From positions 1 to 41,699 of the forward strand of contig JAVZNT010000007.1 in NCBI GenBank assembly GCA_038882655.1: a stretch of DNA of 41,699 nt. The letters run 5' to 3'. This DNA is from Candidatus Bathyarchaeia archaeon. Its GTDB lineage: Archaea > Thermoproteota > Bathyarchaeia > Bathyarchaeales > Bathycorpusculaceae. Position 1 is the stretch's first letter, and each line of letters starts with the position of its first letter. The translations under genes and the position numbers were made by a program. The notes under the pieces were generated by a model that had not been told where the DNA came from, made no database searches, and saw only the letters and a program-made list of their open reading frames with translations. Positions 1 through 41,699 of the stretch are shown here, piece by piece.

Positions 1-2
1 GT

Positions 3-659
3 GTTTTCGGTTCGCTTCTCCAAAGCTTTTACCATCCGAGGTTTTCTGACATTGACATAGTTGTTTATGGCAGGAAAAATTTGGAGCGGATACGAGAAAT
101 CCTACTAGAGCTTTACGTGGATAAAGGCTCGGGGTTTTCCAACGAGTTTGAGGATGACTCATCAATCAGAGGAAAGGCTTGGCACTTCAAGAACATAAGC
201 CCAAAAGAGTTTGTCTGGCACCAGAGGCGCAAAACTATCTACGGAGTTTTCCAAGACGAAGCCTCTAAAAGGGCTATTAAGGTTGAGTTTGAACCTGTTA
301 AAGGTTGGAGCGAAATCATCAACGAATACAGCCAAATTAAGAGGATAACCCGTGAAGGCTGGGTTAAGGCACTCCTATACGTAAAAGATGATTCTGAAGC
401 GCCTTTCATGCCCTCAATCTACCGTGTGGAGGTTGTCAAAATTGTTGAAGGCCCAAAAATTGAAGACTTGAGAAGAGTTGTCTCCTATCTTGAGGAGTTT
501 AGGATGCAAACGTGGAGCGACGAGACCGTTTATGCTGAAGGAAACCTTGAAAAAGTCGAGTTGCGAAACGACGAATGCTTCCACCAAATAACATTAACCT
601 ATGGACCGCGCTACTACGAGCAAGTTTTGAAAGTTGCAGAACCAACAGCCAAAAACTAG
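3..659 (+). CDS. Pol-beta-superfamily nucleotidyltransferase, COG1665-like (5'-partial)
   Basis: The frame of ORF 81..659 stays open to the window edge: nt 3-80 read VFGSLLQSFYHPRFSDIDIVVYGRKN (GS...SDID NTase motif). The C-terminus (DDSEAPFMPSIY...AEGNLEKV) resembles the neighbouring paralog. Confidence 0.8.
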   Translation, partial: VFGSLLQSFYHPRFSDIDIVVYGRKNLERIREILLELYVDKGSGFSNEFEDDSSIRGKAWHFKNISPKEFVWHQRRKTIYGVFQDEASKRAIKVEFEPVKGWSEIINEYSQIKRITREGWVKALLYVKDDSEAPFMPSIYRVEVVKIVEGPKIEDLRRVVSYLEEFRMQTWSDETVYAEGNLEKVELRNDECFHQITLTYGPRYYEQVLKVAEPTAKN

Positions 660-1681
660 TGCTTTAAAATCATGTAGTCTGCGGGTTTGTTTCCAAGAAG
701 CAGCCTAAAATGCTCACAGTCACTTCTATGATCCGTTACTTGTTCAAGCTTCCCCTGCGCCACGATAGTCTCGCCTTTTCTTGCTTGTTCGCAGAACCTT
801 CCGCGGAAGGATGCAATCTCCTTTATAGGCTCGATTTTTGGTCTATCAACAACCTTGACGTCTTCAATTTTGTATGTGCATGGCGTGAATATGGCTCCGG
901 CATCATCAACAACCGTAGCCTCGATTTTTGCATAGCCACAATTCTTGTAGCGGATATCACCATACTTTTCGCCAGTCTCATTCCAGTCCTTCACAAAACG
1001 GATGAAATAGTCTCTATCCATAAACTTGCCCTGAAAAACCTTCCTAGACTCGACTTTAACAAAGTCATCGAAGCTCATGAAAGTGTCTTTCGAACGAAAA
1101 GCGAAAAGTCTCCGCAAATCCCCTAAACTATAAGGCTTTAAGGGGCAAGAAGGTTCCTCAAATAAGGCTTCAATAGCTGAATGAACTTTCCTACAGTTTT
1201 CAGACCCGTAGACGATTAGATCGATATCCGAACTATTGGTATGCAAGCCAACCATAATCGAGCCTGAAGCCCCGATAGCATCCCATGAAATGCCAGCAGA
1301 AGATTTAAGCAGACACGCCATCTCCAAAACCGCGTGTTCTAAAGGGTCTAAGCTCTCAGCCTTTCGAAACCGTTTAAGCACTTCAACTGGCACATATGCT
1401 CTTTTAATATCACTTTTTGGGACTTCACATAGAACCTCGTCGAAAACTGAATCATAAACAAGATATTCTGGAAAATTCTCCTTCAACCAAGTATATCGTT
1501 GGGAAAGAGAATAAACCTTCTCATAAGATAATTCACCACGTTTTCTTTTGCCTGTTTTGCTTGGAAAATACCTTATGAAAGCTATTACTCTGTTTAGCGG
1601 GTGAACTACCCCTTTAACATCAAATATGAAGCCTTGGTTAGTTTCTATAAAGTCTCCTTCGCGAAACCTTCTTTCCATCAA
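656..1681 (-). CDS. Pol-beta-superfamily nucleotidyltransferase, COG1665-like
   Basis: GASGSIMVGLHTNSSDIDLIVYG motif; N-terminal REGDFIET...FDVKG..HP; C-terminal SFRGRFCEQA...GKLE. Confidence 0.8.
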   Translation of the reverse strand: MMERRFREGDFIETNQGFIFDVKGVVHPLNRVIAFIRYFPSKTGKRKRGELSYEKVYSLSQRYTWLKENFPEYLVYDSVFDEVLCEVPKSDIKRAYVPVEVLKRFRKAESLDPLEHAVLEMACLLKSSAGISWDAIGASGSIMVGLHTNSSDIDLIVYGSENCRKVHSAIEALFEEPSCPLKPYSLGDLRRLFAFRSKDTFMSFDDFVKVESRKVFQGKFMDRDYFIRFVKDWNETGEKYGDIRYKNCGYAKIEATVVDDAGAIFTPCTYKIEDVKVVDRPKIEPIKEIASFRGRFCEQARKGETIVAQGKLEQVTDHRSDCEHFRLLLGNKPADYMILKH

Positions 1682-1704
1682 GGGTCAAATGTCTGTATAT
1701 GTAT

Positions 1705-2655
1705 TTATTGTTTCTTGAAAATAAGACCAGCTTTATAGAGTCCGGAAATCAATCCTATCCCGACTATTGTAGCTATGACCGTCATCAGTATTCTTTCAAT
1801 AGCTGAAACTGGAACCATATACATGAACAGGGATGGCACGTCAGGCAATCCTAAAGGTTTGAGGAAATAATCCTCAACAACGCTGAGTGGTATGAAAATG
1901 TCTATTGTTCCTATGAATATTAGGTTTCCAAGCATGTGGTCAGCTATTATCCCGCAATAGCTGGCTAGGAAAACCGAGGAAATAAAGGAAAATCGCCCAG
2001 CTCCGAAAATTCCATACAGGACGAAGATTGCACCTATAATGTATAACGGAAGCGAAAGATAGTTTAAAGGAAGTGTTTCATTTAAGTAGGGTTTTGTGAA
2101 CATATAGCCAACAACAAACAGAATTACTCCGGAAAGTATGGAGGCTGGTTTCAACCGCCAACCCTCTTTTATTGCTTCTATTTCTTTGAATGAGTTTGCA
2201 ACCCAACCTCGCGTGATCAGAACAGAGAATAAGCCTGCAAAGTGGAGAACAGGATAGAATATGGCTTTTTGTCCAACCCATGTGGCATACCATCCAGCTA
2301 TTAAGGCTCCGAGGATCACTGCGGAAATGGGCCACCCTTGAATTTTGCTATTTTTTAAGATTTTATCTAATGTTAAGAACCCGGCTACCATGGCTGAGAT
2401 CGCTGTGCAGAAGGAGGTTAAAACGCTGAAGGGGCTTCCAGCGGCGATTAAACCGCCTATTAAAGCGGCTAGAAATCCTAAATATGGTCCAATTATCATT
2501 CCGTAGAGTGGAGCGATTGCTGCATCAAATTTTATGCTTGCGTCTGGAATTCCAACTATTGGTATTCCAGGTATAAACTTGCAGATTATAAATGAGAGCG
2601 CGGCGAAAATTGTTAATAGCGCCACGTTTTTCGCGGACAATTCAACACTTGCCAA
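1705..2655 (-). CDS. ECF transporter S-component-like membrane protein (enlarged)
   Basis: Multi-TM protein with LLTIFAAL and APLYGMIIGPYLGFLAALIG motifs. Start moved to TTG at 2655, which follows an AGGTGA Shine-Dalgarno. Confidence 0.7.
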   Translation of the reverse strand: MASVELSAKNVALLTIFAALSFIICKFIPGIPIVGIPDASIKFDAAIAPLYGMIIGPYLGFLAALIGGLIAAGSPFSVLTSFCTAISAMVAGFLTLDKILKNSKIQGWPISAVILGALIAGWYATWVGQKAIFYPVLHFAGLFSVLITRGWVANSFKEIEAIKEGWRLKPASILSGVILFVVGYMFTKPYLNETLPLNYLSLPLYIIGAIFVLYGIFGAGRFSFISSVFLASYCGIIADHMLGNLIFIGTIDIFIPLSVVEDYFLKPLGLPDVPSLFMYMVPVSAIERILMTVIATIVGIGLISGLYKAGLIFKKQ

Positions 2656-2684
2656 TTTTTCACCTATGTATTTTTGGTAATTGC

Positions 2685-2702
2685 TGTGTAATTTTTTACA
2701 CA
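2685..2702. promoter_or_regulatory. Inverted repeat TGTGTAA-TTTT-TTACACA, candidate operator
   Basis: Perfect 7-4-7 dyad between the divergent S-component and CitG-like genes. Confidence 0.5.
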
Positions 2703-2751
2703 ACGTTAATAAGCCTTTCCATGCAAACCCTATCGTAAGGTGCAATGTTTA

Positions 2752-3702
2752 ATGGCTTTCACGTTCAGCAAGGCTGAGCATGTTTCGCGTTGTTTGGAGT
2801 TGGCCATTCTTTTGGAGGTTAGTGCGGACAAGCCTGGGAACGTGAACTTGGTGGTTGGTTTTGAGGGCACCAATCACATGCATTTTTTGGCTTCTGCTGT
2901 GGCTGCGGCTCCCCATTTTAGGTTGGCTGCTGAGCGGGGCATAGCCGTTTTAAAAGGCGATATGAGTGTGAAAGATGTTGGTGTTGGAGGAATTATCCGC
3001 GATTGTGTAGCCGACGTGCATACCTGGCAGAGTGGCGGCAACACATTGCTCGGCACAATAATCCTTTTTATGCCTTTGGCTGTTGCGGCTGGCATCACAA
3101 CAGGTGAAAAAGGTGTTTTCAACCTTTCTGTTTTGAGGCAAAACCTGCGAAGGGTTGTTGAGGCAACAACGCCAGAAGATGCCGTTGCAGTTTATGAGGC
3201 TGTTGGGATTGCCAGGCCCAGCGGTTTGGGAAAAGCACCAGACCTAGACGTTGATGACCCAAACTCTGTGAAACGCATTATTGATGAGAGGATTTCGCTC
3301 TACCAGGTTTTTAAAATAGCCTCACCTTATGACATGGTTTGCTCAGAATGGGTTAACAATTACCCAGTAACCTTTGAATATGCCTATCCAACGTTGATGC
3401 GAAATCTTAAGGAGGATGGAGACCTAAACACAGCGATAATTCACACTTTCCTTGCTGTTTTATCCAAGCATCCAGACACCTTCATCGCGAGAAAGGTTGG
3501 ACTTAAAAGGGCTTGCGAAGTCTCAGTTATGGCTGAAGAAGTCTTGAAAAGCGGGGGGCTTAAAACCGCCATTGGAAGAGAAAGACTCCGCGAGTTTGAC
3601 GCCATGCTGCGAAAAGAAAGCAATCTATTGAATCCTGGAACAACAGCAGACATTATCGCGGCTGCCCTTGCATTAGCTGTGCTGGGCGGCTACAGACCAT
3701 AA
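2752..3702 (+). CDS. citG: CitG family triphosphoribosyl transferase (archaeal/methylotroph Orf7-like)
   Basis: LEVSADKPGNV, GGNTLLG, PDTFIARKVG and NPGTTADI motifs; ATG at 2752 preferred to GTG at 2740. Confidence 0.85.
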   Translation: MAFTFSKAEHVSRCLELAILLEVSADKPGNVNLVVGFEGTNHMHFLASAVAAAPHFRLAAERGIAVLKGDMSVKDVGVGGIIRDCVADVHTWQSGGNTLLGTIILFMPLAVAAGITTGEKGVFNLSVLRQNLRRVVEATTPEDAVAVYEAVGIARPSGLGKAPDLDVDDPNSVKRIIDERISLYQVFKIASPYDMVCSEWVNNYPVTFEYAYPTLMRNLKEDGDLNTAIIHTFLAVLSKHPDTFIARKVGLKRACEVSVMAEEVLKSGGLKTAIGRERLREFDAMLRKESNLLNPGTTADIIAAALALAVLGGYRP

Positions 3703-3861
3703 ACAGAAAACTAGAGAGGATAGTCTGCTATTGGCTTTTCCAGCAACCAAAAATACATGACTTTTCAGCCTTAAAGGGGATAAATTAATTAGGATTGAAA
3801 TTTCTGTATGTAGCTTTCAAGAAGTGTTTGGCGTTTAATATGCAAGTGTTGAGGTTTACTG

Positions 3862-4269
3862 ATGGAAGAAAAGCCTAAGCTGAAAGTTACCTTGTTGACT
3901 GGGCGGACAATAGAGCAGGGTGCTGGAAAAGAGCGGGGAAAATCCTCCAAAGAGTATGTGGAAAGCGTTTCAGTCTGCTACGTGGACCCAGAAGACATGA
4001 AAAAGCTCGGCGTAAAAGATGGAACAAATATTCAAGTTTCAACAGCTTTCGGCTCTGTGGTGGTTAAAGCCGTTAAGTCTTTGAGGGCACCGCACAAAGG
4101 CGTAATATTTATTCCCTATGGTCTTTGGGCGAATGTTGTTGTTGACCCTGAAACCCACGGCATTGGAATGCCTTCTTTTAAGGGGATTCCAGCCACTGTG
4201 GAGCCAGCCCCGGACAAACCTGTTCTGGGCTTGGAGGAGCTTCTTAAAACAGTTTTTAGGAAGGATTAA
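3862..4269 (+). CDS. fwdD: Formylmethanofuran dehydrogenase subunit D
   Basis: LLTGRTIEQG, FIPYGLWAN and T.GIGMPSFKG motifs; first gene of a D-B-A-C operon. Confidence 0.93.
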   Translation: MEEKPKLKVTLLTGRTIEQGAGKERGKSSKEYVESVSVCYVDPEDMKKLGVKDGTNIQVSTAFGSVVVKAVKSLRAPHKGVIFIPYGLWANVVVDPETHGIGMPSFKGIPATVEPAPDKPVLGLEELLKTVFRKD

Positions 4270-4272
4270 TAA

Positions 4273-5730
4273 ATGCTAGTTGTCAAAGCTGTGACTTGCC
4301 CGGTTTGCGGAAGCCTATGCGACGACATAGAACTAACCATTGAGAAGGGGCACATAGTTAAGGTTAAGAATGGCTGTGCCATGTGTGAAGCCAAGTTTTT
4401 GGGCTACTGCAGCGAGCACCGTATTTTAAAGCCAATGATAAGGAAGAACGGAGAACTTGTCAAAACAACCCTTAAAGAGGCTATTAGAAGGGCTGCCGAA
4501 ATTTTGGCTGAAGCCAACTATCCGGTGCTTTATGGCTGGAGCAACACAAGCTGCGAAGCCATAAGCGTCGGCATAGAACTAGCCGAAGAGGTTGGCGGAG
4601 TAATAGACAACACCTCTGTTGTCTGCCACGGTCCATCAATTTTGAGCATCCAAGACGTGGGGATTTCATCATGCACTTTGGGGCAGATTAGGCACAGGGC
4701 TGACCTAATCGTCTATTGGGGAAGCAACCCTTGGAGTGCTCATCCAAGGCACATAGAACGTTACACAGCCTTTGCGGAGGGAAGATTCGAGAAAAGCGCG
4801 TGGAGAAGCTATGTAAACAAGGTTAAGACTATGGTTGGGCGGAAAAAGATTCAAAGCGCCATCAAAAGGCTATTCTTCAAAAAGCCAGCACCAGTTCCGC
4901 CACCAATTTCTGAGTATAAGCCCTACCCATCCATAGCCAAGGAAGGCAGAAAACTCATAGTGATTGACGTTAGACGAACAAGATCCGCTGAAATTGCAGA
5001 CTACTTCGTGCAAGTTGAACCCAACAAGGATTACGAGCTTTTGCAGGCTTTTAGGGCGCTGATTCGCGATCAAGAGCTTGAAGTTGACAAAGTGGCTGGC
5101 GTACCAGTTGAGTATCTGGAGGAGGTTGCCGACGCCATGGTCAGTTGTGACTTCGGCGCCCTGTTCTTTGGGCTTGGCTTAACGATGAGCAGCGGCAAAC
5201 TACGAAACATTGACGCTGCTCTCTCGCTGGTGCGGGATCTAAACATGAGAACAAAGTTTATCATAATGCCAATGCGAGGACACTTTAACGTGACTGGCGC
5301 CAACACCGTTTTTACTTGGCAGACGGGTTACCCGTACGCAGTGGACTTCTCCCTTGGCTATCCAAGGTATAATCCTGGCGAAACTTCTGTCGTTGATGTT
5401 TTGCTGCGGAAGGAGTCCGACGCCGCCCTAATAGTGGCTTCAGACCCGGCTTCAAACTTCCCTCGGAAGGCGGCTGAACACTTGGTGGACAACCCCCTAG
5501 TGGTTATTGACCCCCACATGAATGTAACAGCCCAAATGGCTGACGTGCTTATTCCATCTGCATTCGTCGGTATAGAAGCCTCTGGAACAGCCTACCGAAT
5601 GGACCACGTGCCTATACCACTAAAAAAGGTAGTGAACCCGCCAAGGGGGATACTTCCAGACGAGGAGATTCTTAGGCGAATCTTAGCTGAGGTTAGGAAG
5701 ATAAAAGAGAGGGAGGAAGAGAAAGCCTAA
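4273..5730 (+). CDS. fwdB: Formylmethanofuran dehydrogenase subunit B (Mo/W-bis-PGD)
   Basis: CPVCGSLCDDI 4Fe-4S motif, SVVCHGPS metal-ligand Cys (not Sec), PMRGHFNV, GTAYRMD. Confidence 0.95.
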   Translation: MLVVKAVTCPVCGSLCDDIELTIEKGHIVKVKNGCAMCEAKFLGYCSEHRILKPMIRKNGELVKTTLKEAIRRAAEILAEANYPVLYGWSNTSCEAISVGIELAEEVGGVIDNTSVVCHGPSILSIQDVGISSCTLGQIRHRADLIVYWGSNPWSAHPRHIERYTAFAEGRFEKSAWRSYVNKVKTMVGRKKIQSAIKRLFFKKPAPVPPPISEYKPYPSIAKEGRKLIVIDVRRTRSAEIADYFVQVEPNKDYELLQAFRALIRDQELEVDKVAGVPVEYLEEVADAMVSCDFGALFFGLGLTMSSGKLRNIDAALSLVRDLNMRTKFIIMPMRGHFNVTGANTVFTWQTGYPYAVDFSLGYPRYNPGETSVVDVLLRKESDAALIVASDPASNFPRKAAEHLVDNPLVVIDPHMNVTAQMADVLIPSAFVGIEASGTAYRMDHVPIPLKKVVNPPRGILPDEEILRRILAEVRKIKEREEEKA

Positions 5731-7421
5731 TGGAGCTTCTAATAAGAAACGGGTTTGTTTACGACCCCATTAACGGCGTTGACGGAGAAAAAATGGACAT
5801 AGCCGTAAAAGACGGCAAAATAGTTGAGAAAGTCAACGAGCGAAGAGTCAAGAAGATAGATGCTTCTGGGATGGTCGTTATGCCCGGCGGGGTTGACATT
5901 CACAGCCACATAGCCGGCGGCAAGGTCAACGCTGGAAGGCTTCTGCGCCCAGAAGACCACTTTAAAGATTTTGAGCGGAAAACAACCGTCACAAGGTCTG
6001 GTGTGGGCTATTCTATTCCGTCCACTTTTACTACTGGCTACCGCTACGCAAGGATGGGTTGGACAACAGTTATGGACCCAGCTATGCCGCCTTTAGAGGC
6101 GAAGCACACGCATGAGGAGTTAAGCGACACGCCCATAATTGATAAGGCTAGTTATCCGCTGATAGGCGACTGGTGGTTTGTCCTCGAATACTTACGAAAC
6201 GGCAAAATAGAGGAATGCGCTCGTCACGTGGCTTGGATGATTAAGGCGACTAAGGGTTATGCGATAAAGCTTGTAAACCCGGGTGGGCTTGAGGCTTGGG
6301 GTTTCGGACGTAACGTGAAGGATATAGATGATCCGGTTCCATACTTTGGAATCACACCTCGCGAGATTATCCGCGGGCTATGCAGGGTTAATAAGCTTCT
6401 AAACCTGCCACACACAATCCATGTGCACACAAACAACCTTGGGAAGCCAGGCAACTACGTGACAGCCCTAGAAACAATGAAGTGCGTGGAAGATCTAGCA
6501 GAAGACAATAAGCCAGTAATTCACATAACCCACTGCCAGTTCAGCGCCTTCAAAGGCGACGACTGGAGAACCTTCGAATCCGGAGCGGAGGAAATAGCCA
6601 ACTACGTTAATGCACACTCCCACGTGACAATGGACATGGGGCAAGTAATATTCACAGACACCACAACAATGACGGCTGACGGCCCATTCCAATACATACT
6701 CTACACTTTAAGCGGAAACAAGTGGGTGAACCACGACGTTGAAACAGAAACAAGCGCCGGAATTGTGCCATTTCACTACAAAAGGAAGAGCTATGTCCAT
6801 GCAACACAATGGTCTATTGGGCTGGAACTAGCTCTCCTAATTAAAGACCCGTGGAAAATCTTGATGACAACGGACCACCCCAACGGTGGACCATTTATTG
6901 CTTATCCGAGGATTGTGGCTTGGCTTATGAGCAGAAAAGCCAGAGAAGCCACGCTGAAAAAGATTAATCCGAAAGCCAGAAGCAGAAGCCTCCTCCCAAC
7001 AGTAGACCGTGAATTAGGCTTCTATGAAATAGCCATAGTGACAAGGGCGGGGCAAGCAAAAGCCCTAGGGCTTAAAAACAAGGGACACTTAGGTGTCGGC
7101 GCAGATGCAGACATAGCCATATACAACTTTAACCCAGAAATCACCGACCCATCCAAGAAGTATAAGTCTTTGAGGAGGGCTTTCAAAAGGGCAGCCTACA
7201 CCATTAAAGGCGGACAAGTGATGGTCAAAGACGGCAAGGTCCTAAAGCATATTGATGGGGCAACCATGTGGCTGGATGTGCAAACCAGCGAAGAGGCAAA
7301 AATAACAGAGGAAATGAGGAGACGATTTAAAGAGTACTGGACGGTGGAGTTTGAGAACTATCCAGTAAGTGAGGATTATTTGGCAATTTCCAAACCAATA
7401 ACCGTGAAGGCTGAGGTATAA
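5730..7421 (+). CDS. fwdA: Formylmethanofuran dehydrogenase subunit A
   Basis: Amidohydrolase metal ligands DIHSH, KLVNPGG, HVHTNN, HITHCQF and TTDHPNGG all present. Confidence 0.96.
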   Translation: MELLIRNGFVYDPINGVDGEKMDIAVKDGKIVEKVNERRVKKIDASGMVVMPGGVDIHSHIAGGKVNAGRLLRPEDHFKDFERKTTVTRSGVGYSIPSTFTTGYRYARMGWTTVMDPAMPPLEAKHTHEELSDTPIIDKASYPLIGDWWFVLEYLRNGKIEECARHVAWMIKATKGYAIKLVNPGGLEAWGFGRNVKDIDDPVPYFGITPREIIRGLCRVNKLLNLPHTIHVHTNNLGKPGNYVTALETMKCVEDLAEDNKPVIHITHCQFSAFKGDDWRTFESGAEEIANYVNAHSHVTMDMGQVIFTDTTTMTADGPFQYILYTLSGNKWVNHDVETETSAGIVPFHYKRKSYVHATQWSIGLELALLIKDPWKILMTTDHPNGGPFIAYPRIVAWLMSRKAREATLKKINPKARSRSLLPTVDRELGFYEIAIVTRAGQAKALGLKNKGHLGVGADADIAIYNFNPEITDPSKKYKSLRRAFKRAAYTIKGGQVMVKDGKVLKHIDGATMWLDVQTSEEAKITEEMRRRFKEYWTVEFENYPVSEDYLAISKPITVKAEV

Positions 7422-8260
7422 TGTTGGCAAACCTGTACCCGTTAAAAGAGTTTAAACTGCCAATAATGGCTGAATGCATAAACCCAGACATCTTCCAGGG
7501 GAAAAAGCCGAAAGAAATCGAGAAGCTGGAGGTTTGGGAAGGGAACAAGCAAAAAAGGCTTGGAGAACTCTTCAAAGTTGAAGTGACAACCGCGGAAAGC
7601 ACCTCAGAAGCCAATACAATAACTATCCAGGGGAACGTGAACTGCGTGAGGCGAATAGGCGCCGGAATGAAAAGCGGTGAAATAGTTGTTAAAGGCGACG
7701 CTGGCATGCACTTGGGCGAAGAAATGCATGGCGGAAAAATAACAGTGCACGGCAATGTTTTAGGCTGGGCTGGCTCCATGATGAAGGGAGGAACAATAGA
7801 AATTCACGGGAGTGCCGGCGACTATTTGGGTGCGCCTTATCGCGGAAGCACAGAAGGCATGAAAGGCGGAAAAATAATTGTATATGGAAACGTTGGAAAT
7901 GAAGCCGGAGCCCACATGAGAAAAGGCATAATAAAAATTTACGGAAATGCTGGGCAGTTTGTAGGCTTCAAGGTGCATGGCGGCACAATTTACGTACAGA
8001 AAAACTGTGGCGGGAGAGCTGGAGCATGCATGACGGACGGAACAATAATCGTTGGTGGCTTCTTGGAATCTATCCTTCCAACATTCACAATTGAAGGCAT
8101 AAGAAAGAAGGCTAAAATTGAAGAGGGCGAAGTTGTGGAAGCGTCCTTCTACCTTTTCCTCGGAGACCTAACAGAAAACGGTAAGGGAAGACTTTACGTG
8201 GCTAAAGAACCCAACCCCCACCTAAGCCACTATGAAAAACTTCTCTATAGAGAAGGGTAA
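7421..8260 (+). CDS. fwdC: Formylmethanofuran dehydrogenase subunit C
   Basis: GXGXG beta-helix repeats (GxxMxGGxIxxxG) and GAPYRG...GM.GG. Confidence 0.95.
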   Translation: MLANLYPLKEFKLPIMAECINPDIFQGKKPKEIEKLEVWEGNKQKRLGELFKVEVTTAESTSEANTITIQGNVNCVRRIGAGMKSGEIVVKGDAGMHLGEEMHGGKITVHGNVLGWAGSMMKGGTIEIHGSAGDYLGAPYRGSTEGMKGGKIIVYGNVGNEAGAHMRKGIIKIYGNAGQFVGFKVHGGTIYVQKNCGGRAGACMTDGTIIVGGFLESILPTFTIEGIRKKAKIEEGEVVEASFYLFLGDLTENGKGRLYVAKEPNPHLSHYEKLLYREG

Positions 8261-8264
8261 GCCG

Positions 8265-9227
8265 ATGAATAGCGGTTTAAGCGTAAACCGTTTGGCATGG
8301 AAACTACTGGAAAAACTTTGTGGCGACCCCGAATACTACGGCGTGAAAGTTGAAAGGTCGGAGTGCGAAGCCATAATTGTTGACGCTGGAATAAATGTGC
8401 GTGGCGGCTTCCAAGCTGGCAAAGTTATAACGGAAATCTGCATGGGAGGATGTGGAAAAGCCAGAATAGGCTTTTGGCAGTATGGCGAATTTGAGCTTCC
8501 AACAATATTTGTTTACACAGATCACCCAGCAATATCCACTCTAGGCTCCCAGTTTGCAGGATGGAACATTAAGGAGGGCGACTACTTCGCCATAGGCTCT
8601 GGACCGGCGAGAGCCCTAGCTCAAAGACCAAAGGAGATCTATGAGAAGATAGGCTATAGGGACGAGTTTGAAAAAGCCATAGTGGTTTTAGAAACCGACA
8701 AAGTTCCGCCTGAAAGACTTATGCGGAGGCTGGCTGAAGATTGCCACATTCAATGTGAAAATCTAGCGTTAATCTTGACTCCGACAGCAAGTCTAGCCGG
8801 AGCAACACAAGTAGCTGGAAGAATAGTTGAGACTGGAATCCACAAACTCTCAAAGCTTGGCTTTAACCCAAACGCAATTCTTTATGCTTGGGGATGCGCC
8901 CCCATACCGCCAACTCACCCAAAATTTGTCAAAGCTATGGCTAGAACCAACGACGCTATCCTATATGGAGGCATAACCCATTATATTGTTGACTATGAAA
9001 ACGAAGAAGAACTTGCCAAAATAGTGGAAAAGGCACCATCAAAAGCATCAAAAGACTATGGCAAACCCTTCATGGAAATCTTCAAAGCCGCCAACTACGA
9101 CTTCTACAAAATAGACCCAAACATATTCGCACCAGCAAAAATAACAATAAACAATGTAAGAACAGGCAAAACGTTCAATGCGGGAGAAGTCAATGTTAAA
9201 ATTTTAGTGAACGCCTTGATAAGCTAA
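8265..9227 (+). CDS. mch: Methenyl-H4MPT cyclohydrolase
   Basis: LSVN, EICMGG, GSQFAGW, GSGPARAL, RIVETG, RTND.ILYGG, FYKIDP..FAPA motifs; ATG at 8265, just after the fwdC stop. Confidence 0.95.
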   Translation: MNSGLSVNRLAWKLLEKLCGDPEYYGVKVERSECEAIIVDAGINVRGGFQAGKVITEICMGGCGKARIGFWQYGEFELPTIFVYTDHPAISTLGSQFAGWNIKEGDYFAIGSGPARALAQRPKEIYEKIGYRDEFEKAIVVLETDKVPPERLMRRLAEDCHIQCENLALILTPTASLAGATQVAGRIVETGIHKLSKLGFNPNAILYAWGCAPIPPTHPKFVKAMARTNDAILYGGITHYIVDYENEEELAKIVEKAPSKASKDYGKPFMEIFKAANYDFYKIDPNIFAPAKITINNVRTGKTFNAGEVNVKILVNALIS

Positions 9228-9802
9228 TTAGTTTGGGTTTTAGCGTATAGTTTTACAGCCTCTGCTATCACATGACCTAACGGAACAGTGTAAAGTGCCA
9301 GCGTAGCATTAAAAAACGCGATGAATGGGAGAGCCGCCATTACTGCTTCTTCTGGCATTGCAAACCCAACCGGCGGCGGAAACCGCAGGAAAGCCCAGTT
9401 AATCACTGTCATAATTCCTACTCTAAAGACTATACCGAAAGCCGTAAGCACAAATGCCAATGTCCGCCTGTCTGCTTGAGGGTTTTTATGAATGATTTTC
9501 GGTATGGAGATGCCTATAAGCATGCTTATCACCGCTGCCAAATTATAGAGCGGACCGGTTAACAGCATGCCTGGAAAAACCATGAGTAATACGAGCGTAT
9601 TTAGTGCTGCGATAGCTATTCCGGCTATGAAACCGTAAAGAAGGAATGCTGCAACTATTGGAATTTCCCACACTTGATATATTAGGTATGGCGCGTAGGG
9701 TGCTGGTATTTTTATTGGAGAAAGATTAAGCGAAATTGTGAGTGCGGCGAATACGGCTATAACGGCTATTGTTTTGACACGTATCCTAACATTTTTTGTC
9801 AT
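9224..9802 (-). CDS. ECF transporter S-component
   Basis: 192 aa, about 6 TM; IAVFAAL, P.APYL.Y..WEIP and FNAT.A motifs of the RibU/PanT-like fold. Substrate unknown. Confidence 0.75.
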   Translation of the reverse strand: MTKNVRIRVKTIAVIAVFAALTISLNLSPIKIPAPYAPYLIYQVWEIPIVAAFLLYGFIAGIAIAALNTLVLLMVFPGMLLTGPLYNLAAVISMLIGISIPKIIHKNPQADRRTLAFVLTAFGIVFRVGIMTVINWAFLRFPPPVGFAMPEEAVMAALPFIAFFNATLALYTVPLGHVIAEAVKLYAKTQTN

Positions 9803-9858
9803 TGATTGCTCCTTTCCCTCTTCCTTCAGTTACCGAAAATCTCTACAATTATTATTAA

Positions 9859-9870
9859 GAGTAGCTACTC
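9859..9870. promoter_or_regulatory. Palindrome GAGTAGCTACTC, candidate operator
   Basis: Perfect 12-bp palindrome in an AT-rich divergent intergenic region. Confidence 0.4.
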
Positions 9871-9938
9871 AAAAATAAGTACAGTTTAACACTTTAAAAT
9901 TTAATATGACTTTTGTCTATCTCTATTTGGGAGAAGCT

Positions 9939-11195
9939 TTGTCAACAAGCCTTAAAATCGCTTTCCATGAGCTTAGGAACTGGCTTGAGGGCGAAACCGG
10001 CGCCGTTCTCAGTCCGGTGCATGCTAAGGCTGAGAGGCTTCTAGGCGAGATGCGGGAAGCCCACCAAGACTTGATTGAGGCTTGCCACATGCTTTTAGAG
10101 AGCAGCCGAAAAGAAATTGAGAAACGTAACATGCGCACTTTTAAGAGGGCTCAAGCCCTAAACAAACTTGCCAAAATCTTCCTTGAAAGGATGCAGCCGC
10201 TTAAGGTTCCTGAGAAACCATCCTTTAACGATGTTGAAAATTTTGTTAACGCCGCCCAGAAGGTTTATGCTGTCACGGATGTTGATGTCAGAAACTGGTT
10301 TCCAAGAATTTCGCCCTTCTTCATAATGGATAGGGGAAAATTTTTAAGGGTTTTTGAAAGCGCAAAAGGTTCGCTTAAGGATGTTAGCGAGTTTTTAACA
10401 AAAGAGTATGTTAAGGCTAAGGTTTTGGAGGAAACCTTCCAGTTCATAGAAGAGGTTAATAAGTTGAAGGAGCGGGCGGCGGCTCTAAGAGAGAAAAGAA
10501 AGAGGACTGAAGCTGAAAGGATGAAAGTTGAGGAGGAGATGGCTGACGTCCACCGTAGGATTGTTGAGCTTGAGAAAAGTGGCGGGTTAAGCCACTTGGC
10601 AGAGTTAGACGAAGCAATAGGCAGATTAAGAAGGGAAGCTGAGTACTGCCTTAGGCACCTTCAAAAGCCTCTAATAAAGCTTCAGTCGCTTGCTTCTCAT
10701 GGTGAGGGGAGCGGCTTAACACCTGAAGAGTTGAAAAAGCTTAATCATTATTTGGAAGATCCTTTTGAGGCTTTAGCTACAGAAAATTTAGGATATCCGC
10801 TTTTGAGGCAGATTCTTCAGAAAGCAATGCGGCTTATGGCTGAGGGCAAGCTTAAACTTAAACCAGATAAGGAACGCAAAGCGAGACAAGCCATAGAAGA
10901 AATCCTCAATAAGGATTCGCTTGCAAGCCTATATCAAAAATGCGTGGACGCCAACCAGCGTAAAGCCCAACTCTCGGCATCCTTAACCTTAACCGAAGCA
11001 AAGAGCGAAATGGCAAAGCTAAATGAGCAAAATGATAGGCTGAAGAAAAAGGCTGAAAGCTTGGAAGCTGAAATAGAGGCGGCTGAAAAAGGCTTAAAGG
11101 ACGTTGCTGCGAAAATTCTCGAGTGTAAAAGCCGCATGGAAAAGAACATCCTCAACTTTTCTGGGAAGAAAGTTGAAATAGCCATCGAGGTTTGA
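9939..11195 (+). CDS. Hypothetical coiled-coil protein
   Basis: E/K/L/A-rich heptad segments, no Walker motif. Likely TTG start at 9939 after GGGAG; the ORF is open from 9906. Confidence 0.75.
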   Translation: MSTSLKIAFHELRNWLEGETGAVLSPVHAKAERLLGEMREAHQDLIEACHMLLESSRKEIEKRNMRTFKRAQALNKLAKIFLERMQPLKVPEKPSFNDVENFVNAAQKVYAVTDVDVRNWFPRISPFFIMDRGKFLRVFESAKGSLKDVSEFLTKEYVKAKVLEETFQFIEEVNKLKERAAALREKRKRTEAERMKVEEEMADVHRRIVELEKSGGLSHLAELDEAIGRLRREAEYCLRHLQKPLIKLQSLASHGEGSGLTPEELKKLNHYLEDPFEALATENLGYPLLRQILQKAMRLMAEGKLKLKPDKERKARQAIEEILNKDSLASLYQKCVDANQRKAQLSASLTLTEAKSEMAKLNEQNDRLKKKAESLEAEIEAAEKGLKDVAAKILECKSRMEKNILNFSGKKVEIAIEV

Positions 11196-11205
11196 GGCAG
11201 AGGTT

Positions 11206-12138
11206 TTGCAGAAGCCAGATCTTAAACAAATTGTCAAAGAAGCCTTCGAAGCCACCTGCTGGGATTTCTGCCGCATCGTTCAAGAGGCAAGAGAGCTAAT
11301 CTGCAAGGAAAATGGGCGAATCGGGAATTTTGAGGTTATCGGGAGGATTGTTAAGCTTTCGCCAGTCGGCGGGGCACTGGTTGTTGGGGACTTGCACGGC
11401 GACCTAGAAAGCCTAATAGAAATCTTAACCAGAAGCAATTTTCTAAATAAGCTAAACCAAAACTCAAATGCAACAATAATTTTTCTCGGAGATTATGGCG
11501 ATAGAGGCCCCTTATCCGCTGAAGTCTATTACACAATCTTGAAGCTTAAGCTACACTTTCCAAGGCAGGTAATCCTAATGAGGGGAAACCATGAGGGACC
11601 AGAAGACCTTTTGGCTTCGCCCCACGACCTGCCATGGCAGCTCCAAGCAAAATTCGGCAACGTGTGGCAAGAAGCTTACAAGGAAATCTTCAAACTTTTC
11701 AAGTGCTTATATAACGCTGTGGTTGTTGAGGAACGCTACCTAATGGTTCACGGCGGTGTGCCGCCACAAGCAAAAAATTTAGAGGATTTAGCCCACGCAC
11801 ATGAGAGGCATCCAAAAGAAAGCCTTTTGGAGGACATCCTCTGGAGCGACCCAAACGAAATGATAAATGAAACGTGCGCTTCGCCTCGCGGAGCAGGAAA
11901 ACTTTTCGGGCAAAAGGTCACGGAGGTAGCCCTACAAAACTTCGGCGTTAACGTTCTCATAAGGGGACACGAGCCCTGCGAGGAAGGCTCCAAAATAAGC
12001 CATAATGGGAAAATCCTAACACTATTCTCGAGGAAAGGACCGCCGTACTTCAATCTTAACGGCGCATATCTGGTAATAGAGCTTTCCAAAAAACCGAGAA
12101 ATGTCAGAGAACTAATATCGTATGTCTATAGGTTCTAA
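11206..12138 (+). CDS. PPP-family Ser/Thr protein phosphatase
   Basis: GDLHGD, GDYGDRG, RGNHE, HGG, LWSDP, SPRG, IRGHE and TLFS motifs. Confidence 0.9.
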   Translation: MQKPDLKQIVKEAFEATCWDFCRIVQEARELICKENGRIGNFEVIGRIVKLSPVGGALVVGDLHGDLESLIEILTRSNFLNKLNQNSNATIIFLGDYGDRGPLSAEVYYTILKLKLHFPRQVILMRGNHEGPEDLLASPHDLPWQLQAKFGNVWQEAYKEIFKLFKCLYNAVVVEERYLMVHGGVPPQAKNLEDLAHAHERHPKESLLEDILWSDPNEMINETCASPRGAGKLFGQKVTEVALQNFGVNVLIRGHEPCEEGSKISHNGKILTLFSRKGPPYFNLNGAYLVIELSKKPRNVRELISYVYRF

Positions 12139-12211
12139 GATATTAAAGCTGGAAGTATAACTTTAAAAAATGGTGCTGAAGATAGATACTTTACTGCTGG
12201 GAGGCTATGAG

Positions 12212-12913
12212 ATGAAAAGCAAGGAGAATCTATTGTTAAGTGCTCTTGGAATAATGTTTGAGCATCTTAGGCATGTAGAAGCTGAAAGAAGACAATTTTT
12301 CTACTTCCACACATTGCTTATTACGGCATTTTTATCCACATCTCCTGTTTTATGGTCCATGTGGAAAGGCGTAGTCGTGATCCTTGTTTATTTTCTTTCT
12401 GCTTTTTCGCTCATAATTTACTACTATAACCTAAGAGCAAACGCCAATATTTCAGAACATGTCACAGTAATCCAATGGATTTCTGAAAAATTAGGGTTGA
12501 TAAAAAAGATGGAAGAATCCGAAAAAGAACATTTAAAACTAAAGCTCAAAAAATTAGGTGTAAAAGAAATAAAGGAATACTCTTTTTTCAAGGATGTATA
12601 CATATGTATTCCTTCTCCGCTTTCAATAAGCATTCACGAGGTAGTTTTCACTTCTTTCCCTAGGTTTTTAACTTCAGTTTTCTTTGCTACGGCAAATGTG
12701 CTTGCTGTTTGGTGTTTGATAGTAGAAATCTTGAGAATTGTTGGCTTAGATGTTATAGTAATGCTGTTTATCCTCATGCTCGCAGCTTTGTTATCATTTG
12801 CATGGATGTGGCGTCATTGCGGACGTAAGCTAAGGCAGATTAAAAGAGAATCGCTTGTTTATAAAAAAGTGCGAAAACCAAAAGAGATAGTTACATGGAG
12901 CGAAACTGGTTAA
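12212..12913 (+). CDS. Hypothetical membrane protein (about 4 TM), AT-rich
   Basis: Two hydrophobic hairpins separated by a charged loop; GGGAGG precedes the ATG at 12212; visibly lower GC than its neighbours. Confidence 0.65.
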   Translation: MKSKENLLLSALGIMFEHLRHVEAERRQFFYFHTLLITAFLSTSPVLWSMWKGVVVILVYFLSAFSLIIYYYNLRANANISEHVTVIQWISEKLGLIKKMEESEKEHLKLKLKKLGVKEIKEYSFFKDVYICIPSPLSISIHEVVFTSFPRFLTSVFFATANVLAVWCLIVEILRIVGLDVIVMLFILMLAALLSFAWMWRHCGRKLRQIKRESLVYKKVRKPKEIVTWSETG

Positions 12914-12976
12914 GAAACCTTAAAAGTTTAGCTTAAGAACTTTTCATTGTTGAAAGTTTGATTAAAGGCGGTTAGT

Positions 12977-13855
12977 TTGAAGTTTGGAATTGTTACGCGA
13001 AACCCAAACGCCTACAGTTCAGCCCAGCTTCGTGAGGCACTGTCTAGACGCGGAATACCTTACGTCTGCTTTAGTTTTCCTTGGATCGTTGCTCGTGTTG
13101 GGTATAAGCCCTACCTAAATGTTAGAAGCGTTGATGTTTTGAAGGATTTGGATGCCTTAATAATCCGTCCGATTGGGCGGGGCTCTTTGGAGGAGATTGT
13201 TTTCCGTATGGATTTGCTTTACCGTCTTGAAAGGCTTGGCTTTTATGTCGTTAATCCGCCAGAAGCCATTGAACACTGTGTTGACAAATATGATTTGCTG
13301 GCGATTTTGGAGGATGCTGGCATACCAGTGCCGCGGACCGCTGTTATGGAGGATGCCGACGAAGCTTTGAGGGCTTTTCATGAGCTTGGCGGAGACGTTG
13401 TTCTTAAGCCCATTTTCGGCTCTAGGGGGATGGGCTCAACACGCATAAACGATCCAGAAGTAGCCTACACAGCCTTTAGGGCCATAACTTTCTATCATGG
13501 CGTAATCTACCTTCAAGAGTTTGTGCCTCATGGATGTTCTGATATCCGCGCCTTTGTTATAGGCGACCGTGTTGTCGCCGCCATGCGCCGCGTCGCCCAA
13601 AGCTGGAAAACTAACTACAGTCAAGGAGCCCGCCCAGAACCAATAAAACTTGACAATCAACTGGAAGATTTAGCCATAAAATCCGCCCAACTAATAAAAT
13701 GCAAAATTGCAGGAGTGGACATCCTAGAAAGCCCAAAAGGTCCGCTGGTGGTAGAGGTTAACAGCCAACCTGGATGGAGGGGCTTACAATCTGTCACGCG
13801 GGTCAATATTGCAGACGAAATAGTCGATTTCGTGCTTTCGGAACTGAAAAAATAG
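12977..13855 (+). CDS. RimK/MptN-family alpha-L-glutamate ligase (ATP-grasp)
   Basis: GSLEEIVFRMD.L, DKY, VLKPIFGSRG.G, YLQEFV, DIRAFV, WKTN..QG and EVNSQPGW motifs; C1-cluster context suggests cofactor glutamylation. Confidence 0.85.
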   Translation: MKFGIVTRNPNAYSSAQLREALSRRGIPYVCFSFPWIVARVGYKPYLNVRSVDVLKDLDALIIRPIGRGSLEEIVFRMDLLYRLERLGFYVVNPPEAIEHCVDKYDLLAILEDAGIPVPRTAVMEDADEALRAFHELGGDVVLKPIFGSRGMGSTRINDPEVAYTAFRAITFYHGVIYLQEFVPHGCSDIRAFVIGDRVVAAMRRVAQSWKTNYSQGARPEPIKLDNQLEDLAIKSAQLIKCKIAGVDILESPKGPLVVEVNSQPGWRGLQSVTRVNIADEIVDFVLSELKK

Positions 13856-13880
13856 AGAGGGGGTATCCAATTTAGCAAAA

Positions 13881-14651
13881 GTGGAGATAGTTAAAATTGA
13901 CACCGCAGCCAAGACGGTCCATAAGACTGAAGACTATGTGGCTGAAGAGAAGCCCATCCACATATTCATAAACAAAAGGCATTATGCCACAATAATGTGC
14001 ACACCAAGAGACCTTAAGGAATTAGCCGTTGGCCACCTCCTAACAGAAGGCATAGCTAAGGCGATTGAAGAAATCGAAAAAATAACGTTTAAAGAGGATG
14101 CGTGTCGCGTAAATCTAAAACCAAGCGTAAACTTCGAAACTCGCCTAAAATTTGCAGGGCTGTTCTCTCGCATAATTCCATCAGCTTGTGGAGGATCCTA
14201 CCAGCCCCAAGTCTTAAAGACCCTTAAGAAAGTCAGCTCGAAAACGGCTGTTAGGGCTGAAACCATCCAAAGCTGCGTAAACAGTTTAAATCGATTAACG
14301 GAAACTTTCAGAAAAACTGGAGGGGTGCATGCCGCCGCCATCTACAAAGCTGATGGGACGCTTTTGGCTTTCGCCGAAGATGTTGGCCGCCACAACGCCG
14401 TGGACAAAGCCATCGGAAAATGCGCCCTAAACAAAGCTTCTTTCGGCGAATGTTTTCTGGCTTTAAGTGGCCGACTGACCGCTGACATAGTCCTTAAAGC
14501 TGCAAGGGTTGGCATACCAATAATAGCCTCCATAGCTGCAGCCTTAAACTCTGGCATAAAGGTTGCCCGAAAGGCGAATCTGACACTAATAGGCTTTGTT
14601 CGCGGAAATCGCATGAATATTTACAACGCGCCGGAGAGAATCCTTTCATAA
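13881..14651 (+). CDS. fdhD: FdhD sulfurtransferase (Mo/W-bis-PGD maturation)
   Basis: E.P..I, LAVGHL.TEG, TGGVHAAA, EDVGRHNAVDK.IG, SGR and GFVRG motifs. Confidence 0.92.
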   Translation: MEIVKIDTAAKTVHKTEDYVAEEKPIHIFINKRHYATIMCTPRDLKELAVGHLLTEGIAKAIEEIEKITFKEDACRVNLKPSVNFETRLKFAGLFSRIIPSACGGSYQPQVLKTLKKVSSKTAVRAETIQSCVNSLNRLTETFRKTGGVHAAAIYKADGTLLAFAEDVGRHNAVDKAIGKCALNKASFGECFLALSGRLTADIVLKAARVGIPIIASIAAALNSGIKVARKANLTLIGFVRGNRMNIYNAPERILS

Positions 14652-15622
14652 GGGTCTTCAGTCTTCTCCGGAAATCGCCTTTCCTTCCCGCCTTTCACAA
14701 GTATGCGCCTTTTGTCTTCTGTGAATATTCCCAAGAAACAAGCTTCAAGGTTGTGCTCTTCCAACACTTTTCCAACCTCGCCTTTGGCTTTTGGGCTGGC
14801 GGCAGCCAAAACTGTGCCGGTTGAAGACATGGAGAGCAGTTGCCTATTCGAAAGCCCGAAACTCTCTTTGAGTTTTTGAGCTTCGGGGCATATTGGAATT
14901 TTTTCAAATTCTATTCTGAACCCAACCCCTGAGGCGTCAGCCATTTCATTTAATGAGGCTACCAGCCCACCCTCTGTTAGGTCGTGCATGGCGTGCATAC
15001 CGTTGATTTCGGCAAGGGCGAGTGTTTCTTTAACGCTGCTTTGAAGGACTACAAGCCTTGACAGTTCGCTGGTTCGCTTTTTCCCGAAAAGTTTTTCAGC
15101 TAAATTCCTATTCATGAGGGCTAGGTTGACGGCTATCTCTAGGCCTAACGGTTTTGTGCAGACAATGAGGTCGTTAGGCTTTGCATTGCCCGGAGTTTTA
15201 AGCTTCTCTTTTTCCACTAGGCCATAGGTTGTGCAAACCCCTACAAGCGTTGACAAACCCTCATATGTGCCAGTGTGCCCAGTCACTACGGCCAAGTCCA
15301 AGTCTTCTGCGGCTTTACATGCTTGCCTCATAACCCCTTGAAAGGTCGAAGGCTTAGTGGCTGGAGGCCCGAGGAGGTTTATGGTGCAGAACTGAGGTTT
15401 GGCTCCGAAAAGTGCCACGTCTGACGCTGCGTAGTGAATTAGAAGCCATCCGAACCATTTTTCTGGAACACCTATGCAAGGGTCTGTGGAGACGACAAGC
15501 CACTTGTCGCCTATCAAGTGCACTCCTGAATCATAGCCAACCATCGGCGGAATAATTATGCGACTGTCCCTTTTAATGCATTTCAACAGTCTTTTGAGGT
15601 TTTTTGGGCTTAGTTTTCCCAT
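14621..15622 (-). CDS. AIR synthase-related (PurM/ThiL/HypE superfamily) protein
   Basis: G.DSGV, STDP, ASDVA..GA.P, GHT and AMHDLTEGGL...L.EMA motifs. Confidence 0.85.
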   Translation of the reverse strand: MGKLSPKNLKRLLKCIKRDSRIIIPPMVGYDSGVHLIGDKWLVVSTDPCIGVPEKWFGWLLIHYAASDVALFGAKPQFCTINLLGPPATKPSTFQGVMRQACKAAEDLDLAVVTGHTGTYEGLSTLVGVCTTYGLVEKEKLKTPGNAKPNDLIVCTKPLGLEIAVNLALMNRNLAEKLFGKKRTSELSRLVVLQSSVKETLALAEINGMHAMHDLTEGGLVASLNEMADASGVGFRIEFEKIPICPEAQKLKESFGLSNRQLLSMSSTGTVLAAASPKAKGEVGKVLEEHNLEACFLGIFTEDKRRILVKGGKERRFPEKTEDPYERILSGAL

Positions 15623-16336
15623 CTATTTTTCCTTTAACAGTTCTATGCCTTTGCTGGTTATGCGGAAGGGAATCCACTCCAACGGATGTTCGCACCCTTC
15701 TATTTTGACTATGCGGAGTTCGCGGCGGCATTTCTCCTCGTTGAATCTGAAGAGGAAGATGTTGTGTGCCTTGTTAAGGTCTAGGTCTGTCGCCCGTTGT
15801 GTGGCGATGTCCTTCTGGGTTGCAGCCGTCATAATGTCAATGTTAACAATGTTGTCGTAGTGACACCAGTTAATCGTCCAATCCTCAACAGGCTCCATAT
15901 ACTTTAAATCGTATAACGCAAAAAGCTGCTCACTGAAATCCCCAGCCGCAAACCTTGTCACACCCTTTTCAGAAAGCAACCGGTCAATACATTTCATTTC
16001 TTCAAAGTCTTCTAGGCTGAAATAGATTACTCGCGGGTCTTTTGGATAAGGCTCAAAATGGGGAAAAGCCTGAATGGCGATAAACCTACCATTCTCAATG
16101 TACGGTTCAATGTTCCAGCCGAAAGACTTGAAATAGGCTATAAGCCTTGGAAAAGGCTTATCCATAACATCATAAGCCACGGTTTCGCCTTCGCACAAGC
16201 CTTGCCATAAAAACTGCATGGCAAAAACAGTTTTGCCAGTTCCCGGCGGACCGTAAAGAATGTTCCTTGAGCCAGACTCGATGCCACCTCCTATTAACTC
16301 GTCGAAACCCTTGATGCCAGTTTTAAGCTTAGCCAT
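15623..16336 (-). CDS. Single-domain KaiC/RAD55-like P-loop protein (degenerate catalytic motifs)
   Basis: KTGIKGFDELIGGG, Walker A GPPGTGKT and C-terminal RELRIVK..G..H....PF.IT.KGI; ATG at 16336 follows AAGGAG. Confidence 0.85.
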   Translation of the reverse strand: MAKLKTGIKGFDELIGGGIESGSRNILYGPPGTGKTVFAMQFLWQGLCEGETVAYDVMDKPFPRLIAYFKSFGWNIEPYIENGRFIAIQAFPHFEPYPKDPRVIYFSLEDFEEMKCIDRLLSEKGVTRFAAGDFSEQLFALYDLKYMEPVEDWTINWCHYDNIVNIDIMTAATQKDIATQRATDLDLNKAHNIFLFRFNEEKCRRELRIVKIEGCEHPLEWIPFRITSKGIELLKEK

Positions 16337-16349
16337 TTTCGCTACTCCT

Positions 16350-16886
16350 TTAAAGGAATATTTTAAGCAGTTTACTTTCATGCAGTAGGAATATTATGTA
16401 GATGCTTATGGCAAGTTCCGGCAGTATATAGCTTCCATTGTATATGGCTGAATAAATCACTGGATGCATTCCTTCAGGGGCGTAGCTGGCGAAGAAAATT
16501 ACTCCTGAAATAAAGTGGGCTAGGAAACGTCCCCAAATTCCAGCATTAACGCCCACAAAGGGACGATTACGGAAAAACCCGGCCAATCCAAGAGCGCCGA
16601 AAGCCAAAGGATAGTCTAAAAGCACCTGAAGCGGATGAACAATAAAGGGCTCAACAGCCAACTGCACAAGCCCATATACAGCAGCTGCAAACAACCCGAC
16701 TTTTGGGCCTCTTCGCAAAGCCAGCCAAAGTATAGGCACCATAGAGCCAGCCGTTACAGACCCGCCTTGTGGAAGACTGAAAACCTTAATGTAGCTTAGA
16801 GCTGTTGCAAGCGCCACAAAAGTTACAACTTCAGCGATTATCTTAGTTGGAGAACTGATTTTAGGCTCTAAACTTTTCTCGTTCAC
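16350..16886 (-). CDS. thiT: Thiamine ECF S-component ThiT
   Basis: PQGGSVT, HPLQVLLDYPLAF, HFISGVIFFASYAPEG and YSAIYNGSY motifs; TPP riboswitch directly upstream. Confidence 0.93.
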   Translation of the reverse strand: MNEKSLEPKISSPTKIIAEVVTFVALATALSYIKVFSLPQGGSVTAGSMVPILWLALRRGPKVGLFAAAVYGLVQLAVEPFIVHPLQVLLDYPLAFGALGLAGFFRNRPFVGVNAGIWGRFLAHFISGVIFFASYAPEGMHPVIYSAIYNGSYILPELAISIYIIFLLHESKLLKIFL

Positions 16887-16983
16887 GGTCTTTCCCTCCG
16901 CCGGTATTACCCGGATCAGGTTCTAGGGGTCGACGGCGCTTAGCCGTCCTCTCAGCCGGGTCACCGCCCAGCTCCCCCAGACC
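16887..16983 (-). promoter_or_regulatory. TPP riboswitch aptamer
   Basis: Minus strand reads GGTCT-GGGGGAGC...GCTGAGAG...GACCCCT-AGAACCTGATCCGGGTAATACCGGCGGAGGGAA-AGACC: the UGAGA and CUGAU..UAAU..GCGnAGGGA consensus elements, with P1 GGTCT/AGACC. Confidence 0.93.
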
Positions 16984-17009
16984 CTTGAGCGGAGTAATTG
17001 TTATGTACT

Positions 17010-17024
17010 TGTATATTTATCTTT
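17010..17024 (-). promoter_or_regulatory. Probable BRE/TATA promoter of the riboswitch-thiT operon
   Basis: Minus strand AAAGATAAATATA about 30 nt upstream of P1. Confidence 0.5.
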
Positions 17025-17046
17025 CCTAAAGTCGAAGTTTGTTAGG

Positions 17047-19518
17047 ATGTCTAGTATGAAGCCTTTGCCAAAAGAGTTTGACGTATCTGCTGTTGAGCGG
17101 AAGTGGCAGGAGCTCTGGGAAGATTGGGGCATATACCGTTTCGACTGGAAAGACTATAAGCGTCCAGTCTTCAGCATTGACACTCCACCGCCTTATCCTT
17201 CCGGCGAGTTCCACATGGGGAACCTCCTGAACTGGACCTATTTCGACATCGTCGCCAGATATAAACGCATGAAAGGCTACAATGTTTATTTTCCGCAGGG
17301 ATGGGACTGCCACGGTTTAGGCATAGAAGTTCAAGTGGAAAAAGAACATAATATTCGCAAACGGGACCTGCCGCCAGACAAGTTTCGCAGTCTGTGCATG
17401 CAACTGGTTGAAAAGTACATTGCCATGATGAAAGAGGGTATTGTAAGGCTTGGATGCAGCGTTGACTGGACAACAGAATACCGCACTATGGATCCGGATT
17501 ACTGGCGGAAAACCCAGCTAAGCTTCATAATGCTGTATCGCAAAGGCTTCATTTATCAGGGCGCGCATCCGGTCAACTGGTGCCCTAGATGTGAAACTGC
17601 CATTGCAGATGCTGAAGTGGATTACGAAGAGCGGGAGGGCAAACTCCACTACATAAGGTTTCCATTGGCGGACGGCAGCGGGTACCTCCTAATAGCCACA
17701 ACTCGCCCAGAATTTATACCAGCATGCGTAGCCGTAGCCTTAAACCCAACGGACACCCGTTACACGAAATACATCGGAAAATACATAACTGTGCCAATTG
17801 TAAACCGTGTTGTGGAAATAATCCCAGATGAAGATGTTGAACCATCCTTCGGCACAGGTGTTGTCATGATTTGCACATATGGCGACAAGGAAGATGTTCG
17901 CACTGTTAAAAGACATAACTTGCCAGCAATCACGATTTTGACGGAAAATGGGCTGATAAACGAAAATGGCGGAAAATATAAGGGCTTAACGGTGGAGGAA
18001 GCCAAGGAAGCAATAGTTAAAGACTTGAAGGCTGAGGGGCTTTTGGAAAAAATCGATTCCATAAGACAGGAGATAGGCATATGTCAAAGATGCGAAACCC
18101 CGATAGAGATTTTGGAGCGCAAGCAGTGGTTTATGAAAACCAGAATCCTAACAGACCGTGTGGAGAAAGAAGCCCACGAGGTCGTCTGGTACCCTGATTA
18201 CATGAAGTATCGCCTTATAGACTGGGCGCGTTCGCTGGACTGGGATTGGGTTATAAGCCGCCAACGCGTGTTCGCCACGCCCATACCCATATGGTACTGC
18301 AAAAAATGCGGAGAAACTATTCTGGCTGAAGAAAGCTGGGTTCCAATAGACCCAAAACTTGAAAAGCCACTAATAGAAGCTTGCCCAAAATGCGGATGCA
18401 AAGAATTCGCTCCAGAAACTGACGTCTTGGACACATGGATGGACTCATCAATATCGTGCGCAGTGCACGCCGGATGGCCAGACCGTGAAGACTGGAGAAG
18501 GCTTTTCCCTGCAGACGTGCATCCTTCAGGCGTGGACATCATCCGCACATGGGCATATTACCTCATGGTTAGGCACTTGGCACTGTTCGACGAGAAGCCC
18601 TACAAAAGCTGCCTAATTAACGGTATGGTATTAGGCGCTGATGGCAGAAAAATGAGCAAATCCCTAAAAAACTATGTGGCAACACCGGAAGTCCTTGATA
18701 AGTATGGAGCTGACGCTGCCCGACAATGGGCTGCAGGAGGTGGAGCTACAGGCTCAGACATTCCATTTCGATGGCCAGACGTGGAATATGGTAGACGCTT
18801 CCTAACGAAGCTTTGGAACGCCGCCCGCTTCGTAGGCAGCCAACTCGCAGATTATAAGCACGGCAACGGCGACCATGAGCTTCAATTGTTGGACAAGTGG
18901 ATTTTAAGCAAAGCCGAAAAGCTAATCCAGAGGGTTACAGAAGCCCTTGAAAAATGCCAGTTCAACATAGCCCTCGAAGAAACCCGCAACTTCACTTGGC
19001 ACATTTTCTGCGACCAATACATTGAGGCTGTCAAAGACCGCCTATACAAGCCCGAATTGTATGGTGAAGCTAAAAGAAAGGCCGCCCAATATACGCTTTA
19101 CACGGTTTTATACCGCATACTGCAGTTGCTGGCGCCCATAACACCTCACATAACAGAGGAGATATACCAGCACATGTACGCCGAACACATAGGCATGAAA
19201 AGCATGCACAAGACTCAATGGCCCCAAGTGGACGCGGGTAAAATCGACGAGAGAGCAGAAAAAGAGGGTGACTTGCTAATAACAGTCATAACGGAAATCA
19301 GAAGAGAGAAGGCTGAAAAGCGGAAGCCCCTCAACGTATCCATAAAGCTGGTTAAAATTTACGCTAGGAACAAAGACTACGCGAGAATCCTCGAGGAGAA
19401 CAAGGAAGATATCGCTGGTACATGTAAGATCTCAAAACTGGAGATTTTGCCCGAAAAAGGTGATGGTAGGCGAGTGCCGCAATACCCGGAATTGAGCTTC
19501 ACAAGCGAATATGACTGA
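17047..19518 (+). CDS. valS: Valine--tRNA ligase (archaeal type)
   Basis: DTPPPYPSG.FHMGN (HIGH), GWDCHG, ATTRPE editing domain, DWVISRQR and KMSKS. Confidence 0.96.
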   Translation: MSSMKPLPKEFDVSAVERKWQELWEDWGIYRFDWKDYKRPVFSIDTPPPYPSGEFHMGNLLNWTYFDIVARYKRMKGYNVYFPQGWDCHGLGIEVQVEKEHNIRKRDLPPDKFRSLCMQLVEKYIAMMKEGIVRLGCSVDWTTEYRTMDPDYWRKTQLSFIMLYRKGFIYQGAHPVNWCPRCETAIADAEVDYEEREGKLHYIRFPLADGSGYLLIATTRPEFIPACVAVALNPTDTRYTKYIGKYITVPIVNRVVEIIPDEDVEPSFGTGVVMICTYGDKEDVRTVKRHNLPAITILTENGLINENGGKYKGLTVEEAKEAIVKDLKAEGLLEKIDSIRQEIGICQRCETPIEILERKQWFMKTRILTDRVEKEAHEVVWYPDYMKYRLIDWARSLDWDWVISRQRVFATPIPIWYCKKCGETILAEESWVPIDPKLEKPLIEACPKCGCKEFAPETDVLDTWMDSSISCAVHAGWPDREDWRRLFPADVHPSGVDIIRTWAYYLMVRHLALFDEKPYKSCLINGMVLGADGRKMSKSLKNYVATPEVLDKYGADAARQWAAGGGATGSDIPFRWPDVEYGRRFLTKLWNAARFVGSQLADYKHGNGDHELQLLDKWILSKAEKLIQRVTEALEKCQFNIALEETRNFTWHIFCDQYIEAVKDRLYKPELYGEAKRKAAQYTLYTVLYRILQLLAPITPHITEEIYQHMYAEHIGMKSMHKTQWPQVDAGKIDERAEKEGDLLITVITEIRREKAEKRKPLNVSIKLVKIYARNKDYARILEENKEDIAGTCKISKLEILPEKGDGRRVPQYPELSFTSEYD

Positions 19519-19601
19519 AGTGCCATATTGATGTCAATTTCGCTGTTGGCGTAGAACTGCAAAATTGATAGCCCCCTCTAGTTTTTCGGTAAATTAATGC
19601 C

Positions 19602-20738
19602 TTAACCTTGTTGTGCCTTTTTTACCTCATTTATGAGTTTGTCTATTTCTTCCTCCGTGTTGTAGAAGTGGGGTGAAACCCTTATTCCATTGGCTCTTGC
19701 GGATACAACGATACCCATACGCCTTAATTGCTCAACAACTTCTTTAGGCCTGTCAATTTTGAAGTTGACTATTCCAGAGCGGTGTTTGGGTTCTTCTGGT
19801 GTTTGAAGCTCCAAGCCTGAAGCTTTAACAGCCTCTATCAAATGGTCTGTAAGCTTTAAAACGCGCTTTTCAATGTTTTCAATTCCAAAGCACAAGAGCA
19901 TTTTTATGGCTTCAGCCGCGCCCACAAAACTTAAGAAGCTTGGTGTCCCCACCTCAAAGCGACTTGCCGTCTCTGAAAGCCTCAAACTCCAAATGTCCCA
20001 AAAATCTACAGTTTCGAAGATTTCTTGTTTAACGCTTGCCCATCCAATGTAGGGCGGCTCAAAATTTTCTACGAGGTCTTTCCGCACGTAGAGGTATGCG
20101 GCTCCGGGCGGGCTTAAAAGCCACTTGTAACAAGCTGTTGTCAGAAAGTCTACGCCTTCGCGTTTAACGTCTATTGGTATCACTCCAGCAGACTGTATCG
20201 CGTCAACAATTAGGTATGCGCCGTGCTCGTGGGCTATTTGGCTTAAAACCTTCAAATCGTTTCTGAAGCCATTAACATATTCAACATGGCTTACTGTAAC
20301 AGCAACAGTGCTATCGTCTACTGCTTTCTCAAAATCTTCAAGCGGAATTTTCCCGCTAACATTTTTAACATAACGGATTTTGACGCCTAGGCTTCGTTTA
20401 AGCCATGGATAAACCACCGAGGGATACTCCAAATCAGTAGTCACAACCTTCGAACCTGGCGGATATTCCAGCACATTCGCAGCTACATTCAAGCCGACAG
20501 AAGTGTTTTCAACGAGGGCTATTTCCTCCAACTTCGCGCCTATAAGCCGTGCAAACAAAGCCTTTCCACAGTCATCCCACTCCGAAGTGGAAACGCCTCC
20601 AAAAAAGGAGAAATTCTCCACACATTTTTTAACGGCGTCAGCAACAGGCTTTGGAAGTGGAGATTGAGCGGCATGATTTAAGAAAATTTTGTTCTTGACT
20701 ATAGGGAAAAGCTCGCGAACTGCATCAACATTCTCCAT
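19602..20738 (-). CDS. Class V PLP-dependent enzyme (C-S lyase/kynureninase-like)
   Basis: FLNHAA, DAIQSAG, CYKWLL.PPG, RFEVGT and IRVSPHFYN motifs; lacks the desulfurase persulfide Cys loop. Confidence 0.85.
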   Translation of the reverse strand: MENVDAVRELFPIVKNKIFLNHAAQSPLPKPVADAVKKCVENFSFFGGVSTSEWDDCGKALFARLIGAKLEEIALVENTSVGLNVAANVLEYPPGSKVVTTDLEYPSVVYPWLKRSLGVKIRYVKNVSGKIPLEDFEKAVDDSTVAVTVSHVEYVNGFRNDLKVLSQIAHEHGAYLIVDAIQSAGVIPIDVKREGVDFLTTACYKWLLSPPGAAYLYVRKDLVENFEPPYIGWASVKQEIFETVDFWDIWSLRLSETASRFEVGTPSFLSFVGAAEAIKMLLCFGIENIEKRVLKLTDHLIEAVKASGLELQTPEEPKHRSGIVNFKIDRPKEVVEQLRRMGIVVSARANGIRVSPHFYNTEEEIDKLINEVKKAQQG

Positions 20739-20780
20739 CTCTTATACCTTCAACATTTTGCTTCTGAGTAAAGGAGTTTC

Positions 20781-21863
20781 TCACCTAAAACATTTCCACT
20801 TTTTCTTAAGTAAGCCCTTCAACTCATCAATAACGCTTTCAACTTTCTTCCTGACGAAGGGAGGTTCAATAGGCGGCGTGTAGGGCTCCTCAACATTCAT
20901 TTCTTCAAGGCCTACTACTCCGGCAACGAGGGCGTACCAGCATACTGGCAAAACTTTTGGGTTATATCCGCTTCCAGGCAGCAAAATAAGCTTTCCATTG
21001 CACACTTTTTGGGCTGTTTCCTTGATTAGGCATGAGAGCCTAAAAAAGCCATTAGCTGTCAAGCTTAGGTCGCCCAGCATGTCCGCAAAATGGGAGTCGC
21101 TTCCACCGTTCGCAATTATTATTTCTGGTTTAAACTCCTCGGTTAAAGGCACAAAAATCTCTCTAACAGCATACAAGTATGTTTCGTCGCCGGTTCCAGG
21201 CGGCAATGTTATATTAACATTGTAACCTTCCCCTTCACGTTCCCCTACATCCCATGTAAACCCCTTTCCGGGATAGATTGTTCGTGGGTCCTGATGCAGT
21301 GAAATGAAGAGCACGCTCGGGTCGGCATAATAAATGTCGCTTGTTCCGTTTCCAAAATGGACATCATAATCAAGTATGAGAAAGCGTTTCACGTCTTTTT
21401 CCGCTTTTAAAAATTCAACTAAAACGGCTATGTCATTGAAAAGGCAGAATCCACCTCCATAATCTCTTCCGGCATGATGATAACCACCGCCAAGCGATAT
21501 GGCACGTTTGACTGTCCCATTAAAAACGGCTTTTCCACACTCAATTGCGCCGCCAACAACAAACAAGGCAGCCTCAAGAATTGAAGGCGAAACTGGGGTT
21601 TCAATGTCATAGGCTCTGCTTTCCTCTGCCAATCGGAAAATTAGGTCTACGTAGTCTTCGCTGTGCACTCTCAAAAGCTCTTTTTTTGAGGCTGGCTTTG
21701 GCTCCAAAATCCTGAGCTGTGGAAGACTGAGCAAGCCGTGCTCTTTGAAGAAGTTCATGGCGTTTATGAATCTATCTCCTCTAAAAGGGTGTCCTTCGCC
21801 AAGGTCATATTGCTTAAACTTTTCATGAAAGGTCATCAAAACATTCTCGCCCTGCAAACACAA
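20781..21863 (-). CDS. Histone deacetylase/AcuC family Zn-dependent deacetylase
   Basis: HP....R, GGYHHA, GFCLFND, DYDVHFGNGT, SLHQ, YPG.G and D.H..D motifs. Confidence 0.9.
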   Translation of the reverse strand: MCLQGENVLMTFHEKFKQYDLGEGHPFRGDRFINAMNFFKEHGLLSLPQLRILEPKPASKKELLRVHSEDYVDLIFRLAEESRAYDIETPVSPSILEAALFVVGGAIECGKAVFNGTVKRAISLGGGYHHAGRDYGGGFCLFNDIAVLVEFLKAEKDVKRFLILDYDVHFGNGTSDIYYADPSVLFISLHQDPRTIYPGKGFTWDVGEREGEGYNVNITLPPGTGDETYLYAVREIFVPLTEEFKPEIIIANGGSDSHFADMLGDLSLTANGFFRLSCLIKETAQKVCNGKLILLPGSGYNPKVLPVCWYALVAGVVGLEEMNVEEPYTPPIEPPFVRKKVESVIDELKGLLKKKWKCFR

Positions 21864-21951
21864 CCCTCAAAATAAGGTGGATGGCGCAGAATATAAAATT
21901 CTCTTGCCCTTAAATTGGCGAAACTAAATAGAAAAAAGAGGAGGGTTTCAG

Positions 21952-22527
21952 CTATCCTTCGCTTTTCTGCTCTATATGTTCTTCCGGCTGAGTTTCCTGC
22001 AAGTTTTCGCTTACGCCTTCAGCTTCAACTTTTGGGGCGAGTTCCACAACCGCCACTTCAAGACTGCTGGTTTGGCTACTCTCAGCGGGTTTTTGTTCCA
22101 CTTCTTGCTGTTGTGGTAAAGGGCTTTCCGCCACTTGTGGACTTGTGAGCTTTCCAATGGTTTCTTTGATAGCGCTTAACTCTTGCTTTGTGTTTTCAAG
22201 TCCCATAGATAGGAGGGCAATTTCCCGCTGGTAAACTTCCTCCTCTATTTCGCCCCCAACGTGCTGAATCTCAAAGTTCGCCAACAACTTCTCCAAAGTC
22301 TTAATTTGCTCTTCTAACTCCCTTGCCTTAACGGACATCTTATCCAATAAAGCCTTCCTCTGCCTTTCAATTTCAGCTATGGCTTCATTCATCTCGTTCT
22401 CAAAAAGCTCGTATGTCGGCCGCGATATTCTACCGTTTTCAAGCAAACTGTTCAAGGCTTGCCTCTTTTTTACAACAGTCTCATATTCGATGTTTAATCT
22501 CTCAAAGGAACGCTTCCACGAAAACAA
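21952..22527 (-). CDS. CdvA-like coiled-coil protein
   Basis: KRQAL..LLE.GRIS..TY and LANFEIQH..GEI.EE.Y resemble the CdvA coiled-coil domain; acidic low-complexity tail; no PRC barrel. Confidence 0.7.
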   Translation of the reverse strand: MFSWKRSFERLNIEYETVVKKRQALNSLLENGRISRPTYELFENEMNEAIAEIERQRKALLDKMSVKARELEEQIKTLEKLLANFEIQHVGGEIEEEVYQREIALLSMGLENTKQELSAIKETIGKLTSPQVAESPLPQQQEVEQKPAESSQTSSLEVAVVELAPKVEAEGVSENLQETQPEEHIEQKSEG

Positions 22528-22656
22528 TTCCTAAACACCAGCCAAAGAAGAGGCTAATATAGAAAATAACGTTTGTTAATATGTAGAGATATCGCTAACT
22601 GTTAAAATAAGCTGTTTTCAGCCAAAATTGATGAAAATTAAACTTTAAAATGTCGG

Positions 22657-22688
22657 CTCAAAGTTCCTCAAAGTTACTGCAACTTTGA
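22657..22688. repeat. Tandem CTCAAAGTT x2 plus inverted repeat TCAAAGTT-N5-AACTTTGA
   Basis: Direct copies at 22657-22665 and 22667-22675; 8-5-8 dyad at 22668-22688. Confidence 0.6.
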
Positions 22689-22692
22689 AATT

Positions 22693-23589
22693 TTAACATG
22701 CCAGCCCACGACGTGATATAAATTCTTTTGGAATAACCGCCCTAACACCCTTTTTAGGGTCCACAACCTGATTAATCCTAAGGTCCACAACAAGGCTTGC
22801 GAACATGTAAGCCTCTTCAAAACTCCAATTATGCTCGCGCATTAAGGCTTTGACAATTTCCTCAACAGCCACGGTGCAAGCATCATCAAGTGAATTAGCG
22901 CAAACCAAAATTTCATGACTGTTCTCCGTTTCCAATATAGGCCATGAAACACTTTTTCCCTTGAGAACATCAAAGCTTAACGTAAGTTCGCCTGAAACTT
23001 CTATTGCTGAAACACAAGCCTCCCCGTCGGCTTGAACTGCATGTAAATCACCGGCAGCGAAAAGCGCCCCCTCAACAAAAACTGGCAAATAAAGAATTGT
23101 TCCACGTGTTATTTCCTTAACGTCCATGTTTCCGCCGTGTTTTCCCAAACTGCCAGTTGGAATTTCATCAGTCTCCGGAGCCACACCAATGGTTCCAATC
23201 ATCGGACAAATTCTCACCCGCGCGTCTTTTTCGAAATGGGCATATTCACCAATAATTGGAACAAATTTTATCTTAGCCTTGAAGGGCTTATCCTTTAAAG
23301 CGCCATGTTTTGGCACAACTGCTATTATGCCTTTATCAGCTACTCTTATCTTTTCTATTTTGACGATAAGCGTATCGCCTGGCTCTGCCCCTTCAACAAA
23401 TATGGGGCCTGTGGCGCCGTTAACCTTAGACCAGTCTAACTCTTCGAGAGGCATCTTTTCATTTTTAATTTGTCCTCCGAAGGCGTCCTCTAACTCCAAG
23501 CGAACCTTTTCTCCAAGTTTGATATATTCTGCTGGCTTATGTTTTGGTGAAAAAGAATAGACGCGCTTCCATTTAGGCACGGTTTTCAT
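22693..23589 (-). CDS. Acetamidase/formamidase family protein
   Basis: N..TGPIFVEGAEPGD, PMIGTIGVAP, HGGNMD, GDLHA.Q.DGE and QVVDP motifs. Confidence 0.92.
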   Translation of the reverse strand: MKTVPKWKRVYSFSPKHKPAEYIKLGEKVRLELEDAFGGQIKNEKMPLEELDWSKVNGATGPIFVEGAEPGDTLIVKIEKIRVADKGIIAVVPKHGALKDKPFKAKIKFVPIIGEYAHFEKDARVRICPMIGTIGVAPETDEIPTGSLGKHGGNMDVKEITRGTILYLPVFVEGALFAAGDLHAVQADGEACVSAIEVSGELTLSFDVLKGKSVSWPILETENSHEILVCANSLDDACTVAVEEIVKALMREHNWSFEEAYMFASLVVDLRINQVVDPKKGVRAVIPKEFISRRGLAC

Positions 23590-23756
23590 TTATTTCACTC
23601 CTGAACTTTTGACTATCTGATTTAATGTATAGGTTAATTAAGTTTACATTTGGCTTGACGTTTAAACTTGTTTTATTCGATCTCAACTTCGAATTCTGAA
23701 TTAGAATAAAATTTAAATATTTATATCTGACCTAAAATGTTAAAACGTGAATAAAC

Positions 23757-24131
23757 ATGACGGCTCTCACAATCATCGTTGGCGGTGGAAAGTTGGAAGG
23801 AAAAATATTAAAGAAGATACATGAACGCATCATTAAAAACTTCATGGATATAATAATTTTGGCTGAGCTTAGAAACGGCTCAATGAGTGGTTACGACGTA
23901 ATATCTTTCATCCACAACAAATTCCACCTGCTAGTAAGCTCAGGGACAGTCTACTCCCTACTCTACTCGCTGGAAAGAAATGGATTAATAGAAGGCACAT
24001 GGAACGAAAGGAAAAGAGTTTACAAACTAACAGAGAAAGGCGTAAAAACAATAGAAACCATACTCAGCGCCAATGACAAAATAAAAAATTTCATAACAAG
24101 CCTCCTAAAAGTCCAATCATCCCCTTCCTAA
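23757..24131 (+). CDS. PadR-family transcriptional regulator
   Basis: wHTH motifs MSGYDVI, SSGTVYSLLYSLER.GLI and RKRVYKLTEKG; start could be the TTG at 23793. Confidence 0.88.
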   Translation: MTALTIIVGGGKLEGKILKKIHERIIKNFMDIIILAELRNGSMSGYDVISFIHNKFHLLVSSGTVYSLLYSLERNGLIEGTWNERKRVYKLTEKGVKTIETILSANDKIKNFITSLLKVQSSPS

Positions 24132-24202
24132 CTTTTAAAATATAAGGCTAAACGAAATACTAAATAACATCCTCTCAAATTCTCTAAAACGAAAACAAAA
24201 AG

Positions 24203-24298
24203 GGGCCCGTAGCTCAGTAAGGATAGAGCACCGGGCTTTTAAGCCACAAAAGCCAAGAAACCCGGGGGTCCCGGGTTCAATTCCCGGCGGGCCCGCCA
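24203..24298 (+). tRNA. tRNA-Lys(UUU) with 18-nt intron at 37/38 (24242-24259) and encoded CCA
   Basis: Acceptor stem GGGCCCG/CGGGCCC, D-stem GCTC/GAGC, anticodon stem CCGGG/CCCGG with CT-TTT-A, T-arm CCGGG-TTCAATT-CCCGG, then GCCA. Confidence 0.93.
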
Positions 24299-24416
24299 GT
24301 ATTCTACCGTGAACCCCGTGGGTTTTCTTTATAGAATTGTGAATATGTTTGCAACATGGAGAACTATGAGCTTTCCGAAAAAGAAAATAAACTCTGAGTT
24401 ATTCAACTATTCCCGC

Positions 24417-24495
24417 GGGGTAGTCGTCTAGCTTGGTCAAGGATACCAGCCTGGGGCGCTGGCGATCCTGGGTTCAAATCCCAGCTACCCCACCA
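24417..24495 (+). tRNA. tRNA-Pro(GGG), encoded CCA
   Basis: Acceptor stem GGGGTAG/CTACCCC, anticodon arm CCAGC-CTGGGGC-GCTGG, T-arm CTGGG-TTCAAAT-CCCAG, then ACCA. Confidence 0.95.
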
Positions 24496-24900
24496 CTACC
24501 GACGCCTGGGACACCAGCACGTTTTCTGTTTGTGTTTTGGACACTGGTTTTTACGCAGTTCCATCCAGTGCAAAAACATGTGCACTTGAGTCTTCTTTAG
24601 GGAAAGAGTTGGAGTAAATGGTAAACGCAAAGATCGTGTTTTCAGCTATTGGGAAACGGCAAAATCTAGAGGGACTAGTCAAATTATGGTTGTTTTTAAC
24701 TGCAAAATTGGATATTGGCTATGTCTGAGCGCTTCTTTCCTTTTTGAAGCGTTCCGAAGTGAAGAACGGGTAGGTGAATAGTTAAATGGGAATAAGTTTA
24801 GGGAGGATAAATCTTCTTTTTTAGGAATATTCTGGAAAACGTAGTTATGCGTAAAATAAAAAAGCTGAATTGTTAATTTAGGTTTGGAGAGTTGTTGTTG

Positions 24901-26043
24901 ATGGGTGATAATCAAAGTGATGATGCAGATAATTCTTTGAGCGGGAAAATTAGTGTTTTTGTACCTGTTTATGGATATTCTGATTTGCTGAAGGAGCTTC
25001 TGGAGGGATTGATTAATGATTCCTACCGGAATAAGGAGATTTTTGTTGCTATCGATAAGCCTACTAAAGAGACACTTAAGGTTGTTGAGCATTTTCGGGA
25101 GAAAGTGCATTTTATTTTAAACGATGATAGGCGAGGTAAGGTTGAGGCTTTAAATGAGGCTGTTAAGCTTTCTAGCGGGGAAATTCTAGTTTTTATAGAC
25201 TCTGATGTTAAACTTGGCGAATGTGAGAGTTTTCTGGAAACAGTAGCTTTGGAAATGAGGGAGACCGATATTTTGGACATAAAGAAGAAGATTATGAAGG
25301 ATTCGTTTTTATCCAGAATGGTGAATTACGAGTTTGTGGGCTCGAACTTTTCAAGCTACCTTTACTCAAAACTTGTGCAAAAATGTTTCGCTGTTGGCGG
25401 AACAGCTTTCGCCATTAAAAGGGAGGTGTTCCAAGAAGTTGGTGGATTTGCTAAAGTAGTTTCAGAAGATCTTGACTTAGCTGCGAAAGTCTTCCTGCAA
25501 AACGGACGATTTAAGTTTGCAAACAAAATTGAGGTTTACACAAAGGCTCCCTCAAGTTTGAAAAGTTGGTTTGCTCAGAGAAAAAAGTGGGGTGTAGGAA
25601 CAGGTTTATGGATTAAAACCTATGGAGGAAAAATTATTAGATACATTGCAAGGTATCCTCACATCGCTTTTCCATGCGCCCTCATGCTTTTCCCAACGAT
25701 TACCCTTATGCTGTTCAACTATGTTTGTTCCCTCTTCCCAGACTTCCAGCTTTTCAGTTTTATCCCTAAAGCTTTGGCGTCGCAGTTAAACCTCTCAACT
25801 GCGCCTATACTTTCCTCTTCAGCGGCCTCCATTCTTTTCATGATTTTGACAAACTTCTTTTTAGGTTTCATAGCCTTCTCTATAATATTTTATTCAGCTT
25901 CGAAAAAATTGAGGTTCCAGTTTAACCTTGCTGAGTTTGTAGCTTATTACTTCTTTTATCAACCTATATCCTTTATTGTGCTTTTATCCGGTATAATTTC
26001 AGCCTTCCTTTTTAAGAGTCATAAACTAGACTGGAAAGTATAA
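24901..26043 (+). CDS. Processive-type GT2 glycosyltransferase with C-terminal TM helices
   Basis: SVFVPVY, GKVEALN, FIDSD, SEDLD and QRKKW (QxxRW variant); ATG at 24901. Confidence 0.88.
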   Translation: MGDNQSDDADNSLSGKISVFVPVYGYSDLLKELLEGLINDSYRNKEIFVAIDKPTKETLKVVEHFREKVHFILNDDRRGKVEALNEAVKLSSGEILVFIDSDVKLGECESFLETVALEMRETDILDIKKKIMKDSFLSRMVNYEFVGSNFSSYLYSKLVQKCFAVGGTAFAIKREVFQEVGGFAKVVSEDLDLAAKVFLQNGRFKFANKIEVYTKAPSSLKSWFAQRKKWGVGTGLWIKTYGGKIIRYIARYPHIAFPCALMLFPTITLMLFNYVCSLFPDFQLFSFIPKALASQLNLSTAPILSSSAASILFMILTNFFLGFIAFSIIFYSASKKLRFQFNLAEFVAYYFFYQPISFIVLLSGIISAFLFKSHKLDWKV

Positions 26044-26058
26044 AAATAGAGGGAGAAG

Positions 26059-26925
26059 TTATATTTTACTAACACTTTCGGAAAGTGTCTCTCCTGTTGG
26101 AGGAGGCGGAGCCTTAGGCGCTCTACGCTTTCCAATGAAATAGCCCAAGAATAACGCTACAACAAAGCAGACAACCCCAATGACAATGTACATAAGGATA
26201 TCCATAGGTATCAACGATGGGCCTCCTCTGCTCATTTTGTACGTTATTTTTTGAGTGTTTTGAGTTGTGAACTCTCTGTAGATTTCATATGTGAATGATT
26301 TCAGAACTCCGTTTTGGTCATATTCTAAGTAAAGCTTCATCCAACCAGTATAACCATCACGATCCCCGTCATCATCATAGTCTATGGCAATGGCATCTGT
26401 GTCCTTAACTTTTAGGTCTACCTCTAATTTGAAAACTCCATTTTTTGCTTCAGAAACTTTAACAGTCACATAGTCTGCTGATTTGATAGGTTTTATTAGG
26501 GCGTCCCACTCGCCTGCACGTTCATCCCAATCTGTAGACGTGAACAGGTTAGGCGTTGGCGCATAATACAATGGGCTAAAACTTTCAAAAGTCCGATTAC
26601 CCTCAATTATTCGTCTATCAATTATCGCGCCATAGTAGCCGACTGTTGTTAGTTCAATTTTTAGGCCGTAGCCACCAGTTTGCGTCTCTATATCTTCTAT
26701 TTTGACATTTATTAGATTGGAGTACGAGCTTTTACCTGATCCTTTCTCTGTTTTAACTTCAGAGTAACCTTCCATAAAGAATTGGTACTGGTCTCCTTCT
26801 TTATACCCGTATTTTATTGATGCGCTGGCCGACTTCACAAACGCCGCGCTCAGGATTATTGCCAAGTATGTTAAAGTTATCGCTGCTGTTAAAAGTTTCC
26901 TTTTAGTTTGCTCCAATTCTTTCAT
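26059..26925 (-). CDS. Exported, C-terminally membrane-anchored surface protein
   Basis: Signal peptide (KRK-hydrophobic-ASA), beta-rich body, DYDDDGDRDG loop, C-terminal TM followed by KRR and a Pro-rich tail. Confidence 0.75.
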   Translation of the reverse strand: MKELEQTKRKLLTAAITLTYLAIILSAAFVKSASASIKYGYKEGDQYQFFMEGYSEVKTEKGSGKSSYSNLINVKIEDIETQTGGYGLKIELTTVGYYGAIIDRRIIEGNRTFESFSPLYYAPTPNLFTSTDWDERAGEWDALIKPIKSADYVTVKVSEAKNGVFKLEVDLKVKDTDAIAIDYDDDGDRDGYTGWMKLYLEYDQNGVLKSFTYEIYREFTTQNTQKITYKMSRGGPSLIPMDILMYIVIGVVCFVVALFLGYFIGKRRAPKAPPPPTGETLSESVSKI

Positions 26926-27046
26926 CCCTCATTATTTGTTCCATTTTAGTTTCTTTCTTTATCCTTTTAAATCTTTTCACTAGTAAGACTTAGCATGTTT
27001 AGCTAACCAAAAATATTTTAACCGCCAAAAATATGCATGTCTGGGA

Positions 27047-27781
27047 TTGGTGATGTTGGCTGTTGAAGCATGCGAGGTAACTAAAGTTTTTGGAAGCATC
27101 CATGCTTTGGATGGCTTAAGCTTTAGCGTCAAGGCTGGCGAGGTTTTTGGGCTTATTGGCCCGAACGGGGCTGGTAAAACAACTGCCCTACGGATAATTT
27201 CAACATTGCTTCTGCCAACCTCTGGCATAGTTAAGGTTTTTGGATGTGACGTGGTTCAAAATGCAGCTGATGTTCGCAAAATAATTTCCTATCTTCCTGA
27301 GGAGGCTGGCGCTTACCGTTATCTTTCTGGTTTGGAGTATCTTGAGTTTATGGCCAAGTTCCATACGAACGACAAGGCTGAAGCCCACAAAATGGTTATG
27401 GAGGCTGCTGAAATATCCGGTCTAGGAGAAAGGTTGAAGGATAAAACTAAAACTTATAGCAAGGGGATGAAGCGCCGCCTTCTTGTTGCCAGAGCCTTAA
27501 TGCTTAAGCCGAGGTTGGCTATCCTCGACGAGCCTACAAGCGGTTTAGATGTACTTCACTCCTACCATGTTAGGGAGATAATAAAAAGCTATGTTAATAG
27601 GCATGGCGTGACTGTGCTTCTTTCAAGCCATAACATGCTTGAGGTTGAATATCTATGCGAGAGGGTTGCCCTAATAAACAAGGGTAGAATTGTCGCCGAG
27701 GGAGAACCTCAAGAACTGAAGGAAAAATTTGGAAGCACAAACTTGGAAGAGGTTTTTGCAAGGGTGGTTAAGCTTGCTTAA
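27047..27781 (+). CDS. ABC transporter ATP-binding protein (NatA/DrrA-like)
   Basis: GPNGAGKTT, YSKGM signature, ILDEPTSGLD and SSH. Confidence 0.93.
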   Translation: MVMLAVEACEVTKVFGSIHALDGLSFSVKAGEVFGLIGPNGAGKTTALRIISTLLLPTSGIVKVFGCDVVQNAADVRKIISYLPEEAGAYRYLSGLEYLEFMAKFHTNDKAEAHKMVMEAAEISGLGERLKDKTKTYSKGMKRRLLVARALMLKPRLAILDEPTSGLDVLHSYHVREIIKSYVNRHGVTVLLSSHNMLEVEYLCERVALINKGRIVAEGEPQELKEKFGSTNLEEVFARVVKLA

Positions 27782-29069
27782 AGGATTTGGCAACTTCTTA
27801 TTGAAAGAGCTTAAAGAGCTTGTAAGGGATCCAAAAATTCTTTTAGGAATGATAATTGTCCCGCTGATAATGTTTCCAGTTTTAGGTGGAGTCATAAACT
27901 ATGCAGTAAAATCTGCACAGGAGAAAGCGGCAAAAGCCAACCTTATTGTCGTGGATAATGATGGAGGATACTGGGCCAATAATTTTACAAACATGCTTAG
28001 GATAGCGGGCGTTAATGTTTTCAAAGAAAGCAACATTGTATTAAGCGATGGAAACATAACAAGGCTACTGTCAAAATACAATGCCACACAAATTCTTGAA
28101 ATTCCCAACGGCTTTAATGATACTATTAACGCATATCTCAGCGGGCAAGACGCGAGCATTAATTTGAAGTTTTATGGAGTGCTTTCTACGGTGGGCGCCT
28201 TCGAAGGTGTTGGCTCATCAGTGATTGATGCTTTGATTGAACAGTTTAATAGGCAGGTTGCCCCAAATGTTGTGGCGATTAAGAAGTCAGCGATTATAAA
28301 AGGCGAGGTTAAGCTCGGCATAGACCCAGCCATGCTTTCTGGTTTGCTAATGTCTCAGTCCATCGCCTTGCCCATCACAATTATGATTTTGCTCACCTAT
28401 TCAGTGCAGATAGCCGCCACTTCAGTGGCAATAGAAAAGGAGGAAAAAACCCTTGAAACGCTGTTGACCCTACCGATGGATCGTCTTTCAATACTTTTGG
28501 GGAAGCTTTCCGGCTCAATCATTGTTGCCGCTGTAGGCGCTGTGGCTTACATGGTTGGCTACAGCTACCTGTTAGGCTCTGCCATGTCGGGGATTCCAGC
28601 TAACATAAACTTGGATTTGGCTACTTTAGGGCTTGCGCCTTCATTTTATGGCTATCTACTCTTGGGCATATCCCTTTTTGTTACAATGCTTTCAGCTTTG
28701 GCTTTGGCTGTTATAATGTCAGCTTTTGCTGAGGATGTTCGAAGCGCCCAATCCTTTGTCGGCTACATTTACCCACTTATATTCCTCCCATCCTTCGCCC
28801 TAATATACTTGGACATCAACACCTTGCCACTGGCGCTAAGAATCATATTTTACGCTATTCCATTTAGTCATCCGATAATAGCTTCTAAAGCCGTCATAAT
28901 GGGCGACTATTGGGTCGCAGCCTTAGGCATAATTTATGTTTTAGCCTTCACAATAATAGTTATGTATGTAGCCTCAAGGCTTTTTGCAACCGAGAAAATT
29001 TTAACAGCAAAAATAAAGTTTAAGAAGTTAGGAAGACGTGGCGAAAAAGCGACAGAAGAGCTTCAGTAA
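27774..29069 (+). CDS. ABC-2 type permease (NatB-like)
   Basis: KELKELVRD, extracellular loop, EKEEKTLETLLTLP...LGK. TTG start at 27774 overlaps the ATPase stop. Confidence 0.88.
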   Translation: MLKGFGNFLLKELKELVRDPKILLGMIIVPLIMFPVLGGVINYAVKSAQEKAAKANLIVVDNDGGYWANNFTNMLRIAGVNVFKESNIVLSDGNITRLLSKYNATQILEIPNGFNDTINAYLSGQDASINLKFYGVLSTVGAFEGVGSSVIDALIEQFNRQVAPNVVAIKKSAIIKGEVKLGIDPAMLSGLLMSQSIALPITIMILLTYSVQIAATSVAIEKEEKTLETLLTLPMDRLSILLGKLSGSIIVAAVGAVAYMVGYSYLLGSAMSGIPANINLDLATLGLAPSFYGYLLLGISLFVTMLSALALAVIMSAFAEDVRSAQSFVGYIYPLIFLPSFALIYLDINTLPLALRIIFYAIPFSHPIIASKAVIMGDYWVAALGIIYVLAFTIIVMYVASRLFATEKILTAKIKFKKLGRRGEKATEELQ

Positions 29070-29103
29070 AACTTTTCCTTAAAATAGGCATAACTATTAG
29101 CTG

Positions 29104-30219
29104 GTGAAAGCAACTTTGGGAATTCGAAAAATTGAAGTTTATTCGGTTAATTTGGCTTACTGTGAACCCTTCAGGATTGCTCCAGGAGCCAGTACAGAAA
29201 GCCACAATGTCATTGTGAAAATAATCACGGATTATGATATTTACGGCTGGGGAGAATCCTCCCCATCGGAGCGAGTTACCGGCGAAACAGCAGAAACCGT
29301 CATCAAAGTCTTGGACAAAATTGCACCTAAGCTTATTGGCATGTGCCCATTAAGAATCGAGCAAAACATTGAGCTTATGGACTCCCTTGTAGCTGAAAAT
29401 CCCGCGGCAAAAGCAGCCATAGACATAGCTCTACACGATATTTTAGGCAAGACTGTTCGGAAACCCCTCTACATGGTTATGGGCGGCTACAGAACAGAAG
29501 TTCTAACCGACATCACATTGAGCATAAAATCCCCAAAAGAAATGGCTAAAGACGCAGTTAAAGCCGTAAAGAAAGGGTTTAAAGCCCTAAAAGTTAAAGT
29601 CGGAGTAAACCCAGAAGAAGACATAGAGCGGATTAGGCTTATCCGCGAGGCAGCCGGCGAAGAGATACAGATAAGGATTGATGCAAATCAAGGCTGGACG
29701 CCAAAACAAGCCATAGAAGTTCTGAACAAAATTGAAAAGTTCAACATTCAATTTGCAGAGCAACCGGTCCCAGCAGAAGACTTGAAGGGCTTAATTGAGG
29801 TTAAGCGGGACTCACCAATACCAATAATGGCGGATGAAAGCATTCACTCACCAGAAGACGCCCTACGCTTAATAAAAGCAGAAGCCGTAGACCTCATAAA
29901 CATAAAATTGATGAAAAGCGGAGGAATCCAAAAAGCCAAGAAAATAGCTGCCATAGCAGAAGCTGCTGGAATACCATGCATGATAGGGTGCATGGGAGAA
30001 TCAGAAATAGGCATAGCTGCTGGAACCCACTTAGCCGCAGCAGTAAAAAACATACAATACGCAGACCTAGACTCCGACCTGCTGCTTAAAGACAAACTAG
30101 CCATAAAAGGCGGGACAAAAATTAAAAGCTCAATGCGCATACTTCCAAAACAACATGGCCTAGGAATAAAAGAGCTAAACAACAAAATACTCAGCAAACC
30201 AGTAAGAGTGTACAAATAA
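29104..30219 (+). CDS. Dipeptide epimerase (L-Ala-D/L-Glu epimerase family, enolase superfamily)
   Basis: KVKVG, DANQG, EQP, ADES, NIKLMK, GCMGES and DLD motifs. Confidence 0.88.
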   Translation: MKATLGIRKIEVYSVNLAYCEPFRIAPGASTESHNVIVKIITDYDIYGWGESSPSERVTGETAETVIKVLDKIAPKLIGMCPLRIEQNIELMDSLVAENPAAKAAIDIALHDILGKTVRKPLYMVMGGYRTEVLTDITLSIKSPKEMAKDAVKAVKKGFKALKVKVGVNPEEDIERIRLIREAAGEEIQIRIDANQGWTPKQAIEVLNKIEKFNIQFAEQPVPAEDLKGLIEVKRDSPIPIMADESIHSPEDALRLIKAEAVDLINIKLMKSGGIQKAKKIAAIAEAAGIPCMIGCMGESEIGIAAGTHLAAAVKNIQYADLDSDLLLKDKLAIKGGTKIKSSMRILPKQHGLGIKELNNKILSKPVRVYK

Positions 30220-30228
30220 ACCCGGTGT

Positions 30229-30819
30229 TTATGTGGGTGGTTGAGGAGGCCAAGTGGTATAGTCGGAATATGTCCATGCAATAATATCGTTTCTGTGGAG
30301 TATGTATCTATCTGAGGAGAAATCTGGAAGTACCCATTCAGAACCGCTAGAGTTCCAGTACCACCAGAACCATCCCATCGTTTCATTATTCGCAACACCG
30401 TTTATTGAAGTCACCAGCATGCCCATCCCCTCATAATATTTATAAGCCACATCATCAGCCACCGCAAAAACAGTGTCAAAAGCTGTTGACCCCAACGGCA
30501 TCGCTGTTCCATTATGCCATACTAAATTATCAGAGCCATATTTTATCAAGATGTTAACCTTTAAGGATATGGATTCAAGTATCTTTGACAGCGCATCTAC
30601 AGTTTCGCTGACATTTTTAGAGCTCCTGGCAAGAATGCTTGTAACGTTAACAAGGTCTCCTATATTTTCAGATAAAGTGTTTATGTAGCTAGCTAAATGC
30701 TTGTATTCCCTTGAGTAAGTTTCGAATTGGACATAATAGTACGCTGAAGCCATCGTAGAGGCTATGGACCAGACAACAAACATTATAACTAAAAATGTTA
30801 ACGTTCTTTTTTCAACCAA
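30229..30819 (-). CDS. Membrane-anchored DUF4430 (transcobalamin-C-like) protein
   Basis: N-terminal TM, helical stalk, then G.TAFD...GMLVTSINGV...WFWWY...D.Y.L...D.IAW.Y. Confidence 0.75.
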   Translation of the reverse strand: MVEKRTLTFLVIMFVVWSIASTMASAYYYVQFETYSREYKHLASYINTLSENIGDLVNVTSILARSSKNVSETVDALSKILESISLKVNILIKYGSDNLVWHNGTAMPLGSTAFDTVFAVADDVAYKYYEGMGMLVTSINGVANNETMGWFWWYWNSSGSEWVLPDFSSDRYILHRNDIIAWTYSDYTTWPPQPPT

Positions 30820-31355
30820 TTTTCAGCCTCCATAAATTGGAGTATGCCGCAAGAAATGGGCGCAAACAAAAGTCCAAACACAAAGACATTTGAAAATATA
30901 TGAATTAAAGAGAATGGGACTCCGGAAATTAAAGTTGAGATTAAAGCTAAATGGAATGGTGTTCCTGATAAAGAGGAGATGACGGCAACCCCAAAGTTCG
31001 TAACAAAGTCATAAATCAAGGTTAGAGAAGCACCAACAACGGCAGCTTCAAATAATGACTTGAGACCGAGTTTCTTGTCCCAAAACTTCCCGTAAATTCC
31101 CCCAGCCAAACCAGCAATCCCCATACCGACCATTTGAAAGGGCATATTTAAACCAGCAAAACCCCAAGGAGAAAGGAATCCGTTAACAAACATTACAAAG
31201 CATCCAAACAGAACCCCAGTAAAACTACCAAAGATAACGCCTACTGTGAAGGTTATAAGAGATGTAAACTCCACATTAGGCGGCCTAGGAGAAAGCTGAA
31301 TAGCCAGACACAGCGCAATCAAAACGCTTATCAAGGAAATTTTCGTGGTTTGCAT
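30798..31355 (-). CDS. ECF S-component, CbrT-like (probable cobalamin)
   Basis: PNVEFTS, G.FLSPWG, YDFVTN and G.PF.LIH..SN motifs; overlaps the DUF4430 gene. Confidence 0.72.
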   Translation of the reverse strand: MQTTKISLISVLIALCLAIQLSPRPPNVEFTSLITFTVGVIFGSFTGVLFGCFVMFVNGFLSPWGFAGLNMPFQMVGMGIAGLAGGIYGKFWDKKLGLKSLFEAAVVGASLTLIYDFVTNFGVAVISSLSGTPFHLALISTLISGVPFSLIHIFSNVFVFGLLFAPISCGILQFMEAENWLKKER

Positions 31356-31361
31356 AATTGT

Positions 31362-31380
31362 TGGATGGATTATCCATCCA
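31362..31380. promoter_or_regulatory. Perfect inverted repeat TGGATGGAT-T-ATCCATCCA, candidate operator
   Basis: Lies between the minus-strand TATA (TTTTATA, 31387-31381) and the ATG at 31355. Confidence 0.7.
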
Positions 31381-31449
31381 TATAAAATTTGCGATACTAA
31401 CTTCTCAATCTTATGTTTATTTCTTTAAATTTTTGGATAGTTTATGGTG

Positions 31450-32409
31450 TTAGCTTAGTTCTTGTAGGGCTTTTAGTCGCTTTATTATGTTTGGGTGTGT
31501 GGAGAAAATTTCGATTATTCTATCCAGTGTCGTTAGCTTCTTTGATAAAAGTTCTTGGACTAGTTTTTGGTCGCTTGAGGCGGCTGCCGACAAAGCGATT
31601 GAGTCTGTTTCTACACGGTCTGGGTCAGATATGAATAAAGCCTTAAAAGCGTTTAGATGCTGTACCTGTTTTCTTGCTCTCCCCATGTTTCTGGTTGCGT
31701 AGACTATTTTAGCTAGTCCTTCTGAGAGTTTTTGCCCTCCATTTTCAACTATGAGGGCGCTGTGTCTGTCAGCATAATACTCGCGGAGACGGCTTAGATA
31801 AAGTATAAACATGTTTAGAATCCACGAGAACATCATAAATCCAATGCCTAAGACGGCAGCTCCACCTCCCTCTTGTCTTTGTCTGCTGTACATTGAAGAT
31901 ATCATTAGTGAAAAGCCAATGTAATAAAATAGTGCTGGAAGGAGCGAAACAAACATCATTATTTGCACATCTCTGTGCTTTAAGTGTCCCAGCTCATGAC
32001 CTAAAACCGCTTCAACTTCCCCTTCATCAAGGGTTTTTAGAAGTCCGCTTGTTACGGCTACACGGTTTCCAGCGATAGGTGAGCCGTATGCAAAGGCGTT
32101 TGGAATTGGAATTTGGGCAAGCATAAGCCTCGGTTTCTTCAAACCGCTTTTTCTGCTTAAATTCTCAACTATCTGATGAAGTTTTGGGTTTTCGCTTTCG
32201 GATATTTCGCGTGTGCGGTAGAGGGCGTCAATTATATATGGGGAAATTAGCCACTGTCCCACATTAAATGCCACAACTAAAACTCCCAAAACTAGGATGT
32301 CCATGACGCCAATTAAACTTAAAATTAGTGTGAAGACTAGGGTAGATAAGCCTATTATTAATGCGAGCGTTCCAACCATCGACACACGGAGCTTCCATAC
32401 ACTCGGCAT
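31450..32409 (-). CDS. htpX: Zinc metalloprotease HtpX
   Basis: PNAFAYG, HELGH, SRLREYYAD and STHP motifs; ATG at 32409 follows GGTGA. Confidence 0.92.
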   Translation of the reverse strand: MPSVWKLRVSMVGTLALIIGLSTLVFTLILSLIGVMDILVLGVLVVAFNVGQWLISPYIIDALYRTREISESENPKLHQIVENLSRKSGLKKPRLMLAQIPIPNAFAYGSPIAGNRVAVTSGLLKTLDEGEVEAVLGHELGHLKHRDVQIMMFVSLLPALFYYIGFSLMISSMYSRQRQEGGGAAVLGIGFMMFSWILNMFILYLSRLREYYADRHSALIVENGGQKLSEGLAKIVYATRNMGRARKQVQHLNAFKALFISDPDRVETDSIALSAAASSDQKLVQELLSKKLTTLDRIIEIFSTHPNIIKRLKALQELS

Positions 32410-32517
32410 ATTTTCACCAGTCAATGTTGACAAAAAGGAACATGCTTATATCTGTTACTCTTCACATTTAAGCTTCCAGATTAACTTTTATTGCTGAAAG
32501 ATGTATAATCTCCTTTT

Positions 32518-33543
32518 ATGAAAGTATTAATTGATGATATAGGAAGTTTTCCACTTCCACAAACTGTTGAAAGAAAAATATTTAATGAAGCCTACAAGCT
32601 CGCAAGGGAACAAATTGCTAACGGAAGGGGTTTGAAGGAGAATGCCTTTTTATCTAAAAACTTCTATGAGGTTGTAACAGACTCTTTTCTACGAAAGCTT
32701 AAAACTGGTTTGGACGTTGTCAACTACCCGCAGCACTATGATATACATAAGCAGTTCGCTGAACCTATCCACAAAGCAATGGAAAAAGGCACATACATTG
32801 TTGAGGAGAAAGACGCTATAATACCAGAAGTGCACGTCATCAATGAAGAAGCAAAGAGAATCTACGAAAGCACAAAAATAAAAATCGCTCTCCGCGTTTG
32901 TGTTACCGGCCCCTTGGAGCTTTACTTAAAAGAGGTTGGAACAACTCTGTACAAAGACGTTCTACTTATGTTTGCAGAAACCGTAAAGAGATTTGCCAAA
33001 AACGCCATTTTAAACGCAAAATACGTTAAGACAGAGGTTGTTTCCCTGGACGAGCCGAGTTTTGGCTTTCAAGAAATATCAGCCGACAAAGACACAACAG
33101 TGGAAGTTTTAGAGAAAGCCTTAAATTTTCATGGAGACTTTCAAAAGCACATACACATGCACTCTCCAGCCAGAATCACAGATATTTTAGAGGTTAGAAA
33201 CCTTGATGTGGTATCCGTCGAGTATGCGGCATCCCCACATAGTCTGGAGTGCATTTCAAAAAGCATGCTTGAAAAGATGGACAAGTTCATCCGTGTGGGA
33301 ATATCTAGAACAGACATAGACTCCATCATCGCTGAGCTTTATGAGAAGGGAATAACTAAACCAGAAATAGGACAGCTTGTCGAAGATGAAAAAACCATCA
33401 AAAAGAGATTTGAAAAAGCTAAGGAAAAGTTTGGAGAAAGAATGACGTTCACAGGGCCAGATTGCGGGCTTGGCGGTTGGCCGACACAAGAGGCAGCCCA
33501 AATTCTACTCGAGAGAACTGTTAGAGCCGTGAAGTGCATCTAA
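32518..33543 (+). CDS. Core (single-barrel) methionine synthase, MesC-like
   Basis: DDIGSFPLP, VCVTGPLEL, SLDEPS, HMH and GPDCGLGG motifs. Confidence 0.75.
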   Translation: MKVLIDDIGSFPLPQTVERKIFNEAYKLAREQIANGRGLKENAFLSKNFYEVVTDSFLRKLKTGLDVVNYPQHYDIHKQFAEPIHKAMEKGTYIVEEKDAIIPEVHVINEEAKRIYESTKIKIALRVCVTGPLELYLKEVGTTLYKDVLLMFAETVKRFAKNAILNAKYVKTEVVSLDEPSFGFQEISADKDTTVEVLEKALNFHGDFQKHIHMHSPARITDILEVRNLDVVSVEYAASPHSLECISKSMLEKMDKFIRVGISRTDIDSIIAELYEKGITKPEIGQLVEDEKTIKKRFEKAKEKFGERMTFTGPDCGLGGWPTQEAAQILLERTVRAVKCI

Positions 33544-33571
33544 ACTATACTGGGAAAAGCAAATTTTGATA

Positions 33572-33587
33572 GAAAAGCTTTTATATT
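33572..33587 (+). promoter_or_regulatory. BRE/TATA-like promoter GAAAAGCTTTTATATT with no downstream + strand CDS
   Basis: Archaeal BRE+TATA consensus in the gap between convergent genes. Confidence 0.55.
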
Positions 33588-33612
33588 AATGCTTCTCTTT
33601 CCCTTTTCCATC

Positions 33613-33721
33613 GAAGAAGGGAGGGGAGCCTAAACGGGTTCGGTGGTTCCTATTTTTGGGAACTCCCTTCTCTCCTTTCTCCCCTCTTAAGACTCGCCGA
33701 GCCCGTGGGTAAATTCCCCTC
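33613..33721 (+). ncRNA. Candidate structured non-coding RNA (unknown family)
   Basis: GC-rich nested stems 33621-27/33715-21 and 33634-45/33695-706 (two G-U pairs), inner hairpin GTTCC/GGAAC, pyrimidine tract; starts about 25 nt after the TATA. Confidence 0.6.
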
Positions 33722-33753
33722 TAACGTTAAAAAATAGACAAATCGTGTATCGT

Positions 33754-34308
33754 CTATTGAGCTTGCAGGAGTTTCTGAACCTTTGAATAGCACACGTTGC
33801 AAAATATGCCTTTCTTTCTATCAGTTTCAAAGATGGAGTTGGAAAAATACATGACACAGAATGGATTTTTACAGTGGGTTAATCCGAAGGTATGTCCAAG
33901 TTCGTGTATTGCTGCCTTTGTGCTTCTTTCAATGAAAAGCTCAAAATTTGATGAAGCACCATAAAATTCTGGTCGAAGCCTCCAAAAGGATATGAGAGCC
34001 GCCTTTCCAGGACATTTAGCCTCTCCAAAAACAAAATTTAATCCCGGAACGTAAATGTCGGCGTCGACTGTGCCAAGAACACGGTCTAGGTTTTTAGCTT
34101 TTTGCACATAACTTGCCACTAAGCTTAAAATCATGTCTGAACGATACTGCCTCCTTGGTTTGTCATAGGCTTCTTGTGGTAAAGCCCAGATTTCTGGAAG
34201 TATGTGGCACTGTGCTTTTGGAAAAGCCATGTTCAAATTTTCACATATTCTTTTAAGGACATCTAGGTCGACTTGTCCTATACGTAAAATTCCTATTTTC
34301 ATGCTCAT
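33754..34308 (-). CDS. amzA: Archaemetzincin Zn metalloprotease
   Basis: LNFVFGEA, HELGHTFGLTHC....CVM.FS and D.K...FC..C motifs. Confidence 0.92.
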   Translation of the reverse strand: MSMKIGILRIGQVDLDVLKRICENLNMAFPKAQCHILPEIWALPQEAYDKPRRQYRSDMILSLVASYVQKAKNLDRVLGTVDADIYVPGLNFVFGEAKCPGKAALISFWRLRPEFYGASSNFELFIERSTKAAIHELGHTFGLTHCKNPFCVMYFSNSIFETDRKKGIFCNVCYSKVQKLLQAQ

Positions 34309-35582
34309 TAAACCTTAAAAGTGTCTCCAGGTTTTGGTGCCACCGCCTCTAGTCCTGCTTCTTTCTCTATCCATTTTGCGAGAAATTGGCAGTTTCCCTC
34401 GGCGCCGTGGATTACGTAGAATTTCGCCTTGCCATCAAGCTTTTTCACTGCTTCTTTAAGTTCCTTTGCACCGCAATGGGATGAAAAGTCAAAGTGTTTA
34501 ACTGTAGCTTTAACCTTTCGCATTTTCCCATCGATTACGCATATGCCCTTCTCTAGGAGTTCTCTTCCAGGCGTGCCTGGAATTTGGTAGCTTACCAGAA
34601 ACACTGCGTTGTTTGCCTTTTTACCGATTTTAGATATGTAGAATGCTGCTGGACCGCCTTTTAGCATGCCGGCTGGCGAAATTATTACACATGGTGTTTT
34701 TGTTGCTTTTCTGCGGTTCCGCCATCCCTCCACCCAATTTGCTGAGTGGATAGCGTCCATAAACAGTTTTGGATCCCTTAAGAATTGCATGTAATTCATC
34801 ATCATTCTGCTGGCTTCCCGCGCCATTCCATCGAGGTAAACTGGGTGTTCAAAGTGATAGGCGGCGAGGATGCATGCGATTTCTTGGGACCTTCCAATGC
34901 TGAAGGCTGGTATGAGAACAGTTCCTCCTCGTTCTACGACTTCTGTTACTTCCTCAACGAATTGTTTTTCAAGTTCTGGGCGCTCTGGGTGGTCTTCGTT
35001 GGCATATGTGCTTTCTATTATGACTGCGTCTAGGTCGCCATAATCCATTTTTGCTCCTTCCAAGAGCCTTGTGTCTATAAGATTGAAGTCGCCGGTGTAC
35101 AGTAGCCTCTTTCCTTCAGCCTCTATGAGGACTTGTGCGCTTCCTGGAATGTGTCCAGCATTGTGAAGTTCAAAAGTTAAGTCTCCCACAGTCTCTTTTA
35201 CGCCGAAATCCAAGTGCTTAATGTGTCTCATCATAGTTCTGAGTTCAAGATACTCATATGGGAGATAGTAGCTTGAAAGATGTATGAAGTCGGATATTAG
35301 TAGTTGGCTAAGCTCTGCTGTAAGCCTATTTGCGTAAACAGTTTTCTTCCCTTGAATGAAAAATATGGGGACGGCGCCGGAATGGTCAAGGTGGCTGTGC
35401 CCCAAAATTATTGCATCAACCTCTTTTGGAGGAACATGCATCGGAAAGCCAGGCTCATGGTTTAACATTACACCGTAGTCTAGCAAAACCTGTGTTTTTT
35501 CCGTTTTAACGGATATGGCTGCTCTACCAACTTCTTGGGTTGCGCCTAGAAACCTTATTTGAAGCGAGCTCATCTCTTTCAA
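34308..35582 (-). CDS. MBL/beta-CASP ribonuclease (no KH domains, aCPSF2-like)
   Basis: GATQEVGR, HSHLDH, AGHIPGS, YTGD, ESTY, PAFSIGRSQE, FSSH and IHG motifs. Confidence 0.88.
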   Translation of the reverse strand: MKEMSSLQIRFLGATQEVGRAAISVKTEKTQVLLDYGVMLNHEPGFPMHVPPKEVDAIILGHSHLDHSGAVPIFFIQGKKTVYANRLTAELSQLLISDFIHLSSYYLPYEYLELRTMMRHIKHLDFGVKETVGDLTFELHNAGHIPGSAQVLIEAEGKRLLYTGDFNLIDTRLLEGAKMDYGDLDAVIIESTYANEDHPERPELEKQFVEEVTEVVERGGTVLIPAFSIGRSQEIACILAAYHFEHPVYLDGMAREASRMMMNYMQFLRDPKLFMDAIHSANWVEGWRNRRKATKTPCVIISPAGMLKGGPAAFYISKIGKKANNAVFLVSYQIPGTPGRELLEKGICVIDGKMRKVKATVKHFDFSSHCGAKELKEAVKKLDGKAKFYVIHGAEGNCQFLAKWIEKEAGLEAVAPKPGDTFKV

Positions 35583-35614
35583 CCATTAACGCACTTAACA
35601 TTGGCACAGCTATT

Positions 35615-36220
35615 TTAAAAATGTATTGACTTTCCAGCATGGGCAGCTCTCACAAGTCCACGTTTAATAGCTTTCAAAATTTCGTCTAAATCCGTTGAAG
35701 CTTGAATTTCGTTGTAAACGGTCCAAAGTTCATCCGCCCTATGGGCATCGCTTCCAGCCACACCCGGCAAAGCCATTGTGTTGGCTAATTCTTCAGCTAG
35801 CATGTTTAATTGTCGGGAGCAACCTCCATTCAAAACTTCAACAGCGTCAATATCATAGTTTTTAGCTGAATCGCCTAAACCGAAGGCTCTGTAGGGATGC
35901 GCAGCAACCACCAATCCACCTCTATCATGTGCAAAGTCTATGACATTTTCAACAGTCCACGGTTGAGGTGGGACCTCAGCAATTCCTAGAAGGACCAAGT
36001 CGCCGCTAAAGGAGCTGACTTCGATGCCTGGGATAATAAGTATGTCTTGATAAGCTTTAGCCAACTCTAACACCTTGTAATATCCTTTAACTGTGTTGTG
36101 GTCTGTTATTGCAGCCGCTTTTATGCGGGGGTGGGCGAAAAGCTGCTCCACTATAATCTTTGGGTGTATTGAGGCATCGGACGAAAACATTGTGTGGATA
36201 TGCAAATCTGCGCGAATCAA
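35615..36220 (-). CDS. PHP-domain metal-dependent phosphoesterase
   Basis: DLHIHT..S.D, ITDHN, G.EVS, AHP and GSDAH motifs. Confidence 0.88.
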   Translation of the reverse strand: MIRADLHIHTMFSSDASIHPKIIVEQLFAHPRIKAAAITDHNTVKGYYKVLELAKAYQDILIIPGIEVSSFSGDLVLLGIAEVPPQPWTVENVIDFAHDRGGLVVAAHPYRAFGLGDSAKNYDIDAVEVLNGGCSRQLNMLAEELANTMALPGVAGSDAHRADELWTVYNEIQASTDLDEILKAIKRGLVRAAHAGKSIHF

Positions 36221-36230
36221 TTTTAACCGC

Positions 36231-37844
36231 CTAGCCCATTTGCATCTTCTTTAAAAAGTTGGACAGAAATTTAACCCATTTCTTGCCCATATTAAAAGAT
36301 TTAAAAGTGACGTTTTTTCCTGCGCAAGCTTTTTTGCATGCCTTCAAAACCTCTCCGCCCCAATCCTCCGCGTTGTGAAGCAACAGCACCGCCCTGTAAT
36401 TGTTTCTGCTTATATAGCATGCCACTTGTGAAGCCACATATTCCGCAGTCTCCTTATCCAGAGGCATGGCTGTTTCATGTTGAGAAAGGGGATAGACCTC
36501 GTCAAGCTCTAATGGGATTACTCCAAAAGGCGCTTCATAGAAACAAACGTGAAGTTTACGCAAACATTCCCTTGGAAAATCGTTAAGGGCTTTCACTAGC
36601 CTTTTATATTCCTCAGATTTGTGGTAGGGCTTGGTTCTGGTCTGGGGCATCAGTATAAGGATTTCAGTCTCCTTTGGAGGAGCATATCTCTCAGACAATC
36701 TGATTCTGTAGTGTACGATTTCTGGACGGGCTAAACCAACAGAATCAAAGTAGAAAATTCCACTGCGCTTTACAGTTGGGCTATGTCTTTCAATGAACCC
36801 CTCATATTTTTTCAACTTTTTCAACATTTGCAACAGCGCGGGGTGCCCATGAGCCCTAAACTCCAAATGTTCCCAAAGCCTCCCCTCTTTTATTGCTTGT
36901 TTTATCCGCTTAATTTCAGCAGAGCAGACGTAAAGGTTGTGTTCCGCAATGAAAGCCAGCCTCTCTTTATTGGGGAGTTCTACCACATCTTTCGGATTTT
37001 TGTTTGAACACTTTGAGCATGCACACGGGAAAAATTCAAGCTCTTCAAGCCTCACAGTTCCAGTTTCAGTCATGTAGCGGTTTTCTCTGGCGTAGATGGC
37101 GTAGGCTGCGGAATCAAAAAAGTCGCATCCAAGAGCGACAGCCAAAGAAAACATGAATGGATGCCCAGCGCCAAAAAGGTGGAAGGGACGTTCGATTGGC
37201 AAGTTCATTTTAGCCGTCAAAATCATGTCGACTAAAACGTCGAAGCGGTAGTTTTCCATAACCTCGGTTGGGCTCCCCAAGGCGTGGATGTCAAATGGAA
37301 GCTTAGCCATTTCCGAAGCCGATTTTGCCACCAAATCCAGATAACGTCCGCCTTGAACAGGCCCAACCCACAGAATATCTCCTCTCTTTTTAACTTTGAA
37401 AAGTTCAGAGGCCCTTTTCAGCGTCTCATCCACTGTTTGCTCCGCATGTCTCCTTGAAACTCTCCAACCTGTCGGCCAATCCAGTATTGTGGCTATGTCC
37501 ACATCTATCCGCTCTTGGTAATCAACAATTTCTTCTGGGGTGATTTCTACATCTCCATAAACTAGGATTTGGTAGGCGCCTGAATCTGTCATTATTATGC
37601 CATTAAAATCCAGAAAGTTGTGTAAGCCTTTTTCGGCTGGTTGGTTTTGGAATCGCCTTTTCAGGATGTAGGCGTTGGTTATTAGGGCTTTGAAGCCGAA
37701 ATCTTCGCGAATTCTTCTCGGCATTATTGGTTGTATAGCTGGGTTTATAACTGGGAAAAGTAGTGGAGTCTCTACGGTGCCGCTTTTTGTTCGCAGCTTC
37801 CCAATTCTTCCAAGTAAGTCTCTATCTTTTACCTCGAAGCTCAT
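36231..37844 (-). CDS. tgtA: tRNA-guanine(15) transglycosylase (archaeosine TGT), no PUA domain evident
   Basis: ETP...PVINP, ITNAY, MTDSGAYQ, PVQGG, HLFGAGHP, FDSAAY, CxCxxC...HN and PLELDEVYPLSQ motifs. Confidence 0.93.
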   Translation of the reverse strand: MSFEVKDRDLLGRIGKLRTKSGTVETPLLFPVINPAIQPIMPRRIREDFGFKALITNAYILKRRFQNQPAEKGLHNFLDFNGIIMTDSGAYQILVYGDVEITPEEIVDYQERIDVDIATILDWPTGWRVSRRHAEQTVDETLKRASELFKVKKRGDILWVGPVQGGRYLDLVAKSASEMAKLPFDIHALGSPTEVMENYRFDVLVDMILTAKMNLPIERPFHLFGAGHPFMFSLAVALGCDFFDSAAYAIYARENRYMTETGTVRLEELEFFPCACSKCSNKNPKDVVELPNKERLAFIAEHNLYVCSAEIKRIKQAIKEGRLWEHLEFRAHGHPALLQMLKKLKKYEGFIERHSPTVKRSGIFYFDSVGLARPEIVHYRIRLSERYAPPKETEILILMPQTRTKPYHKSEEYKRLVKALNDFPRECLRKLHVCFYEAPFGVIPLELDEVYPLSQHETAMPLDKETAEYVASQVACYISRNNYRAVLLLHNAEDWGGEVLKACKKACAGKNVTFKSFNMGKKWVKFLSNFLKKMQMG

Positions 37845-37942
37845 TATGGAATCTAAACAAAATCAGTTGAACATGCTTATAAAATGTAGAGCTGCAAGTT
37901 TATATTGCAACAACCATTTCTAATACTGTGACAGAGAGGAAT

Positions 37943-38698
37943 ATGCTGATGGTTTTAACTGTTCAATTTGAGGAGAAGCCAAAACTCGAAAATCCAGTTC
38001 TAATCGAGGGGTTGCCAGGCATAGGCTTCGTAGCCAACATAGTGGCGTTACACCTAATCCACGAGCTGGAAGCAAAACGCTTCGCAAGAATCTTTTCAGC
38101 GTCCTTCCAAGACTTAGCGGTGACAACAGAAACTGGAGGCACTCGCTCCCCAATAAACGAACTATACTATTACAAAAGCAAGGGAAAAGGCCGAGACCTC
38201 ATTATATGGTATGGCAACACCCAAGCCCTCACAACCTTTGGACAGTATGAGCTTTGTGGGAAAGTTCTCGACATTGCTGATGAGCTTGGATGCCGCCTTC
38301 TCATAACCATTGGAGGATTTAAACAAGAAGAGGTTAAAGAAACACCAGAAATCTACTGTGCAGCTTCTGACCCGGAAACCCTAAAAGAAGCCTTAAACTT
38401 GGGTGCAAAAATAATGGTTGGAAATATCTTCGGAGTGGCTGGCATACTTATAGGACTTGGAAGCCTTAGGGGCTTCAGGGGCTTCTCGCTTCTGGTGGAA
38501 ACTTTAGGCACTTACCCGGACGCTAATGCCGCTCGCTATGCACTTTCTGCCCTAAGCAAGTATTTGAACCTAAAAGTTGACTTGTCAAGGCTTAATTCTG
38601 CGGCTGAAAAAACCACAAAAATTTTAGAGTCTTTCGGTTGGGTTAGAACCGCCAAAGAAGAAAAGAAAAAGGAAGAGCAATTCCGCTGGTTTGTCTAG
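37943..38698 (+). CDS. PAC2 family proteasome assembly chaperone
   Basis: LIEGLPGIGFVA, TIGG, G.IFG.AG and ET.G.YPD motifs. Confidence 0.88.
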   Translation: MLMVLTVQFEEKPKLENPVLIEGLPGIGFVANIVALHLIHELEAKRFARIFSASFQDLAVTTETGGTRSPINELYYYKSKGKGRDLIIWYGNTQALTTFGQYELCGKVLDIADELGCRLLITIGGFKQEEVKETPEIYCAASDPETLKEALNLGAKIMVGNIFGVAGILIGLGSLRGFRGFSLLVETLGTYPDANAARYALSALSKYLNLKVDLSRLNSAAEKTTKILESFGWVRTAKEEKKKEEQFRWFV

Positions 38699-39117
38699 CC
38701 CCTAGTCTCGCTGATAAACTGTTCATAGACTTTTTGCACTCTTTCAGCAGCCGGACCCGAGCCCTCAACAACACCTTTCTCTGTAACTTTAACTTTGTCC
38801 ATAACCCAAATGAAACCTTTATCCTCATAAAGCTTAACCATTGTTGGAAAAACCCTTTCAAGGCGTTCAGCCAAAGCTTTCAAGTCAAAGGGCTTTTCAA
38901 CGCTTAAGATTTGGGCAACAACATTACCGTTCAAGAAAACCCTATGGAGCTTTTTTCCCTCTTCGTCCTTTGCATCTGCTAGGCATAGGCTTAAATTGTC
39001 CGGATTAATTCCTATCAATGTTCCATTATATGTTTTGCCAGTCGTAGTTGTAACAATCACAGTTTTGTCTACGAGAGCCGAAACCTCTGTGAAGAACCTT
39101 CTCTGAGCCACTGACAA
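38695..39117 (-). CDS. Sm-like archaeal protein with C-terminal extension (SmAP3/Lsm_C type)
   Basis: Sm1 motif (V.V.T..GK.Y.G.L.G....L.L.L.DA), Sm2 LNGN, then the FDLKALAERLE...GV.EGSGP.AER domain. Confidence 0.85.
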   Translation of the reverse strand: MSVAQRRFFTEVSALVDKTVIVTTTTGKTYNGTLIGINPDNLSLCLADAKDEEGKKLHRVFLNGNVVAQILSVEKPFDLKALAERLERVFPTMVKLYEDKGFIWVMDKVKVTEKGVVEGSGPAAERVQKVYEQFISETRG

Positions 39118-39224
39118 CGCTTATCCTCCTCTACGTACACGTTATAAGAACACATATTTTAGGGTTTAACTGCACAAGCATTATTAGGATTACCTAGCTA
39201 GAATAATGTTCTTGGCGAGTTAAA

Positions 39225-40280
39225 ATGGCACATACTGATAGGGAAAGGGAAGCCCTATATTCGAGGCTTAGCTCGATAGAATCCGACCTTTCCGGAGCTT
39301 CTGCCGCAATAAGCGATGTTGAAAATAAACTAGCCCAAATTGACAGTGCTATGGCTTCATTGCCAAGCAGACTTGTAACCGTTCGGGGGCGCGGCTATGC
39401 GGCGATGGGACACTTGGAGAAAAGCTTAGAAATCCTAACTAAAAAGTGGATGGAAGTCTCGCCAACCATTAAGCAAAACTTCTACAACAATGTTCAGCCG
39501 CTAACAGCTCAAATTCGAACACTTCAGTCCGATGCGCACAGGCTTAGGGATGAAATAGACCGTGGAAATGTAGGCTACTGCTGGTCTTTAGCTGGTCGCC
39601 TCTCAACAGAAGCTTCCATGTTAAGGGCTAGAGCATCTATGGAAACAGCGAAGATTAGCGCTTCACTTGGCGAGTTTTTAGGAAGCATAAACGCTATAGA
39701 CAGAGACCTAAAAATTGCAGAAAAAACAGTGGAGCTCTTCTCCTTCGCATCTTTCCCGCTAAAACCTGAAGAAAGCCCGGTTTTAGCCATCGAAGGAAAA
39801 ATCATGACGAAGGATAAATGCGAGGGGACCCTTTACTTCACAAACCAAAGGTTCATCTTTGAAGGAAAAAAAGAAGTTGTCCTCGAAAAGAAACTATTTA
39901 TAGCGACAAAGAAGAAGACGGAGCGCATGGTCATTATAGAACAGCCAATAGGGGCGCTTCAAGAAATTTCAAAGGGCAGAGTCGGGCTGATTGCTTGGAC
40001 AGGCGTTTACGTTCGCTTTAAACCAGAACGCGGGTTGGGAGAAACACCTTTTGACGTTAAGGGTTGGGAGGCAGACGTGATAACAAGGTTCTTCCAATAT
40101 ATCGTAGGTGGCGAGGCTGATAGGGACATAGCGGCAATAAAGGGTATAACTCCAAAAGAAGTGCCAACAATAAGAGTTATCCGATGTCCTCACTGTGGGG
40201 CGCCTTACACAAAAGAAATCTATAAGGGGCAAACATCGGTGCAATGTGAATACTGCGGAACCGCAATAATGGTAAGTTAA
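39225..40280 (+). CDS. Hypothetical protein: helical N-terminus, PH/GRAM-like domain, C-terminal Zn ribbon
   Basis: Heptad-like first ~165 aa; EGTLYFTNQRFIFE; CPHC...CEYC. Confidence 0.7.
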   Translation: MAHTDREREALYSRLSSIESDLSGASAAISDVENKLAQIDSAMASLPSRLVTVRGRGYAAMGHLEKSLEILTKKWMEVSPTIKQNFYNNVQPLTAQIRTLQSDAHRLRDEIDRGNVGYCWSLAGRLSTEASMLRARASMETAKISASLGEFLGSINAIDRDLKIAEKTVELFSFASFPLKPEESPVLAIEGKIMTKDKCEGTLYFTNQRFIFEGKKEVVLEKKLFIATKKKTERMVIIEQPIGALQEISKGRVGLIAWTGVYVRFKPERGLGETPFDVKGWEADVITRFFQYIVGGEADRDIAAIKGITPKEVPTIRVIRCPHCGAPYTKEIYKGQTSVQCEYCGTAIMVS

Positions 40281-40289
40281 AAGCCTAAA

Positions 40290-41567
40290 TCAGCTCATTT
40301 CCCTCTCTTCTAGGCTTTGCTTCAAGAATATGGCGGTGTTTGGCGGTAAGTCACGGTGAACTGTGACGTTCGGTCCAATCCAACAGTTGTTTCCAACTTT
40401 CACGCCTGGCATTAGGAGCGCGTTTATCCCGGTTTTAACGTTGTCCCCTAAAACTGCGCCCAACTTTGTTCTTCCAGTGTCCACAAGCCTATCCTTAACC
40501 ATCATTTTTATTGTTCTAGCGTCAAAGCGGTAGTTGGCCGTAATCGTTCCAGCGCCCAAGTTACAGTTTTCGCCGATTATGCTGTCGCCAATGTAAGACA
40601 AGTGTCCGATATGCACTCCATCCATGATTATGCTGTTCTTTATTTCACAAGCGTTTCCTATTCGCACTTTTTTGCCGACGCTTGTGCATGGGCGTATGTA
40701 GCAGTTAGGTCCAACATCGCTGTTCTCGCCTATGTAGACTGGTCCCTCAATGTAGGCTCCTGAACGTATGCGGGCGGTTTCAGCAATTGTCACTGGTCCA
40801 ATTATGTGGGCACCCTCTTCAACGTTTCCAAACATGCCATGTTTCATACGTGTAAGCGCCCAGCGGTTAGCCTCCAGCAAATCCCAAGGTCTACCAATGT
40901 CAAACCACTCATCCCTCGGGATTTCAACGGCAAGGACAGGCTTCTCCTCTCTTATTAGGAGCTCAATGGCATCTGTGATTTCCCATTCACCTCTTGAAGA
41001 AGCTGATATTCTCTTCACTTTCTCAAAGATTTCAGAAGTGAAAACGTATAGCCCAGCATTAGCCAAGTTTGTAGGCGCCTCCTCTCGACAAGGCTTTTCA
41101 ATTATGCGTTTCACCCATCCATCATCTTTAAGCTCGATTATGCCGTAATCCTCTGGACGCCCAACAGGCACCACAGACAGTGTTGCCGAAGGCTTCCTTT
41201 GGTTGTGCATCTCCAGAACTTTTTTGAGAGCCTCCGCTGTGAAAAGTAAATCACCATAGACGAGCAGAAAATCTCCATCAACATACGATTCGGTAACACT
41301 TGCAGCATTTCCAGTTCCGAGAACGCCCTTTTGATAGGCATATTCAATTTTTAGCCCAAGTTTTTCTCCAGAGCCAAAATATTTGCGGATGGCTTCCGCC
41401 ATATAGTGCACAACTATTACTATTTCGCTTATTCCACAAGCCTTAACAGCGTTTAAACAATGTTCAAGGACAGGTTTCCCACCCACACTGATTAGGTGTT
41501 TTGGACGGGTTAAAGTGATGGGTTGAAGCCTTAAGCCTTCGCCAGCTGCAAGGACAACGGTCTTCAC
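40290..41567 (-). CDS. glmU: Bifunctional sugar-1-phosphate nucleotidylyltransferase/acetyltransferase (archaeal GlmU)
   Basis: LAAGEG.RL.P.T..RPK, EKP, hexapeptide repeats and HLSYIGDS. Confidence 0.92.
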   Translation of the reverse strand: MKTVVLAAGEGLRLQPITLTRPKHLISVGGKPVLEHCLNAVKACGISEIVIVVHYMAEAIRKYFGSGEKLGLKIEYAYQKGVLGTGNAASVTESYVDGDFLLVYGDLLFTAEALKKVLEMHNQRKPSATLSVVPVGRPEDYGIIELKDDGWVKRIIEKPCREEAPTNLANAGLYVFTSEIFEKVKRISASSRGEWEITDAIELLIREEKPVLAVEIPRDEWFDIGRPWDLLEANRWALTRMKHGMFGNVEEGAHIIGPVTIAETARIRSGAYIEGPVYIGENSDVGPNCYIRPCTSVGKKVRIGNACEIKNSIIMDGVHIGHLSYIGDSIIGENCNLGAGTITANYRFDARTIKMMVKDRLVDTGRTKLGAVLGDNVKTGINALLMPGVKVGNNCWIGPNVTVHRDLPPNTAIFLKQSLEEREMS

Positions 41568-41699
41568 TTTTCCAATTCCTCCACGACCCTTTTAACAGTG
41601 GCTAAAGCCCTATTCATTATTGCTTTGGCAGTCTTTAAAGATTCACCCTCCACCGTCAACCGTATAAGGGGTTCTGTGCCAGAAGCCCTAATCAAAATC
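41564..41699 (-). CDS. glmM: Phosphoglucosamine mutase/PMM C-terminus (5'-partial)
   Basis: Minus strand translates ILIRASGTEPLIRLTVEG...EELEK*; the TGA overlaps the glmU GTG (GTGA). Not in the supplied ORF track. Confidence 0.85.
   Translation of the reverse strand, partial: ILIRASGTEPLIRLTVEGESLKTAKAIMNRALATVKRVVEELEK

Follow-up and report, generated by a model that had tools for sequence, protein, structure and literature searches.

A gene module that encodes OB-fold nucleotidyltransferases of the Pol-beta superfamily (NTases), a CitG-like protein, and a membrane protein resembling the ECF S-component FolT lies at the start of a Bathyarchaeia contig, immediately upstream of genes for methanopterin-dependent C1 metabolism. 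The stretch of DNA analyzed, here called the window, is the 41,699 nucleotides of contig JAVZNT010000007.1 (assembly GCA_038882655.1). We read these genes as a conserved module that completes a methanopterin-type C1 cofactor for Fwd and Mch, with salvage probable in this organism, and give this reading as a whole a probability of roughly one half. The module very probably belongs to the pathway of a methanopterin-type cofactor, as argued from observations of gene content, fold, conserved linkage, and co-distribution with methanopterin genes. The exact chemistry, which would resemble that of CitG and CitX, is proposed tentatively, at slightly less than even odds.

Gene content of the locus

All four genes of the original prediction were found where it placed them, upstream of fwdDBAC-mch. 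NTase-B (3..659, plus strand; PF01909, E = 3.3e-5) is represented by its C-terminal 218 residues, its 5' part being cut at the contig start. NTase-C (656..1681, minus strand) is a 341-residue paralog. The S-component-like membrane protein (1705..2745, minus strand) has 346 residues, and the CitG-like gene, from the triphosphoribosyl-transferase family, occupies 2740..3702 on the plus strand. The predicted count of two NTases proved too low. The window genome (G000) encodes three paralogs, A, B, and C, the third of them at L002:49-1086 on the overlapping contig C12, the end of which matches window positions 1-1022 at 88%. A full, 361-residue copy of NTase-B is found at L002:1074-2159; the window fragment is 87% identical to it.

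Directly downstream of this stretch (3-3702), fwdD-fwdB-fwdA-fwdC-mch spans 3862-9227. The formylmethanofuran dehydrogenase genes fwdD, fwdB, fwdA, and fwdC (3862..8260, plus strand) score above the cut-offs of NCBIfam models TIGR03129, TIGR03121, and TIGR03122, with FwdD as the best match of the first gene, and mch, for methenyl-H4MPT cyclohydrolase (8232..9227, plus strand), matches PF02289 (1.2e-123) and TIGR03120 (4.7e-120). Adjoining mch is a second, small S-component-like gene, s2 (9224..9802, minus strand; PF07155, 2.8e-4, below cut-off), which is found in this position in part of the 80 Bathyarchaeia loci described below. The next two genes (9906..12138, plus strand) encode a conserved 429-residue protein, for which family profile searches found no match, and a metallophosphoesterase (PF00149, 8.9e-26); the pair also occurs beside mch in relatives. 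A RimK-family ATP-grasp ligase follows (12977..13855, plus strand). It is closest to MptN (NF040720 MptN_Meth, 1.1e-79), although its 267.6 bits fall short of the equivalog cut-off of 350; membership in the RimK family is clear (TIGR00768 rimK_fam, 221 against 143).

The CitG-like protein matches PF01874 at 237.1 bits (4.1e-70; cut-off 27) over profile positions 2-283 of 284. A profile built from 18 CitG-like sequences, headed by that of the window, gave an alignment of 249 columns with E. coli CitG (hhalign probability 97.8%). NCBIfam models for CitG and MdcB match only the C-terminal third of the protein, and none reaches equivalog level (49.7, 43.0, 38.7, and 33.1 bits against cut-offs of 280, 282, 272, and 477). 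The absence of citrate lyase genes from the window, stated in the original prediction, extends to the whole genome and to four or five relatives: in the window genome and relatives, we found neither an ACP of the CitD/MdcC type nor CitF in any of five genomes (PF06857, PF04223), and neither CitX nor MdcG in any of six (PF03802, PF10620). The same search returned ACP, CitF, and CitX from E. coli.

The nucleotidyltransferase family

NTase-C shares 31% identity with NTase-B and has no Pfam or NCBIfam match at E<=0.01. Paralogs A and B both exceed the PF01909 cut-off; weak matches occur there and on a member from Sulfolobaceae. All three paralogs retain the catalytic G-S...D-x-D motif, and in a 69-sequence alignment residues G137, G140, S141, S151, D152, and D154 of NTase-C are invariant. 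In an AlphaFold model of NTase-C (pLDDT 96.3), the palm, residues 109-232, aligns with Pol X, Pol beta, TUT7, and GLD-2 at Z scores of 7.0-7.9, and the C-terminal OB fold resembles those of SSB, RPA, and MCM-N, with Z scores near 8. Having the palm fold with its G-[GS] and D-x-[DE] motifs, these proteins belong to the Pol-beta superfamily, together with Pol X, terminal uridylyltransferases, and aminoglycoside NTases, from which they differ in domain combination and in their genomic context of cofactor biosynthesis. By its predicted structure, then, this is an uncharacterised family that joins a Pol-beta palm to a beta domain at the N terminus and an OB fold at the C terminus, a combination for which structure comparison found no solved chain matching as a whole.

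No relation to CitX or MdcG was detected. Neither PF03802 nor PF10620 matches the NTase-B fragment or NTase-C at E<=0.01, or full-length A, full-length B, and the Sulfolobaceae NTase at E<=0.1; a 69-sequence NTase profile compared with E. coli CitX gave an hhalign probability of 0.7%. The analogy between NTase and CitX therefore rests on chemistry and gene pairing. The original prediction called these proteins COG1665-like, a term of which a full-text literature search found no mention. The named homologues among the matches listed (120 rows, 48 rows, and the atlas rows) are all from Thermoproteota. In one cluster representative, P0153, an NTase of this family is fused to HPPK (3e-40). Genomes carry two or three NTase paralogs, often adjoining; one phosphodiester does not account for three.

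Co-distribution and gene neighborhoods

The original prediction tied the NTases to methanopterin genes, and this association held in a profile survey of 201 genomes, all from the single phylum Thermoproteota. Scored against beta-RFAP synthase or Mch, 96 genomes had both, four had the NTase alone, four had only the partner, and 97 had neither. For beta-RFAP synthase by itself the counts were 71 with both, 29 with only the NTase, and none with only the synthase; for CitG they were 90 with both, ten with only the NTase, one with only CitG, and 100 with neither. Of the 97-100 genomes with neither, 87 belong to families f9, f13, f15, f18, f20, and f26, and the co-distribution therefore reflects few independent events. 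Because ten of 100 NTase-bearing genomes lack a detected CitG, the NTases are not strictly CitG-dependent; in five of these, 90-100% complete, a clade-specific CitG profile likewise found none. The one converse case, G183 (98% complete), has CitG beside mch and no NTase found.

Conserved synteny in relatives, also predicted, reaches far outside Bathyarchaeia. Of the 90 genomes with both NTase and CitG, 24 or more, spread over at least ten families, have the two genes within 2.5 kb of each other. Among these families is Sulfolobaceae, where the two genes overlap in an operon DUF1464-NTase-CitG-metallophosphoesterase, and where no Mch was found in the seven genomes of family f24. Within Bathyarchaeia we took the 80 best loci, counting for each neighbor only those with enough flank. 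CitG and NTase-C are no more than 2.5 kb apart in 62 of 70 loci, and in 50 of 70 an S-like gene adjoins NTase-C; FwdD occurs within 5 kb of an NTase in 51 of 61, and the distance to Mch is at most 10.5 kb in 40 of 48. This arrangement is not chance.

Several loci connect the module to methanopterin synthesis directly. In the Bathyarchaeon G029, genes for an MptE-like protein, a DHPS-like MptH, MptA, MptD, and two NTases follow one another on one strand, with DUF447-mptG adjoining. Genome G106 has mptA and mptG, and DUF447-CitG, at one locus, and G183 has S-like, CitG, mch, and Mtd-like genes together.

The S-component-like membrane protein and pterin-core genes

The S-like gene probably begins some 25-30 codons inside the longest reading frame, its orthologs having 316-337 residues. 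The window copy scores 24.6 bits against PF07155, below the cut-off of 26.7, and 6e-4 against TIGR04518 folT_fam; among 26 S-like relatives, 21 match PF07155 at E<=0.01, the best at 2.4e-9. A profile of the 26 proteins, searched against solved structures, matched a folate ECF transporter (4z7f, 4.4e-7), a chain titled "conserved hypothetical membrane protein" (5d0y, 2.4e-5), and a folate S-component (5d3m, 8.3e-4), with no further PDB match at E<=1. The family differs from FolT in several respects. Its members have 231-346 residues, against 184-199 in solved FolT chains; the alignment covers only their N-terminal half; the window copy has about eight hydrophobic segments (eight by a simple hydropathy scan); and at least three S-like subfamilies occupy the same slot in the module. 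EcfT/CbiQ (PF02361) is encoded in four of five family members compared (G013, G148, G061, and G190), and none was found in G000, which is 84% complete.

Genes for mptG, a DHPS-like protein (Pterin_bind), DUF447, an MptE-like protein, and MptD (DHNA) were not found in G000 or in its close relatives G013 and G148; mptG, the DHPS-like gene, and DUF447 are present in their relatives G061 and G190. Among 40 close relatives, with an S gene in the slot or not, none had mptG. The salvage reading is not clean. S-like relatives also occur in families with neither CitG nor NTase, and, because orthologs sit beside mptG-mptH in G061 and G190 as well, the S-component does not straightforwardly replace de novo synthesis. 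The original description of a methanopterin tail-building or salvage module is a good reading as far as the pathway is concerned, because of the co-distribution, the synteny, the mptE-mptH-mptA-mptD string, the HPPK fusion, and the likeness to FolT.

Proposed function and alternatives

In the systems of citrate lyase and malonate decarboxylase, CitG or MdcB transfers a triphosphoribosyl group onto dephospho-CoA with ATP as donor and adenine as leaving base, and a carrier-protein serine then attacks the alpha-phosphate of this product, catalyzed by CitX or MdcG, with release of pyrophosphate. The CitG-like protein of the window is homologous to E. coli CitG over its full length, and its partner in the module is of an enzyme type that forms phosphodiesters, much as citG and citX adjoin and overlap in E. 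coli. We propose the same two-step logic here. The individual reactions are inferred, as are the acceptor, the compound taken up, and what each of the three paralogs does. Powered by a shared ECF energizing module, the S-component would import a pterin-bearing precursor in a genome where genes for the pterin-arylamine core were not found. From ATP, the CitG-like enzyme would attach a 5-triphospho-alpha-ribosyl group to the ribitol side chain at its free hydroxyl, releasing adenine. At least one NTase would then accept the triphosphate as its "NTP," so that attack by a hydroxyl acceptor on the alpha-phosphate would give a ribose-5-phosphodiester and pyrophosphate. The acceptor would be 2-hydroxyglutarate in classical methanopterin, and the MptN-like ATP-grasp ligase may lengthen the tail. 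Differences from the known systems are that their carrier protein, lyase, and decarboxylase all lack counterparts in the window genome, that the NTase has additional N-terminal and OB-fold domains, and that the proposed acceptor is a small molecule in place of a carrier protein.

Dephospho-H4MPT lacks the phosphodiester. It is the cofactor used by M. extorquens, according to the methylotroph literature. In passages of this literature, as the original prediction states, a CitG-like orf7 clusters with mch, alongside orf5 (an alpha-L-glutamate ligase), as "mch-orf5-orf7" in Methylosinus, and a gene list for Methylomonas places a CitG-like gene and a ligase with mch. The window shares the CitG-like gene (2740-3702), mch (8232-9227), and a RimK/MptN-like ligase (12977-13855) with these islands; it adds an NTase and an S-component-like gene, which are not among the genes listed in those passages.

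The same pathway could employ other chemistry, a somewhat unlikely alternative in our judgment. Either a methanopterin intermediate or the hydroxy acid would receive AMP or GMP, which the NTases would transfer from an NTP onto one of its phosphates or hydroxyls; another enzyme or paralog would then form the phosphodiester from this activated species, and CitG would act separately and earlier. F420 synthesis offers a precedent, CofC and CofD together forming an activated species and resolving it into a phosphodiester. Genomes with NTase and no CitG (ten of 100, five rechecked with the clade-specific profile) and the multiple, often adjoining paralogs suit this chemistry, and every link to the methanopterin pathway fits it equally well. 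In R. H. White's work with cell extracts, PRPP was reportedly the ribosyl donor and the hydroxyglutarate step was reportedly separate and ATP-dependent; this counts against the chemistry we propose, and the separate need for ATP favors the alternative. On the other side, the tight and widespread adjacency of NTase and CitG, to the point of overlap in Sulfolobaceae, reads most simply as two consecutive steps, and a triphosphoribosyl product already carries its leaving group.

That the NTases act instead on RNA or DNA, for example in tRNA tailing or modification, with the linkage to CitG and pterin genes reflecting a ribosyl-phosphate modification of nucleic acid or mere co-regulation, appears improbable. 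Such folds are typical of nucleic-acid enzymes, the palm being closest to Pol X, TUT7, GLD-2, and TRAMP and the OB fold to SSB, RPA, MCM-N, and aaRS anticodon-binding domains, but the Z scores are all middling (7-8.7), a level common for the structure comparison tool. NTase pairs do occur away from cofactor genes in families f22, f17, and f32, one f22 pair (L127) lying near Pus10 and PmbA/TldD genes; against this, all 71 genomes with beta-RFAP synthase have an NTase, and a role in nucleic-acid chemistry hardly accounts for the mptE-mptH-mptA-mptD-NTase-NTase string, for the fusion to HPPK, or for a neighbor resembling FolT. A true CitG/CitX-type system, in which an unrecognised carrier protein, possibly a Fwd-associated one, receives a phosphoribosyl-linked prosthetic group on a serine, would explain why a CitG family member is paired with an enzyme of phosphodiester-forming type, as in the adjoining E. 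coli pair. It is very improbable, given the lack of ACP, CitF, CitX, and MdcG in all five or six genomes searched and the retention of the pair in Sulfolobaceae, with Mch found in none of the seven f24 genomes.

If methanogens lack the NTase family, then the NTase is not the general enzyme for classical methanopterin. By the reading we prefer, completion of a methanopterin-type cofactor for Fwd and Mch, the module may supply long-missing steps of methanopterin synthesis.

Gene content of the window and of contig C12

The genome G000, of which the window is contig C7, measures 1.02 Mb and is 84% complete. The window opens with a Pol-beta nucleotidyltransferase gene, NTase-B (3-659, forward strand), whose 5' part is lost at the contig start, so that 218 C-terminal residues remain. 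Its 341-residue paralog NTase-C (656-1681, reverse strand), which has no Pfam or NCBIfam match, is followed on the same strand by a 346-residue membrane protein (1705-2745) with sub-threshold matches to ECF S-components, here called S-like. A CitG-family protein (2740-3702, forward strand; PF01874, 4.1e-70) and the genes fwdD, fwdB, fwdA, fwdC and mch (3862-9227) come next. Farther along are a second, small S-like gene, FdhD, and a RimK-family ligase whose best NCBIfam match, below cut-off, is MptN; the ten larger ORFs scanned past approximately 20 kb contained nothing related.

The last 1022 bases of contig C12 (G000:C12:32195-33216, locus L002) are 88% identical to window positions 1-1022. 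C12 carries a full 361-residue copy of NTase-B, including the 5' half missing from the window, and upstream of it a third paralog, NTase-A, of 345 residues. The three paralogs are mutually about 30% identical. Because relatives have a single copy of each gene, in the order A-B-C-(S)-CitG, C12 and C7 most likely stem from a single locus in two strains that were assembled together, not from a true duplication.

If their longest ORFs are taken, the S-like and CitG genes, which diverge, share six bases at their 5' ends (2740-2745). Since S-like orthologs are 316-337 residues long, the real S-like start is probably 25-30 codons further in, leaving a short shared promoter region.

A gene of no known family, encoding 429 residues, and a metallophosphoesterase gene (9906-12138) recur as a pair beside mch. 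The former was present in 26 of 80 Bathyarchaeia loci, a count restricted by flank length. Its product had no family match or PDB relative, and a comparison with DUF1464 led us to reject that relationship. The pair is a further candidate for an unassigned methanopterin step. Elsewhere in the window, a thiamine S-component gene (Thia_YuaJ, 6.8e-49) adjoins one for a KaiC-like ATPase (15623-16886), which fits a vitamin-uptake-dependent lifestyle.

A large nucleotidyltransferase family with a predicted OB fold

A single-sequence fold of NTase-C reached a pLDDT of only 36 and was dropped in favor of a model built from a 69-sequence alignment (pLDDT 96.3). The predicted structure has a beta-rich N-terminal domain (residues 1 to about 108), a Pol-beta palm (109-232) and a C-terminal OB fold (245-341). 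The palm is nearest to Pol X, Pol beta, TUT7 and GLD-2 (Z 7.0-7.9) and the OB fold to SSB, RPA, the MCM N-terminal domain and aminoacyl-tRNA synthetase anticodon-binding domains (Z about 8), values in a commonly met range that name folds, not functions. Residues G137, G140, S141, S151, D152 and D154 are invariant in all 69 sequences, paralogs included, as are P267, Y270, G310 and E313 of the OB domain. By its conserved residues, the family is predicted to be a catalytically intact Pol-beta type. Neither single-sequence nor profile searches of PDB found a significant sequence relative, and Foldseek returned no match to the model at E<=0.001. The family is large, with 3556 proteins at E<=0.001 among candidates of near-equal length, and a cluster search gave 1040 clusters at 50% identity. 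Named homologs among the matches listed are all from Thermoproteota, and close ones of the window NTase bear Bathyarchaeia names. A search for fused forms of at least 598 residues found none, which is weak evidence.

Conserved gene order in Bathyarchaeia

Scanning species-representative genomes gave 586 confirmed relatives, and the best 80 of these 586 loci were used for synteny. All but one carry the name Bathyarchaeia or Bathyarchaeota (79 loci); the other, L101, is labeled as an Acidiferrales bacterium. Counting outward from NTase-C, and only at loci among these 80 with enough flank, NTase-B adjoins in 61 of 71 and NTase-A lies within 2.5 kb in 64 of 71. CitG is within 2.5 kb in 62 of 70, an S-like gene adjoins in 50 of 70, FwdD is within 5 kb in 51 of 61, and Mch is within 10.5 kb in 40 of 48.

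Distribution across Thermoproteota

All queries were run against one set of 201 Thermoproteota genomes, sampled evenly. The NTase profile matched in 100 genomes, CitG in 91, Mch in 50, and beta-RFAP synthase (the mptG product, the first committed enzyme of methanopterin synthesis) in 71 at E<=1e-15, with 54 above the curated cut-off. NTase and CitG occur together in 90 genomes, NTase alone in 10, CitG alone in one (G183), and neither in 100. Every synthase-positive genome has an NTase match (both 71, NTase only 29, neither 101), although in nine of the 71 the matches are weak only (1e-6 to 1e-17); the one such genome examined, G142, encodes two adjacent, divergent but true members of the family (probabilities 96.3% and 95.8%). 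In this sample NTase follows the methanopterin genes: it coincides with synthase or Mch in 96 genomes, each occurs without the other in four, and 97 have neither. As a caution, 87 of the "neither" genomes are concentrated in six families (f9, f13, f15, f18, f20 and f26), so that these counts stand for only a few independent events of gain or loss. A clade-specific CitG profile found nothing in five of the NTase genomes without CitG (G009, G065, G053, G125 and G045; 90-100% complete).

Two genomes of family f2 (G021 and G197, 97-98% complete) have Mch and two to four S-like genes, while CitG, NTase and beta-RFAP synthase were all not found; these organisms may take the finished cofactor from outside. 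The Haloferax volcanii control genome matches CitG, Mch and the beta-RFAP synthase model. One paper argues that haloarchaea lack methanopterin-specific enzymes and use tetrahydrofolate, and the Haloferax mptG-like gene is reportedly argued not to make RFAP (PMC8305020, Supplementary Text S1). Family-level matches are therefore no proof of the cofactor.

Linkage to methanopterin genes beyond Bathyarchaeia

Of the 90 genomes with both genes, at least 24, spread over ten families, have NTase within 2.5 kb of CitG. In two genomes of Sulfolobaceae (family f24; G110 and G038, loci L119 and L135), genes for DUF1464, NTase, CitG and Metallophos_3 form a head-to-tail string in which neighbors overlap. 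Two f10 genomes (G046 and G134) have a small gene after NTase, which in G046 is Metallophos_3. In G029 (f6), DUF447 and mptG face a one-strand string of mptE-like, mptH, mptA, mptD and two NTase genes, the last of which overlap or lie 22 nt apart. Here mptH is DHPS-like (DUF6513, Pterin_bind and PterinBD), mptA is GCHY-1 and mptD is DHNA. In the same genome DUF1464 directly follows an mptG paralog (L149:3289-5443); among 14 control genomes, DUF1464 was matched only in Sulfolobus acidocaldarius. In family f22, CitG and mptG are 4-11 kb apart in nine of nine genomes, and in one of them (G106) mptA and mptG lie 4 kb from DUF447-CitG. G183 (f8) has an S-like gene, CitG, mch and an Mtd-like gene clustered.

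One NTase cluster representative, P0153 (505 residues), fuses a bacterial-type HPPK domain (PF01288, 3e-40, residues 8-134) to an NTase (170-503) that is 41% identical to the NTase of the window. A metagenome scan for its context yielded nothing but two HPPK genes, both unrelated and neither near an NTase.

In family f3, where NTases are present and CitG and mptG were not found, an M20 peptidase is fused to NTase in G125 (769-residue ORF, L148:1850-4159) and adjoins NTase in G053 (L140:2518-4991). M20 enzymes include folate and pABA-glutamate hydrolases, and the link hints at re-tailoring of scavenged glutamylated cofactors; because the M20 family is broad, it is only a lead.

The S-like membrane protein and possible salvage

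Alone, the window S-like protein falls below the cut-off of Pfam PF07155, while 21 of 26 relatives match that model at E<=0.01. At E<=1, the family profile finds in PDB only the folate ECF transporter 4z7f (4.4e-7), the folate S-component 5d3m (8.3e-4) and 5d0y (2.4e-5), an entry whose title reads "conserved hypothetical membrane protein". By these matches the S-like protein is a putative FolT-like transporter, a divergent and enlarged relative of FolT. An EcfT gene was found in four of five members of family f1, the family of G000; the search missed it only in G000 itself, whose assembly is incomplete (84%).

In G000, G013 and G148 (84-100% complete), none of mptG, Pterin_bind (DHPS-like), DUF447, MptE-like and DHNA was found. 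In G061 and G190 the first three are present, in one operon, and MptE-like and DHNA were not found; the searches for MptD and MptE-like gave zero of five in f1, mptG-positive genomes included, and are hence uninformative. Among 40 further close relatives (loci L037-L078 of the 80, without L054 and L069) mptG was found in none. G000 retains Fwd, Mch, CitG, the NTases and an MptN-like ligase. Because these tail-side genes are kept and none of the searched pterin-arylamine core genes was found, the gene content of G000 would fit a route in which a pterin-bearing precursor is imported and its tail is then worked on.

We considered whether the S gene strictly replaces mptG. Initially, eight of eight loci with an S gene in the slot beside CitG/NTase lacked mptG and nine of twelve without one had mptG. 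The 40 mptG-less genomes, several of which (close relatives of G000) also lack a slot S gene, ruled out this relationship. S-like paralogs beside mptG in G061, G190, G155, G162, G176, G037 and G069 likewise speak against complementarity, and the slot of G141 does hold an S gene, overlooked by a first BLAST. In G061 and G190, S-like genes flank the DUF447-mptG-mptH operon. At least three S-like subfamilies fill the slot in different genomes, and in a tree an mptG-side copy of G061 falls inside a CitG-slot clade, sister to a slot copy (support 98/93). More distant S-like relatives are also found in families that have neither CitG nor NTase. What can safely be said is that members of this S-component family have been repeatedly recruited beside methanopterin genes.

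A separate CitG-like subfamily

In the established CitG reaction, a hydroxyl receives the triphosphoribosyl moiety of ATP through an alpha-glycosidic bond; CitX and MdcG then allow a serine hydroxyl of their carrier protein to attack the alpha-phosphate, and pyrophosphate leaves. Methanopterin ends in an alpha-ribofuranosyl 5-phosphate on ribitol, diester-linked to 2-hydroxyglutarate. For a profile of 18 CitG-like proteins, headed by that of the window, the alignment to E. coli CitG spans 249 columns at a probability of 97.8%. Because the window protein scores far below the NCBIfam equivalog cut-offs for CitG and MdcB, it is assigned by score to a separate subfamily within the CitG Pfam family. 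Citrate lyase and malonate decarboxylase genes had been noted as absent from the window, and in the whole genome CitG client and partner genes were not found. The clustering of CitG-like orf7 with mch in methylotrophs is already in print: bacterial islands contain it within mch-orf5-orf7. The literature used for this analysis as a whole comprised PMC3615186, PMC11533326, PMC9982363, PMC8305020, PMC6787355 and PMC6193120.

A proposed route to the methanopterin tail

CitG and NTase co-distribute and cluster with methanopterin genes, and NTase is the conserved neighbor of CitG. A CitG-like enzyme would form the alpha-ribosyl link from ATP, and the NTase would then turn the triphosphate into a phosphodiester, a reaction of the usual Pol-beta kind with an NTP-like substrate. 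The metallophosphoesterase that recurs in these loci might expose the ribitol hydroxyl in advance, or cut back the triphosphate in cases without diester formation. The NTase is a member of the Pol-beta superfamily, and although it lies outside the CitX and MdcG families it may work like them.

Joined to the gene-content evidence, this gives a reading to which we assign roughly one chance in three. The NTase family would be the phosphodiester-forming enzyme of methanopterin-type cofactors, acting on an ATP-derived triphosphoribosylated intermediate from the CitG-like enzyme. Many Bathyarchaeia would have lost the entire pterin-arylamine core pathway and be auxotrophic for methanopterin, taking up a pterin-bearing fragment by way of a dedicated FolT-like S-component and rebuilding or re-tailoring the tail. 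Lineage-specific tail structures would be set by the three paralogs (A, B and C), joined in some lineages by a fused M20 peptidase.

The close pairing of the two genes suggests consecutive steps, but several observations speak against the CitG-NTase scheme. CitG was not found in ten genomes with NTase, five of them after the clade-specific search, and G183 has CitG without NTase. No sequence relationship between NTase and CitX was detected. Three NTase paralogs per locus are unaccounted for by the CitG-NTase scheme; OB folds usually bind nucleic acids, and the predicted one counts against it too. Cell-extract work reportedly implicated PRPP as the ribosyl donor, against an ATP/CitG route. A rival within the same pathway, in which the NTase acts by nucleotidyl activation with no reliance on CitG, therefore keeps substantial weight. 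Because the listed named homologs are all from Thermoproteota and the DUF1464 control match was confined to Sulfolobus, the NTase may serve a Thermoproteota-specific tail rather than classical methanopterin.

To our knowledge, the enzymes that add alpha-ribose 5-phosphate and hydroxyglutarate in the late steps of methanopterin synthesis have stayed unassigned for decades. Our full-text literature search, in which older literature is thinly covered, found no paper tying a nucleotidyltransferase to methanopterin biosynthesis. What appears to be new here, beyond the link in methylotrophs, is the proposed use of the two-step CitG/CitX logic with a non-homologous partner and a small-molecule cofactor as acceptor, in combination with a dedicated S-component. 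The analysis names clonable candidates: the CitG-like enzyme, the new OB-fold NTase family, and the recurring companions metallophosphoesterase and DUF1464. Sulfolobaceae are cultivable and genetically tractable, and since the operon also occurs there the proposal is directly testable. For the Bathyarchaeia, widespread in sediments, the results suggest that members with the H4MPT Wood-Ljungdahl branch rely on scavenged cofactor precursors, a dependence that bears on both the modeling and the cultivation of these archaea.

Follow-up and report, generated by a model that had tools for sequence, protein, structure and literature searches.

How can imported thiamine be activated in archaea with no recognizable ThiK or TPK? 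The question arises for an abundant archaeal order, the Bathyarchaeales, for which neither route was found in the 61 genomes surveyed (TPK, PF04263, 0/61; ThiK, TIGR02721, 0/61, with positive controls), yet 29 of the 61 encode ThiT. Of these genomes, 39 are good, and all are related, so that counts over them do not represent independent observations. The locus analyzed here offers a testable candidate for this hole in the thiamine-activation pathway. It lies in the window, that is, the whole stretch of DNA under study (positions 1..41,699 of contig JAVZNT010000007.1, assembly GCA_038882655.1, Candidatus Bathyarchaeia archaeon; hereinafter genome G000).

The initial annotation described at this locus a riboswitch and three genes separated by gaps of 13 nt (thiT/KaiC-like) and 0 nt (KaiC-like/PurM-fold enzyme), all of which was recovered by ORF, Rfam and Pfam/NCBIfam analysis (Table 1). 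The longest ORF call for the KaiC-like gene begins at 16381, within thiT; its start was placed at 16336, because 13/13 orthologues align from the residue there or from one at most two residues away. Across 39 loci, the junction gaps are ~0-41 nt, and the three genes may be carried on one transcript. Three runs consulted for expression yielded just short contigs from relatives and carry no information on co-transcription. The 3' end of the PurM-fold gene is overlapped by fdhD over 31 nt.

Table 1. Features of the thiT locus and its flanks
Feature	Coordinates	Strand	Basis
Putative archaeal promoter	17012..17027	-	Purine-rich BRE-like run and TATA-like box, read from sequence
TPP riboswitch aptamer	16875..16988	-	Rfam RF00059, 75.4 bits
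thiT, ECF-type thiamine S component, GTG start, 178 aa	16350..16886	-	TIGR02357 above cut-off; PF09515
Single-domain KaiC/RecA-fold protein, ATG start, 237 aa	15623..16336	-	Pfam KaiC PF06745
PurM/AIR-synthase-fold enzyme, GHT[GA]xY subfamily, 333 aa	14621..15622	-	Pfam AIRS and AIRS_C
fdhD, convergent flank, outside module	13881..14651	+	TIGR00129 above cut-off
valS, divergent flank, outside module	17047..19518	+	ORF, named from its sequence

The aptamer covers model positions 1-105 of 105 of RF00059, above the cut-off of 54.3 bits (E 3e-13; fold z = -3.1), and TPP sensing by this element is predicted from the covariance match. The GGAGG ribosome site (~16895-16899) lies inside the 3' core of the aptamer and the 3' strand of P1 abuts the thiT start codon, which assigns the riboswitch to the direct translation-attenuation type. 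The aptamer was found by a regular expression in 41/46 thiT loci, nearly all of which, by eye, show the same ribosome-site layout. Likewise, in the direct-attenuation TPP riboswitches described in the available part of Barrick and Breaker 2007 (PMC2258182), the purine-rich 3' core is the ribosome site. TPP riboswitches of this kind are present in 37/61 genomes of this one archaeal order, whereas PMC5473149, in the portion available, counts few archaeal riboswitches. Given that the Shine-Dalgarno sequence is located inside the aptamer, direct riboswitch control is restricted to thiT translation. Thus, of the TPP-regulated three-gene operon originally proposed, the riboswitch, the genes and their linkage hold but direct control applies to thiT only; the riboswitch may also influence the KaiC-like and PurM-fold genes, the former of which is transcribed away from the riboswitch in three genomes. 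The aptamer is situated mostly just beyond the span first annotated (14621..16886).

The putative promoter is located ~25-30 nt upstream of the aptamer, in the short intergenic region common to the divergent valS, and many homologous aptamers are preceded by a similar motif. A BRE/TATA regular expression missed this promoter and gave a single site, inside the end of thiT, and is therefore poorly calibrated. Counts from a scan for bacterial-type promoters and terminators were at or below those in shuffled sequences.

The identity of ThiT is clear from both models (TIGR02357, 143.4 vs cut-off 108.45 bits; PF09515, 166.8 bits, E 7e-49). EcfT (PF02361) is present in 4/5 genomes tested and was not found in G000, which is 84% complete. 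The closest analogy is with L. lactis where, according to the available text of PMC8862789, a TPP aptamer (RSthiT) similarly precedes the ECF S component ThiT, followed by the pyrophosphokinase ThiN, with the de novo genes missing; there, ThiT binds TMP and TPP too. The present system differs in its archaeal host, in the ribosome site being inside the aptamer, and in its gene content: a pyrophosphokinase was found in 0/61 genomes, its place beside thiT being taken by the PurM-fold enzyme and the KaiC-like gene.

Both Pfam domains of the PurM-fold enzyme score above their cut-offs, and all 17 NCBIfam models matched remain below theirs. The predicted structure (pLDDT 94.7) adopts the PurM fold (Foldseek E 5e-25), with Thermococcus HypE as the top Foldseek match and SelD as the top NCBIfam and phmmer match. 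The superfamily signature is present, with DxxxxGAxP-type and HD motifs and invariant D68, G73, H213 and D214; the enzyme keeps D31, D47, D68 and H213-D214-x-T216-E217, and the metal-binding Asp set and the HDxTE motif are invariant in 36/36 sequences. As originally noted, ThiL (TIGR01379; PDB 3c9r/3c9t, 8yks, 2yxz) belongs to the same superfamily, sharing the fold (TM about 0.7) and the conserved metal/ATP-site Asp. However, the enzyme is not itself ThiL: identity is about 20%, TIGR01379 gives 85.8 bits against a cut-off of 184.15, and GG[ED][ED]Y (found in G000 ThiL, 8yks and 2yxz) and the C-terminal GW[EY]HF (G000 ThiL and 8yks) are missing, the enzyme reading SSTGT and DPY there. Nor does it replace ThiL, given that a true ThiL is encoded at G000:C24 (TIGR01379, 260.7 bits). 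Assignments to HypE (TIGR02124, 68.9 vs 251.6 bits) and SelD (TIGR00476, 92.9 vs 125 bits) were rejected as well; HypE, SelD, PurM and uncharacterised AIR-synthase-related proteins (known as 'PurM-like1') have the same fold, but all their models score below cut-off. A separate HypE-like gene is found in the genome (G000:C3:25407).

The enzyme belongs to a GHT[GA]xY subfamily that is distinct from a near-universal GGHxE paralogue, which follows another ECF S component. The tree splits the two with support 100/99 (motif columns included) and thus gives no support to the enzyme having arisen from the GGHxE paralogue of the same genome by duplication. Thiamine genes are found in the locus for 47/48 GHT-motif proteins (46 of them detected by blast within 1.6 kb, and G042 assigned manually because of its thiE) vs 0/39 GHxE paralogues. 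Among metagenome relatives, 65/80 have a thiamine gene or a TPP-like leader; four members are fused to ThiN, and a distant subclade is again found behind TPP-thiT (L237, L238, L241). Altogether, thiamine genes or TPP riboswitches adjoin members of the subfamily across the archaea and probably in bacteria too, where the high-GC metagenome loci would belong judging from GC content and gene order.

Within the Bathyarchaeales, orthologues of the enzyme (54% or more identity) are encoded in 20/61 genomes, in all 20 directly behind thiT or thiT-kaiC and with the riboswitch; an independent scan found thiT at 18/19 enzyme loci, the 19th being cut off. The thiT-enzyme linkage is thus conserved across the order. 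ThiC or ThiN is encoded in 1/20 carriers vs 28/41 other genomes (1/17 vs 17/22 among the 39 good genomes), and neither ThiE nor a true ThiD was detected in 5/5 near-complete carriers tested. ThiL is encoded away from the cassette in 19/20 carriers, in 17 of them above cut-off, and was not found in the remaining one (G016, 97% complete). In relatives, the slot between valS-riboswitch and fdhD is occupied by thiC-thiDN-thi4 or cytX-thiDN-thiW. Four genomes (G015, G022, G031, G059; 84-97% complete) have riboswitch-thiT without ThiC, ThiN or a GHT-type enzyme, so the enzyme is not required everywhere; in G019, L107, L119 and L255, a stop or frameshift interrupts its gene.

The proposal that the last gene of the module serves thiamine salvage is therefore borne out by its context (20/20 behind thiT, 1/20 with ThiC or ThiN, ThiN fusions), although not in the form of a ThiL replacement. 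With moderate confidence, context and gene content make the PurM-fold enzyme a candidate new thiamine kinase that converts thiamine to TMP and feeds ThiL. Weighing against this reading are the four riboswitch-thiT genomes without the enzyme, the broken gene copies, the lack of a ThiL match in G016, the neighbours and long stem discussed below, and the binding of TMP and TPP by L. lactis ThiT. The riboswitch, the gene identities, the linkage, the gene-content pattern, the retained metal/ATP residues and the motif losses of the KaiC-like protein (see below) are observations; the shared transcript, the kinase reaction and any role of the KaiC-like protein are inferences. Under this scenario, the cassette would provide thiamine salvage in thiamine-auxotrophic Bathyarchaeia: at low TPP, the aptamer would leave the thiT ribosome site open; ThiT, together with a shared EcfAA'T module, would import thiamine; the PurM-fold enzyme would transfer a phosphate of ATP to the hydroxyethyl group, yielding TMP; and the separately encoded ThiL would produce TPP, which would then close thiT translation. 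ThiK has a kinase fold other than PurM, and the enzyme would be its non-orthologous stand-in. The route proposed here, which leads from thiamine via TMP to TPP and has ThiL as its second step, parallels that of E. coli, where ThiK acts before ThiL (available parts of PMC3020362 and bioRxiv 10.1101/2020.03.04.976639), the difference being that the Bathyarchaeales genomes have no ThiK match and the candidate is a PurM-fold protein. According to the accessible part of the same preprint, P. aeruginosa ThiL has no kinase activity on thiamine.

Two other activities of the enzyme have to be weighed against a thiamine kinase, each of which we regard as improbable. Firstly, the enzyme could be a one-step thiamine pyrophosphokinase/dikinase (SelD-like, with AMP release) or a second TMP kinase, bypassing or backing up ThiL. 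The SelD matches fit this view, as do the cassette-bearing G016, in which no ThiL was found, and G118 (99% complete), which encodes a subfamily member and has no ThiL match at E 1e-25. However, the other 19 of the 20 carriers retain ThiL, the two ThiL motifs are missing from the enzyme, and a second TMP kinase would leave the step from thiamine to TMP unfilled.

Secondly, the family could consist of thiazole (HET) or pyrimidine salvage kinases, or act in the repair of damaged thiamine analogues entering via ThiT, rather than phosphorylate intact thiamine. Most relatives outside the thiT clade adjoin ThiE, ThiN or ThiDN, and their role may accordingly lie in thiazole salvage; sister clades adjoin or are fused to ThiN, ThiE, ThiDN, ThiW and CytX, ThiM is below cut-off in 5/5 genomes with such members, G307 encodes ThiW, ThiDN and the enzyme without Thi4, and a methyltransferase co-occurs in TPP-led clusters. 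On the other side, given that ThiN (19/20) and ThiE/ThiD (5/5 tested) are missing from thiT-clade genomes, HET-P would be unusable there; G032 and G034 have ThiW without the enzyme and instead a small P-loop gene, which is also found in G307; and in G042, ThiE adjoins the enzyme and ThiD is missing. The thiT clade sits on a long stem (1.1-1.45 changes per site) and may accordingly have diverged in activity from the sister clades.

It appears very unlikely that the downstream genes are hitch-hikers without a thiamine function, thiT alone being thiamine-related. Such a view would agree with the action of the riboswitch at the thiT ribosome site only and with the BRE/TATA-like string located 24-40 nt ahead of the KaiC-like start, within the end of thiT, but this string is not seen in most homologues, ThiN fusions exist, and the linkage to thiT is kept in 20/20 cases for the enzyme and in 37/38 genomes of the class for the KaiC-like gene, also where the layout has been rearranged and is divergent.

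The KaiC-like protein (PF06745, 107.6 bits) reaches the cut-off of none of 16 NCBIfam models. Circadian KaiC, a double-domain protein of about 500 aa, was rejected given the size of the protein and the scores of NF006799 and TIGR02655 (89 vs 408 and 61 vs 546 bits, respectively). The nearest folds are PH0284 (PDB 2dr3; Foldseek E 3.5e-18) and KaiC CI, with which the protein shares the RecA/KaiC fold (TM 0.74-0.77) and Walker A. The catalytic elements of KaiC are the Glu-Glu pair, the Walker B Asp and the K-x-R arginine finger. In contrast to PH0284 and KaiC CI, all three are replaced here, EE by MDK, the Walker B Asp position by Gly, and K-x-R by K-x-E, and the gene is tightly tied to thiT. 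Among 120 homologues, the EE position reads [MFLVT]DK in 111 and [MI]NK in 7, AAGDF is found in 108, K-x-E in 105 of the 106 in which the pattern was read, and Walker A, intact in our protein, as KT or KS in 110. Judging from these motifs, the KaiC-like protein is probably a pseudo-ATPase.

The gene is present in 14/20 enzyme cassettes and missing from 6/20 that keep thiT and the enzyme, and its product would serve the ThiT module as an optional accessory that binds nucleotides but is catalytically degenerate. The earlier suggestion that it regulates uptake has gene linkage as its basis, and any such role is conjectural; the predicted complex with ThiT and the enzyme scored 0.00, which speaks neither for nor against it. 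Some RecA-fold proteins are small-molecule kinases, and the median identity of 88% across 13 genomes (vs 64% and 63% for the neighbours) and the conserved Walker A could be taken to mean that the KaiC-like protein is the real kinase or a key catalytic part, with the PurM-fold protein auxiliary, but the loss of all three catalytic elements and the cassettes without the gene render this highly implausible.

More broadly, and only tentatively, the GHT[GA]xY branch might represent a third, so far unrecognized family of thiamine-activating kinases, beside ThiK and TPK, in use across the archaea and in several groups of bacteria. In Bathyarchaeia, it would be combined with a dedicated KaiC-fold pseudo-ATPase that reads TPP levels or energy charge through its retained P-loop and controls either ThiT uptake or the kinase post-translationally, atop the archaeal riboswitch. 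In agreement with the module having been called undescribed, a literature search returned no description of the cassette or the enzyme family, and nothing that pairs Bathyarchaeota with a TPP riboswitch or AIR synthase with thiamin and a riboswitch. The genes may already be included in the tables of Rodionov et al. 2017, reportedly on archaeal ThiR regulons, or listed by Makarova et al. 2017, said to deal with archaeal KaiC. AIR synthase, PurM, ThiL and ECF are unmentioned in the available part of PMC9997740. The present analysis offers a clue to function, together with a diagnostic motif, for an enzyme family that is widespread and whose members databases now mislabel as 'hydrogenase maturation factor' or 'AIR synthase-related'. 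It also connects one of the archaeal KaiC-like proteins, a poorly understood family, with a defined metabolite pathway. For the KaiC-like protein, the ESM Atlas yielded KaiC-domain clusters only, one of them mostly from Armatimonadota.

The cassette in the window consists of a TPP riboswitch, thiT, a KaiC-like gene and a PurM-fold enzyme gene between the divergent valS and the convergent fdhD, and the ORF coordinates confirm the intergenic gaps of 13 and 0 nt reported in the initial annotation. The close homologues that bear a source name are labelled Bathyarchaeia. The enzyme scores below every NCBIfam equivalog cut-off (SelD, 93 of 125; ThiL, 86 of 184; HypE, 69 of 252), and the ThiL motifs GG[ED][ED]Y and GW[EY]HF were not found in it. 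The structure model confirms a PurM-superfamily fold, and its matches HypE, SelD and ThiL are roughly 20% identical; the earlier placement of the last gene in the superfamily of ThiL stands. The model of the KaiC-like protein is a single KaiC domain, with PH0284 as the nearest match.

Window coordinates of the cassette and of other features
Feature	Position	Strand	Evidence
TPP aptamer, full	16875-16988	minus	75.4 bits, cut-off 54.3
thiT	16350-16886	minus	TIGR02357 above cut-off
KaiC-like gene	15623-16336	minus	KaiC ATPase domain
PurM-fold enzyme gene	14621-15622	minus	both AIR-synthase domains
Overlap of enzyme gene and fdhD	14621-14651		
Gap between riboswitch and valS	16989-17046		
First tRNA gene	24203-24295		
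Second tRNA gene	24417-24492		
C1/methanopterin-related neighbourhood	7421-13855		
ECF S-like gene in this neighbourhood	9224-9802		

The cassette is a real, conserved module. In a sample of 61 genomes (the window's own and 60 relatives), thiT is present in 29, an orthologous enzyme (at least 54% identity) in 20 and a KaiC-like orthologue in 14. The linkage proposed initially holds across these relatives: the enzyme gene lies behind thiT, and the riboswitch is present, in 20 of 20 carriers, with the KaiC-like gene placed between thiT and the enzyme gene in 14 and absent in 6. An independent scan yielded 19 loci, with thiT visible in 18 and the remaining locus ending inside kaiC; junction gaps are approximately 0-41 nt across 39 loci. 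In a 301-genome sample of the phylum, enzyme matches above 50% identity are confined to this order; the enzyme was also found in G428, one genome of another family of the class. ThiT variants at loci L021, L023, L026, L248, L262, L266 and L273 contain a hydrophobic insertion of 50-70 aa around residue 110, which may form two additional membrane helices.

The GGAGG ribosome site lies inside the 3' core of the aptamer and the 3' strand of P1 ends beside the GTG start of thiT; therefore, the switch acts directly on thiT. By eye, the same layout recurs in nearly all of the 41 thiT loci with a regex-detected aptamer, out of 46 that include a few duplicates of the same genome, and it corresponds to the 'direct translation attenuation' type of Barrick and Breaker (PMC2258182). 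Both downstream genes are preceded by SD-like sequences of their own, so that any TPP control of these genes would presumably need coupling or polarity. Of the 61 genomes of the order, 37 contain the aptamer with a score above cut-off, in contrast to the few archaeal riboswitches counted by McCown et al. (PMC5473149). One TPP aptamer (G026:C1:426751-426863, locus L088) has no recognisable thiamine gene after it, the next ORF appearing ParA/MinD-like.

ThiC or ThiN is encoded in 1 of the 20 enzyme carriers (only G018) versus 28 of the 41 other genomes, and, among the 39 genomes at least 90% complete, in 1 of 17 carriers versus 17 of 22 others; these counts are given without a statistical test because the related genomes are not independent. 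ThiE was above cut-off in none of the five near-complete carriers tested, and PF08543 matches there were weak and partial. Gene order was retrieved for all 15 riboswitch sites without thiT next to them: thiC comes first at ten (in the visible order thiC-thiDN-thi4 at nine, of which eight also adjoin fdhD), two lead cytX-thiDN-thiW-P-loop, one leads genes for an ECF S component, a methyltransferase, a related PurM-fold protein and ThiE, one ends early and one lacks a clear assignment. Thus, the valS-fdhD slot holds an exchangeable thiamine cassette. ThiL is encoded separately (261 bits; contig C24 of the window's genome) and is matched in 55 of 61 genomes, including 19 of 20 carriers. Thiamine pyrophosphokinase (TPK) and ThiK were detected in 0 of 61 genomes, with working positive controls, and Pseudomonas aeruginosa ThiL does not accept thiamine (bioRxiv 10.1101/2020.03.04.976639); therefore, the step from thiamine to thiamine monophosphate (TMP) is a hole in the pathway of these genomes.

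To characterise the enzyme family, 87 PurM-like proteins were labelled by gene neighbourhood before motif inspection, after two broken copies were dropped. GHTGxY and SD are common to 36 thiT-linked proteins, 11 linked to thiDN, ThiN or ThiE and one unlabelled protein that groups with them, with S67, G118 and Y120 in 100% of these, whereas GHxE and ND occur in all of the remaining 39. In a careful tree built from 33 of the 87 labelled proteins and 14 metagenome proteins (47 rows), the split is supported at 100/99, with a long stem under the thiT clade; a quick tree supported it with SH-aLRT 98. The Asp set and the HDxTE motif, which we take to be metal ligands by ThiL structures, are invariant in 36 orthologues. 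GHT[GA] is present in each of the 80 top-ranking proteins among 581 metagenome relatives. For 65 of these 80, a thiamine gene lies no more than 1.5 kb away or a TPP-like leader is present; in Rfam checks, the aptamer was confirmed at 13 of 14 tested loci with a regex match and at 0 of 6 without one. The contexts of these relatives include TPP-thiE-enzyme in high-GC, probably bacterial contigs, TPP followed by the enzyme gene only, TPP-ECF-S-enzyme, and TPP-thiT-enzyme, where the enzyme belongs to a different subclade and shares only 27-29% identity with the window protein. Fusions to ThiN occur in three representative proteins and in G441.

The GHxE paralogue, near-universal in the order and present in the window's genome, lies behind a different ECF S component; in many Thermoproteota it follows one of PF07155 (G000:C3:42235-43966; L097:4236-6042), and in one genome (G223, locus L141) it adjoins pdxS-pdxT. 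It may phosphorylate a different vitamin, possibly B6.

The simplest single activity of the GHT-type enzyme would be ATP-dependent phosphorylation of a hydroxyethyl group. In the thiT clade, it would convert intact thiamine, the only useful substrate there because a condensing enzyme is lacking, to TMP, which would pass to ThiL. No ThiL was found in G016 and G118, which would fit a less likely alternative, a one-step reaction that bypasses ThiL. For the sister clades located next to ThiE or ThiN, the substrate could be thiamine, its thiazole moiety (HET) or both. HET as the substrate is in line with ThiM being below cut-off in all five sister-clade genomes tested. However, G032 and G034 lack the enzyme although they encode ThiW, accompanied by a small P-loop gene also present in G307, and in G042 ThiE is encoded while ThiD, Thi4, ThiC and ThiN are missing; both observations favour thiamine over HET. 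Against necessity of the enzyme speak four riboswitch-thiT genomes (G015, G022, G031 and G059) without a GHT-type enzyme, ThiC or ThiN, and four assemblies with a broken enzyme gene. The former may import TMP or TPP, by analogy with Lactococcus lactis ThiT, which binds both (PMC8862789).

The cassette is a variation on known salvage systems, in which the PurM-fold enzyme probably represents a new kinase family. Bacterial thiT salvage (L. lactis thiT and TPK) and Escherichia coli ThiK and ThiL (PMC3020362) follow the same logic with different parts. Searches of the accessible literature yielded no description of the cassette.

The KaiC-like protein is the most conserved in the cassette (its median identity to the window copy in 13 genomes is 88%, while the enzyme reaches 64% and ThiT 63%). 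Walker A is retained, and MDK replaces the catalytic EE, Gly the Walker B Asp and K-x-E the K-x-R finger, near-exceptionlessly in 120 homologues, which suggests a nucleotide- or ligand-binding pseudo-ATPase. It is encoded in 38 of 401 class genomes, adjoining thiT in 37 and lying at a contig end in the last. In three genomes of another family, the gene is head-to-head with riboswitch-thiT, so it is not under the switch there, and in two of them a different PurM-fold gene converges on it; as adjacency is kept in this divergent layout, the link to thiamine uptake survives rearrangement. The initial suggestion that this protein regulates uptake is nevertheless rather doubtful; it might act on ThiT, on the ECF module or on the putative kinase. 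A close look-alike cluster (ESM Atlas, rank 2) is mostly bacterial, from Armatimonadota.

Several further observations were made. In genomes without ThiM, thiW is followed by a gene for a small P-loop protein (about 190 aa; L089:4520-5095, L090:2858-3490, L138:5430-5984), which is a candidate HET kinase. At several loci (L093, L111, L198, L200, L202, L279), the GHT enzyme and ThiE or ThiN are accompanied by a TPP-led ECF S component and a class I methyltransferase, possibly to salvage a thiamine analogue that is demethylated or otherwise modified. In the window, the 3' ends of the enzyme gene and fdhD overlap by 31 nt, as in several relatives, and a gap of 58 nt serves both the putative riboswitch promoter and the start of valS, with a single TATA-like box readable in both directions. 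The C1/methanopterin-related neighbourhood includes an MptN-like ATP-grasp ligase (model score below cut-off) and ORFs that, by sequence, are presumably FwdC-like and Mch-like. In the first tRNA gene, the anticodon loop is interrupted by about 18 extra nt that probably represent an archaeal intron.
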